Below the pieces are notes generated by a model. It saw only the letters and a program-made list of their open reading frames with translations. It did no database searches and was not told the DNA's origin. From an uncultured virus (IMG/VR IMGVR_UViG_3300032116_000047) (lineage: Duplodnaviria; Heunggongvirae; Uroviricota; Caudoviricetes), in the IMG/VR virus record IMGVR_UViG_3300032116_000047: a stretch of 64,000 nucleotides of DNA, one strand, 5' to 3'. Made by a program: the position numbers and the translations under genes. The number at the start of each line of letters is the position of its first letter. The first letter of the stretch is position 1. Positions 1 to 64,000 of this stretch are shown piece by piece.

Positions 1-62
1 TCATTACTTGAGTTTGATAAAATGATATGATCAGAATGTAACCAGTCTACGTGCTTCATTTG

Positions 63-132
63 TACCGCGTATGAGGTTCGAACTCACTTAACATAGGATA
101 TGAGCCAATGTTCTTTTCCACTAAGCCGCGGC
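63..132 (-). tRNA. tRNA-Met (CAU), probably elongator; Ile2 not excluded; short D-arm
   Basis: Anticodon arm cattgg-CTCATAT-cctatg; T-arm gtgag-TTCGAAC-ctcat. Confidence 0.75.
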
Positions 133-138
133 ATTTTG

Positions 139-229
139 TACTCCAGGTCGGATTTGAACCGACAACGTTCACCACACAGGGTATGGGATTTTAAGTCCCA
201 TGCGTTTCAACCAGTTTCGCCACTGGAGC
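139..229 (-). tRNA. tRNA-Leu (UAA)
   Basis: tggga-CTTAAAA-tccca, long variable arm, A73. Confidence 0.9.
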
Positions 230-237
230 AATTTTTG

Positions 238-328
238 TACCTCAGGTCGGACTCGAACCGACAACGTTTGCCACTTGGGTACTAGATCCTAAGTCTAGCG
301 CGTTTCAACCAAATTTCGCCACTGAGGC
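238..328 (-). tRNA. tRNA-Leu (UAG)
   Basis: ctaga-CTTAGGA-tctag, long variable arm, GGTTCGAGTCC T-arm. Confidence 0.9.
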
Positions 329-350
329 AGTTTAACAGAGGAAAGTATTG

Positions 351-434
351 AGAGTGATTTTACTGAGGGACTTGAACCCTCAAAAGTTTGATTATAAGTC
401 AAATGTGTATACCAATTTCACGAAGTAACACTCT
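351..434 (-). tRNA. tRNA-Ile(UAU)-like element with an irregular, extended acceptor helix
   Basis: tttga-CTTATAA-tcaaa anticodon arm; gaggg-TTCAAGT-ccctc T-arm; acceptor ttact/agtaa extended by agagtg/cactct. Confidence 0.55.
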
Positions 435-450
435 TAATCACCATCTGTTG

Positions 451-523
451 TTGGAGATGTGGGTTACGATCCCACTACCTCTTGCATGTCGGGCAAGTGC
501 TCTACCAATTGAGCTAATCTCCA
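451..523 (-). tRNA. tRNA-Val (GAC)
   Basis: cttgc-CCGACAT-gcaag; T-loop ATCGTAA; U1-A72. Confidence 0.85.
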
Positions 524-529
524 ATTTTG

Positions 530-601
530 AGCTGATGGAGGGAGTCGAACCCACATATTTGCGTTACAAAGGCAATGTAATGACCATTATACGACATCAG
601 C
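530..601 (-). tRNA. tRNA-Thr (UGU)
   Basis: Loop TTTGTAA; acceptor gctgatg/catcagc; GGTTCGACTCC. Confidence 0.85.
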
Positions 602-610
602 GTTATGTTG

Positions 611-693
611 AGCACCTGGAGGGACTTGAACCCCCGTGACTGGGTTTGCAATCCAGTGCCTTCCGTATTTCTACTCCACTCGACCACAGGTGC
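611..693 (-). tRNA. tRNA-Cys (GCA) with enlarged D-loop
   Basis: Loop TTGCAAA; U73; D-loop insert gtagaaatac. Confidence 0.85.
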
Positions 694-703
694 TTATATG
701 TTG

Positions 704-777
704 TTGGACTGGCGGGTAACGATCCCACTACCTCGAAGGTATCAGCTTCGCGCTCTGACCATTTGAGCTACAGTCCA
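704..777 (-). tRNA. tRNA-Ile (GAU)
   Basis: cgaag-CTGATAC-cttcg; T-loop ATCGTTA. Confidence 0.85.
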
Positions 778-784
778 ATTTTTG

Positions 785-857
785 TAGTCCTGGTCGGTTA
801 CGATCCGACTCCCTCCACTATGTAACAGTGGCGCTCCCCCGATTGAGCTACAAGACT
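785..857 (-). tRNA. tRNA-Val (UAC)
   Basis: ccact-GTTACAT-agtgg; T-loop ATCGTAA. Confidence 0.85.
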
Positions 858-864
858 ATTTTTG

Positions 865-953
865 CGGGCCAGGCAGGATTCGAACCTACTTTATTTCAAT
901 TTTTCATACAGTGATTAACAGTCACCAGCTAAAACCAAATCAGCTACAAGCCC
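865..953 (-). tRNA. tRNA-Asn (GUU) with a long variable region
   Basis: ggtga-CTGTTAA-tcact; G73; about 20 nt variable loop. Confidence 0.8.
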
Positions 954-960
954 ATTTTAG

Positions 961-1033
961 TAACTCCTACAGGATTCGAACCTGTATCCTCGCTTTAGAA
1001 GAGCGATGTCCTGTCCCGTTGAACGAAGGAGCC
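961..1033 (-). tRNA. tRNA-Arg (UCU)
   Basis: tcgct-CTTCTAA-agcga; GGTTCGAATCC. Confidence 0.9.
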
Positions 1034-1043
1034 AAATTTTATT

Positions 1044-1080
1044 AAAACAAAAAACCCTCAGATTTTCATCTGAGGGTTCT
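1044..1080 (-). terminator. Intrinsic terminator (attenuator) upstream of tRNA array 1
   Basis: AACCCTCAGAT-gaaa-ATCTGAGGGTT followed by a U-tract, directly 5' of tRNA-Arg. Confidence 0.9.
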
Positions 1081-1107
1081 TTTTATATTTAGTTATAAAT
1101 TTACACT

Positions 1108-1221
1108 TTATAAGACAAATTTACTAAATACAGGAGAACCCTCAGATGGTCTAATATTACATAACGTAATATTCACCACATTGAGTGTCAGGTTCATCAT
1201 ATTTGTCATATTTGTTCTCAT
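1108..1221 (-). CDS. Leader peptide of tRNA array 1 (37 aa, MRTNMTNMMNLTLNVVNITLCNIRPSEGSPVFSKFVL)
   Basis: Read by hand; codons 1-24 encode only M,R,T,N,L,V,I,C, the amino acids of the downstream array; 1135-1148 is a perfect 14-nt complement of the terminator 5' arm. Confidence 0.85.
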   Translation of the reverse strand: MRTNMTNMMNLTLNVVNITLCNIRPSEGSPVFSKFVL

Positions 1222-1277
1222 TGTTGTTATATATAAAAAGTTACTACTCTCTTTAGAGTTTTTGTCATTATTTTATA

Positions 1278-1309
1278 CAAAAATAGAAAAAAGTTTTAAT
1301 TATACCAAA
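1278..1309 (-). promoter_or_regulatory. Bacteroidota sigma-A-type promoter (TTTG-N20-TATTTTTG) upstream of the array 1 leader
   Basis: Matches the established -33 TTTG / -7 TAnnTTTG consensus. Confidence 0.7.
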
Positions 1310-1341
1310 TTTTGCATTATAAATTTTAATATATATCTAAG

Positions 1342-1908
1342 ATGATGATAAAAAAATACTCCGAGTTTATAAGTGAAAGTCATTCAGATATCAAATCTGA
1401 TTTGATAAGTTATTTTGATTCTAATAAAAATGAGATTTTGAAAAAGGGTTTAGATTTTTACGAATTAAGAAATAAATTTGCACAATCAATTGATGCTCTA
1501 AATCCATTTTTTTTACAAAAAGTAAAAGATGATTTATCTAATATTGACACTTCTAATAAAGAGTTGTTTAAATCTACATTCGAAAACGTGCTATTAGAAA
1601 TAACAGAAGAATTGAAAAAAACAACAATAACTGAAAGTTTTTTCTCAACAATAAGTTCAATATGGTCTGAAATTAAAAACCATATTAAAAATGCTGTAAA
1701 ATGGATTTCAGATAGAATATGGAGCATTACTGGAATTATAACAATTGGATTAGCTGGTGCACTTTTTATTGTAAATCAATGGGGATCTGGAATAGGAATA
1801 CCAACTGAATTTGGTAATGTACTTATAAACACCGTTTTATTAATAGGAATAGCAGTTTTAAAATTCGGACAAAAAAATGATGAATATAAAAATATAAGTG
1901 AAATATGA
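1342..1908 (+). CDS. Hypothetical membrane protein with a CTS-like N-terminus
   Basis: 188 aa ORF, two C-terminal hydrophobic helices, MIKKYSEFISE start, TAATATATA upstream. Confidence 0.7.
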   Translation: MMIKKYSEFISESHSDIKSDLISYFDSNKNEILKKGLDFYELRNKFAQSIDALNPFFLQKVKDDLSNIDTSNKELFKSTFENVLLEITEELKKTTITESFFSTISSIWSEIKNHIKNAVKWISDRIWSITGIITIGLAGALFIVNQWGSGIGIPTEFGNVLINTVLLIGIAVLKFGQKNDEYKNISEI

Positions 1909-3602
1909 AACACATTAGAAACTATGAAAAGTTTAGAGAAAGTAGAAATCAATCTACAATTTCAGAAAATTCAAACAATGAATATTACTATAACTTAGGA
2001 AAAAAATCAAATAAATCAATTTTTGAATTAGAACTTTTATCAGAAGGATATTCTAAAGATATAGTAGGCTTAGTTAATGAAAATTTATCATTGTCAAAAA
2101 TCGATAATAGGATTATTGATTGTGTATGGGAATATTTAAATCAAGGCACTGAAAAAAAATTAGATTTACTTACAGAAGAATTAACAATTTTTGGAAAAAA
2201 ATTACCAACATTAGGTGATATGTATAACGGTGTGACAAATATCGTTGATAAAGGAATTGAGATAGGAAAATCAGTTGTAAAAAGTTTTAAAGATTTCTTA
2301 TCGAATATAGGAAATATAATCAAAAGTTTATTTACAAAAATAAAAAACTTCTTTGTAAAAGTTTGGGAAGCAACAAAACCTAAAATTACAGCAGCAATGG
2401 GTGTTATTAAAAAGGCAGTTGGCTCAGGAATGACTGACAAAATGAAAGGAGCTGTAGATACAATGTCTTCTGATAACGGTGTAAAAGAAATTTCGAGTTT
2501 ATCTCAAGATCTTAAAACAGTATGTGGTAAATTCTCAGCTGGTAATGTTGGGAATATGTCTGAAGACGCCGCAAAAAGATTAGAAGACGAAGCAGGTGAA
2601 TATAAAGATGTTGAAGGTGATGCTGATATTGAAAAACTAATGCAGGAATCACTTGAAAGAAGAGGAACTGTTGGTAAAATTTATTACTCAATAAAAGGTT
2701 TTATGACAGAAGGTGGTAAAATTGAAGAGATAAACTCTGCAATTTTTGAAGCAGAAGAAAAGAAAGTTGAGTTAAAAGAAGGAGATGAAGTAACTTATAC
2801 TAACAAAGAAGGAAAACAAGTAACAAAAGCAATAGAGAGAATCGAAGGAGAAGAGGCGGTATTTAAAGCTAAAGACGGAACAGAGTTTAAAAAACCAATT
2901 TCAGATTTGAAAAAGTCAGAAGGAATTGGGAAAAAATTAGCATCTGGATTTATTGGTGAAGAACCTGAAAAAAAAGGAGTATTTGGTTGGTTAGTTGAAT
3001 CTGTAGGATTTGTTTTTAATCCACTAGCTAAACTTAAAGAGACTTTAATTAAAGGAGGTACAAATGGAATCTGTATGGGAATTTCAGCACTAGCTAGAGG
3101 ATTGAAAAATGCAGTAAAATTTATAACGATAGGTGTAATTGCCGGTTTAGTTTATCATATAATTCATGGATTAATGACTTTGGCTGGTGGAGAAGGACAT
3201 GGAGGCGAAGGAGGTGAAGGAGGTGAAGGACATGGAGGTGAAAAAAATGAAGCTCCTGCTGCACCTAAAACAGAAATAAATTTAAAAAAGGAATCTTATA
3301 TTTTTGAAGCAGCTGAATTACAAGCCGACATGACTAAGAATAGTAAATTTACACCAAATTGGGAAGCAGTAAAAGGAGTTGCACTTCCGGCAGTTGGTGG
3401 TTTATTAATGGCTGCTCTTTCTCATTTTTTCCCAATAGTTCATACAATATTAGAATGCATACTTGTTGGAATAGGAATATTTGAGTTAGTGGGTGCAATT
3501 TGTAAAATACCAGCAATAAGCTCTAAAAAATTAAAAGTCTGTACATTACAACATCAAGCTCATCATTTCTTAGAGGCAAAATCTGGCGGAGCAGCACATT
3601 AA
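1905..3602 (+). CDS. Hypothetical protein with C-terminal hydrophobic helices and a Gly/Glu/His linker
   Basis: 565 aa ORF; GGEGHGGEGG low-complexity linker; start overlaps the upstream stop. Confidence 0.7.
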   Translation: MKHIRNYEKFRESRNQSTISENSNNEYYYNLGKKSNKSIFELELLSEGYSKDIVGLVNENLSLSKIDNRIIDCVWEYLNQGTEKKLDLLTEELTIFGKKLPTLGDMYNGVTNIVDKGIEIGKSVVKSFKDFLSNIGNIIKSLFTKIKNFFVKVWEATKPKITAAMGVIKKAVGSGMTDKMKGAVDTMSSDNGVKEISSLSQDLKTVCGKFSAGNVGNMSEDAAKRLEDEAGEYKDVEGDADIEKLMQESLERRGTVGKIYYSIKGFMTEGGKIEEINSAIFEAEEKKVELKEGDEVTYTNKEGKQVTKAIERIEGEEAVFKAKDGTEFKKPISDLKKSEGIGKKLASGFIGEEPEKKGVFGWLVESVGFVFNPLAKLKETLIKGGTNGICMGISALARGLKNAVKFITIGVIAGLVYHIIHGLMTLAGGEGHGGEGGEGGEGHGGEKNEAPAAPKTEINLKKESYIFEAAELQADMTKNSKFTPNWEAVKGVALPAVGGLLMAALSHFFPIVHTILECILVGIGIFELVGAICKIPAISSKKLKVCTLQHQAHHFLEAKSGGAAH

Positions 3603-3766
3603 GAATTTTTTTGAGATTTTCTTAATTTCCAATTCTCAACATCTTTTTCCATAAATTTTCTAATACGCTTAGAAACATTCATAGAATTTTCATCACAAAA
3701 TTGTTTGTATTCTTCTAATAATTTTTCTGGAATTCTTATTGAAAACATTTTATCTTTTGAAGCCAT
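3599..3766 (-). CDS. Ribbon-helix-helix (CopG/Arc-like) DNA-binding protein, 55 aa, not in the ORF track
   Basis: MASKDKMFSIRIPEKLLEEYKQFCDENSMNVSKRIRKFMEKDV...: beta-strand FSIRIP followed by two helices. Confidence 0.7.
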   Translation of the reverse strand: MASKDKMFSIRIPEKLLEEYKQFCDENSMNVSKRIRKFMEKDVENWKLRKSQKNS

Positions 3767-3807
3767 AGAAATACATTTTTATACATATATATAAATGTAT
3801 GTACGGT

Positions 3808-4362
3808 CTATTTTTTTCTTAAAAAATCTAAGTCTTCTAAAGATATTTTTATTCCGTGGTTAAATCTGTTGAAAAAATCAGCCAACTTTTTCAAGCTCTC
3901 ATCTCCAATTGCAAATAGTGTATTAGTAGGATCGAATTTAGAGTTATAAGTTGTGTCCTGATAAACTGTGACTCCTTTCTTACTAATTGTAAATTCACAA
4001 GCCATCTCATCTCCGAAGGTAATATCAACATCTAATCTTAGATTTGGAATATGCTTACCTGGACTTCTATCAAAATCAATTGTTCCTGAGCTAACTACAG
4101 TTGTTAAATCATTTCTTTTTTCTTCACTATCATCTTTAACAATATAAATATCAATTTCAAAAGTATCAGGAGCCATTGGATCTTCAATGCCATATGTTAT
4201 TTGAATCATATCAGCATTCAACATAACATTTCCTTTTTTATAAATCCATTTATCAATTCCATAATCTTGACCCTTAAAAACTGTTATAGTTTGAGGTAAC
4301 ATTTTTTCCCACTCAGAATTATAAATAGATATTCTCTCATTAAATCTTTTAAGATACTTCAT
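3808..4362 (-). CDS. Hypothetical protein (MKYLKRFNE start)
   Basis: 184 aa ORF with TATATA upstream. Confidence 0.7.
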   Translation of the reverse strand: MKYLKRFNERISIYNSEWEKMLPQTITVFKGQDYGIDKWIYKKGNVMLNADMIQITYGIEDPMAPDTFEIDIYIVKDDSEEKRNDLTTVVSSGTIDFDRSPGKHIPNLRLDVDITFGDEMACEFTISKKGVTVYQDTTYNSKFDPTNTLFAIGDESLKKLADFFNRFNHGIKISLEDLDFLRKK

Positions 4363-4372
4363 AAAGTATATA

Positions 4373-5107
4373 TTATTTTAATTTAATGAGTATGGGTAAA
4401 TGATCAGAAAGTGTGTTTTTATTTCCCTTATAAGAATAAATATAAACTTTACTCTCTATGATTTTATATTTTTTATCTACTAAAAAATGGTCATAGTTAT
4501 TTTCACTAACCGATCCATCTCTTTTAAGAGATGTTCCTTTACCACAAAGTGGCATGTTGAAGTATGTCTTTAGAGGAACATAAATAAGATGATTACAAGT
4601 AAGATTGAAATCTCCACAAATAAGACCATCCTTATAACAATACAAATCCTCAACTTCTTTTTGAGGAACTTTATTTGTTGGAACAAGATGAACTTGTCTT
4701 ATTGTTATATCTTTTTTGTTTATCTTAAAAGATGCCATAAATGGTTCTCTATCAATAGAATCTTGTAAGTTGGCATCTAATTTAGACCAATTAAGTTTTA
4801 TATTATTATTATAAAGAAAAGCGTATCTTTCAGATCCATTACCTGTAGTTTTAGATGAAATTGTATAATTATAATTTATAATTTTAGCAATTTTTATAAT
4901 ACAAGAATCACCATAAGGACCAGTTACAACTTCTTGAATAGCAATAATGTCAGCTTTTGATGATTTTATAACATTTGAAATCTGTGTAATAACAGAGTCT
5001 TTCTTAAACTTAGTCTCTCCTAAGTTTTGAATATTCCAAGAAAGTAGAGTCTGTGAATAGGTAAATGTTGTTATAAACATTAATAGAAATAGAATTAAAT
5101 TTTTCAT
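4373..5107 (-). CDS. Endonuclease/exonuclease/phosphatase (DNase I-like) protein with signal peptide
   Basis: Motifs SWNIQN, DIIAIQEV, GDFN, YDHF, SDHLPI; hydrophobic N-terminus. Confidence 0.9.
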   Translation of the reverse strand: MKNLILFLLMFITTFTYSQTLLSWNIQNLGETKFKKDSVITQISNVIKSSKADIIAIQEVVTGPYGDSCIIKIAKIINYNYTISSKTTGNGSERYAFLYNNNIKLNWSKLDANLQDSIDREPFMASFKINKKDITIRQVHLVPTNKVPQKEVEDLYCYKDGLICGDFNLTCNHLIYVPLKTYFNMPLCGKGTSLKRDGSVSENNYDHFLVDKKYKIIESKVYIYSYKGNKNTLSDHLPILIKLK

Positions 5108-5303
5108 TAAATTTGTTTTTATTTCTATTTATAAAAAAAGTACAGTTATTTTTTGGACTTCTTTTTTCTTTTGAATGTTTTAAGTATCAAACCAACACAA
5201 TCAATCTTTGATTTTTCTTTTTTGATTTCTCTAAAATAGGCTTTACTTCCCTGAAATTCACCTTTAATTACCACTTTATCTTCCATATCTCTTTAATTAT
5301 TTT

Positions 5304-5486
5304 TTATATAAAACCTTTAATTTTATTAGCTTCTATTTTAAAAACAACAAAGTCTTCAATTTTACAATTTTTTAAAATTGAGTTTCTGTCGAAAACTTTT
5401 CCAGATGGAAATGCAGTAAATGTTCCATCACTATTTTTGTAAATAGTGTAGAGCTTACCATCTAATATGTTTTTAAATATTGTCAT
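5304..5486 (-). CDS. Small hypothetical protein
   Basis: 60 aa ORF preceded by TAATATATA. Confidence 0.55.
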   Translation of the reverse strand: MTIFKNILDGKLYTIYKNSDGTFTAFPSGKVFDRNSILKNCKIEDFVVFKIEANKIKGFI

Positions 5487-5506
5487 TTAGTATATATTAA
5501 TTTTTG

Positions 5507-5545
5507 AGCGATAGGTGAGGTTCGAACTCACGACCCCACTCTCGC
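5507..5545 (-). pseudogene. tRNA-Gly minihelix (acceptor stem and T-arm only)
   Basis: gcgagag...ctatcgc-U73 plus gtgag-TTCGAAC-ctcac; D and anticodon arms absent. Confidence 0.65.
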
Positions 5546-5555
5546 GTTTTTAATG

Positions 5556-5643
5556 AGCAGGTAGTGGGATTCGAACCCACGGTGTGAACCTTATCTGACC
5601 GGATTGGAAATCCGGAGCCATCGACCAACTAGGCGATACCTGC
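5556..5643 (-). tRNA. tRNA-Gly (UCC) with a long variable region
   Basis: ccgga-TTTCCAA-tccgg; U73. Confidence 0.85.
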
Positions 5644-5648
5644 AATTG

Positions 5649-5722
5649 TGGACACATACGAGCCTCGAACTCGTGACTCCTGGGTGCAAACCAGGTATGA
5701 TAGCCGTCTTCACCAATGGCCC
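5649..5722 (-). tRNA. tRNA-Ala (UGC)
   Basis: cctgg-TTTGCAC-ccagg; G3:U70; one-nt bulge in the acceptor stem. Confidence 0.85.
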
Positions 5723-5729
5723 AATTTTG

Positions 5730-5810
5730 TCGACAAGGTGGGATTCGAACCCACGTTTTCAACTTCCCGCTACGTGTATAGAATGTATAAGATTCCAACG
5801 GTACTTGCCG
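5730..5810 (-). tRNA. Non-canonical, D-armless tRNA-Ile(UAU)-like RNA
   Basis: Acceptor cggcaag/cttgtcg + A73; T-arm gtggg-TTCGAAT-cccac; hairpin ggaat-CTTATAC-attct lies just after the acceptor 5' strand. Confidence 0.55.
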
Positions 5811-5844
5811 AAATAAAAAAACCCAGTCTTTTGAGACTGGGTTA
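5811..5844 (-). terminator. Intrinsic terminator (attenuator) upstream of tRNA array 2
   Basis: AACCCAGTCT-caaa-AGACTGGGTT followed by a U-tract. Confidence 0.9.
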
Positions 5845-5867
5845 AATAAATATGTAGAGTCAAAATC

Positions 5868-5948
5868 TTACATAACATAACTCAGTCTCTCGACTAAACG
5901 CCCCGCGCCTGTCGCTATAACTCCTGATATGTATGTGAAATTTTTCAT
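5868..5948 (-). CDS. Leader peptide of tRNA array 2 (26 aa, MKNFTYISGVIATGAGRLVERLSYVM)
   Basis: Codons 7-16 are ATA tca GGA gtt ATA GCG aca GGC GCG GGG; 5878-5889 matches the terminator 5' arm at 11/12. Confidence 0.8.
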   Translation of the reverse strand: MKNFTYISGVIATGAGRLVERLSYVM

Positions 5949-6003
5949 TGTTTCTATTTTATGTTATTATATATTAAAAGTTTTACTTTTCCCTTTAATT
6001 TTG

Positions 6004-6086
6004 TTGGAAGGGAGGGATTCGAACCCCCGTACTCGTAAGAGATTTGATTTACAGTCAAACGCATTTAGCCACTCTGCCACCTTCCA
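6004..6086 (-). tRNA. tRNA-Tyr (GUA)
   Basis: tttga-CTGTAAA-tcaaa; variable arm. Confidence 0.9.
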
Positions 6087-6093
6087 ATATTTG

Positions 6094-6170
6094 AACTACC
6101 CATAGGACTCGAACCCATAACCCTCGGGCCGTGTGACCCGTGTGCAAACCAATTTACACCATAAGTAGTT
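6094..6170 (-). tRNA. tRNA-like gene, anticodon undetermined (6-nt loop CACACG); possible pseudogene
   Basis: D-arm, cgggt/gcccg stem and GGGTTCGAGTCC T-arm present; loop irregular. Confidence 0.5.
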
Positions 6171-6265
6171 AATCAAGTAGATATATCAGAAATTACTGGT
6201 ACCAAATCTCACTGCGATATGTGATACATCTTCTTGTTAGAGTCGGTTAATTACTCCGACTTTTG

Positions 6266-6337
6266 TAGTCCCACGGAGGATCGAACTCCGATTTCTAGGA
6301 TGAAAACCTAACGTCCTAACCATTAGACGATGGGACC
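6266..6337 (-). tRNA. tRNA-Glu (UUC)
   Basis: tagg-TTTTCAT-ccta; acceptor ggtccca/tgggact. Confidence 0.9.
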
Positions 6338-6344
6338 ATATTTT

Positions 6345-6479
6345 TTATTCATATCCTAATATGAATATTTCGTATAAAACTTCATCATTAAATGTAGAAA
6401 AACTACAAGGGTCAAATTGTTCAAAGTTTTTACACCAAGCTTTGAATACTTTAGACTTTATAGAAGGAACTCTTTTCAT
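6345..6479 (-). CDS. Small hypothetical protein (likely start MKRVPS)
   Basis: Follows the TTTG-N20-TATCTTTG promoter; the upstream extension in the ORF track overlaps the terminator. Confidence 0.45.
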   Translation of the reverse strand: MKRVPSIKSKVFKAWCKNFEQFDPCSFSTFNDEVLYEIFILGYE

Positions 6480-6498
6480 ATTTGTTTCTTTTGTTTTA

Positions 6499-6530
6499 CA
6501 AAGATAAGGTAACTTTTCAAATCTACCAAA
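6499..6530 (-). promoter_or_regulatory. Bacteroidota-type promoter TTTG-N20-TATCTTTG downstream of the array 3 attenuator
   Basis: Consensus match. Confidence 0.7.
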
Positions 6531-6550
6531 TCTTTTTAAAATATTTTTAA

Positions 6551-6586
6551 ATAAAAAAACCCAGACCGAAATCGGACTGGGTTTGT
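6551..6586 (-). terminator. Intrinsic terminator (attenuator) upstream of tRNA array 3
   Basis: AAACCCAGtCCG-attt-CGGtCTGGGTTT followed by a U-tract. Confidence 0.85.
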
Positions 6587-6603
6587 TTAAAGTAATCAAA
6601 TCG

Positions 6604-6675
6604 TTACAACATACAAACTCGTCCGACTGGGTTTAAACCCTCGGCTTCGTAATAATATGTTGCTAATCCTTTCAT
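6604..6675 (-). CDS. Leader peptide of tRNA array 3 (23 aa, MKGLATYYYEAEGLNPVGRVCML)
   Basis: TAT TAT TAC GAA gcc GAG run matches downstream tRNA-Tyr and tRNA-Glu; 6613-6626 is complementary to the terminator 5' arm. Confidence 0.8.
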   Translation of the reverse strand: MKGLATYYYEAEGLNPVGRVCML

Positions 6676-6693
6676 ACTTTTTAATTTTTTTAG

Positions 6694-6766
6694 TAGCGGG
6701 GGCCGGACTCGAACCAGCGACCTCTAGGTTATGAGCCTAGCGAGCTACCAACTACTCCACCCCGCA
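6694..6766 (-). tRNA. Initiator tRNA-fMet (CAU)
   Basis: Unpaired U1:U72; ctagg-CTCATAA-cctag; lies upstream of leader 3, so outside attenuation. Confidence 0.85.
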
Positions 6767-6839
6767 ATATTTTTATTGTATGTGTATATATAAAAAAGTT
6801 TTATTCTCTTTTAGAAAATTATTAAATAATATATACTTT

Positions 6840-7286
6840 ATGAAGTATTTAGAACATTTTTATCAATTTCTATGTGAAGAAGTTCAATCTTATCAATTTG
6901 AAGATGGAGGTTTAGAAGGTGCTACTTACTACTATTATTTCTCAGATGGTCAGAATGATTTTAGAGTTGAAATAGATAGAAGACCTCAAGGTGAAGTAGA
7001 ACTTGTTTATAGAGTTAAAACTAATGATAGATGGTCTTTTGAATTAGTTCAAACAAATATATTCGGTTTATTAAAAACGATCTTTAGTGGTATTTTACCA
7101 GACTTTATTAGTAAGAATGATTGGTGTTCTGAAATAACTATTAAAGGTTTAGGTAAAAAAAATGAAAGTGATGCTATAACTCAAAGAACAAAAGTTTATT
7201 ATAGATATCTACAAAGCAATCCAATAGAGGGTTGGGAAATAGATAGATATGGTAATGAAATATACTTAAATAAAAGTAATATATAA
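6840..7286 (+). CDS. Hypothetical protein (start MKYLEHFYQFLCEE)
   Basis: TAATATATA immediately upstream of ATG 6840. Confidence 0.7.
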   Translation: MKYLEHFYQFLCEEVQSYQFEDGGLEGATYYYYFSDGQNDFRVEIDRRPQGEVELVYRVKTNDRWSFELVQTNIFGLLKTIFSGILPDFISKNDWCSEITIKGLGKKNESDAITQRTKVYYRYLQSNPIEGWEIDRYGNEIYLNKSNI

Positions 7287-7289
7287 GTT

Positions 7290-7688
7290 ATGAAACATTT
7301 AAAGAGGATATTTGAGAGTAGTGAAGATGATAAGAAATATATTGAAGAATGCTTCTTAGATGTTTCAGAGAATCCAAATTTTGAGGTTGATGATTTAATT
7401 GAAGTGGAATTAACCGAAAAAGTAGATTATCCCTTATCTGTTTATAAAATACACATAGAATTTGGTAAAAGTATAAGTCTACCAAATCCTGTAAATTCCA
7501 ATCTTTATATCGGAATGGTTAAAACTGATTTAGATTTCTTAAAAATGAAAAATGAAAAAGTATCTGAGATATTAGATGATATTGAAGTTGCTATAAATAG
7601 AGTTGAGGAAAGATTTCCTAATTCAGAATGTCAAATCTATGCAAATAGAAGAGATGAAATCGATGTAGTAATAATTATAAAAAAATAG
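7290..7688 (+). CDS. Hypothetical protein (MKHLKRIFE start)
   Basis: 132 aa ORF in operon-like spacing. Confidence 0.7.
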   Translation: MKHLKRIFESSEDDKKYIEECFLDVSENPNFEVDDLIEVELTEKVDYPLSVYKIHIEFGKSISLPNPVNSNLYIGMVKTDLDFLKMKNEKVSEILDDIEVAINRVEERFPNSECQIYANRRDEIDVVIIIKK

Positions 7689-7696
7689 ATTAAAAA

Positions 7697-8059
7697 ATGG
7701 AAAGACCACAGGCAAGAATTATAGATCAACAACATGTAGAATCAGAAAGAGAAGTAACTGGTTGGGAAGCAGAACAAATATTAAGAAAGTATGGACACCA
7801 ACCTCAGCAATATTCTTCTATTCCAGAACCTGCTAAATCTCAACAACCGTCATTGACATTTGAAGAAATGTTAGCTCAAGAAGAAATGAAAAGAAAAGAA
7901 GAGATGTTAAAAAGACAACAAAGACTAAATGGTCCAAATCCGATTACCTTTAATGGTCAAAATGGTTATGATTCTGAAGTAAAATACTCAACTGATGAAG
8001 ATACAGGATTTGGTTTTAAAATTGAGATTTCTTCTGATATGAAAATTCCAAAGTATTAA
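7697..8059 (+). CDS. Hypothetical protein
   Basis: 120 aa ORF. Confidence 0.65.
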   Translation: MERPQARIIDQQHVESEREVTGWEAEQILRKYGHQPQQYSSIPEPAKSQQPSLTFEEMLAQEEMKRKEEMLKRQQRLNGPNPITFNGQNGYDSEVKYSTDEDTGFGFKIEISSDMKIPKY

Positions 8060-8664
8060 ATTTTTTGGAAAACTACAATATCATCAATTTCTAACTTTTT
8101 TAATCCTTTTAATTCGGTTAATATACCATGCATTCCTAAACCTGCATTTTTATTTTCAATTAAAATAGAACCTGGTTCAATTTCATTTATTATCTTACTA
8201 TAAAAATTAATTAATTTTTCGGTTGTCTTAAAAGGAGTATATGTATAAACGATATTGTATTTAGAATAGTTTTGATTCATAATATCATCTTCGATTAAAT
8301 TAAGATTTTCTTCCCAAAAATCAATAAGACGTTTTTTGAAAAACTCTAAATAATTTTTTTGTTTCTCAATACCAGAAAATTTAAATGTTTTTCCATCTGT
8401 AAATAACTTTGATTGTAAATAAATATCAAATAAAGCAACTCCTAATCCAATTCCACAATCACAGATAAAATTTTTTTCTTTAAGAAGATTTCTTTCATCA
8501 AGTCTTTGTAAGAGAAATATATTTTGTTCTAAATTAGATAGAACATAGTGCCATTCTTCGTTTTGAATGAACTCGGGCTTAGAACTATCAAATTCGGTCC
8601 ATAAAGATCGAGACTCCTGATAGTATTTTACAAGTTGTTCATTCGGTGTAATTTCTTCAACCAT
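8056..8664 (-). CDS. Class I SAM-dependent methyltransferase (paralog of 47163-47759)
   Basis: ICDCGIGLG motif I, GIEK, DIMNQNYSKYNIVYTYTPF. Confidence 0.8.
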   Translation of the reverse strand: MVEEITPNEQLVKYYQESRSLWTEFDSSKPEFIQNEEWHYVLSNLEQNIFLLQRLDERNLLKEKNFICDCGIGLGVALFDIYLQSKLFTDGKTFKFSGIEKQKNYLEFFKKRLIDFWEENLNLIEDDIMNQNYSKYNIVYTYTPFKTTEKLINFYSKIINEIEPGSILIENKNAGLGMHGILTELKGLKKLEIDDIVVFQKI

Positions 8665-8748
8665 ATCATTTATATTTAATTTTTTTAGTTAGTTGTTTGA
8701 AAAAGATATTTGTAAAATAATATATACTCTATAAAATAATTTATATTA

Positions 8749-11700
8749 ATGAGTTTAGTTATATTTGGAGGCTCTGTATCAATGATTACAACTGCAACTC
8801 CATCCACAGGATGGGTAGTTGCTTATGACACTGATGGAATTATAAAACAAAAAGATAGTGCTGGAGTAATCACCCCAATAGGAGGAGGACCTACCGCAGG
8901 TTCAGGATCAACAGCATCGTTGAGCCAAGTTTTACAAGTCGGAAATAACAGTGATATTTATTCCATAATTATGGGAACTTCAACTTCAATAAGAAGTGCA
9001 AGAGGTGGAGGTAGAATAGAGTTAGATAAAAGTGGTACAAATTCAATATCTATTACAACTGATAACGGACTACAGTCTGAGCACGGTATAATTTTAGAAA
9101 ATAGTAATTCTTCAATCTTTTCAAACAATTATAAACAAGCTTTAAAACTTTGGGATGGTACTGGAAATACTACTCTTTATAATTCAAGCGGACAAGGTGG
9201 TATATTATTAGGAGTTTCAACTGGATCAGTTGTATCAACAGAATTAGATGAAGTAAAAATAGCATTCAATGCATTTACTTTTTCAACAACTAGTAATACA
9301 CCAAAACAAAGTGTCTTTATTGGCACGAAAAATTCAAAATTCGAAGCAGGTGTTGAAAACTCAGTTATTTTAGGAGGACAAGGTTTAACTGCCTCTCAAT
9401 CAGATTCAGTTTATGTACCAGATTTGTACATTCAAAATCAAAAAGGAATTAAAACTACAGATTCTAATGAAGTATTTTACTTAAAGGCCTCAGATGGTTC
9501 TACTTATATAGATAGAAACAGTGGATTATTTGATAAATCTTGGATTTGGACAAATAGTAATTATAATTCAAAAAGAGAATGGATTGAAATAGGAGTTAAT
9601 TCAGATTCAGGATATGGAACCAATTCGGTGATTCAGATTTATAATAGTAAAGGACCAAGCTATTCTTGGTTTGCTTACTCTCAACTAATTCTAGATAAGG
9701 AAAATTTAAAATTAGAGTCAGTTGATCTTGATACGACCGGAGACAATATAAATATAGTTTTAGATGCTTCTATAAATTCAGCTGAAATAGAAGGTCCTTT
9801 CGGTACTTTTAGAGGAATTGAATATGTTCAAGATTACTCAGCTAGCTATTCATTAAGGTCACTTGTAGATAAAGATTATGTTGATACTCAAATTAGTTCA
9901 GCAAACTCTCCTACGTTATTTAGTGTTTTATCATCAGGAAATAATAGCAATAACCAAAACATTATTATGGGAACATCGACTTACATTAAGTCAGCTAATG
10001 GAGGTGGTAGAATAGACTTAGACTTTATTTCAAATGTTAATACAGTTCTAATCTCAACAGATGATGGTGGTATTTCAAATGCTTATATAAAGTTACAAAA
10101 TGGTGATATTGAATTACAATCAATAAACAATTCAACATTTATATTTAATGAGGCTTTAGTTCAAAGTGGTGATGGAAAGGGAATACAGTATGATTCAGAT
10201 TATAGCTCTACTTTTGATACACACTCACTTATTGATAAGTTATATGTTGATACTGGAACTAATTCAATTTGGAATTATATTTCAAATTGTCCTACAGGAT
10301 CAGGTGTTGCAAACTATGTTCCAAAATGGACAGCTCAAAAAAACATCTCTGGAACTTCATCAATGTGGATAAGTGAAGGAGTTTCTGATAATTCATTATT
10401 AACATCTCTTCCAGTCGGAACGGCTCCTTATGATGTGGCATTTGATTCTTATAATAAGAGATTATATGTTGCTAATAGTTCAACTAATAATATTACTGTT
10501 TATGACTCAATAAATTATCTTATAATTGGAACAATCTCGGTTGGTACTTTTCCAAATGCAGTTGAATTCGATTCAGAAAATAATAGAGTTTATGTAGCAA
10601 ATAGAAACTCAGCAAATGTTACAATAATAGACACATTAACAAATACTATTACAGGTACTGTTTCGGTTGGAACTTTCCCAGTAGGATTGAATTATGACTC
10701 AGTAAATAATAGAGTTTATGTTGCGTGCCAAACATCTAATCAAGTGAGTGTAATTGACACAACTACATTAACAAATAGTGCAACATTTTCAACTTCTACA
10801 CCAAGAGGCTTAGCTTATGATCCTGTAAATAATAATATATATGTAGCAGGTGTTGGTCCTGATAAAGTCGCATGTATAGATGCTTCTACAGGAACAATAA
10901 CAGCGACTGTATCAGTCGGAACTAATCCTTATGGTTTAGCGTATGATTCATTGAATCAAAGAATCTATGTTTCAAATTATGTTTCAAATAATGTTAGTGT
11001 AATTGATGCTATTACTAATACAGTTATTTCAACAATTGCAGTTGGTTCAAATCCAGAGGGAATAGAATATGATGCTTTAAATAATAGAATATATGTCACA
11101 AATACTAGTTCTTCTAATGTATCAGTTATATCATCAGATACTAACACAGTTATTACGACAATTACATTAAGTGGTGTTCCAAGAGGATTAGCCTATGACT
11201 TTTTAAATTCAAGAATTTTTGTTACAAACACTTCAACAAATACTGTTCAGATAATTTCGACTATGAATAGAAAAGATGGATTTGTAGGCGTAAATACTAT
11301 AAATCCTATTTCAGAATTAGATGTAAGAGGTAAAATTACAACTGAAGAGTTTAGACTGACTACTGGAGCAAATAGTGGATATTTCTTAGTATCGGATACA
11401 TTAGGAAATGCTACTTGGCAGTATCCTATTATTGAAATAATTGGAGGAACTGGTCTTACAGGTTCAGGAACCGCAGGTGTTATTACAATTGTGGTTGAAT
11501 TAGAAGAAAACGGAGGTCTTACCTTCTCATCAATTGGTGAAATAACAACGGACTTCACGACTTTAGCTTCTTCTTTACAAGGTAGCGGTCTTACTGCAAA
11601 TGCTGGTGTTTTAGACATAAATGCCAATAATGGGATAACTATAATAAATGATGTTGTTCAAATTTCAGACACAGCTGCTGGAAACGGCTTGACATTTTCT

Positions 11701-13218
11701 TCTGGAATATTTGATATTAATACTTCTAATGGACTGACTATCATTTCTGATAGCGTTCAAGTTGCTGATACTATTTCTGGTAAAGGTTTAACTTTCTCAT
11801 CCGGTGTTATTGATATCAATTTAGGTTTAAATAGTGGTTTAACTTTTTCTGGAGATGATGTAATAGTTGATACAAATATCGCTGGAAACGGGCTTGATAT
11901 TTCAAGTGGTGTTCTTACAGTTAATACTTCAGAAATAACTACAAGCTTATCTGGTAGTGGTCTTACTGCTAATGGTTCAACATTAGATGTTAATGTAGGA
12001 AATGGTTTAGAATTAGTATCAGACCAAATTTATTTGGGTGGAACACTTTCTCAAAACACAACAATTAATGCATCAAACTATGGATTATATTTTGAAGGTG
12101 ATTCCGTAATAGATAATTATGTAAATGATCCTAATAGTTTCCCAGATATTTATGGACAGGTGAATTTGACATCTCAAATTTATGACGCCAGAATAGGAAG
12201 TATTTCAGGGAATACATTTTCAAGAGTTACAATACAAAGTAACGGTTTAATTTTAGAAAATCAAGATGATTCGGGTTCTCAAGTTGCAATTCAAGTTTCT
12301 CTGACCACTTCATATGTTAATGATGGTTCGTCAAATAATAGGTTAGTTGTAATTGATGACTTATCACAAAAGGGACTTGTTTATTCTAGTGATTACACCT
12401 CTAACTTCACTACCCATTCACTTGTGACAAAAGGTTATGTTGATTCAGTGGCTGGATCAATTGGAGCTACTAACGGTATTTCTGAATTATCAAGTGGAAT
12501 TATAGGATTAGGAGGAACACTTTCACAAACAACAATTATTGATACTTCAACATATGATTTTACAATAAATTCAAGCTCAAGTGAGATAGAACTAAATAGA
12601 ATTTCTACTACTTATCCTACCGTTACAAACACATTCAGACTAGAAGATAAGTATGCAATTATTAAGTCAGAGAGTTCAATCTACTCTTCATTTATAGAAC
12701 TATCAAATGAGGATAATGGTCAAGCAATGGCAGATATTAAGATTGATCTTGGAACATACAGTAATATTATCAGATCTACAAATAACAGTATATCAACTGT
12801 AGTATCATCAATCGATGGTAGCGGATCATACTCTTCTGTTTGGTTATTTAATTCTTCACAATCACTAACAAGTGGTGATTTAACGACAAATAATCATTTA
12901 ATAATAACAGACCAATTAGGAAATAAAGGTTTAGTCTATGATGAAGACTACTCTCTCAATTTCTCAAATAACTCATTAGTTACTAAAAGTTATGTTGACT
13001 CAAATTCAACATCTAAATACTCAATAACTAGAGGATTTACAGCATCGGTAACCGAAACAATAACTCATAATTTAGGAACTGATGAAATTATAGTTCAAGC
13101 TTATGATTCAACTGGAGTAATGGTAATTCCTGGAACAGTTCAGATAAATGGAACAAACGATGTTGATATAACATTTAGTAGTACACTATCAAGTATAAAA
13201 ATAATAGTAATAGGATAA
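8749..13218 (+). CDS. Large virion/tail-fibre-like protein with YVTN-type beta-propeller repeats
   Basis: About 7 repeats of VGxxPxGxAYDxxNNRIYVxN; repeated GxGLT and SLVxKxYVD motifs. Confidence 0.8.
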   Translation: MSLVIFGGSVSMITTATPSTGWVVAYDTDGIIKQKDSAGVITPIGGGPTAGSGSTASLSQVLQVGNNSDIYSIIMGTSTSIRSARGGGRIELDKSGTNSISITTDNGLQSEHGIILENSNSSIFSNNYKQALKLWDGTGNTTLYNSSGQGGILLGVSTGSVVSTELDEVKIAFNAFTFSTTSNTPKQSVFIGTKNSKFEAGVENSVILGGQGLTASQSDSVYVPDLYIQNQKGIKTTDSNEVFYLKASDGSTYIDRNSGLFDKSWIWTNSNYNSKREWIEIGVNSDSGYGTNSVIQIYNSKGPSYSWFAYSQLILDKENLKLESVDLDTTGDNINIVLDASINSAEIEGPFGTFRGIEYVQDYSASYSLRSLVDKDYVDTQISSANSPTLFSVLSSGNNSNNQNIIMGTSTYIKSANGGGRIDLDFISNVNTVLISTDDGGISNAYIKLQNGDIELQSINNSTFIFNEALVQSGDGKGIQYDSDYSSTFDTHSLIDKLYVDTGTNSIWNYISNCPTGSGVANYVPKWTAQKNISGTSSMWISEGVSDNSLLTSLPVGTAPYDVAFDSYNKRLYVANSSTNNITVYDSINYLIIGTISVGTFPNAVEFDSENNRVYVANRNSANVTIIDTLTNTITGTVSVGTFPVGLNYDSVNNRVYVACQTSNQVSVIDTTTLTNSATFSTSTPRGLAYDPVNNNIYVAGVGPDKVACIDASTGTITATVSVGTNPYGLAYDSLNQRIYVSNYVSNNVSVIDAITNTVISTIAVGSNPEGIEYDALNNRIYVTNTSSSNVSVISSDTNTVITTITLSGVPRGLAYDFLNSRIFVTNTSTNTVQIISTMNRKDGFVGVNTINPISELDVRGKITTEEFRLTTGANSGYFLVSDTLGNATWQYPIIEIIGGTGLTGSGTAGVITIVVELEENGGLTFSSIGEITTDFTTLASSLQGSGLTANAGVLDINANNGITIINDVVQISDTAAGNGLTFSSGIFDINTSNGLTIISDSVQVADTISGKGLTFSSGVIDINLGLNSGLTFSGDDVIVDTNIAGNGLDISSGVLTVNTSEITTSLSGSGLTANGSTLDVNVGNGLELVSDQIYLGGTLSQNTTINASNYGLYFEGDSVIDNYVNDPNSFPDIYGQVNLTSQIYDARIGSISGNTFSRVTIQSNGLILENQDDSGSQVAIQVSLTTSYVNDGSSNNRLVVIDDLSQKGLVYSSDYTSNFTTHSLVTKGYVDSVAGSIGATNGISELSSGIIGLGGTLSQTTIIDTSTYDFTINSSSSEIELNRISTTYPTVTNTFRLEDKYAIIKSESSIYSSFIELSNEDNGQAMADIKIDLGTYSNIIRSTNNSISTVVSSIDGSGSYSSVWLFNSSQSLTSGDLTTNNHLIITDQLGNKGLVYDEDYSLNFSNNSLVTKSYVDSNSTSKYSITRGFTASVTETITHNLGTDEIIVQAYDSTGVMVIPGTVQINGTNDVDITFSSTLSSIKIIVIG

Positions 13219-13233
13219 AATAAATTATAAAAT

Positions 13234-16200
13234 ATGCCAAAAATATACGGAAGTTCAGAGATATGGGGTGATTTGTTAGTAACAGGTTCTTTTTCAATAT
13301 TAGGGTCCTCATCAACAATTAATACTACTTCGCTAGTGGTTTCAGATTCAATAATTGCCTTAGGACATAGTCAGTCAGGTACTCCTGTTTTAGACGAAGG
13401 TTTTATGTTTGTTAGAGGTACTGGTCTAACTCAAGCATTTATATGGGATGAGTCTGATGACACTTTTGCTCTTATTGGAACAAATGATGACCACACAATT
13501 ACCGGTGACATAAATATAAACTCGTACTCTAATTTAAGACTTGCTGGATTAACGACATCTACTTTAACAATTTCAAACGGAGCTGTTAATGGTTATTACT
13601 TACAAACAGATGGATCAGGTAACACAACATGGGTTTCTATTTCCGGTGGATTAACAGGTTCTGGAACGATAAATTATGTTCCTCATTGGACTAACTCAAA
13701 TACACTTTCTTCAACGAGTAGTATTTATAACATAGGGGAAAATGTAGGTATAAATACAGTTCTACCATCAGCTCAATTAAACATCAAAGCTAACAATGGT
13801 TTAAATACAGAATATGGTTTAAAAGTAGAAGGTAATACAGGGTTAAATCTATTAAAAGTATCAAAGTTAGGAAGAGTTGGAATAGGAACTGGATTATTAA
13901 CAGATCCATCACATGAAGTTGAAATAAATAGCTTATCAGCAAATAATCTAATTTATGCAGAAAATAGCAATAATATTTCAGATGCTATAATTAGAGTTAA
14001 AACAACTGGAGCTGGAAATTCCTTCAATTCTCAATTAGTATCCGAGAACTCTACTGGAAACACACTTAAAATGATTTCATTTGGTTCTGCTTATTCAATT
14101 TATCCAGAATTTGCTGATAATCAAGCAATAGTTTATACAAATAGTTTACTATTCAATAACGGAAATACAACAAGAGCCACTTTAACTTCAACAGGGAATT
14201 TCGGAATTGGCACAGCCTCACCAAACTATAAATTAGAAGTATCAGGAACAGTTTCAACAACTGGACTTAGAATGACCAGTGGTGCAAACAGTGGTTATGT
14301 TTTAACATCAGATGCTTCTGGAAATGCTTCTTGGTCTCAACTATCGGGTGGATTAACAGGTTCTGGTACAACCAATTATATTTCTAAATGGACAGGAGTC
14401 GGAACTCTTGGTAATTCCCTAATTCAGGATGATTCATCATCAGTTGGAATTGGAACGGCTCCAACTGGTCCATATAGATTATGGATAGTAGATCAAAGAG
14501 TACAAAGTACTAAATATGGTTTACTTTCACAAGTTGAAGGGAATAATTTTTCAACGACTAATATTGGATTGTTCTCGTATGTGTCAGGAGCGACATCTAG
14601 AAATGTTGGTCTTAGAGCAAATGTTTATGGGACTTACGGTGTTGTACAGGGAATTAATGTTGAGCTTGGAGGGTCTACTACTTTTGCTGATACTATTGGA
14701 GTTTCGACTTTTATTAGTTCATCAATAAATTCATCTACTTCGATTTATGGAGGTTATATGTTGAATCAAGGTTCAGCATCGTTCAAATACGGAAATTTTA
14801 TTCAAGTTTCAGGTAATGGAGTTTCAAACACAAATTATGGTTCTTACTTAAATATATCAGGCGCAAATAATATTAACTACGGAAACTATACTTTAGTAAA
14901 TGGAACTTTTAGTTCTGTAAAATATGGAAGCTTTATTAACATTTCAGATAGTAATGGTACAAATACTCAGAATTTTGGAATTAGAACTGATGTTAATGGT
15001 GGTTGGACTAATAAAGGTATTTTTTCAGTGATTGGATCAAGTGTAGCAAGTGTGAATGATGATGTAGGTATTTACTCCTATGTGTCAGGTTTAGTAACGT
15101 CAAGTCAAAGCGTATCACACGCTGGCTACTTCTGGAATAACACTCAAAAAACTAATAAATATGGAATAACAGCAAGAGCTGATGGCAATAACATATCAAC
15201 AACAAATTATGGTATTTATTCAGCCGCATCAGGAGCAAGTAACGCCAACTATGGAGTTTATTCACAAGTATCGGGAACATTTGGCACGACTAAAGGTGGT
15301 TACTATTCTCTTTTAAGAGGAAATTCGAGTTATAACATCGGATCAATTTTTAATATTGATGAAGGTGCATATAATGTTGGATTATCGATTGGACTTGGTA
15401 ACAATCTTACACCAAATCAAGATTTTGGAATCTTAAATTACGTGTCACCAAGTTATGTAAGTAATCAAACACAATTATCTAATCATTACATATCAAACAC
15501 AGGAACAGTAAATGTTAAATATGGAACTAATACACAAATTTCTGGTAATGGTAAATCAATTACAAATTATGGATTATATAACTCCATATCAGGAGCAAAT
15601 AGTGCTAACTATGGATTTTTTAATATTGTGTCAGGAACAGCCAGTGCTAACTATGGAATTTATACTAATGTATCCTTAGCATCATCTATTACATATGGTA
15701 ATTATGTTATTTTAAACTCAGGAACCGGTGGTACATATTACGGAAGTTATATAGATATTTCTCAAGGTGTTGGAAATAATACATTTGGTAATAATAACTA
15801 TGGTCAGTATATAAGTAATTATGGAAGCGCATCGACAAATACCGGTTTATACGTACAAGTTAATAATGGTGGGAGCAATAATGCACTATGGGCATCGGTT
15901 GGTAGTCAAGTTTTCTCAAGTGGTGATAAAGCAGTATATGGATATGTTGGAAATAACGCTAAAAATACAACAGATTCAGCTTATGGCGGATATTTTGATA
16001 ACAGGTCTCTTACGACAAACACAAGTTTCGGATTAGGAGCCATAGTATCATCTACATCATCATCTGCAAATTATGGTTTATATGTTGATTCTTCCGGAAC
16101 AACAACAAATTATGGAGTTGTAGTAAATAGAGGCACATCAATCTTTAATGATTCTGGTGAAAATTTTGATTTCAGAATTGAAGGTTTAACTGAGTCTAAC

Positions 16201-16428
16201 TTACTTTTTGTTGATGCATCGAATGATAATATAGGTATAGGAACTAGCACACCGAATGCTAAATCTATGTTAGATATAAACTCAACGACTAAAGGATTTT
16301 TACCACCAAGAATGACAACATCTCAAAGAGAAGCAATCATTTCTCCACCAGCTGGATTAATGATTTTTAATACAGATAATTCAAAACATGAAGGATATAC
16401 AGGTACTACTTGGTCAGGATTCTATTGA
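13234..16428 (+). CDS. Tail-fibre-like beta-repeat virion protein
   Basis: NVGIGT and GYVLTSDASGNASW motifs, many NYG repeats, C-terminal KGFLPPRMT motif. Confidence 0.75.
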   Translation: MPKIYGSSEIWGDLLVTGSFSILGSSSTINTTSLVVSDSIIALGHSQSGTPVLDEGFMFVRGTGLTQAFIWDESDDTFALIGTNDDHTITGDININSYSNLRLAGLTTSTLTISNGAVNGYYLQTDGSGNTTWVSISGGLTGSGTINYVPHWTNSNTLSSTSSIYNIGENVGINTVLPSAQLNIKANNGLNTEYGLKVEGNTGLNLLKVSKLGRVGIGTGLLTDPSHEVEINSLSANNLIYAENSNNISDAIIRVKTTGAGNSFNSQLVSENSTGNTLKMISFGSAYSIYPEFADNQAIVYTNSLLFNNGNTTRATLTSTGNFGIGTASPNYKLEVSGTVSTTGLRMTSGANSGYVLTSDASGNASWSQLSGGLTGSGTTNYISKWTGVGTLGNSLIQDDSSSVGIGTAPTGPYRLWIVDQRVQSTKYGLLSQVEGNNFSTTNIGLFSYVSGATSRNVGLRANVYGTYGVVQGINVELGGSTTFADTIGVSTFISSSINSSTSIYGGYMLNQGSASFKYGNFIQVSGNGVSNTNYGSYLNISGANNINYGNYTLVNGTFSSVKYGSFINISDSNGTNTQNFGIRTDVNGGWTNKGIFSVIGSSVASVNDDVGIYSYVSGLVTSSQSVSHAGYFWNNTQKTNKYGITARADGNNISTTNYGIYSAASGASNANYGVYSQVSGTFGTTKGGYYSLLRGNSSYNIGSIFNIDEGAYNVGLSIGLGNNLTPNQDFGILNYVSPSYVSNQTQLSNHYISNTGTVNVKYGTNTQISGNGKSITNYGLYNSISGANSANYGFFNIVSGTASANYGIYTNVSLASSITYGNYVILNSGTGGTYYGSYIDISQGVGNNTFGNNNYGQYISNYGSASTNTGLYVQVNNGGSNNALWASVGSQVFSSGDKAVYGYVGNNAKNTTDSAYGGYFDNRSLTTNTSFGLGAIVSSTSSSANYGLYVDSSGTTTNYGVVVNRGTSIFNDSGENFDFRIEGLTESNLLFVDASNDNIGIGTSTPNAKSMLDINSTTKGFLPPRMTTSQREAIISPPAGLMIFNTDNSKHEGYTGTTWSGFY

Positions 16429-16434
16429 TTTTAG

Positions 16435-16521
16435 CGGAGAACAGAGGAATTGAACCCCATACCAATGTACAGTACAACTCGCTTAGCAGGCGGTCCTAAT
16501 CACCAGATTAGTTTATTCTCC
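16435..16521 (-). tRNA. tRNA-Ser (GCU)
   Basis: Loop CTGCTAA; long variable arm; G73. Confidence 0.85.
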
Positions 16522-16527
16522 TTTTTG

Positions 16528-16605
16528 CGGAAGAGTGAGGTATCGATCTCCATACCACGAAAGTACCACTAGTTTTAAGACTAGGTCAAGCTTAATTACT
16601 CTTCC
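16528..16605 (-). pseudogene. Degenerate tRNA-Ser, probably (UGA) with a 1-nt anticodon deletion
   Basis: Ser-type body (G73, long variable arm); ctagt-CTTAAA-actag 6-nt loop; reduced D-arm. Confidence 0.55.
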
Positions 16606-16611
16606 TTATTG

Positions 16612-16686
16612 TAGTTCCAGAGGGATTCAAACCCTCACATTTCTCGGTTCGTAGCCGAGTGTTTTGTTCAGTTAAACTATGGAACT
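16612..16686 (-). tRNA. tRNA-Arg (ACG)
   Basis: ctcgg-CTACGAA-ccgag. Confidence 0.85.
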
Positions 16687-16697
16687 ATATCAGTTTG

Positions 16698-16768
16698 CAC
16701 ACCTGCTTGGGCTCGAACCAAGAACACTGATTTTGGAGATCAGCATGATACCATTTCACCACAGATGT
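16698..16768 (-). tRNA. tRNA-Trp (CCA)
   Basis: ctgat-CTCCAAA-atcag; G73. Confidence 0.9.
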
Positions 16769-16775
16769 ATTTTAG

Positions 16776-16846
16776 CGCGGATGTAGAGATTCGAACTCTA
16801 ACGGTGAGGGGTTGGAATCCTACCGACTAAACCTACGCTCATCCGC
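16776..16846 (-). tRNA. Atypical tRNA, probably Trp (CCA)
   Basis: Acceptor gcggatg/catccgc, G73, TTCGAAT T-loop, loop TTCCAAC; weak D and anticodon stems. Confidence 0.5.
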
Positions 16847-16860
16847 GTGTTTATTTTTAG

Positions 16861-16932
16861 TGGAGACTGACAGAATCGAACTGACCTCTTCCGGGCTTCA
16901 ACCGGACGCTAAACCAACTTAGCTAAGTCTCC
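16861..16932 (-). tRNA. tRNA-Phe (GAA)
   Basis: tccgg-TTGAAGC-ccgga. Confidence 0.85.
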
Positions 16933-16936
16933 TTTG

Positions 16937-17011
16937 GGTGTTAGACGGGACTTGAACCCGCGACCTCTGGATTCACAATCCAGCACTCTCAACCATCTGA
17001 GCTACTAACAC
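16937..17011 (-). tRNA. tRNA-His (GUG), C73, no encoded G-1
   Basis: ctgga-TTGTGAA-tccag. Confidence 0.9.
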
Positions 17012-17013
17012 AG

Positions 17014-17086
17014 TGATCCCGGTGGGGTTCGAACCCACGACCCCCTCATTAAAAGTGAGGTGCTCTACCAACTGAGCTACGAAATC
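17014..17086 (-). tRNA. tRNA-Lys (UUU)
   Basis: cctca-CTTTTAA-tgagg. Confidence 0.9.
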
Positions 17087-17094
17087 ATATTTAG

Positions 17095-17167
17095 TGGACC
17101 CGGTGGGTTACGATCCCACTCTCCCTCCGTTAAAAGCGGAGTGCTTTCCCGATTAAGCTACGAGTCC
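17095..17167 (-). tRNA. tRNA-Lys (UUU), second divergent copy
   Basis: ctccg-CTTTTAA-cggag; T-loop ATCGTAA. Confidence 0.85.
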
Positions 17168-17175
17168 AAAATTTG

Positions 17176-17248
17176 TGGAACGGGTGGGTATAGAACCCAC
17201 TCCTCTGGATTTTCAGTCCAGCGCAATCACCTGATCTGCCACCATTCC
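17176..17248 (-). tRNA. tRNA-Phe (GAA), second divergent copy
   Basis: ctgga-CTGAAAA-tccag. Confidence 0.85.
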
Positions 17249-17258
17249 AAATTATTAT

Positions 17259-17295
17259 AAAACAAAAAAGTCCGAACTTTTTACGGTTCAGACTT
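17259..17295 (-). terminator. Intrinsic terminator (attenuator) upstream of tRNA array 4
   Basis: AAGTCTGAAC-cgtaaaaa-GTTCGGACTT followed by a U-tract. Confidence 0.85.
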
Positions 17296-17321
17296 CACAA
17301 GTATTTATAATCTATAAGTTA

Positions 17322-17423
17322 TTACACTTCTAAATTTGAGCAATACTCTTTTAGTACCGAACCAAAGTGACTAAACCACTTCGACGATCTACTAAAATGC
17401 TTATGTGTGCGAATTGCTCTCAT
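17322..17423 (-). CDS. Leader peptide of tRNA array 4 (33 aa, MRAIRTHKHFSRSSKWFSHFGSVLKEYCSNLEV)
   Basis: Codons 7-20 encode only H,K,F,S,R,W, the amino acids of the downstream array; 17353-17363 pairs with the terminator 5' arm. Confidence 0.85.
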   Translation of the reverse strand: MRAIRTHKHFSRSSKWFSHFGSVLKEYCSNLEV

Positions 17424-17480
17424 TGTTGTTATATATTGAATTGTTAAACTCTCTTTTTAATTATTTGTCATTATCTTATA

Positions 17481-17512
17481 CAAAATTAGTAAAATGTTTT
17501 AAATCTACCAAA
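17481..17512 (-). promoter_or_regulatory. Bacteroidota-type promoter TTTG-N20-TAATTTTG upstream of the array 4 leader
   Basis: Consensus match; region resembles 1222-1310. Confidence 0.7.
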
Positions 17513-17534
17513 TTTTTGTGTAATTTTTTTGATT

Positions 17535-17747
17535 TTATCCACCAAATACGTCAGTTACTATTTGGTCTCTCACTCGGAAATTTAATCTATTGGCTTTGTT
17601 TGTCATATCTAACATCACAGGATTTCCGTCTTTTTCAACTATTCTAACTAAAAAACCTCCCTCATTAGCGTATTTAGTAGCCTCTTCCAATGTTTTTCCA
17701 ACATATTCAGTTTTAGTGATAATTCCACCATTTCTTAACTTATTCAT
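17535..17747 (-). CDS. Small protease-inhibitor-like protein (I78/potato inhibitor I fold)
   Basis: YVGKTLEEA...VRIVEKDGNPVMLDM...NRLNFRV pattern. Confidence 0.55.
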   Translation of the reverse strand: MNKLRNGGIITKTEYVGKTLEEATKYANEGGFLVRIVEKDGNPVMLDMTNKANRLNFRVRDQIVTDVFGG

Positions 17748-17866
17748 AATAATTTTAATTTTTAATATATAGTAAAAATTAATTTCCCTATGACTTCTAC
17801 CAGAAAAGGGTTCTGAAAATCAAACTTTACGATTATCGGAAATCCATGTCATGAAACATCATGATA

Positions 17867-18292
17867 CTATTTAAGTATATCTTTTATTACTTCTGAAACC
17901 ACTTTTTTATCAGCTGGTAATTGAGCAAACTCTTTCATAATTGCTCCAATATTAGTTATACCAGATGTTACTACTTCACTAACTTTTTGGCTAATTTCGT
18001 CTCGACTCATTTGTTTTGGTAGGTAACATTGTAGTATTGCTAATTCAGCGCAAGCTTGAACTATATCTTCGCCTTTACCATCAATTGGTGATAATGATTT
18101 AATGGTCTCATTAAGGGATTTTGCTGTTTTAGTCAAAATCTTCAGAACATCTTCGTCGGATAAATCTTCAACTCCTGTATTTTTCTCTGCAGTTTGAATT
18201 TCTCCTTTCACAACAGAAAGCAAGTTTTTTGCAACAGTATTCTTTGCTTTGAATGCTGTCATGTAATCTTTGTTAATTTGTTCTTTTATCAT
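17867..18292 (-). CDS. GatB/YqeY domain protein
   Basis: EQINKDYMTAFKAK...LQCYLPKQMS...GAIMK motifs. Confidence 0.85.
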   Translation of the reverse strand: MIKEQINKDYMTAFKAKNTVAKNLLSVVKGEIQTAEKNTGVEDLSDEDVLKILTKTAKSLNETIKSLSPIDGKGEDIVQACAELAILQCYLPKQMSRDEISQKVSEVVTSGITNIGAIMKEFAQLPADKKVVSEVIKDILK

Positions 18293-18315
18293 TGTTTAAA
18301 ATTTTACAATTAAAT

Positions 18316-18464
18316 AAAGAGAGTTTTGGAACGCCTGTCAAGTATGGTCGAAACCCTAGAACCTTAAACTTAACTTTTAGTGACCTCATCACTTAGGATT
18401 GCCTTTTAATATGCTCATCGCCTCGGTTGAGCAGTGTTACCATTCTGCTCTTAAATCTCTCTTT
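18316..18464 (-). ncRNA. Putative structured RNA upstream of the yqeY-like gene
   Basis: GC-richer non-coding island closed by aaagagag/ctctcttt, with an internal hairpin gagcag...ctgctc. Confidence 0.4.
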
Positions 18465-18772
18465 GTGTTGTTTGTTTTTTCTAATAATTACAGATATATC
18501 CATCCAACACAAATTTACACATCTACACTCTTGTATATTATCATATAGTATATAATACAAGGTGGTTCACTGATTTTTAGTAAGAGTGTTAATTTATTTG
18601 TCAGCTACTTACCACCATAATTACACTAAGACTCACAAAATAAATTTACATATTCAGAGATTATTGAAGTTTTCACTTGTTTCATATCTGTATAGAAACT
18701 ATTGTCTTAATGTCTTTAACAAAACAAAGATATAAATAAGTTTTTAATAAACAAACTTTAATATATACAAAT

Positions 18773-20410
18773 ATGAAATATTTGAAATTTTACGAAGCAT
18801 TCAAAGCAAAAGGTATATCAAATACCATTAAATTTCTTAAAACCAAAGTAGGTAAGAACTCCTCTAATGCGTTTATAGAATCTATTAGAAATTTTATGTT
18901 AAATTTAGACTATCCAATCAATCAGATTTCAGATGATAACATCAAATATATGAGTGCAAAAAAGGCTTTATCACTTAAACCAGATAAAACGGTCACTAAT
19001 CAAAATGGAATATGGGTGTTAAAATATTGGTTTTCAATAAAAGATGGTTATTTAGGATATTCAGCTACCGGAAATGAAATAAAAGATTCATTTCAACAAT
19101 CTGATGGAACGCACTCCGGTTTAAGAGAACAAAGAAGATTTTCAGACTCTGACTTAGATTATATCAAAGATAATGTTACAAGAACTGGTGAAATCTGGCC
19201 AGTAAGTGATTATAAAAAACTAAAAACTGGAGATATTGTTTTGGGGTGTTTTGATGGTTCATATCATCAAGAGAAGCTTACTTTAGCTAAAATTTATATT
19301 GACTTATTAGATAATAGGAGAACTTATGCAATTCAAGGTAAAAGTTCTGGTTCTGCGCCTGACAATCCTGAATGGAGAAGCTATCAACATTATGGTAGAT
19401 TATCTTGGTGGTTATATGATAGCGGTGAATTAGGAAGTGATCATTCCCGTCTACATCATTGGAGACCATCTGATACAGAGCTTAGTTATATAGAACCACC
19501 GGTAGAAGTTGAAGAAGAAAAAGATGATCAAGAAGAAAAAGAAGAAGATCCACTAACTTATAATTTACCTTTAAGTAATAGATATGCTTTTAGTAATTGG
19601 GGTAGAGGAAGTTCAATTTCAAAGAGTAATATCGAGAAAGCAGACTTTGCTCTTGTGCTATACTTTGATGACTTAGTGAATCCAGAGGCTGATGCTATAC
19701 ACTATGAGAGACCATCAGATACAAAACAACAAAGAAGACAAGAAAAGGAAGGGGCAACTAAATTAATGTCAGATGACCAAATTAAAAAAATGAATATAGA
19801 AAGATATATTCAGAAATTAGTTGTTTCTTTAAATATAACAGAAACCGAGTTTTTTAATTTAGAAAAAATCGTAAGTAAACATTTATGTAAAGAATTTAGT
19901 TATATTTCTATATTTTATCAAAGACCAGATTGGTCTGACTTAACTGATTTTACTGAGTACCTTTACAAGGTTATTGATAGTTATGATGATAAATCTTACT
20001 ATTTAGATAAAGTAAAAGATATTTATAAAAGAAGAACCGAGAATTATTATAATCAATTCTTAAAGTATCAAACAAATAAAACTTTCATAAAAGGTGATGG
20101 TCAATTAAAAAAGTTTTTTGATGAACTGTTTAAGTTAGGAAGTGAAATTAATACAACATTCACTAAAAAAGAATTGAGCACAATTGATGATCTTTGGTTA
20201 ACTGGTAAAAAGATTCGATCTTTATATGAATATATTAAAATGAGTAGAAATAATTTTAACTACCAAGTGAGAGAAGTAATGGGTGGATTTAGATACACAG
20301 ATGAAATGGAACACTATTTTACACAGTATGAAAATCAATATACGGAAGAAAACTATAAACAGGATTTAGAAAAAATAAACAGAATTAGAGTTTTCATGAA
20401 AACTTTATAA
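18773..20410 (+). CDS. Hypothetical protein (MKYLKFYEAF start)
   Basis: 545 aa ORF after TAATATATA. Confidence 0.7.
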   Translation: MKYLKFYEAFKAKGISNTIKFLKTKVGKNSSNAFIESIRNFMLNLDYPINQISDDNIKYMSAKKALSLKPDKTVTNQNGIWVLKYWFSIKDGYLGYSATGNEIKDSFQQSDGTHSGLREQRRFSDSDLDYIKDNVTRTGEIWPVSDYKKLKTGDIVLGCFDGSYHQEKLTLAKIYIDLLDNRRTYAIQGKSSGSAPDNPEWRSYQHYGRLSWWLYDSGELGSDHSRLHHWRPSDTELSYIEPPVEVEEEKDDQEEKEEDPLTYNLPLSNRYAFSNWGRGSSISKSNIEKADFALVLYFDDLVNPEADAIHYERPSDTKQQRRQEKEGATKLMSDDQIKKMNIERYIQKLVVSLNITETEFFNLEKIVSKHLCKEFSYISIFYQRPDWSDLTDFTEYLYKVIDSYDDKSYYLDKVKDIYKRRTENYYNQFLKYQTNKTFIKGDGQLKKFFDELFKLGSEINTTFTKKELSTIDDLWLTGKKIRSLYEYIKMSRNNFNYQVREVMGGFRYTDEMEHYFTQYENQYTEENYKQDLEKINRIRVFMKTL

Positions 20411-20413
20411 TTT

Positions 20414-20848
20414 TCATAAACCTCGTTGTATTTCTCTTTTTATATCTCTTTCTTTGATAGATTGTCTTTTATCATAAAGCTTCTTACCCTTTACAACTCC
20501 AATTTTAACTTTTAACTTATTGTTTTTAACAAAGACCGAAAGTGGAACACAAGTTACACCTTTGTCCTCCATCATTCGAGATATTTTAACAATTTGAATT
20601 TTTGTAAGTAGTAATTTTTTTTCTCTACTTTCGTCATGTTTTTCAGAAAGATGTGTTTGTTTATATCTACTTACTTTAAAGTTCTTAATCCAGACTTCAC
20701 CAGATTTTAAATAAATAAAAGAATCAGTTAAGGTAACATTACCCATTCTAATTGATTTAACTTCTGAACCTATAAGCACAATTCCAGCTTCAAATTCTTC
20801 AAGAATATGATACTCAAAATACGCTTTTCTATTATTCACTATACTCAT
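20414..20848 (-). CDS. smpB: SsrA-binding protein SmpB
   Basis: NRKAYFEY...EAGIVLIGSEVKSIR...GKKLYDKR motifs. Confidence 0.95.
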   Translation of the reverse strand: MSIVNNRKAYFEYHILEEFEAGIVLIGSEVKSIRMGNVTLTDSFIYLKSGEVWIKNFKVSRYKQTHLSEKHDESREKKLLLTKIQIVKISRMMEDKGVTCVPLSVFVKNNKLKVKIGVVKGKKLYDKRQSIKERDIKREIQRGL

Positions 20849-20861
20849 ATAACAAATATAA

Positions 20862-21416
20862 TTAAATTTCTACACTTTGTTTAGTATTATAAAGAATATA
20901 ATTACCTTCACCACCATCTCTGTTCTTTATAACTCTGGCTATCTGACCTTTTAGCACAACAACCAAATCAGACATATAAATTGGTTGATCACCTCCAATA
21001 AAACTTCCCATACCATCTGTGTGAACGCTTCTGCCTATGGATTTATACACTGGTGAAGTTACAATTATTTTATATTGAGGTTCTCCTTCTACCCATATTC
21101 TTTCTCTTAATTTTTCGAGAACATTTCTAATAAAACCAACTCTATTAAAAACTTTAGATGGGTCATATGATGTCGGAAGGATATTATTTAAGTCTAAAAG
21201 AATATAATCAAACTTTTTACCACTATCTAAAATATGGTTTAATTTCTCATTTCTTAAAAATGACTTAAAAGAAAAAGACGAATCAATTTCTTTAATCTCA
21301 ACATAGTTAAAATTAGAAATCAATTCGTCTTTAATTCTTTCATCCTGAAAGGTGTAACCAATAAGTGTAAGTGGTGATTTTTCAATCAAACTACACAGGT
21401 CTTCTTTAGAATTCAT
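20862..21416 (-). CDS. Hypothetical protein with a DnaB/RecA-like C-terminal segment
   Basis: MSDLVVVL...ARVIKNRDG; no intact Walker A seen. Confidence 0.45.
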   Translation of the reverse strand: MNSKEDLCSLIEKSPLTLIGYTFQDERIKDELISNFNYVEIKEIDSSFSFKSFLRNEKLNHILDSGKKFDYILLDLNNILPTSYDPSKVFNRVGFIRNVLEKLRERIWVEGEPQYKIIVTSPVYKSIGRSVHTDGMGSFIGGDQPIYMSDLVVVLKGQIARVIKNRDGGEGNYILYNTKQSVEI

Positions 21417-21419
21417 TTA

Positions 21420-21761
21420 TTAAAGATATTTGTTAATGAATGTCTTTAATTTTTCTCTATCAACATTACCAACAAGTTTTAGAGTATTTCCTTCTTCATC
21501 AGTGAGAAGAGTTCCATTTTTGTAGAATAGCAGTGTTGGTATATTTCTAACACCTAATTCTTTAACTAACTCCATATTATCATCAGCATTTAGTTTTCCC
21601 ACAGACAATTTACCTACATATTCAGAAGAAACCTCATCTATGATAGGTGCGATAAGTTTACAAGGCCCACACCACGGAGCCCATACGTCAACTAATGAAA
21701 ATTCATTTTGAGTAAAAATAGTGTAATTCTCACTGTTTAGTTCTGTAATATATGCTACCAT
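21420..21761 (-). CDS. trxA: Thioredoxin
   Basis: WAPWCGPCK active site. Confidence 0.95.
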   Translation of the reverse strand: MVAYITELNSENYTIFTQNEFSLVDVWAPWCGPCKLIAPIIDEVSSEYVGKLSVGKLNADDNMELVKELGVRNIPTLLFYKNGTLLTDEEGNTLKLVGNVDREKLKTFINKYL

Positions 21762-21800
21762 TATTTTTAATTTATTTTTTGTTTGTTATTTATTAAATTA

Positions 21801-23090
21801 CTAGAGCCACCAGTCTGGATTGTTTATGGGTGATTCTTCTTTTATTTCGGTTTTTCCTAAAACTTTATTTACCTTACCTCTCGTATCATTAACAATTTGT
21901 TTTCTAACTGATAATTCAAGTAAGAATAAATCTTGTTCATCTAATTCTTTTTGAGATATTTTATGTTTTTCTAAAATAGAAATAGCCACAATTGGATCTT
22001 CTTCATATTTTTCTAAAATCCATTTAACCAATTCAATTTGTTCTGATAATTTTTTACCCTTAAGATTCTCAATTGAATTGGGTGCGTATTTTCCCAATCG
22101 ACTAATCAAATCTAAATCTTCCGTAGTTGGTAAACAATCAATATATGATTTGTCAGTAAAGAAGAAATAAAGTTTAGACCATAGTTCTGGTAGGTTGTCT
22201 TTACTATAAATATTTCTCATATAAAACAAAAACTCTAAAGAGTTATAAATCTTTCTGATATTCTCATCATTGAATACTTCACTACCATAAACAAAATTTA
22301 TATTTTCATCTATTTCTTTATTTTCAATAATAGGAGATAAGTAGTAAAGATTTACTTCTTCATTAAAATGAACTCTTACATATTCTTCTGCTTGATGATC
22401 TCTCTTAATAATAAAGTAATCTTTCAAATCGTCAATATTTTCATTAAACATCGAATGATATCTATCTCTGAATTTAGATTTAATGATATCATTGAATCTA
22501 AATTCTAATGCATGTCTCAATAAGTCTAACTCAAATTTATCTAATTTACAATTTAGGTCCTTTTTCTTTTTGACAATTCTAATTGCAGTGTGTGAAGGAG
22601 TCATTAAATTACAAACTTTCAAATCACCGGTTTTTAAGAATTCTTCAAACTCAGGTGTCCAATAAACTTTGTCTTCTTCAATAGAATATCCTACTTTAGT
22701 TGAGTTAATATCAAAAGACCTTAGAATTAAATCAGTATCATTTTTGTTAGATTTATACTTAACACGATTGAACATTCCTTCATGTTCAGAACTTTCTATT
22801 GTATAAAAGTCTTTATTAATCGAAGAATATCTCATTCCGTTATAGTCTTCCCAAAATCTACTTTCTTTTTCTTGATATCGGAAAAGAGATTTTTTATCAT
22901 TTGGATCGATCTCGGATATAATACCATCAAAAATAAAAACATCAACATCATTAACAATGGCTTTTTTACCAGATACTAATTCCCAAACTAAATTAGCAAT
23001 TGATCCACCAGCAACAAAACCTTTATCAGGCAATCCCCAATTAGTTTTAATTCTTTCTACTGCGGTTCTTACAAGACTATCAATGTTCAT
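21801..23090 (-). CDS. Nucleotidyltransferase (CCA-adding/poly(A) polymerase head-domain-like)
   Basis: FVAGGS...NDVDVF catalytic motif; RSFDINS resembles RDFTIN. Confidence 0.65.
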   Translation of the reverse strand: MNIDSLVRTAVERIKTNWGLPDKGFVAGGSIANLVWELVSGKKAIVNDVDVFIFDGIISEIDPNDKKSLFRYQEKESRFWEDYNGMRYSSINKDFYTIESSEHEGMFNRVKYKSNKNDTDLILRSFDINSTKVGYSIEEDKVYWTPEFEEFLKTGDLKVCNLMTPSHTAIRIVKKKKDLNCKLDKFELDLLRHALEFRFNDIIKSKFRDRYHSMFNENIDDLKDYFIIKRDHQAEEYVRVHFNEEVNLYYLSPIIENKEIDENINFVYGSEVFNDENIRKIYNSLEFLFYMRNIYSKDNLPELWSKLYFFFTDKSYIDCLPTTEDLDLISRLGKYAPNSIENLKGKKLSEQIELVKWILEKYEEDPIVAISILEKHKISQKELDEQDLFLLELSVRKQIVNDTRGKVNKVLGKTEIKEESPINNPDWWL

Positions 23091-23095
23091 ATTTT

Positions 23096-23662
23096 TTATT
23101 TTAAAATTTCATCAACTACTCCGAGCTCCAAAGCTTCTTTAGAAGACATATACCAGTCTTTTTTATTTTCTAAAATTTCTTTTAGTTTCTTTTTTGCAAT
23201 TTTTGTTTTTTCTTGAGTATAATCTTCAATTTGTTTTTGAAGTCTTTTAGTCTCTTCTAATTTTTCTTCCATATCTTGAACTTTACCCCAGAAACCGGTT
23301 GAAACTTGGTGATACAAAGGTGTGGACATTTTATGAGCAAAACGCTTATGACCAGAAATTAAAAGTAGAAACCCACAACTCATAGCACATCCAGTAACTA
23401 TTGTGTGTATTGGAGTTTTACTTCTTTCAATAACAGAAAGTAATCCAAAACATTGATAAACAGCTCCCCCATAAGAGTCGATGTAAATATTAATTGGTTC
23501 TGGTTTATATTCTAATCCAAAGATAGAATATACTTTTTTCAAGTGTTCATCATCTCCGTTAATCTCAATAATTTTTTGAGTTAATTCTCCGATAGAAGCT
23601 TGGTCTACTTGTTTTGTAAAAAATAAATCTCGTTTTTTTGGTAATGGTAAATGGTCTGCCAT
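23096..23662 (-). CDS. clpP: ClpP-like protease subunit
   Basis: IYIDSYGG, GCAMSCG (Ser), LYHQ (His), DWYMSSKEALELGVVD. Confidence 0.9.
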   Translation of the reverse strand: MADHLPLPKKRDLFFTKQVDQASIGELTQKIIEINGDDEHLKKVYSIFGLEYKPEPINIYIDSYGGAVYQCFGLLSVIERSKTPIHTIVTGCAMSCGFLLLISGHKRFAHKMSTPLYHQVSTGFWGKVQDMEEKLEETKRLQKQIEDYTQEKTKIAKKKLKEILENKKDWYMSSKEALELGVVDEILK

Positions 23663-23687
23663 TTTTATAAATTTTATAGGTTAATAA

Positions 23688-24287
23688 TTACATATACATT
23701 TCATCAATATCATCAAATTCTTTCTTACTTTGAGAAATAAGAATGTGTCTTCCGTTTCTAATTTGTGATTTGATTGTTGAGAGGTTTTTGCCTAATTGGT
23801 CAGCAATATCTTTATATGCCATTTTTTGTATTTCTCTCATTTCTATGACTGTTTTATATGGTTCTTTAAGACTAGTCATGTGTTTTTTCATAATCTCTGC
23901 TTTTCTATCAGAAACATCCTGGATATGTAAATCCGACTCTTCTTCTGTTATAAAGTCTTTCATCGTGGTTCCTTCTTCATCAAATTCAATATCTAATGAT
24001 ATTGTCTTTTTTTCATTTTTGATATCCTGAAGAGTAAGATTTTTAGCTATTGTAAATAACCAAGTTGAAAACTGAGATTTCTCACTATCATATTTTTCTA
24101 TTTTATCGAGTGCTATCATAAAAGAGTCTGTCGATAAATCCTCTGCTTTCTGAGGGTCATTACAAATACGATTAGTAAAGTAGATTAGTTTGGGATAATA
24201 CTTCGAATAAAGTTGAGTAAATTCTTTCCCTGTTTTTTCTCTGAATAGTTGTTCCTGTTCAGAAAATGATTTCATTTTTGATTCCAT
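23688..24287 (-). CDS. ECF-type RNA polymerase sigma factor
   Basis: AEDL...FSTWLFTIAKN (region 2); YKDIADQLGKNLSTIKSQIRNGR (region 4). Confidence 0.92.
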   Translation of the reverse strand: MESKMKSFSEQEQLFREKTGKEFTQLYSKYYPKLIYFTNRICNDPQKAEDLSTDSFMIALDKIEKYDSEKSQFSTWLFTIAKNLTLQDIKNEKKTISLDIEFDEEGTTMKDFITEEESDLHIQDVSDRKAEIMKKHMTSLKEPYKTVIEMREIQKMAYKDIADQLGKNLSTIKSQIRNGRHILISQSKKEFDDIDEMYM

Positions 24288-24393
24288 AATTGCCGTTTAT
24301 TTTTTATTTGACCATTGACCGTCATCGCCTTTTATTTGCCGTTTATATTATAATTATACTGTATATATCCTAAAAGTTTAGTTCTTTTTTAAA

Positions 24394-24897
24394 TTAATTA
24401 TCAAAAAAGAAACAACATCTTACATTAAGAGGATCATTATCAATCTCTTTCATTTTTTCTAAAGTTTCCATAAAATCCTCAATGTATTCTGAATCATACT
24501 CAGACCAATGCACATTTAACAACTCCTCTAAAGTAAAGTAAGAGTGTGAGTGAGCATCACTATCCCATAAATTACATATATAAAGATATCCAGCTGAAGC
24601 ATCATCAGGAATACCTTTAGGATAATTAATCGGTTCTACACCACTACCATTTCTTACATCAGCTAAGATACCAAAAAGATAGTAATTTCTACCACCATAA
24701 TACTCTGAGTTCCATGGAACACCCCAACTACCATCACTAAATACCCATTTATCAGCAGATACCCATCTAAATTTAGTTGGAACATCTTCTAATACTTCAC
24801 TTAATTTTTGTTCTCTATCTTCAGATAGGTCTTTTGGTCCATCATAGTTATTTGATGAAGTCCATTTTTCTACATATAGGTGAATATCACAGCCCAT
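24394..24897 (-). CDS. Phage hypothetical protein (MGCDIH start)
   Basis: MGCDIH, GRNYYLFGILADVRN and DAHSHS motifs. Confidence 0.7.
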   Translation of the reverse strand: MGCDIHLYVEKWTSSNNYDGPKDLSEDREQKLSEVLEDVPTKFRWVSADKWVFSDGSWGVPWNSEYYGGRNYYLFGILADVRNGSGVEPINYPKGIPDDASAGYLYICNLWDSDAHSHSYFTLEELLNVHWSEYDSEYIEDFMETLEKMKEIDNDPLNVRCCFFFDN

Positions 24898-24898
24898 A

Positions 24899-25114
24899 TT
24901 ATTTATTTTTATAGTAATTTAACATATCTTGATATTTTTCATATTTTCTATCTAAATGAGTGATTGTTTCATTATACAACCAATCTAAAATTTTAATTAT
25001 TTGTCTATTACCTCTTAGATAAACCAAATATATCGACTTCATTTTTCTAAATCTAATATTAACATCATTTTTAGAAAGTATCAATTGTAAAGTCTTCAAT
25101 AATATTTCTGACAT
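24899..25114 (-). pseudogene. C-terminal remnant of a LAGLIDADG-type homing endonuclease
   Basis: GNRQIIKILDWLY...LDRKYEKY resembles phage LAGLIDADG C-termini; the N-terminal motif is absent. Confidence 0.45.
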
Positions 25115-25146
25115 AATCTAATTCTATTTCACCTAAGGTTTTCATA

Positions 25147-26988
25147 TTATTTCAATAAATCTTCTAATTCTTCAACTGTGAAAATTGTAACTCCAAGTGA
25201 GACAGCTTTTGTTTCTTTAGATGATCCAGAACCTTTAGCCTTCATCACCAAGTGTGTTGTATTTTTAGATACTGAACCACCAATTACACCACCTCTACTT
25301 ACAATAACTTCTTCTAAGTCTTTTCTACGAACACCAGTGAAAACAAATTGTTTTCCATCTAAGTCATTTCCAGTTTTAACAACTTCTACTTTCTCAGAGA
25401 TTGTGATAGGTAAGTCTTTTACAAAGTTAAAGAATTCATCGTAACTATCAACATAAGACTTAGCAGAAATCTCAGCAAATCCTTCAATCGACATAACTTG
25501 TTCAACTGTTGGTTTAGTTACAAAATCTTCTAAAAGAGCTAATTTCTTACTACCTAATCCTTTAAAGATACCAGTAGCATGTTGTAGTTTAGATAAACTT
25601 ACATTTGTGACTGACTTTTGGATAGAGTCAAAAACAATCTTTGCTTTACGTTTTCCAAATCGGTCAATTTTCTCTAAGTCAGATGTTGTTAAATTTAAGA
25701 TATCTGAAATTGTTTTATAACCAACATCCCACAATTGAGTGATAACACCTTCAGAAACATTATCAGCTTCTAAGATTTCAAAGAAAGAAATATTCTTTTT
25801 CAATTTTTGGTCGTCTGTTTCAGTCAAAGTAACTAATTCAACGCCATTTTCATTCCAATCGATGTTATCAACATCAGGCATTTGGAATTCAACTGTCTGA
25901 ATAACATCAGCGATGATTGGAATAACCATTCCGCTTCGTTTTACAATAACTTTTGCACCAACACCAATACCCATATCTTTTACAAAACGAGCGTTGTTAC
26001 CAGTTACATTAGATACGGTAACTCCGTCTAATTTAACAGGACTAATATGTAAAGTAGGTTTAAGATATCCTTGTTTAGAAATATTCCAAGAGATACCGAT
26101 AATTTCGGTTTCAGCAGATTGCTCAAAAGAAGGGTGTTTGAAGGCTCTTGCGTAACAAGGATTGTTAGAAGAAGTCTCGCGACCTAAAGTGTCTTGTAAA
26201 TCTAAATTATCTATTTCAATAATAAGACCATCAATTTCATAATCGATGGAATATTCTTTAAATAAAGAGATAAGTAATTCTTCTGTTAGTTCAGATATTT
26301 TACAAACGTGATATTGAACTTTGATTTCCTGACAAACATTCAATCCTTCAATCAAATCTTGTTTTGTTGAATAATAATCTTTATTAACAACAGCTCCATA
26401 TTTAATAAAACTACAATCTTTAAGAGATTCAGTTGCTTCTTTAGAGTTTAATAGACCAGCAACAAGGTTACGAGGATTAGCAAAGTCATTAGAATACTTT
26501 TCAGTAAATGTCTTTTTAGACATCATAACTTCACCGTAAGTAAAACTAAAAGATCTTAAAATATCACGGTGTGTATCACTATGTAAGTGATTTCCAATTA
26601 ATTTATAATGTTCGTTTGATTTTTGACCAAATTGACCATCACCTCTTGTAAAAGCATCATCACTGAACTCATTTACACAAAGAGACAAACCATCAAATTT
26701 TGGAGTGATAATAACCACTTCATTTTTAGAAATGCCTTTAAGACGACACCAATCATTGATATCATCCATCGATTTAATTTTATTCATTGAAGCCATTTCA
26801 ATCGGTAGTTTTGCTTTTCGAGTTTCGTCAGCAACTACGTGACCCACTTTAGTAAGTAAATCATCATTAGGAGAAAGTAACTCTAATTCTTCAACCAATT
26901 GGTCATAATCTTTATCAGAGATGATCGGGCTACCTAATCTATAAGCTTCATTAGCTTTTACAATTCTATCTTTTAACTCATTAATCAT
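25147..26988 (-). CDS. ligA: NAD-dependent DNA ligase
   Basis: KFDG adenylation motif, NPRN, EIDG, OB and HhH regions, C-terminal BRCT. Confidence 0.95.
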   Translation of the reverse strand: MINELKDRIVKANEAYRLGSPIISDKDYDQLVEELELLSPNDDLLTKVGHVVADETRKAKLPIEMASMNKIKSMDDINDWCRLKGISKNEVVIITPKFDGLSLCVNEFSDDAFTRGDGQFGQKSNEHYKLIGNHLHSDTHRDILRSFSFTYGEVMMSKKTFTEKYSNDFANPRNLVAGLLNSKEATESLKDCSFIKYGAVVNKDYYSTKQDLIEGLNVCQEIKVQYHVCKISELTEELLISLFKEYSIDYEIDGLIIEIDNLDLQDTLGRETSSNNPCYARAFKHPSFEQSAETEIIGISWNISKQGYLKPTLHISPVKLDGVTVSNVTGNNARFVKDMGIGVGAKVIVKRSGMVIPIIADVIQTVEFQMPDVDNIDWNENGVELVTLTETDDQKLKKNISFFEILEADNVSEGVITQLWDVGYKTISDILNLTTSDLEKIDRFGKRKAKIVFDSIQKSVTNVSLSKLQHATGIFKGLGSKKLALLEDFVTKPTVEQVMSIEGFAEISAKSYVDSYDEFFNFVKDLPITISEKVEVVKTGNDLDGKQFVFTGVRRKDLEEVIVSRGGVIGGSVSKNTTHLVMKAKGSGSSKETKAVSLGVTIFTVEELEDLLK

Positions 26989-27012
26989 AGTACAAATATA
27001 GTCAATTTATTA

Positions 27013-27249
27013 TTAAATACCAATATTTTCTAAATTCTTTTCGCGGTTGTATGTCTTTTCATCATAAACCTCAATAACATATCCCTCTATTTTAAATTCA
27101 ACAGCCCATGAGTCGTGTCCTGTTTTGTATTGAGGATTTTTATCAATAACTTTCTCAATTGCTGATTTTGCATCATCAGCGACTACTTGATATTCGGGTC
27201 TGGATGTGTGCCATCCACCATCATTAAATGTTACTGTCCATATTTTCAT
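27013..27249 (-). CDS. Hypothetical protein (start MKIWTV) with a C-terminal REKNLENIGI tag
   Basis: TATATTTG promoter element directly upstream of ATG 27249. Confidence 0.65.
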   Translation of the reverse strand: MKIWTVTFNDGGWHTSRPEYQVVADDAKSAIEKVIDKNPQYKTGHDSWAVEFKIEGYVIEVYDEKTYNREKNLENIGI

Positions 27250-27330
27250 AATTACAAATATAAAAAATAGAAAACAAACATCAAAGAAATAAGTAAAAAT
27301 TAATATATACAAAAAATCATAAAATGAAAC

Positions 27331-30300
27331 ATGGCTATCCAAACATCATTTCCTAAAATAGCAGATCAAATTATATCATATAATAAAAATATTATTGATG
27401 TACTTGCAAAAATAAACTCAATAGCTACCTCAACCGAGCCTACAGTCACAATAGACGTAGTTGATGAGAATGGTGGTACTAGATCTTTTACTATACCAAC
27501 AAACACATCTTTGAGAGCGGATATTGAAAGATTAAACGCAAATATAAATTCTCTTTATAGCATTGATGCTACAGGATCATTAATTCAGACCTCTAATGAT
27601 AATAAGTTTAAGAAAATTATTACAGTTGATTTAAATAGAGAACCTATTTCTGTATCTAATCTTAATTCAGTTGAGAGATTTAAAACTAGTCCAAATTGGT
27701 TTTTTGATTCGATGCTAGATCCTATGTTAAATGTAGAATTTGACCTATCAGGTAAAGTCGAGAATAATGTTAGAAAGTGTTTAGTTAGAAGATATATTGT
27801 TGATTTTGCTCGAGATGAGAATGGAGAATTGACTAATTTAGGAGAATCTGCTTTAACATCATTTAATGATTTATTTAAAGGAAACTCCTCTATTATTGTA
27901 ACAGATTTTGAAACATGGCATAAAACAACTCCAGGAGTTGTTGAACCACTTAATCCAAGATTTGATGAACAGTTATTTGATATGGAACCAAATAATCTTC
28001 TTTATGATGGTGAGTTTTCAGTTATTAGAATACAAGAAGATAGAATAAATAGAAAATTATTCTACGTATTAGATAAATTAGATTATAGTACAGTAGGATC
28101 AAATCAAGTAAGACAACTTACCATTGGAGATGAATTAATCGTTAATACAGGAGCTATTTCTTCAACTAGATACAAAATATTAGAAGTTGTAACAACGGAT
28201 TCTCTGCCAAAAATTAGAGTTGAAAGAGTAGAGGGAATCGAACCAATTTCTACTGGTGTAGGTACTGTGAAAATCTACTCTCCGGTAATTTATACAAAAA
28301 GACTTAGAGTAAGTGTAGGATATAACGAAAGAAATGTTGTATTCTTAAAGCCAGTAAATGCTGATAATCACTTAGTCGCTAAAAGTTGGTCTTTGGGAAC
28401 TGGTTTTTATACAAGTGATTTATTATTAGATTCAAATTCTTCGGCAAATGGTCTTACTATGGATCAATTTTATATTGATTATGTTTATGATTATGGAGAA
28501 GTACTTAAAGATTTAGTTGCAAAAAAGACTCCTAATAAGTTAGCTGGGACACCAAACTCACCTACACTAAATTCTGCAAATTTTAAAGTTGTACAAATTA
28601 ATCAACATTTAACCGATACTCCTGACTCAAATTTAATTAAACAAAAGCACAACTTTCAACTTAACTTAAAAGCTGAAATTGAACAAATACAAAATGCAGT
28701 AACTGATAGAAATAAAAAACTAAAAATAGTAAAATACAAATCAGACGCTGAAAAGAAAAAAGCTGATCTTGAAGTAAGTGATTTGATAAATAAAAAAGTT
28801 TCCAAGTCTAAACTCTTAGCATCTATTACAAAAGAAATAATAGACCTATCAAAAGATCCAAAAACAAAAGTTGATCCTAAGTACAGAGTGAGAGGATTTT
28901 GGTCAATGCCTGAAGCAGTTTCGACAAGAGGAACTAAGCCCCAAGAAGTTGTCCAATTTAGAGTACAGTATAGATATGTAAGTAAAGACGGCAAAGAAGC
29001 ACCGGTTGAGTCATTTATAGTTGATGGACAACAATCTAAAGCAAGTTTCTCTAATTGGACAGAGTTTAAAACCGACGCTCGAAAAAGAGCTTTTGATTCA
29101 GCCACTGGTGAATATTATTGGGAGATAGAAGATTTAGAATCAGCAGATACTCCAAATATTAATCAGTTGGATCTTTCAATCCAATCGAACGAGAGAATTG
29201 AAATTAGGGTTAAATCTATTTCTGAAGTAGGTTGGCCAGAATCACCAGTAGAATCTGATTGGTCTGAAATTTTGAATGTTGAGTTTCCAGATGATTTAAA
29301 TAACGTATTGAATGAAAATGATTTTATTCTACAAGAGGCTACTAAGGAAGACTTAAAAGTTAGTATGCAGACTGAACTTTCCGCTGCGGGACTTGACGAA
29401 CATTTATCAGATCAATTGAGCATTAATGGGAAGAGTTTTCATCACGAATCTGATAAAATTCTATCAGGGTTTAGAGATGAAAACGGATTAGCTTTAGATT
29501 TATTAGAATATCTGAAAAGATTAGAAGATAGAGTAAAAGACTTAGAAGAAAAAATACAAAGAGCTAAAGGAGAACTTGAAGTCATTATACTTAGAAATAA
29601 TCAAGAATTCGTTGTTAAAAACGGTTCTGAAACTGTATTCAATATAGATTGTGAAGATTACTTAGATTCTTATGTGGCTTCGGGAGTTCCAACCGGTAGA
29701 GTATATCAAAACAATATTTACGTAATAAAAGACTTTGTCATAAAAATTAGAAATAAATCAGTTTCGTCTCCTTTAGGATTACTTTCTGATAAAACTTATT
29801 TACAAAATAGTCCAGTTTATAATACCTCTGTGCCACAGGCCTTCTGGGTTAATGATAAGGATGAATTAATAACTAGTGATAACAGCGGTTCTACAAGAAC
29901 ACAAATTAATAACCAATTTATATGGCAAGTGAATTATGACTCAATCACAGATTCTACTGTTACAAAATTATCAGAAAATATTGGTAACTCATTCAATACA
30001 AATGCTTCTAACTCAATAACTTCAATATTAGCATCAAATGAGTTTAATTTAGGTTTCAACGAAACGAGCATTCTTAGTTTTGTTGGAAACAACAAATCTC
30101 TTTTGGATCCTAATAAGTGGATTGATAGTAGTACATCTGTTGCATCAACAACTAAGTTACTTACTTCTATTCATCCAATAGTTCAAGATTTAGAAAAGAT
30201 TACGGAAACTAATAGTGATAAAGTAAAAACTTTAAATACTGGAGGAGAAAATGATATAATTATTCCAATAAATATCTACTTCAAAATGAACTCACTTGAC

Positions 30301-30501
30301 ACATCTCAAACTGGTCTCAATTATCAATATATAGTATTGAATAATTTTACTAAGTCTTTGAAACATATCAAAAAAGTGAAATTTTTACTAGAAAACGAAT
30401 CTGAAAATAGACCTTTTGCGTTTAGTATCAAATTTAACATAAGTAGAAATAAAGTTATTTTGAAGAAAACATTCCAAGCAATCAATACATCGATTAAATA
30501 A
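27331..30501 (+). CDS. Large putative virion structural protein
   Basis: 1056 aa with coiled coils and an Fn3-like segment (EIRVKSISEVGWP...SDWS); late-type promoter. Confidence 0.6.
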   Translation: MAIQTSFPKIADQIISYNKNIIDVLAKINSIATSTEPTVTIDVVDENGGTRSFTIPTNTSLRADIERLNANINSLYSIDATGSLIQTSNDNKFKKIITVDLNREPISVSNLNSVERFKTSPNWFFDSMLDPMLNVEFDLSGKVENNVRKCLVRRYIVDFARDENGELTNLGESALTSFNDLFKGNSSIIVTDFETWHKTTPGVVEPLNPRFDEQLFDMEPNNLLYDGEFSVIRIQEDRINRKLFYVLDKLDYSTVGSNQVRQLTIGDELIVNTGAISSTRYKILEVVTTDSLPKIRVERVEGIEPISTGVGTVKIYSPVIYTKRLRVSVGYNERNVVFLKPVNADNHLVAKSWSLGTGFYTSDLLLDSNSSANGLTMDQFYIDYVYDYGEVLKDLVAKKTPNKLAGTPNSPTLNSANFKVVQINQHLTDTPDSNLIKQKHNFQLNLKAEIEQIQNAVTDRNKKLKIVKYKSDAEKKKADLEVSDLINKKVSKSKLLASITKEIIDLSKDPKTKVDPKYRVRGFWSMPEAVSTRGTKPQEVVQFRVQYRYVSKDGKEAPVESFIVDGQQSKASFSNWTEFKTDARKRAFDSATGEYYWEIEDLESADTPNINQLDLSIQSNERIEIRVKSISEVGWPESPVESDWSEILNVEFPDDLNNVLNENDFILQEATKEDLKVSMQTELSAAGLDEHLSDQLSINGKSFHHESDKILSGFRDENGLALDLLEYLKRLEDRVKDLEEKIQRAKGELEVIILRNNQEFVVKNGSETVFNIDCEDYLDSYVASGVPTGRVYQNNIYVIKDFVIKIRNKSVSSPLGLLSDKTYLQNSPVYNTSVPQAFWVNDKDELITSDNSGSTRTQINNQFIWQVNYDSITDSTVTKLSENIGNSFNTNASNSITSILASNEFNLGFNETSILSFVGNNKSLLDPNKWIDSSTSVASTTKLLTSIHPIVQDLEKITETNSDKVKTLNTGGENDIIIPINIYFKMNSLDTSQTGLNYQYIVLNNFTKSLKHIKKVKFLLENESENRPFAFSIKFNISRNKVILKKTFQAINTSIK

Positions 30502-33500
30502 TGAATAGTTTTGCAATATTAAGAACAAATGTAGGATTGACTACTAACATCAAAATAATGATAGATTCAAATTATAATCTATCATTAGATAGTATTGAAT
30601 CTACTGACTTACTACAAGATGACAAATACAAAAAAGTAACATTCAACAAAAACAACTTTTGGGATGAACTAATTCCTTATTTCTATAAAAACACTCCACT
30701 TGATGCAGCGTTTGCAATTAAATTTGACAATGATATTGATACTATGTCAAATGACTTTCAAAACCAATACGATGAAATATATCAGTATGGGGCAAGAAAT
30801 ATTATAAATAATAAAAGTTATTTAGAAGAATATGAATACTTCGCACCTCTTTATATTTCTAAAGATAAATTGCCTCAAAAATTTATAATTTTTCGAGTTG
30901 ATGGTCCAGGAATAAATCTACTAACAAAGGAGAACTTTACAACTGATATATCACAAAAATTTAAATGTGTAAAAATATTTGATTTAAGCCTAAAAACACC
31001 TATTGGTGAATGGTTAAATAAGAACTTTGTTAAAAATGATTTTTTTCCAGATACACCATTAGAAATAGATTTTAGAGAATTAGAATTTTGTAGGTGGAAT
31101 GGAATAGATTATGAAACAGGAGGATATACCTCAAAGTCATTTTTTATTGATGATATAATAGACGAGGAAAAAGAAATATTTGAATTAGAAAGGTTTGTCT
31201 TTGATAGTTATAAAAATAATAAATGTGTTTTTCCGAATATATTGAACTTATCTTTTCTTTTTGATGATGAACCATCTACACCAGATGTTAAAAGAAAATG
31301 GTCACTTAACAGATATTTTGGATTTTATTTAGATGATTTGGAATACACAACAAGTATTTCACCATACATCACTCCGTTTTTAAGAAGTGATGTTCAAATT
31401 TTAGAGGGAAATGTTCTGAATTCGGTAACTAATATTGTTCCATTTACTGAGGGTTGGTCCGACTCTCGACCATTTTATGTAGAGTGGAAAAACAATTACT
31501 ATAAAGTCGAAAAATTTACTGAAACTGTACAAAATGTTTTAAGTCCAGTTAGTGGTGGTATTACTCCAATAAATTCAGATGTACCAACGGTAGTAAATGA
31601 ACAGTTTCAAGATCAAACAATTACAAAGTACAGAATAATTTCAGAAATTGATTTAAAGGGAAAGGAATCTGAGTTAAATAAAAATTATGGTAGAATAGAC
31701 GGAGAGGGTAGATTAGTTAATTATGAAAATAACTATTTACAAATTGAAGATTTTTTAGACTACTCTGTCTGGTTAATTGAAATAGATGGATTTTACCACA
31801 ATTTATTTTATGATGGAATTTCTATTAAAGTTAGTACTGATTTTTCTTTTGAGTTTAACGAAAACGATTTCATATATAAAGTATCCGGTAATTCAAAAAA
31901 AATCTCGACCGTAGTTGATTTTAATAATCCTCCAAAAAAATTCAATATACACAGAGCTAAATTTACAGATATAAAAGATTTTGATACAAAAATAGTAGAA
32001 ACCGAATATGCTAAATTTGAATATGAGAAACCGAATGACTTAACCTATACTGATGAAACAAAAATGTATTTTCTTAATCTACTAAGTAAGTCAAACCCAC
32101 CTCAATTAGATGATTTTTTATTTGTCACCGAAGGTGAAAAACAGGTTGTAAATATTCCAGTATCATCCGAGTATATTTCAAATCACGAAATTTTTAAAAT
32201 AGCAAATAATAATCTATCCGATATATGGAAAAAAAATCCTGTTTATTGTAGGTGGTCCTTTCAGAACAGCATTTCAGGAAACGATTATCCTTATTCATTA
32301 AATAACTCTTCGATATTTGAAGATTTTAATAGAACAGTGAATCCATTTGATCCTGAACCAAAAAGAGTTGAGAGAAATTTAGATTATTTTTATACTTTAA
32401 ATTCTTCAACTTCTTCATACCTACATCATTCATTACATATAGAAAAAATAGATAGTGATAATAATTTAGATTTAAATTTTGAATTTGAATTAGATAAATA
32501 TTTAGGACTAGCTACATACTCAATTGGTTCTTCATCCGCTACCTATTCTTTTGATTATTTTACTGACTTCTTTTATCAAAAACAAAAATTTTTAAATGGT
32601 TTAATAAATAAAAATGTTAAAAAATACTCAGAATTTAATAGAGGAGATATATCCGTGCCTAATATGACTCTTTTTAGAGGACTTAAGTTTTCTATCTATG
32701 ATATAGATAGTGTTGATATTTCAGGAACTAATATTCAAAACATGAACCTAAAAACGTCTAATCAATTTAATAATTATAAATTTTCCATATTACTATCAGA
32801 TAATAATAAGTCTGTTAATGATCAAGGACAAATAATAGATTCTACTAATACACTTTCTTGGAAACTTATATCTGAGTGGAAAATGGATACAGATTATGCG
32901 ACCGGTTCAATTGTTGTTTTTGATGATATACTTTATATATCTAATCAATATGTAAAAACCTCTCAACCAATCAAACTAACATCTGGATTTCAGGTTAAAG
33001 TTGGTCCATATAATTTAAACGAATGGGATATCTATAACCCATTAGGATATAATATATTCTGGTCACCAAACTCAACATATGTTACTGGAGCGGGTGGATC
33101 AAATCCTGACATAGTATATAATTCTGGAGTATATTATAAATATAGACCTGGTGGGACTGAAGATTTTTGGAATCCAATAACAGCGGATACTACTGGTTAT
33201 GTCACTGGAGATATTGTATTTTATAGAGGAAAATATTATATTTCACGAAATAATAATAATAGATTTCCTCCAGGATCAAAATCTTTTTTTAATGCAGGAA
33301 TTAATAGACCTGAACTAAGACCTTGGTGGTCCGCTACTCAATCTTCTGATCCAAAATGGGAACCAGTTGAGTTATGGTCATCAACAAAAACTTATTTCAA
33401 CGGTGAATTAGTAGCCCACAATGAAGTAGTTTGGCGAAAATTGGGAGCTCTTTCTGGAATTGGAGAAGAACCTGGTGTAAATTCACAATGGATAAAAAAA

Positions 33501-34535
33501 TACAGTTTGTTACCAGATACCGACACTGTTTATGACGAATATTCTAATCCAATAATAGAAATGAACGATACCTATTACCTATGTACTGGAAATATTAATT
33601 CATCAACGTTAGATAATGGAATTATTATATATGTAAATAAAAAGTGGAAAAATATATTAGTAAATATAAATATATCAGATAATACTTATGACAATATTAA
33701 AGGATTTGACAGAGATAGTTTATACAATGAAAGGTATAAAAAACTAACTGCTGTCAATTTATCAAATGCTATAAATGATGTAACAAGTAAATATGGATTC
33801 ACGGACTATGTTACATATGTAGTAATTGATGAAAATGGAAAAATCACAAAACATAACTATCAAAATAATCTAAAAAGTTTAGGTTGTCTAATAAAAGTTG
33901 AAAATCCAGATGAATTTAACATTAAGATTGAATCACTGAAAAAAGTTGGAATTGAAAAGCCTTCAAAATTGACAGTTGTCAATAAACTCACAGAGAGTTA
34001 TATAAATGATTTATCAAAACTCAATTGGTATAATGAGATATCAGTTGGATCTGAAATATCGGAAAATAAATTTGAACCAAAAGTTTTTGAGAACTTCTCA
34101 GGAAATCAGAACTTTACAAAAAATCAAATTTGGAGACACTCAGGATATTATATGCCGACATTTTATGATATACAACTTTTTTATAAAGGACTAGATGATA
34201 ATTCAGATAATGGTAAATTTGATCCTGATTTAACAGATTTTGGATTAATAAAAGAAAGAAAAATAAGAAAAGTAAATAGAAACGGAAGTAATCTAAAACT
34301 TAGAGATCAGAAAGATATTAAGTCAATTTATCCTATGTTAGATGAATTTGGATATACTTGGAGAGATTTCTTTATATTTTGTTCTACATTTGATTTTCAA
34401 TACTATTATGAAAGTAGTCAAACAAATATTATTCCTGAAATAATTATCACTGACCCGGTAATAAACTCAACAGTATTGGGTAATTTTGGACAACCAGCTG
34501 AATACATTTTGGTAAATAAAAATTACAATTTATAA
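30501..34535 (+). CDS. Large putative virion structural protein with carbohydrate-binding-like WxxxxxYxxGxxV repeats
   Basis: 1344 aa; WKMDTDYATGSIV and WSSTKTYFNGELV repeats. Confidence 0.6.
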   Translation: MNSFAILRTNVGLTTNIKIMIDSNYNLSLDSIESTDLLQDDKYKKVTFNKNNFWDELIPYFYKNTPLDAAFAIKFDNDIDTMSNDFQNQYDEIYQYGARNIINNKSYLEEYEYFAPLYISKDKLPQKFIIFRVDGPGINLLTKENFTTDISQKFKCVKIFDLSLKTPIGEWLNKNFVKNDFFPDTPLEIDFRELEFCRWNGIDYETGGYTSKSFFIDDIIDEEKEIFELERFVFDSYKNNKCVFPNILNLSFLFDDEPSTPDVKRKWSLNRYFGFYLDDLEYTTSISPYITPFLRSDVQILEGNVLNSVTNIVPFTEGWSDSRPFYVEWKNNYYKVEKFTETVQNVLSPVSGGITPINSDVPTVVNEQFQDQTITKYRIISEIDLKGKESELNKNYGRIDGEGRLVNYENNYLQIEDFLDYSVWLIEIDGFYHNLFYDGISIKVSTDFSFEFNENDFIYKVSGNSKKISTVVDFNNPPKKFNIHRAKFTDIKDFDTKIVETEYAKFEYEKPNDLTYTDETKMYFLNLLSKSNPPQLDDFLFVTEGEKQVVNIPVSSEYISNHEIFKIANNNLSDIWKKNPVYCRWSFQNSISGNDYPYSLNNSSIFEDFNRTVNPFDPEPKRVERNLDYFYTLNSSTSSYLHHSLHIEKIDSDNNLDLNFEFELDKYLGLATYSIGSSSATYSFDYFTDFFYQKQKFLNGLINKNVKKYSEFNRGDISVPNMTLFRGLKFSIYDIDSVDISGTNIQNMNLKTSNQFNNYKFSILLSDNNKSVNDQGQIIDSTNTLSWKLISEWKMDTDYATGSIVVFDDILYISNQYVKTSQPIKLTSGFQVKVGPYNLNEWDIYNPLGYNIFWSPNSTYVTGAGGSNPDIVYNSGVYYKYRPGGTEDFWNPITADTTGYVTGDIVFYRGKYYISRNNNNRFPPGSKSFFNAGINRPELRPWWSATQSSDPKWEPVELWSSTKTYFNGELVAHNEVVWRKLGALSGIGEEPGVNSQWIKKYSLLPDTDTVYDEYSNPIIEMNDTYYLCTGNINSSTLDNGIIIYVNKKWKNILVNINISDNTYDNIKGFDRDSLYNERYKKLTAVNLSNAINDVTSKYGFTDYVTYVVIDENGKITKHNYQNNLKSLGCLIKVENPDEFNIKIESLKKVGIEKPSKLTVVNKLTESYINDLSKLNWYNEISVGSEISENKFEPKVFENFSGNQNFTKNQIWRHSGYYMPTFYDIQLFYKGLDDNSDNGKFDPDLTDFGLIKERKIRKVNRNGSNLKLRDQKDIKSIYPMLDEFGYTWRDFFIFCSTFDFQYYYESSQTNIIPEIIITDPVINSTVLGNFGQPAEYILVNKNYNL

Positions 34536-35224
34536 TGAAAAGAACTTACATTTCACCAGAGTATGATTATTACAGAGTTTATGGAACTTTAAACATGGTT
34601 GAAGAAAGTAATTTCTTTGGCTCAAAAATGCTCGAAATAGAAGATTCTTTTACAGTAGGGAAACAAGACATCATCTATTATCAGAATTTAAAAGGAGAAC
34701 AACTTGACTATTCAGTTGAATCATCTTTAACATCTTACGTCTATTCCGACTCAACCAATAAAAAAGAAAATCACACTCTTGAATTAGATGAGAGTCAGCC
34801 ACAGTTTCAGTTAGAAAAAAATGCAAAATGGATATTAACAATAGACTTGGATAAAATATTTAGAGAATTTATATTCGCAACATTAAAAAAATATAGAACT
34901 TTTGAATTAATTAAGAATGAGATGACCATCTATAGCGATGTTAATATCGCAATTAAAAATTATATAGATTTTAATGTCAAAGATAGATATAAAATTACAA
35001 GTATTGATTTGTATATTTCTTATAAAGATTTGAGAAAACAAAATATTCTCCAATATAAAAATAGCTGGAATCCAGTTATAGAAACTCCTGAAAATAAATT
35101 CAGTAAATTTCAAACCGAAACTGCAATTGATAAAAAATCCATTAGAATAATTTTTAATCAAGATAAACCAGCCAACTTATATAACATGGACTACTTTTTT
35201 AACATTAACTACGAAAAACTTTAA
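34535..35224 (+). CDS. Hypothetical protein, probably structural
   Basis: Coupled by TAATG overlap to the upstream gene. Confidence 0.6.
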   Translation: MKRTYISPEYDYYRVYGTLNMVEESNFFGSKMLEIEDSFTVGKQDIIYYQNLKGEQLDYSVESSLTSYVYSDSTNKKENHTLELDESQPQFQLEKNAKWILTIDLDKIFREFIFATLKKYRTFELIKNEMTIYSDVNIAIKNYIDFNVKDRYKITSIDLYISYKDLRKQNILQYKNSWNPVIETPENKFSKFQTETAIDKKSIRIIFNQDKPANLYNMDYFFNINYEKL

Positions 35225-35253
35225 ACAAAGTGAAATTCATACTTATAATTAGT

Positions 35254-35634
35254 ATGAGTAGAAATGATAATAAAAATCTTATAACTCTTCTAAAGTTATT
35301 TAAAAATAGACCTTACCATTTAGCAAAATATCTTATTGATAATCAAGCATTTAGTCAAGAATTTTTAGACAAATTAAGAAAAAGTGATAGATTAAATCAG
35401 TTACAAAATTCAGATTTTGAGTCTCAATACTTTTCTAACATCTCTCAAATGGAAGATTTTTATAACTCTTTATTAGAAGAAGTTAGTAAAATGAGTAAAG
35501 TAAAATCAACTAAAGAAATTACAGAAGAGCTTAATAAAAAACTAAATGACTTAATTATTCAAGAAAAATTTGAAGAAGCTGCTCAGTTGAGAGACTATAT
35601 GTTAAAAATTAGAATAAAAAGAAAAAACAATTAA
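35254..35634 (+). CDS. UvrB/UvrC-motif protein
   Basis: C-terminal LNDLIIQEKFEEAAQLRD. Confidence 0.7.
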   Translation: MSRNDNKNLITLLKLFKNRPYHLAKYLIDNQAFSQEFLDKLRKSDRLNQLQNSDFESQYFSNISQMEDFYNSLLEEVSKMSKVKSTKEITEELNKKLNDLIIQEKFEEAAQLRDYMLKIRIKRKNN

Positions 35635-35680
35635 AACTTTTATAAATTTTAGGATAAAAACTTATACAAAAATTAAAAAT

Positions 35681-36757
35681 ATGATAAACACAATTGGAAA
35701 CCCAGAATTAGCTTTTTTGTTTGAAGAAGATTCATTCAAGAAAAAAAAGAGAACAGAGAAAGAGATTGAACTTTCAAAACTTTACGAAAAAACCTTCGTC
35801 GAGATGCCAGTTACTGGACAGGTAGTAAAAGCCGAATACTCCGGTAAAACAACATCACACTATGTTTTTTCTGTAACTGGTTACAAAGATGATGTTAGAG
35901 TAGATGATAGAGTTTCTGAGTCAAAGTATCTTAGAAATTCTACTATTGGAGATATTGTAGATGTTCTCATAATTGATGTAAATCACGATGATTTCTTTAT
36001 CAAAGGGTCTATTTCAACACTCTATGAAAACTTAGCACATGAGAGCCTTAAATCCTTAAAAGAAGGGGAATCAGTTACAGCCTACATTAAATCTTTAAAT
36101 CCTGCTGGATATGATGTGGAGATTAGAAATGGTGGTGTTACACTTCCTGGATTTATGCCAAATACACTAGCTGGTATCAACAAATTGTATGATGTGAATT
36201 CTATCGTTGGTCAGACTTTTGAAGTAATGATTGAATCTTATGCTGAACAAGAAGGAACGTATATAGTTTCTAGAAGAAAATACCTTCAAACTTTAATTCC
36301 ACAAGCTATTAAGGAACTTAATTATGACATCTCTTATAAAGGTCACGTAACAGGAACAACACCTTTTGGAGTATTTGTTGAGTTCAATGAATGTTTAACA
36401 GGAATGATACATAAAGCAAATGTTAATCCTGATTGGCAAGACAGACTTTCTGAAATTAAGCCTGGTTTTGAAATTGAGTTCTATATAAAAGAAATTGTAA
36501 GAGAAAAAATTATTCTTACACAAATTCTTAGAGAAACACTTTGGGATAATATCAAAAATGGTCAAACATTAAATGGTGTTGTTAAAGAAGTTAAACAATT
36601 TGGAACTTTAGTTAATTTAGATGATGAGACGGTTGGTCTTATACATACTTCAGAAATGGAGAAATTGAAATCAAAGTTTCAATCAGAACAAGAAATCAAA
36701 GTGAAAGTTCTTTCTGTAGATAGAGCTTCGCGAAAAATCTTCCTTACTCTAGCCTAA
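35681..36757 (+). CDS. Ribosomal protein S1-like multi-S1-domain protein
   Basis: Tandem S1 domains: PFGVFVEF...GMIH, QFGTLVNL...GLIHTSEM, KVKVLSVD...KIFLT. Confidence 0.85.
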   Translation: MINTIGNPELAFLFEEDSFKKKKRTEKEIELSKLYEKTFVEMPVTGQVVKAEYSGKTTSHYVFSVTGYKDDVRVDDRVSESKYLRNSTIGDIVDVLIIDVNHDDFFIKGSISTLYENLAHESLKSLKEGESVTAYIKSLNPAGYDVEIRNGGVTLPGFMPNTLAGINKLYDVNSIVGQTFEVMIESYAEQEGTYIVSRRKYLQTLIPQAIKELNYDISYKGHVTGTTPFGVFVEFNECLTGMIHKANVNPDWQDRLSEIKPGFEIEFYIKEIVREKIILTQILRETLWDNIKNGQTLNGVVKEVKQFGTLVNLDDETVGLIHTSEMEKLKSKFQSEQEIKVKVLSVDRASRKIFLTLA

Positions 36758-36772
36758 GGAAGTCTTTTATCC

Positions 36773-36807
36773 AAAAAAAACCTCAGATTTTTTTCTGAGG
36801 TTTTTTT
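36773..36807. terminator. Bidirectional-type intrinsic terminator after the S1-like gene
   Basis: A-tract, CCTCAGA/TCTGAGG hairpin, T-tract. Confidence 0.85.
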
Positions 36808-36818
36808 ATATATAGGTA

Positions 36819-37292
36819 ATGAGAATTCTTAATTTTAATTTATTTTGTGAAGCAAGATTAGCAGATATTTTGAATATCAAAGGTGATTCCGAATTAGCAA
36901 AAGAACTACAGAAAGTAAAAGAATTGGAATTTGATTTAAACTCTAAATTACCCACTTCAATAATTCTAAAAAATCAATCTATTTTAAAATTAAAATGGTA
37001 TGATACCGCGACACATGATCTTGTAAAAAAGATTAAAGAAAGAACAAGTTTTGCAAGTATTGAACACTTTATTGAATATTTACAAAATAAATTAACTGAA
37101 GTTTTTCCATATAAGTTAGGAAAAGAGTTATTTAAAACAGGAAAATACTCAATTTATTTAAAAGAATATAATATATCTATAATAATAGGATTCGATCTTA
37201 ATAAAAATATGAATGACTCATATTTTATAAACATTGTTACAATTCTACCTGGTAGAAAAGGAAATAACATCGTAAGATTTATTGATATTTAA
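36819..37292 (+). CDS. Hypothetical protein (MRILNFNLFCE start)
   Basis: 157 aa ORF after TATATA. Confidence 0.65.
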   Translation: MRILNFNLFCEARLADILNIKGDSELAKELQKVKELEFDLNSKLPTSIILKNQSILKLKWYDTATHDLVKKIKERTSFASIEHFIEYLQNKLTEVFPYKLGKELFKTGKYSIYLKEYNISIIIGFDLNKNMNDSYFINIVTILPGRKGNNIVRFIDI

Positions 37293-37307
37293 AAAAAATA
37301 ACTATAT

Positions 37308-37562
37308 TTGTATATGATAAATTCAGAATTAGACATAAAATCAAAATTTATTGAAATGTGTAAATTAATGTTCCTTAACTCAGAAGGCAAAGTTGTTTTC
37401 CCCTTTGATGACTTAAGACATGATGATGATTATAATGATTTTATTAATCATAACGACTGGTCAATACTTGAATCTAAAATGAACAATTTAGTAGAGCTAG
37501 CTAACACTGACATTGCGGTTTATGAAAAAGACTTAGAGACTGAAATCTGGGAAATGATTTAA
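37308..37562 (+). CDS. Hypothetical protein
   Basis: 84 aa ORF; TATATTTG element at its start. Confidence 0.55.
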   Translation: MYMINSELDIKSKFIEMCKLMFLNSEGKVVFPFDDLRHDDDYNDFINHNDWSILESKMNNLVELANTDIAVYEKDLETEIWEMI

Positions 37563-38299
37563 TCTAAAATCTTTAATATAATTTTTTCGACAAATTCTTT
37601 CATATCATTTGGACAAATAGTGTCAATAGTATCACTTTTTGAGTGACAATTCCAAAGCATTGAATAATCTAAATAAGTTTCAGAATTCCACTTAACATCT
37701 GATATACCCTCTTTTAGAGGAGGTAATGGATTAATAACACAAGAATCTATTCCATTCCTGCGTAAAGTAACAGAATCATTATAAGGTGTATTGACCACGG
37801 GGCAATTAAAAATAGATTTAATATGTTCGTGAAGTTTTCCGGGATAGTTTCCAATAAAAAAGTGTTTTCCTCCTCGACCGGTCAATTCTAAATTAAGAAC
37901 CCAGTCAATATTACCAAATTCATTATCTAAAATTTGATTTGAGAGTCTTTGACTTCCGATTCCACCACATTCTTCACCATCAACTAAAACAACATTTATA
38001 TGGGGCATTAGTTTCTTTATCATAATAGCATTTATACAAGATGCGGAATTATCATTGGCATTGTCAATATTTGGATTAACAATATCATGATGAGCAACAA
38101 CCATTCGGTCTGAAGAACCTTTCATTATGATGTTATAACCCCAAGTACCAGAAGTTTCATATTTATCTAACTGATATTCAATATCCTCCGAATGAATCAA
38201 ATCGATTAGAAATTGAACTCGTGGGGAAGGCACGTCGGAATTCTGAAAGATATTTCCTTCATTTCTAACTTTACAGAAATCATATATTTTATTATACAT
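37559..38299 (-). CDS. M28-family Zn peptidase
   Basis: VVAHHD, NANDNSAS, DGEE, NLELTG, CHSKSD motifs. Confidence 0.85.
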   Translation of the reverse strand: MYNKIYDFCKVRNEGNIFQNSDVPSPRVQFLIDLIHSEDIEYQLDKYETSGTWGYNIIMKGSSDRMVVAHHDIVNPNIDNANDNSASCINAIMIKKLMPHINVVLVDGEECGGIGSQRLSNQILDNEFGNIDWVLNLELTGRGGKHFFIGNYPGKLHEHIKSIFNCPVVNTPYNDSVTLRRNGIDSCVINPLPPLKEGISDVKWNSETYLDYSMLWNCHSKSDTIDTICPNDMKEFVEKIILKILD

Positions 38300-38325
38300 T
38301 ATTTATAACTTTTAGAAGTTGAAAC

Positions 38326-38354
38326 AAAACCTCTGACAATTATCAGGGTTTTTT
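38326..38354. terminator. Intrinsic terminator
   Basis: AAAACCtCTGA...TCAGGGTTTTTT hairpin. Confidence 0.7.
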
Positions 38355-38357
38355 AAA

Positions 38358-38849
38358 TTAATCATGGTCATAATCAGAGATATCAACACTCGACTTTGCT
38401 ACTGTAACCTCAGCGTGGTCTCCAAATTTATCAAGATAAAAATCATTATCAAAATTATTCAAAAAATCTATAATTTCAGAACAGGCTTTGGATAACTCCA
38501 CATCATAGTCAGGGTTTGGTTCATCTACTCTACCTACATATGATCTTGTTTCTGAGTTCCAAGTTCCCCAATTAATAATATTAACCTCACTTGACCAATT
38601 ACAATCATCAACCCATTCATCATTAATTTTTATGTAATCTGTATTTGCTGAGAAAATTGTCGAGTCCCCATCATTAAAATACGGAGTATATTGTGACCAA
38701 CCAAAAGATTCTAGTTTAGAATATTTATCAAAAATGTAATTTCTAAAATCATCAAAAATATCAGTAGATATATCTAAAAGCTCTTTTTTGAGTTTACTGA
38801 TATCTGAATTTTTCTGTCTAACTAATTCTAATTTTTCTTTATATGACAT
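38358..38849 (-). CDS. Phage hypothetical protein
   Basis: WSQYTPYFNDGD and FGDHAEV motifs. Confidence 0.7.
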   Translation of the reverse strand: MSYKEKLELVRQKNSDISKLKKELLDISTDIFDDFRNYIFDKYSKLESFGWSQYTPYFNDGDSTIFSANTDYIKINDEWVDDCNWSSEVNIINWGTWNSETRSYVGRVDEPNPDYDVELSKACSEIIDFLNNFDNDFYLDKFGDHAEVTVAKSSVDISDYDHD

Positions 38850-38852
38850 AAT

Positions 38853-39581
38853 TTATTTGTTTTCAATTTTTGCAAGTATATCTGATAATTTCATATCTAA
38901 TAAATCTTTAAAATCTTCTGGTTTAATTCTAAACTTTTCTCCTGTTTTTTGACAAGTCCAATCAATAATTGAAAGATGATGTCTGTTTTCATCAAGAAGT
39001 GTCTTTGAGATAACTTCCATAAGTGCTTTTTCTTTATTTACGACAATGTCAATTTTTCTAATATCAGTTGTTTTAACAATTAGTGGTTCTTCTCCAGTAA
39101 GAATAGAACCTAAAGAGATATTTCTTGACTCTTCTGTTGTTAGTTTTCGGAAAGCCCAACCATTAAACTTAAGTTTTCTTTTAATTCCCTCAAATTTAAT
39201 TTTAGTCTCAGTGTGTGTCCAAGATCTACCACCCCATCCATTTTTTTCAGATTCCGTTTTTTCTAACTTTTCAATTTTATACATTGAACCTTTGGCTAAA
39301 GTTTTATAATGATCTGAGTTACAAACTAAAATCTCACCTTCTTTACAATCCTCAAATTTGATAAATCTTTCAACTTGTGGTTGAGTAGATGTATAGTTTA
39401 CTTTAGCAATGGGGTTTCCACTACTATCAGTAAAACTATCAACTGAGTATCTACCAAATCCAACTAATTGTAGTTTTCCCTCAACCCATCTTTGATTGTT
39501 TCCTGCGTTCCAGAGGTTTTGAACTTCATATCGATGACCTTTAAGAAGTTTTTTATTTGCTACTTTTGAAATTACTATCAT
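38853..39581 (-). CDS. Hypothetical protein
   Basis: Long ORF; likely start MIVISK. Confidence 0.65.
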   Translation of the reverse strand: MIVISKVANKKLLKGHRYEVQNLWNAGNNQRWVEGKLQLVGFGRYSVDSFTDSSGNPIAKVNYTSTQPQVERFIKFEDCKEGEILVCNSDHYKTLAKGSMYKIEKLEKTESEKNGWGGRSWTHTETKIKFEGIKRKLKFNGWAFRKLTTEESRNISLGSILTGEEPLIVKTTDIRKIDIVVNKEKALMEVISKTLLDENRHHLSIIDWTCQKTGEKFRIKPEDFKDLLDMKLSDILAKIENK

Positions 39582-39750
39582 AATTTTGTTGTTTTTTAAA
39601 TGTTTTCCAATTATATCTTTTTTCACTATAAACTACGATGAAAATGGCCCAAATTATAACTATGGGAAGCGACCAGTAAGTCCAACAGAAGTAGAACATT
39701 AAAATATGTAATATCAGTGATACTATTGGTGAATAAATTATATCTTTCAT
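39553..39750 (-). CDS. Small two-TM membrane protein
   Basis: 65 aa with hydrophobic helices, in operon spacing. Confidence 0.55.
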   Translation of the reverse strand: MKDIIYSPIVSLILHILMFYFCWTYWSLPIVIIWAIFIVVYSEKRYNWKTFKKQQNYDSNFKSSK

Positions 39751-39751
39751 C

Positions 39752-40147
39752 TTAATCTAAATTTACTTTTATATTTCCTTTTTGTGATATTTTCTCGAAT
39801 GAACTAGGATGCCCTTTTATACCATTTTGCATCCAATCTTTGAATTCCATATTCTCAATGTAGTCCTGCGCGGTAGGTATGAACTTCATACCAAAATCTT
39901 CGAGTAGGTGACCCTCACAAATGTCTTTGACAGAAACTTCTTTTCCTGCTGAATTTTTAATAACATATCCAAAAATTGGTATCATAACTTCATGTATCCA
40001 AAATGAGTGGTGAGTCAAGCATCTATGTCTGTTATCAGAAATATAAGCTTTAGAACAATCCATTTTTATATGTATATTTAAATAATCTTCTGGCTCACCA
40101 CCGAATTTTCTAGCTGAAGATTTTGAATGTATCCATGCGTTTGCCAT
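39752..40147 (-). CDS. Hypothetical protein (DUF6915-like)
   Basis: HSKSSARKFGGEPEDY, RHR..HH, EGHLLED motifs. Confidence 0.65.
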   Translation of the reverse strand: MANAWIHSKSSARKFGGEPEDYLNIHIKMDCSKAYISDNRHRCLTHHSFWIHEVMIPIFGYVIKNSAGKEVSVKDICEGHLLEDFGMKFIPTAQDYIENMEFKDWMQNGIKGHPSSFEKISQKGNIKVNLD

Positions 40148-40150
40148 AAT

Positions 40151-40588
40151 TTATATTTTAATTTTATTTACTAATTCAACTAAATCTTCTTTTTTTAACT
40201 TATTAAAAAGAACTTCTAATAACATTTTGTTTTCTTCTATATTATTTAGTGTCATCCACTCAGATACAAAGTTAGAATAATCTTCTAATTCACCAATACC
40301 TAAAGATAACATTTTAATATTTCTTTCCCAAGAAAGACCACCCGATACATGAAAATTCCCAAAATTGTGAATCTTTGAAACAAATTCATCATACGAGTTA
40401 AAAACTTGACCATCTTTAATATATGGCTCTACTAAATCAATTTCTCTAACTAAACCAACATTGTTAAACATTTCATCTGCGATATTCTTAGAATCTTTGA
40501 GTCCTAATCCAGTGCAGTCCTTAATTAACTTGACAACTGCAAGTTTGTTATCACATCGAGAAAGTAATTTAAATCTTATTTTTCTCAT
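40151..40588 (-). CDS. Protein with a ribosomal L7/L12 C-terminal-like domain
   Basis: NKLAVVKLIKDCTGLGLKDSKNIAD resembles KxxVIKxVRxxTGLGLKEAK. Confidence 0.7.
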   Translation of the reverse strand: MRKIRFKLLSRCDNKLAVVKLIKDCTGLGLKDSKNIADEMFNNVGLVREIDLVEPYIKDGQVFNSYDEFVSKIHNFGNFHVSGGLSWERNIKMLSLGIGELEDYSNFVSEWMTLNNIEENKMLLEVLFNKLKKEDLVELVNKIKI

Positions 40589-41208
40589 AGAGCAAATTCT
40601 TTTGTTGTCATTTTATCTTTAAGATAATTATCAATTATTATTTTATCTATGACATTAACTTGTGTTAAGGCGTCTCCATAATAAGGACTATCATTATTAT
40701 AATTGTGAATGACATAAGTCGCTAGTTTATTCTTTTCCAATTCGTCCATTTCTAACTTTGATAAAGAGTAAATAGAAGAGACTGATTTATTTGTTAAGTA
40801 TTTACATCTTTCTACCCTATCAGAATAAGGCGCAAAAACAGATATAGAAGAATCCATACCTTTATTCCATTCTCTTTCAAAAAGAATAGAAGAGTGAAAT
40901 ATGCAATAAATGGATTTTTTATTTTTTTCTAAAAACTTTTCCCAGGCTCGATAAAGTTCCGGTTCGACAACATCTAGTATTTTTGATAATTTACCATCTG
41001 TTTTTATTTTTTCTTCGTTAAGTTTTCCGTCACTAAAATATACACGACCAACTCTATCTGAAACTTCGGCTTGAAGTTCATAGTTGTGACTTAAAATAAA
41101 TTTAAGAATAACATCTGCTTCAAACACAGGAATACCTATCTGCTTGAAAAGTGTTGCAATTCTATTTTTGCCAGAATAACGATTACCAGATAACCCAATC
41201 TTAATCAT
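40585..41208 (-). CDS. coaE: Dephospho-CoA kinase-like protein
   Basis: IGLSGNRYSGK P-loop, GIPVFEAD, ILFE, ATYVIHN. Confidence 0.8.
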   Translation of the reverse strand: MIKIGLSGNRYSGKNRIATLFKQIGIPVFEADVILKFILSHNYELQAEVSDRVGRVYFSDGKLNEEKIKTDGKLSKILDVVEPELYRAWEKFLEKNKKSIYCIFHSSILFEREWNKGMDSSISVFAPYSDRVERCKYLTNKSVSSIYSLSKLEMDELEKNKLATYVIHNYNNDSPYYGDALTQVNVIDKIIIDNYLKDKMTTKEFAL

Positions 41209-41276
41209 ATGTAGATAATTTTTACAAATATATACTTTTTTTAAAACAAATCAAAATAATAACATATTAAATTTCG

Positions 41277-42260
41277 ATGAATTGGACTTTAGAAGAACTT
41301 GGCTTCATACTTTATAATAATAGATCTGTAAGCGGAGTAGTTAAAAACTTTATTCCTAAAACTATAAATCCCTTTAAACTAACTAAATTAGAAAAAATAT
41401 TAAAAAAATCAAAATCCAAGTTTCAATCAGATGATAGAATGGTTGAAATCAATATAAAGGAAATCAACCAAAAATCAAATGATGTCTTAGTTAATCCTGA
41501 AGAATTAAAGAGACTATCAGAAGAGTTCTACTTAAATGTTGGTAAATTCTCTTACGATGAAACTAATTTTCTTTTTGATAGAGGAATAGATGCGGAAGTT
41601 ATGTGGAAATGGCAACTATTTGGTCTTTCAAAAATTAAAGATAGAAGAAAATTAGAAATTATAGGAGCCACCGTTCATCCCTCGATGAGAGGTTTCTTAG
41701 ATGATGCTATAGAAAGTGGTGGTATTGTTATTCCTCTTTTTGATAAAGATGAGAATCTTATAAACTGCGCTGTTAGAAAAATATCAATAGAAAATAACGG
41801 TTCAAAAACACTCAAATATACTTTGGCTTGTCCTGATATACCAGTCTGGGGATTAGATGAAATTAAAGAAGGTGATGAGTTTTGGATTACAGAAGGTATC
41901 TTTGATACAATGGCAATTTATGAGTTAGGTGAAAAATCAGTTTCTTGTTCGTCAGCTATGTGGTCAGGAATTCAACTTTATCAATTATTAGAAAAGAAAC
42001 CTAAGATGATTAAATTCTTTTCAGATAATGATGAAGTTGGACTAAGAACATCAGCTATACTAAAAGACTTTTTCTCTGAATACAATATACCTTCTAAAAT
42101 ATACATAAGTGAGGATTATAAAGACGCATCAGAACTTTATTTCTTAAAGAAGATGGATTTATCAACTTTAAAAGAAATTGAAGTTACAGACGATATGATT
42201 AATCTAAATAAAGACAATTCATTTAATTTTATAGAACATCTTAAGAGGAGAAAATTCTAA
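41277..42260 (+). CDS. Toprim-domain DNA primase-like protein
   Basis: ITEGIFD, SDNDEVG, KDASE motifs. Confidence 0.8.
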   Translation: MNWTLEELGFILYNNRSVSGVVKNFIPKTINPFKLTKLEKILKKSKSKFQSDDRMVEINIKEINQKSNDVLVNPEELKRLSEEFYLNVGKFSYDETNFLFDRGIDAEVMWKWQLFGLSKIKDRRKLEIIGATVHPSMRGFLDDAIESGGIVIPLFDKDENLINCAVRKISIENNGSKTLKYTLACPDIPVWGLDEIKEGDEFWITEGIFDTMAIYELGEKSVSCSSAMWSGIQLYQLLEKKPKMIKFFSDNDEVGLRTSAILKDFFSEYNIPSKIYISEDYKDASELYFLKKMDLSTLKEIEVTDDMINLNKDNSFNFIEHLKRRKF

Positions 42261-42298
42261 TCCAATTTTTAATATATAATAGAAATTAAAGTGTTAAA

Positions 42299-42556
42299 AT
42301 GAAACATTTAAAACAATTTGAATCATTCTCTAAAATATATGAGAATAGTGGTGAAAAAACCACAGAAGAAGTTATTGCAAAATATCAACAAATGCCTGGT
42401 TTGTGGAATATGGCAAGAGACCAATATTACAATGTAATCACAGGTAGTGAAATGGCCTTAAAAGAACTTGAAGAGTTTTATCCTAATTGGACCATTGAAG
42501 ATTTCAAAGAAGTTTATATTGCTATGGAAGGTGAACTACCTGAAGAAGAAATGTAA
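42299..42556 (+). CDS. Hypothetical protein (MKHLKQFESF start)
   Basis: 85 aa ORF after TAATATATA. Confidence 0.65.
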   Translation: MKHLKQFESFSKIYENSGEKTTEEVIAKYQQMPGLWNMARDQYYNVITGSEMALKELEEFYPNWTIEDFKEVYIAMEGELPEEEM

Positions 42557-42566
42557 AAAAGATTAG

Positions 42567-42592
42567 AAACCCACCAAAAACGGTGGGTTTTT
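42567..42592 (+). terminator. Intrinsic terminator
   Basis: AAACCCACC-aaaaac-GGTGGGTTTTT. Confidence 0.8.
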
Positions 42593-42609
42593 TATTTAAT
42601 ATATACTCT

Positions 42610-43605
42610 ATGAAACTAAGAAGATATGGTCAGTTTATAAATGAATCAGTTGAAGTAACTGACGACCTAATCAATCTACTTGTAGAAAGAGGAGAATTCT
42701 GGGAAGAACTTATGGAATTAGATTATTCACGATTTGACTTTACATATAGTTATTCCGATATGTGTAAAAGAGAAGGTAGAAATCCAAAGGATGACTTTCA
42801 AAGAATTCAGAAACATTTTGACCAAATAGGATTTAATTTAGAAAAACTAAAAGACATTTTCTCAGAAGAATGGAATAAAAAATGTGGATATAGCCTTTAT
42901 GACCTTTATAAAGGAGACAGTAGTCAAAGAAATAGAGAACCATTTAAAAGTATTATTGAGGCGGTTAAAAAGAAGTTAGTTTTCCCGGTTGGACACAATG
43001 CACAATATCATACTATAATGAATCCATTTTCAGGTTATTCAAGTTTAGATTCACAAAATGCAGCAGTTGATGTTTATCTTTATTTTCTTTTTGAAGAATT
43101 GAGAGTTTCAGGACATGGACCAGTTTGGTTAGGTGGAGACGGTTGGGGAAATGTCGATTTAGAAGATGGTGATGAATTTTCAGAAGCATTTATCAGATAT
43201 AGATATGGATATCATCAAACAGAGTATGGAAAACTTTGGATGGAACAATGTGGAGTAGATGAAAAGTGGTTTGAAGAAAGAGCTATGCGGGATTTACAGA
43301 AATATCTGACAGAAGAATTTATAGATATTATTCAACGAGTTGATCGTTCAAAAGATATGACAGGTTTATCTTTAGATAATTACTCTATAATAGAAGAAGA
43401 TAGAATTATTATTGATTTATCAAAATTAGTAGAGGATATTAAAAAATGTCCAATAAGTAGATATTTGGGTGGTGAAAAAGATTATGTAGTGGATGAGGAA
43501 AATATAGTTGCTCAATTCACTAAAGGATTAAGTGGATTCCATTTAGATATAGAACTTACTGATACAGATGACTTAATTATCTGGGGTAAGTTTAAGGAGG
43601 ATTAA
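42610..43605 (+). CDS. Hypothetical protein (start MKLRRYGQFINE)
   Basis: TAATATATA directly upstream of ATG 42610. Confidence 0.7.
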   Translation: MKLRRYGQFINESVEVTDDLINLLVERGEFWEELMELDYSRFDFTYSYSDMCKREGRNPKDDFQRIQKHFDQIGFNLEKLKDIFSEEWNKKCGYSLYDLYKGDSSQRNREPFKSIIEAVKKKLVFPVGHNAQYHTIMNPFSGYSSLDSQNAAVDVYLYFLFEELRVSGHGPVWLGGDGWGNVDLEDGDEFSEAFIRYRYGYHQTEYGKLWMEQCGVDEKWFEERAMRDLQKYLTEEFIDIIQRVDRSKDMTGLSLDNYSIIEEDRIIIDLSKLVEDIKKCPISRYLGGEKDYVVDEENIVAQFTKGLSGFHLDIELTDTDDLIIWGKFKED

Positions 43606-43635
43606 ACAATAAATTAAACAAAAAGTATAAATATT

Positions 43636-44742
43636 ATGATAGTAAATTTAAAAAGTCAAACAGACCTTTCAGGATTTTATGTAGTCTATGAAGGATCAAC
43701 CAACTTAGAAAAGAAAGGTTGGTATGGAATAAGCCATTTAATGGAACACCTTATGTGTAAGAACTTTGACCATCTTCAAGAAGATTTTGACCGAGACGGG
43801 ATAGAATGGAATGCTTATACTTCTTCAAATGAGATCGTATTTTACTTAACTGGTTTAGAGGATAAAGTTAATAAGTGGAAAGGTGAGTTTATGGACTTAC
43901 TTGGAGGTTTCAATGTTAAAAAGGCAGAGTTCGAAAATGAAAGAAATATTGTATTAGAAGAATATATGGACTCTTTCAATGAACAAACTCAGTGCCATGT
44001 GTTAAATCTTTCTAGAAAATTATTCGGAGATTTTGATCCAATTGGTTTAAAAGAAGATTTAGAAAACTTAAAGTTTATGGATTGTCTTAACTTCTTTGAA
44101 TTACAATATGCAAAACCAACAAAGATTATTAATGTGTCTAAAAAAGACTATAAAAACCCTACATTAGATTTTGCAGACAGAACAATTATTAAACCAATTT
44201 CTTATGGAAATCATAATGTCCCTTTAGAATTAAATAATGATTGGAAAGATAAAACATCTATTGCCATTCTTTCTCCAGTAATCAACGAAGATTTTGCTTA
44301 CATACACTTTATTAATGCGATGTTATCGTTGGGTTTAAAATCTCCACTTTATCAAGAAATTAGAGAAAAAAGAGGACTTGTATATTACGTTCATTGTTAC
44401 CAAAGTAGAATGAATAACCAAGGTTTAAACTCAATTTCAACTCAAACATCGAATAGAAACTTTAATGCAGTTGTTGATGCTGTTGAAGGTGTGATTAAAA
44501 ATCCTAAGAAATTCTTAACTAAAGATAGATTTAACCTAGTTAAAGATTACTATACAGTAAGAATGCAAAAAGATGAGATTTTAAGATATAAAAATGTTAA
44601 TCAGTGGATAAATCCCGAAGGTTGGTCTGTGTATGATATTTTAGATAAAATCACTTTAAAGAAAGTATTAGAAGTTTATGACAAATATTATCAATTTGAT
44701 AGCTTCTATATTTCAAATGATAAGAAGGAATTTAAGAAGTAG
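43636..44742 (+). CDS. M16-family zinc peptidase
   Basis: GISHLMEHL (HxxEH), NAYTS, ENERNIVLEE, EIREKRGLVY. Confidence 0.9.
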   Translation: MIVNLKSQTDLSGFYVVYEGSTNLEKKGWYGISHLMEHLMCKNFDHLQEDFDRDGIEWNAYTSSNEIVFYLTGLEDKVNKWKGEFMDLLGGFNVKKAEFENERNIVLEEYMDSFNEQTQCHVLNLSRKLFGDFDPIGLKEDLENLKFMDCLNFFELQYAKPTKIINVSKKDYKNPTLDFADRTIIKPISYGNHNVPLELNNDWKDKTSIAILSPVINEDFAYIHFINAMLSLGLKSPLYQEIREKRGLVYYVHCYQSRMNNQGLNSISTQTSNRNFNAVVDAVEGVIKNPKKFLTKDRFNLVKDYYTVRMQKDEILRYKNVNQWINPEGWSVYDILDKITLKKVLEVYDKYYQFDSFYISNDKKEFKK

Positions 44743-45468
44743 ATGTTAATTCCTTATTTAGGTAATAAAGAAAAATTTTCAAGTTTTATAACTCCGAATA
44801 TCCCTAGTGATATATCTACCTATGTGGAGCCGTTTGGTGGAGCCATGGGAGTTTTCTTTTCATTGGACTTTTCAAAGTTCAGAGATGTTAAATTTATCTA
44901 TAATGATATAAACTATCTAAATTTTAATCTTTTTTATATTCTTAAAAATGATCCAAGATTTATTGAGATAGTTAAAGGTATAAAAGTTGATAAAGAAAGG
45001 TATAAACAATCATTAAAAGAGATTTATTTAGAAACTGATAACATGACAAAGGCAATTAATTGGCTTATTGTCTTAACTTGTTCTGCTCCAAATCAAATAG
45101 GTAAAGATTCTTGGAGAGGTGATATGGAATTTGAAGTTTTTAAATTAAAATGGAGAGCATATGAACCACATTTAAATAAAGTTTCCGAAATATTAAATGT
45201 TGATTACAAAGAGGTTATAGAAAAATATGACTCACCTGAAACTTTCTTTTATTTGGATCCTCCTTATATGGGTAGAGAGAAGTATTATATTAATCATGAC
45301 TTTAATGAAAATTCACATTACGAATTAGCGTCTATTCTTTATAAAATAAAGGGTAGATTTTTACTTTCTTATTATCACTTTGATGGAATTGAAGAGTTAT
45401 ATCCAAATTGTAGGTTTGAATTTAAAAAGACTATAATGGGAACTGAGTATATTATTATGAATTACTAA
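44743..45468 (+). CDS. Dam/D12-class DNA adenine methyltransferase
   Basis: YVEPFGGA, YNDIN and FYLDPPY motifs. Confidence 0.9.
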   Translation: MLIPYLGNKEKFSSFITPNIPSDISTYVEPFGGAMGVFFSLDFSKFRDVKFIYNDINYLNFNLFYILKNDPRFIEIVKGIKVDKERYKQSLKEIYLETDNMTKAINWLIVLTCSAPNQIGKDSWRGDMEFEVFKLKWRAYEPHLNKVSEILNVDYKEVIEKYDSPETFFYLDPPYMGREKYYINHDFNENSHYELASILYKIKGRFLLSYYHFDGIEELYPNCRFEFKKTIMGTEYIIMNY

Positions 45469-45514
45469 AATTGATTTAAAATTTTAATATATAAATCAGA
45501 AAAAAAAGGATAAT

Positions 45515-46216
45515 ATGAAACATATTAAATTATTTGAAAACTTTTTATTAGAAGAAGCTGCAAATACTAATCTTGAATTGAAATCAATTTTTAAGAATTT
45601 AGTTAATGAACTAAGGAAAATGGGACTTGTAGTAAAGTTTGAATATAAAATATTTGGAAATGAAAATGAATTTAAAAAATTTATTCCAAGTAAAAATTTA
45701 TTTGAAGGTGACTATAATGCTTATTTAATTATGAATGATAATGATAGTCCTTCAATAGGAGGTTCGACTCAATTTTATTTTAATCCGAGTATGGATAAAG
45801 AGAAATGTAAAAGTTATGCTCAAAATGTAAAGTCTCACATAGATAAAACATATGATATATTAAGTTCTGAAATACTAGATATGATGGATGGAGGTGTAGG
45901 TTTATTAATAAAACCAAAAGCATCTATAAATAAATCAAATTTGGAACATTCTATGGATGCTAATAAATTTATGGGTCTAAAAAGAACTAAAGCAGAAGAC
46001 GGAATTTCTTATTTAGTCGGATCAGGTTGGGAATATATTAACAATAGTATGGAAAAGACTAAAGAGTATCAATTGATAAAAATTGATGACAATAACAAAA
46101 CGGTTCAACTCTCCCGAGGATACGGAATGGATCTCGAAAGAAGTCCGAAGAAGGACAAGCTAATCAATATAGCAAAAGAGTTCGCTAAGAAAAACGGATA
46201 TCAGTATAAACAATAA
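45515..46216 (+). CDS. Hypothetical protein (MKHIKLFENFLLEE start)
   Basis: 233 aa ORF after TAATATATA. Confidence 0.7.
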   Translation: MKHIKLFENFLLEEAANTNLELKSIFKNLVNELRKMGLVVKFEYKIFGNENEFKKFIPSKNLFEGDYNAYLIMNDNDSPSIGGSTQFYFNPSMDKEKCKSYAQNVKSHIDKTYDILSSEILDMMDGGVGLLIKPKASINKSNLEHSMDANKFMGLKRTKAEDGISYLVGSGWEYINNSMEKTKEYQLIKIDDNNKTVQLSRGYGMDLERSPKKDKLINIAKEFAKKNGYQYKQ

Positions 46217-46228
46217 GTGATTTATAAT

Positions 46229-46257
46229 AAAAAACCTCTCAATTTTGAGAGGTTTTT
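46229..46257. terminator. Bidirectional intrinsic terminator between convergent genes
   Basis: AAAAACCTCTCAA-t-TTTGAGAGGTTTTT. Confidence 0.85.
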
Positions 46258-46262
46258 CTTTT

Positions 46263-46820
46263 TTAATTTGATTTTACGTAATCTATTAGTTTTAATAAAT
46301 TCTCGGTATTATGAGGATATTTGTCTAATAAAGATTCTAAGAATTTTAATCTACCGACTTTATATTCATCTTTAGGATAAACCGAAAACTCTTCACTAAT
46401 TCCATTTTCCCATTCTAACAATTGGTCAAAATCTTTTTCAACAATACTCATATCATAGTGATTAAATGTCTCTGAAAGGTTTGTTGTAGATTGATGAGTC
46501 TTTGTATCTAAAATCATTTGTTTTACTTCTAAAACGTCTGAATTACTTTTATCAAATACACATTCCATTAAAAAATTAGCAGAATCCTCTTCATTTGTAG
46601 AACTCATTGGGTCATAAACACAATCGTGGAAAAGAGCAGTCAACATTAACTTCTCATATTCTTTTTCAGAGTATTTAGATTTGCTCTCATTAATTTGTTC
46701 AATTAAATCATTTAGGTGATTTAAGTTATGATAGTGTCTGTGTGATTCGTTCCACATTGAAAGAAGTGTATTAACATCGCATTTGATATTCCATTTATGG
46801 AGTAGTTCTTGTAAATTCAT
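46263..46820 (-). CDS. HD-superfamily metal-dependent phosphohydrolase
   Basis: RHYHNLNH, LFHDCVYDP, NEEDSA motifs. Confidence 0.85.
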   Translation of the reverse strand: MNLQELLHKWNIKCDVNTLLSMWNESHRHYHNLNHLNDLIEQINESKSKYSEKEYEKLMLTALFHDCVYDPMSSTNEEDSANFLMECVFDKSNSDVLEVKQMILDTKTHQSTTNLSETFNHYDMSIVEKDFDQLLEWENGISEEFSVYPKDEYKVGRLKFLESLLDKYPHNTENLLKLIDYVKSN

Positions 46821-46838
46821 AAAAAAGATAATTTTTGA

Positions 46839-47027
46839 TTATATATTAAATAGTCTTTTTATAGTTTCTTTTCTTTTCTGAGCTCTTTCATGGCTATCAT
46901 ATAAATGTTTCCAAGCCATTAAAGAAGCTGTAACACTTGATTTACCAGTTTGTCTAGCTTTCAAGATCATAGCTTGTTTATTGCCATTTAGTAATTGACC
47001 AAATATATCTAAAGTTTCTTTATTCAT
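46839..47027 (-). CDS. 62-aa micro-protein with a terminase-like Walker A motif
   Basis: MILKARQTGKSS. Confidence 0.6.
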   Translation of the reverse strand: MNKETLDIFGQLLNGNKQAMILKARQTGKSSVTASLMAWKHLYDSHERAQKRKETIKRLFNI

Positions 47028-47166
47028 ATAACTTTTTAATTTTCAATTTTCGTCTTTCAATTTTATTTCGATATTTGCGAATATTTTTAAGATTGATATT
47101 TAATCTATCTAAAAGATTAGGATCAACTTCAGTTTTTATTATTCTATTAAAGTAATCAACTATCAT
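47020..47166 (-). CDS. 48-aa basic micro-protein, not in the ORF track
   Basis: MIVDYFNRII...ERRKLKIKKLYE; overlaps the flanking start and stop codons. Confidence 0.55.
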   Translation of the reverse strand: MIVDYFNRIIKTEVDPNLLDRLNINLKNIRKYRNKIERRKLKIKKLYE

Positions 47167-47759
47167 AATTTTTTAAATATGTATAAATGGTCTAAATTAA
47201 TCTTTTCTAAATCATTAAACTCTTCTAATAAATTAAAATGACCCAATCCTTTATTAGCATGTTCTATAATAATAGACTCTGGTTTGATTTCTGAAATTAT
47301 TTTTTGATACATTAGCTTTAATTGTTTATGATTATTAAATGGTGAATATGAATAAACTATATTAAAATTAGAATAATCAATATTCATTATATCATTATTT
47401 TCTAAACTAAGAGCATCTTTCCAAAGGTGAGATAAGTTATCTAATATAAATCTAATATAAACTTTTTGTTTCTCAACACCTTTAAAATAAAACTTTTTAT
47501 CTATTTCTTTAGATTGTAGATAGATTTCAAAAAGAGTATTTCCCAATCCAATTCCACAATCAATAATATGGTTTTCTTCTTTTAACAAATTCAACTCATC
47601 CAATCTTTTAAGTAGAAAAATATTTTTATTAATATCACTTAAAATATTATAATTTTCACCTACATTTGTAAAAATATCTACTGTTAGATTAGAGGTAAAA
47701 TTTTGAGTTATATTAAAATACTCAATCAAATCTGGATGTGGTTCTATTTCTTCAATCAT
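47163..47759 (-). CDS. Class I SAM-dependent methyltransferase (paralog of 8056-8664)
   Basis: IIDCGIGLG, GVEK, NIVYSYSPF. Confidence 0.8.
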   Translation of the reverse strand: MIEEIEPHPDLIEYFNITQNFTSNLTVDIFTNVGENYNILSDINKNIFLLKRLDELNLLKEENHIIDCGIGLGNTLFEIYLQSKEIDKKFYFKGVEKQKVYIRFILDNLSHLWKDALSLENNDIMNIDYSNFNIVYSYSPFNNHKQLKLMYQKIISEIKPESIIIEHANKGLGHFNLLEEFNDLEKINLDHLYIFKKL

Positions 47760-48291
47760 TTAATATCAAATTTATTTTATTATCTCTGTCTCTTTCTAAT
47801 AAATCAGAATAAATAACTTCTTCTAATTTATTCACATTTTCTAATTTTATAGAAGATTCTCTCAACTTAATCAATTTCTTTTTAACTATATCAATAAATA
47901 ATTGTTGATAAGGGCACTGACTTGTTTTAAGCTCAGTTTCATTTTCAATCCATTTACCATCCACTTTACGGTTAAATAAAACATATATTGTTGAGAAAGT
48001 ACCCTCGGAACTTTGAACTATTATAACATCACTGTCTTTAAAGATAGGATAATAATAATCTACAACTTTAGAAGTAACTGACTTATTTTTACCATTAGAA
48101 TAATTGTAATTTAAGGTTTGATTTTTCTCTATTTTATAAGATAAAATCAAACCCCTTCTGAGTAAAGAAATAGACTTCCAACTTTTGATGTATTCTTTCC
48201 AACCCGATTTATAAACCTCAATGAAAGAAGGTATTGATAGAAATATCAAAAAAAATGGCAATACTATAGAAAAAGCAATTAACCATTCCAT
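47752..48291 (-). CDS. Membrane-anchored hypothetical protein
   Basis: N-terminal TM helix; C-terminal RDNKINLIL. Confidence 0.6.
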   Translation of the reverse strand: MEWLIAFSIVLPFFLIFLSIPSFIEVYKSGWKEYIKSWKSISLLRRGLILSYKIEKNQTLNYNYSNGKNKSVTSKVVDYYYPIFKDSDVIIVQSSEGTFSTIYVLFNRKVDGKWIENETELKTSQCPYQQLFIDIVKKKLIKLRESSIKLENVNKLEEVIYSDLLERDRDNKINLILND

Positions 48292-48500
48292 TATCCTAAG
48301 ATTTGGTCAATTTTATCATTTCTCTTTTCGGCTTTTTCACGAGCCAAACGGATTGAAACGCGGTATTCCATCTCCCCCAATCTTTCATCCTCGGTCTCGG
48401 TTTTATATTCACTCCAATTATAATCATTGTATTGATTTAGATAATAATTTACATCTACATATTGGTTATATTCTTTATAGCTAACGTATTTATTTTTCAT
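48291..48500 (-). CDS. Small hypothetical protein
   Basis: C-terminal RNDKIDQILG. Confidence 0.6.
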   Translation of the reverse strand: MKNKYVSYKEYNQYVDVNYYLNQYNDYNWSEYKTETEDERLGEMEYRVSIRLAREKAEKRNDKIDQILG

Positions 48501-48502
48501 AA

Positions 48503-49213
48503 TTATAAATTTATTAAATCGTTTTTAACTTTTTCCATTCCAATAGAAGCAACTTCTTGAATGTGTGTCAAAAATGGTCTTCTTTGTTTATCTACATAGA
48601 AATCCATATCAGATGGATCAACCACATAGATAAGTGTGTTTGGTTTTGTTAAGAATGGAATTTGATTAGCAGGAGCAACTTGCATAGAAGTTCCTACAAT
48701 AACACAAACATCACACTCATACGCTGCTTCTTCTGCTCTTTCTATAAATTTAGGATTTAAGTTTTCACCAAACCAAACAATATGTGGTCTTAATTGAGAT
48801 CCCCTTTCACATTTATCACCTACATTGCAATCTTCGGTCCAATCATAAACTAAAGTAGAATCCAAAGTAGAACGGACTTTTGTTAATTCACCATGTAAGT
48901 GTATAACATTAGTTGATCCAGCTCTTTCATGAAGATTATCAACATTTTGTGTTACAACGGTCACATCAAAGTCTTTTTCCAAATAGGAAATTATTTGATG
49001 CGCTGAGTTAGGATGGACTTCTTTAAGTTGAGAACGACGCATATTGTAGAAATTTAAGACTTTCTCTCTATCTCTACGCCACCCATCAGGAGTAGCAACA
49101 TCTTCTACTTTATGGTTATACCATAATCCATCATCTCCTGTCCTAAAAGTAGCAACTCCACTTTCAGCTGAAACTCCAGCTCCGGTAAATATTAAAATTT
49201 TCTTCTTTTCCAT
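48503..49213 (-). CDS. cobB: Sir2/CobB NAD-dependent deacylase
   Basis: GAGVSAESGVATFR, TQNVDNLHERAG, HLHG, LRPHIVWFGE, VGTS. Confidence 0.93.
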   Translation of the reverse strand: MEKKKILIFTGAGVSAESGVATFRTGDDGLWYNHKVEDVATPDGWRRDREKVLNFYNMRRSQLKEVHPNSAHQIISYLEKDFDVTVVTQNVDNLHERAGSTNVIHLHGELTKVRSTLDSTLVYDWTEDCNVGDKCERGSQLRPHIVWFGENLNPKFIERAEEAAYECDVCVIVGTSMQVAPANQIPFLTKPNTLIYVVDPSDMDFYVDKQRRPFLTHIQEVASIGMEKVKNDLINL

Positions 49214-49299
49214 AATATTTTACAAAGTTAATAAAATTAAGTTTTATATTCTATAGAAACTCTTTATAAATTTATATATAGATAAAAGAATTCTTTTTA

Positions 49300-52200
49300 A
49301 TGGCTTATAAAGTTGGTGATAAGGTGATTTATCAAAATCAAATTGCTACAGTTAAAAAAGTAGAGGGTAGTTTTTTAACAATCGATTGGTTATTTGGAAC
49401 TAAAAAGATACCGGATATTGCGGTCAAACCGGCTCCTATAGATCCACCAACTACACAGAATACCAATCCACCTGGTAACACATCTCCTGGAACTCAATAT
49501 AAGCCAGGTGATTTAGTAATTTATAAAAATGAACCAGCTGTAATACTTGAGGTAAATGAACCTTTTCTTAAAATCAAAACCGAAAATAATACCAAAAATG
49601 TACCAAAAACAATGGTTAGTCCTGAGCAACAAGATACTACCACAAATACAAATACTACTCAGAATCAACCACCAAATCAAATAGAATACAAAGTAGGTGA
49701 TAGAGTAATTTATGAGGGAAAGATTGCCACAGTTATTAAATTAGAAGGACCTTTATTCATTAGAATAAGCTCAACTTGGGGTACAAAAAAAGTACCTAAA
49801 GATAAAATCAAACCCGAAACAACAACCGGTCAAACTACACAAAGTTCATCTATAAAAATAAAACCTAGTACAGACTTAAAGATTAAAGACAAAAACATTA
49901 ATCCTTTGAATTCTAATTTAAATTTATCAACGGGTACAAAAAATACAAACTCAGGATTTAGTAATTTAAATACTAATAATATCTTAGCTAATAAGTTAAA
50001 GGATTTAATAAAAATTAAGCCTGTGTTGCTTAATACTCAACAAGTTCAAACCTTACCCGATAGTGAAGTCGGTGGATTTAATGGATTGGGATTTAGTACT
50101 GGTTTTGTTGGATTTGATACTAATTTAGATATACTACAAAACACCAGTAAGTCGTTTAGTCCAAGAATCTTAAATTGGATTGAACCATACACCATCAAAG
50201 GATCTAGAAAGACTCTATTTTATACGGAAGTTAATTCTGGATTAAAAGTAGGTGATAGAGTTTTTATTATTAATGGTAATTATGATAGTGATTTATTAAT
50301 CAAAAAAAACAAATACAAAAGGGGAAGAGATGGTTATAAAGTTCTATTTATAGACAGATGTCAAATCGTTTTAGATATTGATTATACTGGTGTTTTGCCA
50401 TATATAGAGTCCGATATCGATGATTTTATAAATATTTTTTATGTCAAAAATGAAGATGATTTTTTATATGCTAATAGACAAATAACAACAAGAAGTGGTG
50501 AATTTGACTATAGATATAATTTCTATCAAAACAATATTATTTACGTAGATCAAAACTACAGTCCAATAAGTTCAGGGTGGGGTTTTAATTTAGGAATAAC
50601 AGCAGGTCCTGGTTTTTATGTAAGAGATGATCAGAATATCACATCAGATGGTACTTGTTCTTGGATAAATATTAGTTATCCACTTATTGATTTAGGAACT
50701 TATTCTTATGCTCTTTCACCAAGTTATTCAACTGTAGATAGACTAAAAATATCCGGAGGATCATTTACTTATGACTATAATGATTTCAAAGAAGATTTTA
50801 TTTACAAGTGGGATGTTGGTCCTACTCAGTCAAAATGGATACCAGACGTGAGTTATTTTAAACCAATATTAACAAAGGGTAATTTTAGAGATGGTAATTT
50901 TAATGGAGTATTCAATACTGGTCTTTTCGGAAGACAGGATAAAAAAATAACCTGGACAGGAAATAAATCAACTTGGAACAATGGAACTCTTCTTAATACT
51001 AAATGGTTAAAGGGCACTATGAATTCAAAATTCAATTTGACAGAAAGTTATTTTACAGAACTTGATGAATTCGGATTTCCTTATCAGAAAATAAATGGAC
51101 CTAACAACAACACTAGAGGATTTAATTTTATTATTGACTCTGAAATTGATAATTCAGTTATAGAAAATGCAACTTTCATAAATACAAAAATTGGAGCAAC
51201 CTCTTCGACATACTCAGTTATTGAAGAATATATTCTATCCAATCCAATAGTATATAATAATACTATTAAAAAAGGTTATTTTGAAAATTGTGATTTTAGA
51301 AATATAGATATACAAAATTCGGAATTAAGAAATACTAGAGTTGAAAATGCAAATTTGAATAATATAAAATCTATTAATTCTTATTACAAAAAATCGCTTG
51401 TAAAGAATTCAGACTACTTAAGTGAAAATATAGTTAAAATTATTGGATATGATGAATTTAACATGTCTGAAAATAGAACATTAACTTCTACAATGAGTTC
51501 TTACGTGACTCACAAAATTTACAAGTTCTACGTGGATAAAATTTCTTTTGATAGATTTAAAAATGGAGATATTTTTTATATAAAAGGATTAAACTTAAAT
51601 GATGGTAATAAAAAACTACTTAACTTTTTTGATAAAAAATTTAAAATTGGAAATTGGGTAGAATATAATGACAAATTATATGATACAAACACTTTTACAC
51701 AACAAGTTCCTAATATAGCCACTTTTTCTTTTTATAAACAAGGAATAGAGTGTGGTGCTTTTTTGAGTTCAAAATCTGATAATAGTTATAAGTATAATTC
51801 TCTAACAACAACAACAGGAATTGAATTATACACTGATACTATTTTTGAAAATAATAAAAATTATTCAATAGACATCATATTCTCTTTAATAGATATAAAT
51901 TCAAATAGTTTATCGGTTACAAACATTGATGAATTAAATTTTAATACAGACTTAACTTCTCCGATTAACTCATCACCAACTATGTCGAACTATTTAGGAA
52001 ATATTGTAGATTTTTCTGCTGCTTATTTAATCGATTCTGACTTTGAAAGTGGAATATTTGAAAGATCAAATTGGAATTCAGGACTAAACATAAATTTTAG
52101 TAATGATGTGAATTTCACAATACCGGATTCAGCTGGCGGAAGATATAACATGACAATAGTTACACAAAGTTCATCTATAATCGTCAGCACATCAATTAAT

Positions 52201-55089
52201 TCATTAACATGGACAGAAAGAGAAACCGAAATCGGATATCTAAATCCTGGAGAAGTTGTATTTTTAAACTCTGTATATTATGACACCACTGGAAAAGTTG
52301 ATAGTCTGATATTAGTAACTGGAGGATCGGGTTATACAACATCTCAATATCCATATGGTGGATCTTCTTCTGCCACAACAATAACAAGTGGAGAAGGTAC
52401 AGGTTTGGTTTTGGATTTTTTAACAAATACAACAGGTAGTATTTTAGCTGTCAATATTATAAACGCTGGTTCTGGTTATGTGCCAGATACTAATTATATA
52501 AATGAACTTCTAATTAGTCCAAATGGATTACTTGGAACAGTCGATTACACATCTAGTTCAATTCCTCCATATTCTATAATCTCAGTAACAATCTCGGCCG
52601 TTGGAGCTGGATATCAGATTGGTGAAACATTTAACTTAGGAGGTCAAAGTTGTCAAATTGAGATAACAGATATTACTAATGGTGAGATTTTATCTACCAC
52701 GATTAGTGGAAGTGCAGGAATACATTATCAAGTAGGTGATATTGTTAATATCTCGGACGGCAATTTAAATGCTCAAGTTCAAATAACATCGGTAACCGGA
52801 TCAATGACAAAATTACCAGATGCTTATAAAATTTTAAGTAATATAAACGGTGAAATACTAATAAAAGAAATAAATCCGATAACATATTCTATATTTACTA
52901 ATTTATTAGAAGGTGGTGAATTTGTGACACCAGGTGCTAATAATAGATGGGGTTATTTTCATAAATCAAAAATCACTAAATCAAAAATTAAAAAGGGTTT
53001 ATTCAAAAGAACTTATCTTAAAGAAAATTTAATTCAAAATGAAGATATTAATTTAGTAGATAAAGACTTTAATAACTTATTACTATTTAAGGAATTATTA
53101 GTATCAGACATTCTATTCACAGACAATCAAAATTTGATGGCTAAGGCATCTTATGTTAATTCAAATTTCATAAATTCATCAGATAAATGGATAGAAGGCT
53201 TATTCTATAATTCGACTTGGAATGCTGGAACTTTTTCAAAAGGATTATTCAAGGAGTCAAACTGGGAAAACGGTATTTTTGAATCTACCTATACTCAAAA
53301 AAACGAACTGAAATCTGGAGGATCTTTATTTTACTCATCTAGAACTTTTAATGCTAGTCCGGATGCAAATAGTCAGTTCTATGACGTTGATAGAATCTAC
53401 TCACACTATAAATCCGGAGAAACCGATGAATATGTGTGGAATAATAGATGGTCTTGGAGAGGAGGAATTTTTAAATCCGGTGATTTTGAAAAATCTGACT
53501 GGGAAAAAGGTGACTTTTTAGACGGAAGATTTTATGACTCAAAATGGTATGCTGGAACTTTCAGTAAGGGAAATATTGGAGATACTAAGTTATCTACAAA
53601 TGACACCAGATTTTATAACGGTCAAATAAACTATGCTGTAGTTCAAAATGCTAGAATATATGCTGATGATACATCTTTTAATGGTCTTTCGGCATCAAAT
53701 ATACTTTGGAAAGACGGTATATTTAATTTAGGACTTTTTGCTACTAATTATTTCCCGGCTATACATACAGCAACTTGGGAAAAGGGAACTTTCAACGGAG
53801 GAGATTTTGATCATGAGGCTGTTTGGCTTGATGGAACTTTTAATGGTGGTAAATTTATATCTGGGTATGGGTGGACTTCAAGTACTGACTATTCAAATAT
53901 TTCACTTTTTCAAACAAATTATACTTGGCAGAATGGTATTTTCAATGGTGGAGAATTCGGAACAGGATATCTTGGAACTAACTCACTTTGGTTTGATGGT
54001 GAATTCAACGGAGGTAAGTTTAAAGGAAGAATTTGGAAAAGTGGAATTTTCGAAAATGGGAATTTCTATGGAAGCGGAACATATACACCAGTTGGTGGAT
54101 ATGATATAGACGCAATGACTGAGTCTAATGCTAGTAGATTTTTTGACTCATACAGCCAATCTTTCTATGGTCTATGGTTAAGCGGTGTTGTTTCAAATGA
54201 AAAAGATTCTTATATTAAAGATAAGAAATTATTTACAAAACTGTTAAAATCTGAAAAATTTAATTTTACTAATAAGAGTGCAAATTTTGAAAATATGCTT
54301 TGGTATTCAGGAACATTTAGCCATCCTGGTGGAAAAATTTCTAATTCAGTTTGGCTTGATGGATATTTTTCGAAAGGAAAATTCAATAAAAGTTCATTTA
54401 ATCCATTTGTGAAAAGAGATGGTGTAAATTACACATTTAATTTGAGTGATGATTTATCAAGTGCCTCAGGTTCTTGTTTCTGGAATGACGGTATTTTAGA
54501 AGAAAGTGATTTTTATATCTCTCAATGGAGAACTGGTAAGTTCAATTCAGGAACCGGTATAGGAATGGTTTGGAAAGGAGGAGTCACTAACTATATGAAT
54601 GCCTACAATGTTTTCTGGGAAGATGGTATTTGGAGAAATGGTAATTGGCAAGGTTCCAACTTTGGATTCTCAGGGAGTGTTGATTCTGAGTTTAATAGAC
54701 AGATATTATATAGAGGTATGTCATGGTCTGGTACTTCATCCTGTCATGTTTGGAATGTATTTTTACAATCAAGTGGAGGCACCTATACAGTTTATACCGC
54801 CTCTACTATTCTATCTGATACACCAGATAATCAAGTTCAACAAGGTCCTGCATCATTCAATCCTTCGGATATAAGATTGAAAGAGAATTTAGTTAATGTT
54901 GGAAAATCAGATTCTGGAATTAATATTTATCAGTTTAACTATATAGGAGATACTAATATTTATCAAGGAGTCATTGCTCAGGAGTTAATTTATACAGAAT
55001 TTAAAAATGCTGTTATAATTGAAAACGAATTCTATAAAGTTGATTACTCAAAAATTGATGTTGAGTTTAAAGAACTATCAAACTATTAA
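49300..55089 (+). CDS. Giant virion/tail protein: three N-terminal YKxGDxVIY repeats, WxxGxFxxG repeats, C-terminal S74-type intramolecular chaperone domain
   Basis: 1929 aa; PSDIRLKEN...YQGVIAQEL...VDYSKIDVEF at the C-terminus. Confidence 0.75.
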   Translation: MAYKVGDKVIYQNQIATVKKVEGSFLTIDWLFGTKKIPDIAVKPAPIDPPTTQNTNPPGNTSPGTQYKPGDLVIYKNEPAVILEVNEPFLKIKTENNTKNVPKTMVSPEQQDTTTNTNTTQNQPPNQIEYKVGDRVIYEGKIATVIKLEGPLFIRISSTWGTKKVPKDKIKPETTTGQTTQSSSIKIKPSTDLKIKDKNINPLNSNLNLSTGTKNTNSGFSNLNTNNILANKLKDLIKIKPVLLNTQQVQTLPDSEVGGFNGLGFSTGFVGFDTNLDILQNTSKSFSPRILNWIEPYTIKGSRKTLFYTEVNSGLKVGDRVFIINGNYDSDLLIKKNKYKRGRDGYKVLFIDRCQIVLDIDYTGVLPYIESDIDDFINIFYVKNEDDFLYANRQITTRSGEFDYRYNFYQNNIIYVDQNYSPISSGWGFNLGITAGPGFYVRDDQNITSDGTCSWINISYPLIDLGTYSYALSPSYSTVDRLKISGGSFTYDYNDFKEDFIYKWDVGPTQSKWIPDVSYFKPILTKGNFRDGNFNGVFNTGLFGRQDKKITWTGNKSTWNNGTLLNTKWLKGTMNSKFNLTESYFTELDEFGFPYQKINGPNNNTRGFNFIIDSEIDNSVIENATFINTKIGATSSTYSVIEEYILSNPIVYNNTIKKGYFENCDFRNIDIQNSELRNTRVENANLNNIKSINSYYKKSLVKNSDYLSENIVKIIGYDEFNMSENRTLTSTMSSYVTHKIYKFYVDKISFDRFKNGDIFYIKGLNLNDGNKKLLNFFDKKFKIGNWVEYNDKLYDTNTFTQQVPNIATFSFYKQGIECGAFLSSKSDNSYKYNSLTTTTGIELYTDTIFENNKNYSIDIIFSLIDINSNSLSVTNIDELNFNTDLTSPINSSPTMSNYLGNIVDFSAAYLIDSDFESGIFERSNWNSGLNINFSNDVNFTIPDSAGGRYNMTIVTQSSSIIVSTSINSLTWTERETEIGYLNPGEVVFLNSVYYDTTGKVDSLILVTGGSGYTTSQYPYGGSSSATTITSGEGTGLVLDFLTNTTGSILAVNIINAGSGYVPDTNYINELLISPNGLLGTVDYTSSSIPPYSIISVTISAVGAGYQIGETFNLGGQSCQIEITDITNGEILSTTISGSAGIHYQVGDIVNISDGNLNAQVQITSVTGSMTKLPDAYKILSNINGEILIKEINPITYSIFTNLLEGGEFVTPGANNRWGYFHKSKITKSKIKKGLFKRTYLKENLIQNEDINLVDKDFNNLLLFKELLVSDILFTDNQNLMAKASYVNSNFINSSDKWIEGLFYNSTWNAGTFSKGLFKESNWENGIFESTYTQKNELKSGGSLFYSSRTFNASPDANSQFYDVDRIYSHYKSGETDEYVWNNRWSWRGGIFKSGDFEKSDWEKGDFLDGRFYDSKWYAGTFSKGNIGDTKLSTNDTRFYNGQINYAVVQNARIYADDTSFNGLSASNILWKDGIFNLGLFATNYFPAIHTATWEKGTFNGGDFDHEAVWLDGTFNGGKFISGYGWTSSTDYSNISLFQTNYTWQNGIFNGGEFGTGYLGTNSLWFDGEFNGGKFKGRIWKSGIFENGNFYGSGTYTPVGGYDIDAMTESNASRFFDSYSQSFYGLWLSGVVSNEKDSYIKDKKLFTKLLKSEKFNFTNKSANFENMLWYSGTFSHPGGKISNSVWLDGYFSKGKFNKSSFNPFVKRDGVNYTFNLSDDLSSASGSCFWNDGILEESDFYISQWRTGKFNSGTGIGMVWKGGVTNYMNAYNVFWEDGIWRNGNWQGSNFGFSGSVDSEFNRQILYRGMSWSGTSSCHVWNVFLQSSGGTYTVYTASTILSDTPDNQVQQGPASFNPSDIRLKENLVNVGKSDSGINIYQFNYIGDTNIYQGVIAQELIYTEFKNAVIIENEFYKVDYSKIDVEFKELSNY

Positions 55090-55099
55090 TATATAGTAT

Positions 55100-58000
55100 A
55101 TGAGTTGGTTATCACAAAGTACATTATTAGGAACAGGAGTAGGAGTAATCACACCTCATTGGAGATTTATTTCTTTGATGTCGCTCCCACCAGGACAAAC
55201 AGATTTTATCAATTCAAGTGGAATACAAAGAGATGAGAAAGAGAAAACTAAAAATTCTTATCTAAGACAAATGAGCTCTCCTGGACAAGGAATAAAATAC
55301 TCTTCTAATAAAACTTATATTTTTAAAACTAAAGTAGTGAATTTTAACTCTGGTTCTCAAAGTAGTTTTACTTCACTAGCAACTAATGGTTTTGCAGGAA
55401 GTTTTGGAGGATCGACTTTAGTTACATATGTTCAACCTTATAAAAAATTAGAATTAACTACACCTTGGAATTCAATAATAAAATATGAAGGATATACAGC
55501 AAGTGGTATAGTGTATTCTTCAGTTGGTGGAGGGGGAAAGAATATTTTAATATCGAATCCTACAATTCAGTGGAAAAAAATGGCGGATACGCTTCCCTAT
55601 CAATATACAAATACCGATTCTGATAAAAGCTGTACTTTACAATATGTTACGTCACCTCCACAAAACTATAATATTCCGGTTAAATTTACATATAAAGCCA
55701 CTCACCTTGGTTTTGGTTTTCCGTCAGTCATTACAGAATCTGATGTTATTGAAATAGATTGGAAAATTCAAGGATGGGCTTTTGCAACATCTACACAACA
55801 TGATTTTTATGAAGGGTGGTCTTATAACGAAATTACTAAATCTTTTAAATATATTCATGCTTCTAAGAATTTTAATTCACAGACGACACTTCAAAAAGTA
55901 AAATATCCATTTGGCACAACTCATATTGGTGGTAGTAGAATAGGAAATCCAGATAATTACATTGGTTTTACGGGATCAAACTATATAAGTAGATATTTAG
56001 ATTATGAAAAGTTTAATTTTTATTTCACTTTTGATTCTAATAATAGTCTTGGTTATGTAGATATATATACTTCTGATACCCTACCAAATAACTCGAAAGA
56101 TACTACTAAATTCTATAACGGCACAAACAACTTAAATGGTCTTAATAAGAAAAATTTTATAACCAGAATACAAAAAGATATAACAAATCCAAATCCTTTG
56201 GACGTAAAACTTTGGGGATTGACCGGGCAAAGATATTTGATAATCGTTGCAAATTATACAAATACTAATATATCATATCAAATAAACATAACAAATATAA
56301 GTATTGAAGGATCTTACTCTGAAGAGGATAATAACGTTCAAAGACTATTTACCAATACTAATCAATATGTTTCACCAACTACTCTTTCTGTAATTGGAAC
56401 TTCTCCAGATAGTTTATATTCGCTAACAACAACTACTGATATAACTAGACATCAACTAACAACTCCTGGGGGATTTGCATTCATTGGAGCTACTGGAGAT
56501 CCGGGATTCTTTAATTCATTAATTGGGACTGTAAGTAATCTATCATTGATTGAATCAAAAGTAGGAAACGGGACTTTTAGAGCTGGAATCTGGGAAAACG
56601 GAGTTTGGAATAATGGATGGAGAGTAGATACTACATATGAGGAGTTTGATGATGTATCAATAGCGATAAACCTAGATACAAAGAATATAAGATGGAGAAT
56701 ACAAATAACAGGAACTACTCAATCAGCTAGTTCGTTTGACTTAGGAGATAAGGTTTCAATCGGAAACATAGTCGCGGTGGATATTAACGATAAAAGAAAG
56801 CTTTTTAAAAATTATTTCACAGTTGTTAGTAGGGGCACAAATTCATTAACATTAGAGACTGAAAATAATTTTCCATTGAGAAGAATACAAAGAGATTCTG
56901 AAAATCATAAAATTAGAGTCGCTAAAAATGTTTGGCTAAATGGTGCATTCTTAAATGGATATTTTGAAGGAGTTTGGAATAATGGTTTGTTTAAAGGATA
57001 TCCTCTAATTACCGAGATGTACGATTCACATTGGATAGACGGTGAATTTGATGGTGGTCATTTTTCGGGACAAAAACTAGAATGGACCTTTACTGATACC
57101 TATTATATTGACGGATACGTAGGACTAACATTTGGAGCGACCGCTCACGGATTTGTTTTAAATGATGTGATAGAAATTGATAAATTTGATAAAACGGTAA
57201 ATCCTCAATACGATGGCGAATATGTTGTAACGGACGTTATTAATAAGACTCTTATAAAAACATCTAGAGAGTGGGGTGGGAATACTCCAGCTGGATCGGA
57301 GGGAGGTATAGTTAGAAGAAAAACTAAAACTGGATTAATTCAAAACTTTAAATTTAAAGATAATAACATAGCTAAATATAACGAAAAAACTCTTACAAAT
57401 GGTAATCCTGATTATGTATTTAGTTCCTCAGATAAATTGTTAATTTGGAATTATAATTCCTGGATAGATGTAACCTATTCAACTTATTCAACTACAAATA
57501 TAGGAAAAAATAGAGTTTTATTTAATCCGATTCCAAATTCACCAGAGGATATTTTCAATTCTAAATATGGTTTAGGTGAATTTACAGCAATGAACTTATA
57601 TGGTTATATAACTGATGATGTGTTATCATCAGAATCTTTTTTTAGAGATATAGATTCACAAGTTAGAAGAAAATATAATTTGGGAACTAAATATGACATT
57701 TATGAAGATTATATAGGAGAAGGATCGGATTTTAATGATCCTTTTTCAACAGATATAAATCAATCAGGATTGTCTAATTTCTATGCTGATGGATGGACAT
57801 TCAGCATAACTGGTCCAAATGTTTTAAGAACTTTGAAATGGGAGTTTATTGATAATTCTTTTTATACTGGAGGTAAAATTGGATTTATCGGACCAGCAGT
57901 TGAGATAGTTGATGTTGATCCACCAAATAATTGGGGAAATGACCATATTATACAAATAGGACAACAAATATTTATTACTCAGAGTGCGGTGCCTAATCCA

Positions 58001-58867
58001 ACAAACCTTACTTATGAAGGAACTGCAAGTGTTATCGCTCTTGATTTTGTTTATTTTCCTTCAGGATCAGAGCCACAAGCAGGTGTATTAACTTATTCAA
58101 GGGTAGTGATTGATAAAAACTTTGCATTATCCACACCATTAGAAGGCGGTTTTGTCTATTACAAACAGGTAGTTCCTATTCCTTACACATTTAGTAGAAC
58201 ATTGGATGGAACATTAAAAGTTGAACAACCCAGTGGATCTTTACAAGTCATGGTTTTTGATAATGAGAACATTAAAATTCCAAGAAGAAGATATTCAACT
58301 ATTGAATTTGATATTGTAGATATCGACATGAATGAACAATACTTTGATATAAATCCGATTTATTTATTTAATTTTACTAATTTTATGAAAGACGATCAGA
58401 CGGCTTCAAATACTCATGCCTTTCCATCAGGAGTTTCAACTATAAACTATAAAAAGACCGGTAGAGTAAAACAAAGAGAATATTTTTATAATAGATTTGG
58501 ATTAGATATAGGTATATTAAATTATGCTTCGCTTCCGGGAACTGCTTCTCTAACTACTCCACTAAGTTTAGTTAAGGGCACTACAGTTGAATTTGATAAT
58601 ATTAAGTTTTATGAAACTGATATGATACCATTCTTTCAATATACAACCGAAGAATATGTTAATAAAGGAGTACAAGTTCCTTTTTCAGGTTTAGCTCCTT
58701 TCATAGATTACACTGATGAAAATTTCTCATTTGTTGAAAATATTGTCATAAGTCTTGATAGTGTTCAATTAAATGAAACAAATACTACAGTTTCTGGTGT
58801 TTCTTCAACCGGATTTTTCAATTCTACTACAACTAGTGCTCAAAGCAGTAATCAATCAGGTGGTTAA
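55100..58867 (+). CDS. Large virion protein with WxNGxW/F repeats
   Basis: 1255 aa; GIWENGVWNNGW; late-type promoter. Confidence 0.65.
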   Translation: MSWLSQSTLLGTGVGVITPHWRFISLMSLPPGQTDFINSSGIQRDEKEKTKNSYLRQMSSPGQGIKYSSNKTYIFKTKVVNFNSGSQSSFTSLATNGFAGSFGGSTLVTYVQPYKKLELTTPWNSIIKYEGYTASGIVYSSVGGGGKNILISNPTIQWKKMADTLPYQYTNTDSDKSCTLQYVTSPPQNYNIPVKFTYKATHLGFGFPSVITESDVIEIDWKIQGWAFATSTQHDFYEGWSYNEITKSFKYIHASKNFNSQTTLQKVKYPFGTTHIGGSRIGNPDNYIGFTGSNYISRYLDYEKFNFYFTFDSNNSLGYVDIYTSDTLPNNSKDTTKFYNGTNNLNGLNKKNFITRIQKDITNPNPLDVKLWGLTGQRYLIIVANYTNTNISYQINITNISIEGSYSEEDNNVQRLFTNTNQYVSPTTLSVIGTSPDSLYSLTTTTDITRHQLTTPGGFAFIGATGDPGFFNSLIGTVSNLSLIESKVGNGTFRAGIWENGVWNNGWRVDTTYEEFDDVSIAINLDTKNIRWRIQITGTTQSASSFDLGDKVSIGNIVAVDINDKRKLFKNYFTVVSRGTNSLTLETENNFPLRRIQRDSENHKIRVAKNVWLNGAFLNGYFEGVWNNGLFKGYPLITEMYDSHWIDGEFDGGHFSGQKLEWTFTDTYYIDGYVGLTFGATAHGFVLNDVIEIDKFDKTVNPQYDGEYVVTDVINKTLIKTSREWGGNTPAGSEGGIVRRKTKTGLIQNFKFKDNNIAKYNEKTLTNGNPDYVFSSSDKLLIWNYNSWIDVTYSTYSTTNIGKNRVLFNPIPNSPEDIFNSKYGLGEFTAMNLYGYITDDVLSSESFFRDIDSQVRRKYNLGTKYDIYEDYIGEGSDFNDPFSTDINQSGLSNFYADGWTFSITGPNVLRTLKWEFIDNSFYTGGKIGFIGPAVEIVDVDPPNNWGNDHIIQIGQQIFITQSAVPNPTNLTYEGTASVIALDFVYFPSGSEPQAGVLTYSRVVIDKNFALSTPLEGGFVYYKQVVPIPYTFSRTLDGTLKVEQPSGSLQVMVFDNENIKIPRRRYSTIEFDIVDIDMNEQYFDINPIYLFNFTNFMKDDQTASNTHAFPSGVSTINYKKTGRVKQREYFYNRFGLDIGILNYASLPGTASLTTPLSLVKGTTVEFDNIKFYETDMIPFFQYTTEEYVNKGVQVPFSGLAPFIDYTDENFSFVENIVISLDSVQLNETNTTVSGVSSTGFFNSTTTSAQSSNQSGG

Positions 58868-59575
58868 TTTGATTAGAAGATATCCTGATTTCCCAACTTC
58901 TCTTTTTGAGTGATGACCCATGGCTTCTAATTTAAGTTCGTCGGATTCTAATTTGATATTTGTTAGTTTTTGTTTTCCAAGTATTCTTTTTTCACCATTA
59001 CAGGATTTACACAATGTTAATCCAACTTTACCTGCTCCTTGGCAAAAATAACAACCATTGCCGGTGTAATCTTTACCGGTTCCTTCACAAAAATCGCATC
59101 CATCATCTGAGTCAAAAGTCTTAACTATATTACCGTCGTTATCTTTTATTACAATTTTAGATGATAAGTCTTTACCTGTACCAGAACATGTTTTACATTT
59201 AACCCATCTTTGATATTCTAAATTACCGTCAAATGAATCATCTACAGTAATTTTTATATTTAAGACTTCATCATCTTTAAATTTTTTTAAGCGAGACTCG
59301 GATTTTTTATGGTCGTAATCAATATTGATATCAAAAAGCTCATAATACTCATTGTAGTTAGCTCCGAATTTACTTTTTAGATCGTATTCTTTTCTAAGTT
59401 CTGAACAAAGTACATCGTAAGCCTCTGTTATAGAATTGAATTTAGTAATATCAACTTCTTTGTTTCTATCAGGATGATATTCAAATGATAATTTATAGTA
59501 AGACTTTTTAATGGTTTTTTCATCAGCATCACCTGAAACTGATAAAATTTTATAGTAATCTTTATTTAGATTCAT
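58856..59575 (-). CDS. DnaJ-family co-chaperone (J-domain and Zn finger)
   Basis: DYYKIL...HPD; four CxxCxGxx motifs. Confidence 0.9.
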   Translation of the reverse strand: MNLNKDYYKILSVSGDADEKTIKKSYYKLSFEYHPDRNKEVDITKFNSITEAYDVLCSELRKEYDLKSKFGANYNEYYELFDINIDYDHKKSESRLKKFKDDEVLNIKITVDDSFDGNLEYQRWVKCKTCSGTGKDLSSKIVIKDNDGNIVKTFDSDDGCDFCEGTGKDYTGNGCYFCQGAGKVGLTLCKSCNGEKRILGKQKLTNIKLESDELKLEAMGHHSKREVGKSGYLLIKLTT

Positions 59576-60185
59576 AGTTTTCTTCTTCTTCTGAGCACCA
59601 GGAGTCTATCCAACCACCTGGTTTTAGATTTTTTTTAAATTTATTTGTTAATAGTTTCATTTCATCGAAAGCGATATCATCAATTGAAGACCATATGTCA
59701 AAATAAATTGCGTCATACATTTTATCAGTATCGAAACTAAAAGCATCTTCTGTATAAATTGATAGTTTTATTTTTGTATCTTGATTAATTAGTATAGGAT
59801 ACACCTCATCAATTAAACCCATATCTATTTCAACAACATCAATAGTATTAATATCGGAGTCATTCAATAATGGATGAATAATTAATCCAATTCCTAATCC
59901 AAAAATCAACACATCTCCTTTAGCAGAGTCTAAAAACTTTTGATTAGTCATCATTTCAAACTCGTGATTCGACATCATAGTTTTTTCTAACAACCTATCA
60001 TAAAGAATAGTATATTCTTTTCCAATAACAAATGATGATAAATATCTTTCTTTTCTATACTCAGACCAGTTACATTTTACATATTCTAAATCTTCATATT
60101 TAAAAATTGATTTACCAATCATATACCTATCAGTCATAATTGGATAAGGAAAAAAATTATTTATATCTAAAAATTTTTTAATCAT
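59562..60185 (-). CDS. Spermidine-synthase-like SAM-dependent methyltransferase
   Basis: VLIFGLGIG, VVEID, DAF, YDAIYFDIW, LKPGG. Confidence 0.8.
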   Translation of the reverse strand: MIKKFLDINNFFPYPIMTDRYMIGKSIFKYEDLEYVKCNWSEYRKERYLSSFVIGKEYTILYDRLLEKTMMSNHEFEMMTNQKFLDSAKGDVLIFGLGIGLIIHPLLNDSDINTIDVVEIDMGLIDEVYPILINQDTKIKLSIYTEDAFSFDTDKMYDAIYFDIWSSIDDIAFDEMKLLTNKFKKNLKPGGWIDSWCSEEEENYESK

Positions 60186-60369
60186 TAGAATGATATTTCT
60201 TTTGTATATATGCTGCTCTTTTTAACTCATCTCTTCTTCTAACAGACTTCTTTTTAAACTCTTTTTTATCTTTAAGTATTTTCATAGCTTTTGACTTATC
60301 CCATTTCTTTTTCAAAACTTTCAAAGCTCTTTCAATCGGTTGTTTTGCACTTATTTCTACTAATAACAT
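60178..60369 (-). CDS. rpsU: Ribosomal protein bS21
   Basis: IERALKVLKKK...EFKKKSVRRR...AAY. Confidence 0.85.
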   Translation of the reverse strand: MLLVEISAKQPIERALKVLKKKWDKSKAMKILKDKKEFKKKSVRRRDELKRAAYIQKKYHSND

Positions 60370-60393
60370 AATTACTTTATTTTATTTTATTTA

Positions 60394-60690
60394 TTAAATT
60401 CCCAATTCGTTTAATTTAATTTGTCTAAATATATATTTTTTAATTTCAGGAGTTATTTTTTTTGAATATTCTATTCCTAACTTTTTTATAAAATATTCAT
60501 TTAATATTTTCTCTTTAGTATTGCTATCTAATTTTTTATATCCTAAAAAATTAATCAACTTTGACTCATAAACTCTTTCTCTATCACGAGCATCCGCAGC
60601 TTCGGAATACTTTTGATAAAAGATAGCATTTGATTTTGTTTCTTTTGATTCAAGTATTTTAATAATAATTTTTAACTCATCATTACTCAT
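60394..60690 (-). CDS. Hypothetical protein
   Basis: C-terminal RQIKLNELGI. Confidence 0.6.
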   Translation of the reverse strand: MSNDELKIIIKILESKETKSNAIFYQKYSEAADARDRERVYESKLINFLGYKKLDSNTKEKILNEYFIKKLGIEYSKKITPEIKKYIFRQIKLNELGI

Positions 60691-60767
60691 AAAAAACAGA
60701 TATGTTTATTTTTAGTTTCATTATTTATCAATCTTTTTAGAATTAATATACACACAATATCGAAGAC

Positions 60768-62471
60768 TCAATCATTGGAATAATTAATCTCTGTTATAGA
60801 TGAAAATATATTTTTTTCTATTAAAAGTATTCTATCAAACATTTCCTGATTAAGAACAGCATGATGAACAACAAAAATATTTATATTATATTCATTAGCA
60901 AATGATTTTAGAAGTGAAAGAATTTTTTGTATATTATCTAAATCCACACTAGCAAAAACTTCATCAAGAAATAAGATATTTACATGTTTCTTAGTTCTAA
61001 TTAATTTCAGATATGCCGTCAATATACAGATATTTGTCAACTTTTGTTCACCAGTGCTTAAAGTATCATGTTCAATTATAGATCCTAAACTTTTAATTTC
61101 AGCCGTGAATGTTTCATCTAGCTTAACTTCAAAAGGCAACATCATTTTTTTAACATTTTCAGAAATAAAGTGATTTATTGGTTTGATAATTCCCGATATA
61201 ATAGCTTTTTTTACACCGTCTTCTGATAGTATCCTGTTCAACTCTTTGTAGTACATTTCTTTTTCTTTACAAACTGTTGATCCTTCTTGAGATAAAGACT
61301 TCTTATCTTCTAATTCAACAATAGTATTTTGAAATTCTTGAATATTGATTGATTCTTGGCCAGATTCTCTTTGTTTTTTTGATTGAAGTTTTTCTATCTG
61401 TGTTTTGTAGTTCTTTAACAGATAGCTCAAATCATTAAATGTTGTTGTTGTTTTTTCTGAAAGAGTTTTTAATTTGATTTGTTTTTCTTTAATCAGTTTT
61501 ATACTTTCTTCAATTTCTTTAAGAATAGAATTAAATCCTTCTTTTTTTTCTACTAATGTTTGTCTTAATGATATAAAATGGTCAGAATCAAAATCTGTTC
61601 GACAAGTGGGACATTTTCCTGAATCATAAAGGTCAATTTCCCGTTGTACATTTTTGATATCATTTTGTGTATTGATATATTGACGTTTTTCGGTGTCAAG
61701 TTCTTCACTAAGTTCATTTTCTTTTTCTTTAATTTTATTGACTTTTTCTTTAAGAGCATTATAATCATCTTTTTTAGAATTCATATCAGACATCAACTGA
61801 TCAATTTCGGATTGTATATTCTCTTTTTCTTTTTCTATAGCCCTTTCAATCGATTTTTTTATTGATTCAATAGATTCTTCAAGTGTTTTAATTTCAGAAT
61901 CTAAAGAAGCCATTCTTATTTTGTTGTTCTTATTTATATCTTTAAGAATACCATTTAATATATTGATAACTTCTAGATTGAATAGTTTATCAAGAAGTAA
62001 TTGTTTTTCTTCATTGGTAAGAGAGATAAAATTTTTAAAATCATTAATAGACATAGATATAAAAGACTTAAATGTCTCAATATCCATACCAATATATTTT
62101 TCTATCTTTTCATCAATATTTGATTTTCCGGCTCTATCGTTTAGAACACCGTTTTCAACAAGATCTAAAATAGCAGGTCCGATTCCTCTTCGAATTTCAA
62201 CATCAGTTCCTAAAGACTGAAATTTAATACGATTCAACAACTCACCATTTATTCGGTTTGGTAGAGTTGAAAGCTTGTGCCATTTTTTTGTTTTACCTGA
62301 CTTTACTTTACCGTAAAGCGTATATTCAAATGATTCTAAAAGGGATGATTTCCCATTTCCGTTTTTACCAACAAGTAAAACTAATTCACCACTCTCGGTA
62401 TTTAATTTTACAATTTGCTCGTTATTTCCAAAAGATTTATAACCACGAATTCCAATTTCACTAATTAACAT
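60768..62471 (-). CDS. SbcC/Rad50 (T4 gp46-like) recombination ATPase
   Basis: GKNGNGKS Walker A, coiled coil with CPTC zinc hook, LSTGE signature, LFLDE Walker B. Confidence 0.93.
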   Translation of the reverse strand: MLISEIGIRGYKSFGNNEQIVKLNTESGELVLLVGKNGNGKSSLLESFEYTLYGKVKSGKTKKWHKLSTLPNRINGELLNRIKFQSLGTDVEIRRGIGPAILDLVENGVLNDRAGKSNIDEKIEKYIGMDIETFKSFISMSINDFKNFISLTNEEKQLLLDKLFNLEVINILNGILKDINKNNKIRMASLDSEIKTLEESIESIKKSIERAIEKEKENIQSEIDQLMSDMNSKKDDYNALKEKVNKIKEKENELSEELDTEKRQYINTQNDIKNVQREIDLYDSGKCPTCRTDFDSDHFISLRQTLVEKKEGFNSILKEIEESIKLIKEKQIKLKTLSEKTTTTFNDLSYLLKNYKTQIEKLQSKKQRESGQESINIQEFQNTIVELEDKKSLSQEGSTVCKEKEMYYKELNRILSEDGVKKAIISGIIKPINHFISENVKKMMLPFEVKLDETFTAEIKSLGSIIEHDTLSTGEQKLTNICILTAYLKLIRTKKHVNILFLDEVFASVDLDNIQKILSLLKSFANEYNINIFVVHHAVLNQEMFDRILLIEKNIFSSITEINYSND

Positions 62472-62524
62472 TCATAAGTATTATTTTTTACTTATATTAA
62501 AAAAAAGATAATTAGTTATTGATT

Positions 62525-62836
62525 TTATTCATCATTATCAGAATAAATTATTTTGTACTGATTTTCATCAAATCCGTGTAAATTTTCGATTGTTTCATCA
62601 TACGGTGCGACTTTAGAAAGTATCGATAACATTAATTGGTCATATCTTTCCCAATCTTCAATTATACAGTTCAATTTTTTTTCTAACTTTTCTTCTACAG
62701 AAAGAGCAGATCTGTCCTTTTCATAGTAAAAAATAGCTTCATAGAATTCTTCTTGATAATTCAATGATAAGACAACATAAATTCCACCATCTAATTTACC
62801 AATATATTCAATTATATCAAACTGAATTTCGTCCAT
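62525..62836 (-). CDS. Hypothetical protein
   Basis: 103 aa ORF. Confidence 0.6.
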   Translation of the reverse strand: MDEIQFDIIEYIGKLDGGIYVVLSLNYQEEFYEAIFYYEKDRSALSVEEKLEKKLNCIIEDWERYDQLMLSILSKVAPYDETIENLHGFDENQYKIIYSDNDE

Positions 62837-62837
62837 T

Positions 62838-63056
62838 TTAAGATAAAACTTGGTTTATTTTTTCTGTTATAATCTCTTTGAGATATCCAGCGTTATAAAG
62901 TGTATTAAATAAAGAAACTCCAATTCTATCTCTCTGATCCATAAAACTATACATCATGTCCATATAGTATCGATGAATTTGTTCTCTTTCTTTTTCAGAA
63001 GATATTGAATTAACTTTTTCTAAATCTAAGTAGTAATTTTCAAATCTCATAAGCAT
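62838..63056 (-). CDS. Hypothetical protein
   Basis: 72 aa ORF; C-terminal TEKINQVL. Confidence 0.6.
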   Translation of the reverse strand: MLMRFENYYLDLEKVNSISSEKEREQIHRYYMDMMYSFMDQRDRIGVSLFNTLYNAGYLKEIITEKINQVLS

Positions 63057-63329
63057 TTATATTTTATCATTGATTATAAATTCTAACTTTTTGAATTTTT
63101 CATCAGTATCAAAAAAGATAATTTGAATTTTATCAATGTCTTTGATTTCTTGTGCTTTACCCGTTACTTCATTAATCATAACATCTCTTTTATAAAGTAT
63201 ATCAATTCCTGGCTCCTCTCCTAAGAATTTACGCATATCTTCTTTTATAACCGATAACCTCCAATCATCATTTTTAAAATCAATTCTCGAAACATAATCT
63301 CTAATTGACATTTCTTTCATTGAACTCAT
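63057..63329 (-). CDS. Hypothetical protein
   Basis: 90 aa ORF. Confidence 0.6.
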   Translation of the reverse strand: MSSMKEMSIRDYVSRIDFKNDDWRLSVIKEDMRKFLGEEPGIDILYKRDVMINEVTGKAQEIKDIDKIQIIFFDTDEKFKKLEFIINDKI

Positions 63330-63355
63330 ATCATAATTTATTTTTTATTTATATA

Positions 63356-63688
63356 TTAAAAATCGCCTTTGTCTAAAAAATAGGTGTTTTGTTCAGAAAT
63401 TAATTTTAAATTATTGTGAATTGTATTACAGTGTGAGTTAAATTTTTCAATATCTTCTTGAGATAAATTAAACCATTCTCCTTCTACTTTTTTTTCTTTA
63501 TAGATTTTGTGAAGCATAGCTTCTATTTTTGTCCCCCATTCCGATTGAAAAGAATCTACCAAATAGATTTCAGAAGCATTTCCAGTTTTAAATTCTTTGA
63601 TTCTCTTTTCTGGAGTTCTTCTAGTATATCCTATTTTGTGTAATTTTTGACCATTTATCTCAGAACATACTAAATAAATATTAAACAT
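63356..63688 (-). CDS. GIY-YIG superfamily (T5orf172-like) protein
   Basis: IYLV...KIGYT...RIKEFKTGN...IEAMLH...GEWF. Confidence 0.85.
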   Translation of the reverse strand: MFNIYLVCSEINGQKLHKIGYTRRTPEKRIKEFKTGNASEIYLVDSFQSEWGTKIEAMLHKIYKEKKVEGEWFNLSQEDIEKFNSHCNTIHNNLKLISEQNTYFLDKGDF

Positions 63689-63712
63689 AGGGTATATATA
63701 ACCCCATTGATT

Positions 63713-63826
63713 TTACTTACTAAAAATTTTAGCAATTTTTTTCATTCTTATAAATTTCTTAGGTGGATAGTATGTTGAAATATCTACTTCTTTTACATAA
63801 ACACCTGGTGATACATATTTAGTCAT
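63713..63826 (-). CDS. 37-aa micro-protein with a tail-sheath N-terminal motif, not in the ORF track
   Basis: MTKYVSPGVYVKEVDISTYYPPKKFIRMKKIAKIFSK. Confidence 0.6.
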   Translation of the reverse strand: MTKYVSPGVYVKEVDISTYYPPKKFIRMKKIAKIFSK

Positions 63827-64000
63827 TTGATTTCTTTTTATTTTTTTTACCAGCTCTTCTTGTTTTTTTATGAGTTTCTACTTTACTATCACCATATTTA
63901 AAATCTAAATAAAACAATTGATTAGAAGGTGCAGAAAGAGGTTGAAGTCCCTTTTTCATTAGTTCTTTATATCCAGGGTCATCCTCTAACTTCTTTTCAA
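63819..64000 (-). CDS. Partial ORF (5' end outside the window) ending shortly after a major-capsid-like motif
   Basis: ...GLQPLSAPSNQLFYLDFKYGDSKVETHKKTRRAGKKNKKKSND*. Confidence 0.55.
   Translation of the reverse strand, partial: EKKLEDDPGYKELMKKGLQPLSAPSNQLFYLDFKYGDSKVETHKKTRRAGKKNKKKSND

Follow-up and report, generated by a model that had tools for sequence, protein, structure and literature searches.

Positions 17,259 to 17,512 of the window (the whole 64,000-nucleotide stretch of an uncultured virus analysed here, IMG/VR record IMGVR_UViG_3300032116_000047) very probably place a block of phage tRNA genes under a ribosome-coupled transcription attenuator of the trp/his/thr type, whose predicted output is tRNA for the codons that it senses. 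The sequence anatomy of the unit, the match between its leader codons and the genes behind it, its conservation and its computed pairings all point this way, and the attenuator reading of the initial annotation is well supported by the codon match, the mutually exclusive helices and the conservation. The features of the unit and of its array are as follows.

17481..17512, minus strand: host-type promoter, with TTTG (17512-17509), a 20-nt spacer and TAnnTTTG (17488-17481); the same block precedes another unit of the window, attenuator 1, and the orthologous units of the related genomes G002-G005
17430..17437, minus strand: AATATATA box 6 nt upstream of the ATG, a possible phage promoter or start signal that recurs across this genome
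17322..17423, minus strand: leader ORF of 33 aa, MRAIRTHKHFSRSSKWFSHFGSVLKEYCSNLEV (ORF call; orthologous ORF in all 46 loci found by pattern)
17373..17405, minus strand: putative sensor codons 7-17 (H K H F S R S S K W F), with H, K, F and W as the core (folding model and conservation)
17385..17397, minus strand: segment 1, the anti-antiterminator strand (codons 9-13), pairing with segment 2 (consensus helix, MFE)
17349..17363, minus strand: segment 2, the antiterminator strand GGTTCGGTACT (17363-17353) plus the bases closing helix 1:2; pairs with the terminator 5' arm
17259..17296, minus strand: intrinsic terminator, with segment 3 (17294-17285), loop, segment 4 (17278-17269) and a T run to 17259 (-13.0 kcal/mol)
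17175..17248, minus strand: tRNA-Phe(GAA) (ARAGORN and Rfam)
17013..17167, minus strand: two tRNA-Lys(UUU), 17167-17094 and 17086-17013, with no Lys(CUU) here (ARAGORN and Rfam)
16936..17011, minus strand: tRNA-His(GUG) (ARAGORN and Rfam)
16860..16932, minus strand: tRNA-Phe(GAA), second copy (ARAGORN and Rfam)
16697..16846, minus strand: two tRNA-Trp(CCA), 16846-16775 (relaxed threshold only) and 16768-16697 (ARAGORN)
16611..16686, minus strand: tRNA-Arg(ACG) (ARAGORN and Rfam)
16528..16605, minus strand: Ser(UGA) orthologue with a one-base anticodon-loop deletion (called by neither ARAGORN nor Rfam; orthologue comparison)
16436..16523, minus strand: tRNA-Ser(GCU) (ARAGORN, relaxed threshold only)

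The window reads as part of a jumbo phage-like genome. Its proteins include SmpB, ClpP, an ECF-type sigma factor, NAD ligase, an S1 protein, YqeY, primase and SbcC, together with a virion structural match; its minus strand holds 21 tRNA genes in three clusters, and it contains four attenuator units, as against five to seven in each related genome region. Close relatives comprise viral contigs of 150-476 kb, as well as two phage records found by BLAST, 635 and 642 kb long, which we take to be genomes of the huge-phage paper. At least half of the window's words are present in each of 15 DNA runs labelled as lake, freshwater or fungus metagenome. The promoter is called host-type by reference to the Bacteroidota promoter consensus. 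This form, together with the prediction, in the available text of the huge-phage paper, that phage genomes larger than 634 kb infect Bacteroidetes (PMC7162821), suggests a Bacteroidota host.

The order Phe-Lys-Lys-His-Phe-Trp-Trp-Arg-Ser-Ser reported for the array is borne out, with the first Trp and the Ser-GCU gene needing a relaxed ARAGORN threshold, and within the array there is neither a second host-type promoter nor a AATATATA box. The assignment of leader TCG codons to a Ser-UGA gene does not survive: the gene at 16605-16528, although Ser-type in its body, has an anticodon loop of 6 nt from which the middle G is missing, and is probably non-functional as judged from its sequence. An intact 7-nt loop is present in eight of the ten rows that hold this arm, the exceptions being the window and L035. 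Contigs of two DNA runs span the deletion and are identical to the window there, which rules out an assembly error. We note that the leader has TCG at codons 13 and 14 although the Ser(UGA) orthologue carries this deletion.

Translation of the leader confirms that codons 7-20 specify exclusively His, Lys, Phe, Ser, Arg and Trp, a run of 14, as compared with a longest such run of 8 elsewhere in the 33 window proteins (16,092 residues), in which these six make up 27% of residues. By rule, the sensor window was taken to start at codon 2 and to stop four codons short of the strand that pairs best with the terminator arm; array amino acids occupy 13 of its 16 codons against an expected fraction of 0.27 (p about 1e-5). 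Scoring of leaders against arrays gives its own array as the best fit for every leader in the window and in G002-G005, and the true pairing ranks first of 24 permutations in the window (four units) and first of 120 in each of G002-G005 (five units each); these genomes are related, and the match is thus to be read as one strong result and not as five independent tests. The array sets behind these scores were corrected by hand, with a Cys replacing an ARAGORN Ser(act) call, doubtful calls dropped and an Ala(ggc) call kept in G005. The Gln/Pro/Asp leader of G002 is not significant under the sensor-window rule (4 of 14 matched, p 0.08).

The fit proposed between codons and anticodons holds for amino acids, at the 13 of 16 codons given above, and fails for anticodons. 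Of codons 7-20, two (TGG and CAC) pair in Watson-Crick fashion with an array anticodon, nine pair by wobble, and AGA and the two TCG codons are without an intact reader in the array; with 2 of 14 Watson-Crick matches, exact codon-anticodon tuning is rejected. The AGA at codon 12 does encode Arg but is not read by Arg-ACG; this codon is AAA in 30 of 31 distinct leaders, under a search pattern that permitted AAA or AGA alone. An Arg codon, CGC, lies at codon 5 just upstream of sensor codons 7-17. As to which of codons 7-20 act as sensors, we retain 7-17; codons 18-20 lie too near the antiterminator and are variable, positions 19-20 varying freely among distinct leaders, and they are unlikely sensors because the switch in the folding model lies at codon 17/18. 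Ser11 and Ser13 fall in helix 1:2, and since this helix includes codons 10-13, these two residues are in part structural.

Ribosome-mediated attenuators are described, in the available text of PMC1183508, as a leader ORF with regulatory codons, segments that form exclusive 1:2, 2:3 and 3:4 helices, and an intrinsic terminator. All of these elements are found here: a short upstream leader ORF whose stop lies 25 nt from the intrinsic terminator, codons cognate to the array at the amino-acid level, a terminator hairpin at 17296-17267 followed by a T run, mutually exclusive helices 1:2, 2:3 and 3:4 (by pairing and conservation), and, in the folding model of the partial transcript, a stall geometry that frees the antiterminator. 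The antiterminator duplex had been given as 10 bp with one G:U and one bulge, and GGTTCGGTACT at 17363-17353 pairs with the terminator 5' arm at 17294-17285 exactly in this manner; the best duplex, at -13.1 kcal/mol, is equalled by 26 of 2000 codon shuffles of the leader, and for every one of the four terminators in the window the best-pairing leader is its own. Segment 2 is conserved at the DNA level across two reading frames.

Conservation of the helices was assessed in 35 sequences, after removal of duplicates and of four rows without a terminator in range. Helix 1:2 has nine consensus pairs kept in 35 of 35 sequences with zero two-sided changes, its 5' side being fixed by the search pattern, and it is a candidate pause hairpin for coupling of ribosome and polymerase. 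Two pairs of the terminator, helix 3:4, show two-sided changes. The eight core pairs of helix 2:3 are 95.7% paired in the MAFFT alignment, with zero two-sided changes and with covariation not above shuffles; pair 70-157 is broken in eight of the 35 and pair 71-156 in four. The two outer pairs of helix 2:3 were split by MAFFT and therefore anchored by hand; they are paired in all 35, as GC in 29 and AU in 6 for one and as AU in 23, GC in 10 and GU in 2 for the other, and their covariation probably represents two or three events and not 35. In L066, segments 1, 2 and 3 are altered together, which supports the attenuator fold.

The consequences of ribosome position were modelled by masking 15 nt before to 12 nt after the A-site start with only the 5' arm of the terminator transcribed. 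In the window, pairing of 2:3 is then 0.83-1.0 for A-site codons 2-17, at most 0.1 for codons 18-32, and 0.61 and 0.89 at codons 33 and 34, with 0.15 for the untranslated leader; the model switch falls at codon 18-19 in five orthologues. The untranslated state differs in L034 and L025, where 2:3 forms at 0.97 and 0.96. A leak at the leader stop codon is possible in this model, and one is described for the trp attenuator in the available text of PMC1183508. When the full transcript is taken to equilibrium, the terminator prevails at almost all ribosome positions in five of five orthologues, and in the window at all except codons 12-14; the switch must therefore be kinetic.

From this architecture we infer a translated leader, a working switch and a definite order of folding. 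Transcription would begin upstream of the leader. Were codons 7-17 read fast, the ribosome would cover segment 2 while segment 3 is being made, the terminator would fold and the array would stay off; were the leader not translated at all, segment 1 would hold segment 2, with the same result. A ribosome waiting at a His, Lys, Phe or Trp codon, and perhaps at Ser or Arg, would leave segment 2 free to capture the terminator 5' arm, and polymerase would read on into the tRNA genes. The array tRNAs are thus probably made mainly when ribosomes read H/K/F/W/R/S codons slowly, and because the output is tRNA for the sensed codons, the arrangement would constitute a negative feedback loop on the supply of usable tRNA. 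Slow decoding of whatever origin would trip the switch, and the leader cannot discriminate between the causes; to make good a lack of usable tRNA, brought about by heavy phage demand or by host cleavage of tRNA, seems a likelier purpose than to answer amino-acid starvation, since extra tRNA would not cure starvation. One contig of 216 nt from an RNA library (17196-17396) spans the leader, the terminator and the first tRNA, a weak hint, as the contig may derive from DNA; the RNA runs X16 and X17 cover 0.14 and 0.09 of the window, mostly through tRNAs of other organisms, and are uninformative on level, strand and ends.

A pattern on codons 10-18, by which most of those codons are fixed by construction, identified 7 viral and 39 metagenome loci. 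An orthologous leader ORF is present in all 46, with the L047 copy lacking an ATG. Behind 43 of 47 rows, 301 of the 315 tRNA calls are Phe, Lys, Trp, His, Ser or Arg with common anticodons (ACG for Arg); several of the 14 others read as His by inspection, including four Leu or unassigned first genes with a His anticodon loop. A codon-blind search, using the letters of the antiterminator and terminator only, gave 33 viral loci. A tRNA lies within 400 nt at 11 of these, and all 11 carry a leader of the form H-K/S-x-F-S-K-S-x-x-W-F; five of them are new, with Ser18 replaced in every one, and the remaining 22 matches, without a nearby tRNA, were treated as chance. Among the matches listed in a scan of bacterial genomes (at least 120 loci, 80 with full flanks), one has a tRNA within 400 nt, and its leader is different.

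The most serious alternative, though an unlikely one, is that the switch is real but acts as a general sensor of translation speed, triggered by any slowing (antibiotics, shut-off or starvation), with the codon match historical or partly imposed by the helix. In its favour, the model frees segment 2 whichever of codons 2-17 the ribosome stalls at, Ser11 and Ser13 occupy helix 1:2, and in L066 the change of segment 2 is accompanied by Leu at codon 13. Leaders are also left untrimmed after loss of array genes: in L023 and L033 the genes that follow are His and Trp alone, yet the leader still has Lys and Phe codons, which speaks against tight tuning, and the nine loci in which a second leader serves the Arg/Ser genes retain two or three Ser codons in the first leader, to the same effect. 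This alternative does not explain why each of the four or five leaders per genome fits its own block and no other, nor the retention of His7, Lys8 and His9, none of them fixed by the pattern, in 30, 27 and 22 of 31 distinct leaders. It is also at odds with the separate Ser/Arg and Gln leaders found where blocks are split: the Arg and Ser genes have a second, Ser/Arg-rich leader and terminator in 9 of the 14 loci that reach Arg-ACG, the window being among the five without.

It is less probable still that a phage protein or RNA that binds the leader or modifies polymerase sets read-through, by N/Q-like or RNA-binding antitermination, which would make the short ORF incidental. Because the terminator wins at equilibrium, an additional factor might be required, and the genome does encode its own sigma factor and an S1-domain protein; but the leader bodies share no common sequence beyond the promoter, yet each has its own complementary antiterminator in an open frame, and the block-specific codon content would be left unexplained. 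Equally improbable is a fixed leaky terminator or processing hairpin that gives a constant low tRNA level, with leader and pairing vestigial or due to chance, for although one array gene is already broken in this strain and the core 2:3 pairs are without covariation, this is countered by a stretch of 14 array amino acids where the genome otherwise reaches no more than 8, by leaders that keep their frame, their start and the position of their stop in 46 loci even though one lineage has a frameshift, and by the presence of the unit in both the 635 and the 642 kb relatives.

On the origin of the unit, the initial annotation had proposed a duplicated cassette re-programmed to its own array on the strength of a likeness to attenuator 1. 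The likeness of the promoters is genuine, with 42 of 48 bases identical as compared with 32 of 48 for the next best of 13 promoter-like matches in the window, but it is limited to the promoter block (about 46 nt) and the start context, and re-programming of a duplicate is unsupported. Between the leader ORFs, similarity does not exceed that of shuffled sequences (94 of 1000 shuffles do equally well), and when leader and terminator are compared as one body, attenuator 1 (3 of 1000 shuffles) and attenuator 3 (4 of 500) come about equally close; a recent duplication of attenuator 1 thus finds no support in either comparison. Identity of the promoter block is 40 of 46 in the window and 46 of 46 for the same two units in G003, and the block is also common to the Gln/Pro/Asp unit in G005, while in G003 that unit matches at 25-29 of 46. 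Promoter swapping or homogenisation accounts for the likeness equally well. Since both units are separate orthologous families already in four related genomes, any duplication must be old, and the sequences are compatible with an ancient duplication of the attenuator 1 cassette, which is neither demonstrated nor excluded by them. Fast and exact re-tuning is argued against by L023 and L033, where the leader retains its Lys and Phe codons before His and Trp genes.

A scan for sigma-70 promoters gave 4 sites against 4.4 in shuffles, a model that is not informative for this promoter type. The AATATATA box occurs in 22 copies in the window, many of them 4-22 nt (often 4-6 or 18-22) before ORF starts, and is possibly a phage promoter giving near-leaderless transcripts.

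Attenuators with multivalent leaders are known, as in thrL and ilvGMEDA. Like these and the trpL, hisL and pheL systems, the phage unit has a leader ORF, four segments, exclusive helices and an intrinsic terminator; unlike the attenuators of amino-acid operons, it would regulate tRNAs instead of biosynthetic enzymes, and would sense four to six amino acids by scattered single codons and not by runs. The Rfam leader families (Trp, His, Thr, Leu and Phe) score below threshold, with Thr_leader at 15.3 bits against 55 and Trp_leader at 14.7 against 41. Another parallel is the pheST attenuator of E. coli with its pheM leader, the output of which is a synthetase protein and which responds to one amino acid; in both cases the gene product under attenuation belongs to the translation machinery and serves to provide the charged tRNA that is sensed, but in the phage the output would be the tRNA itself, and for several amino acids. 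In T-box riboswitches, some of which have been reported before tRNA genes, uncharged tRNA is bound directly and an ORF is not required. As in a T-box, tRNA status would choose between terminator and antiterminator; the phage unit differs in relying on an ORF, and Rfam finds tRNAs only in the window, with no T-box match there or at the leader.

Why phages carry tRNA genes is an old question, usually answered by codon usage or by rescue from tRNA cutting. A phage tRNA region reportedly overcomes the tRNA-cutting PARIS effector AriB (PMC12409363). The available text of PMC11555353 describes such rescue by tRNA-Tyr of T5 and SP15 against retron-Eco7 and by tRNA-Lys against PrrC, and reports that it depends on a strong promoter; the strings 'attenuat' and 'leader' are absent from its main text. 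The level of the tRNA array would matter for infection in these regions and here alike, but unlike the strong-promoter rescue tRNAs, the expression of the phage unit appears conditional on decoding speed. Huge phages have up to 67 tRNAs per genome, and the available main text of PMC7162821 describes no tRNA regulation ('attenuat' and 'leader' each occur 0 times); the unit described here is a feature of such arrays in that the two phage records of 635 and 642 kb have it. Our search of the literature outside subscription journals and supplements found, among the matches listed, no precedent for an attenuator on tRNA genes, and we regard this unit as trp-operon-style control applied to tRNA genes, a variant of established attenuation.

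Textbook attenuation would thereby be extended from biosynthetic enzymes to tRNA genes, with sensor and product forming a closed loop. A tRNA block that is on only when its codons are read slowly would make the genes a response to shortage, and the leader would report which tRNAs fail during infection, a direct assay; leaders of this type also offer short, codon-specific sensors for Bacteroidota. More tentatively, and with appreciable doubt, we suggest that the five to seven leader attenuators jointly cover the amino-acid set as a tRNA homeostat, each an OR gate for its own tRNA block, with stalled ribosomes switching on the block that replaces a tRNA depleted by host immunity or phage demand. 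The unit described here would then be the His/Lys/Phe/Trp channel of an inducible counter-defence that senses the damage itself.

The other three units of the window each precede their own tRNA block:

1221-1108, minus strand: R/N/V/I/C/T/L/M leader-terminator unit, 20 of 20 matched
6675-6604, minus strand: Tyr/Glu leader-terminator unit
5948-5868, minus strand: Ile(ATA)/Ala/Gly leader-terminator unit

A host-type promoter at 6530-6499 (minus strand), also present in L010 and L016, closely follows the Tyr/Glu terminator and might allow transcription to escape that attenuator. Two further tRNA-like features are seen nearby, a degenerate tRNA-like gene with an unclear anticodon at 6169-6093 (minus strand), between Glu and Tyr, where G003 has a Val-CAC call, and a short tRNA-like remnant after Gly at 5552-5495 (minus strand). 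Elsewhere, at 18310-18470 (minus strand), a non-coding stretch upstream of yqeY is closed by an 8-bp terminal helix; its folding z is -1.5, and it has no Rfam match.

Several observations concern related loci. A second Ser/Arg-rich leader and terminator precedes the Arg-Ser block at 3577-3710 in L011, at 12758-12890 in L015, and in L065, L066 and others; a Gln-rich leader precedes two Gln genes in L017, and a Gln pair in G005 has a Gln-rich leader. In the distant phage G001, L001 2514-2591 is a Phe/Val/Asp/Glu/Trp-rich leader before Phe, Trp, Gly, Val, Glu and Asp genes, a match seen by eye and not significant under the sensor-window rule (6/9, p 0.23). A conserved tRNA-like gene of 126-129 nt, whose D-arm region is enlarged by about 55 bases and whose loop is of the UGA type, is present at L005 11652-11780 and in eight more loci, that is, in 9 of 12 examined; it scores 45 bits with the Rfam tRNA model and is absent from the window array. 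The first array gene in L019, L020, L040, L042, L045 and L074 is tRNA-His(GUG)-like with a long extra D-arm hairpin, and such genes are often miscalled as Leu or Glu. ORFs or kilobase gaps break up the array behind the attenuator in L074, L050, L051, L054 and L019, and protein genes inside these interrupted arrays may share attenuator control. In L176, a record titled as a Chitinophagales MAG, positions 1900-513 (minus strand) hold a Bacteroidota-type promoter, a 30-aa mixed leader and terminator, then a second short ORF and terminator, and then eight called tRNA genes, a possible bacterial counterpart.
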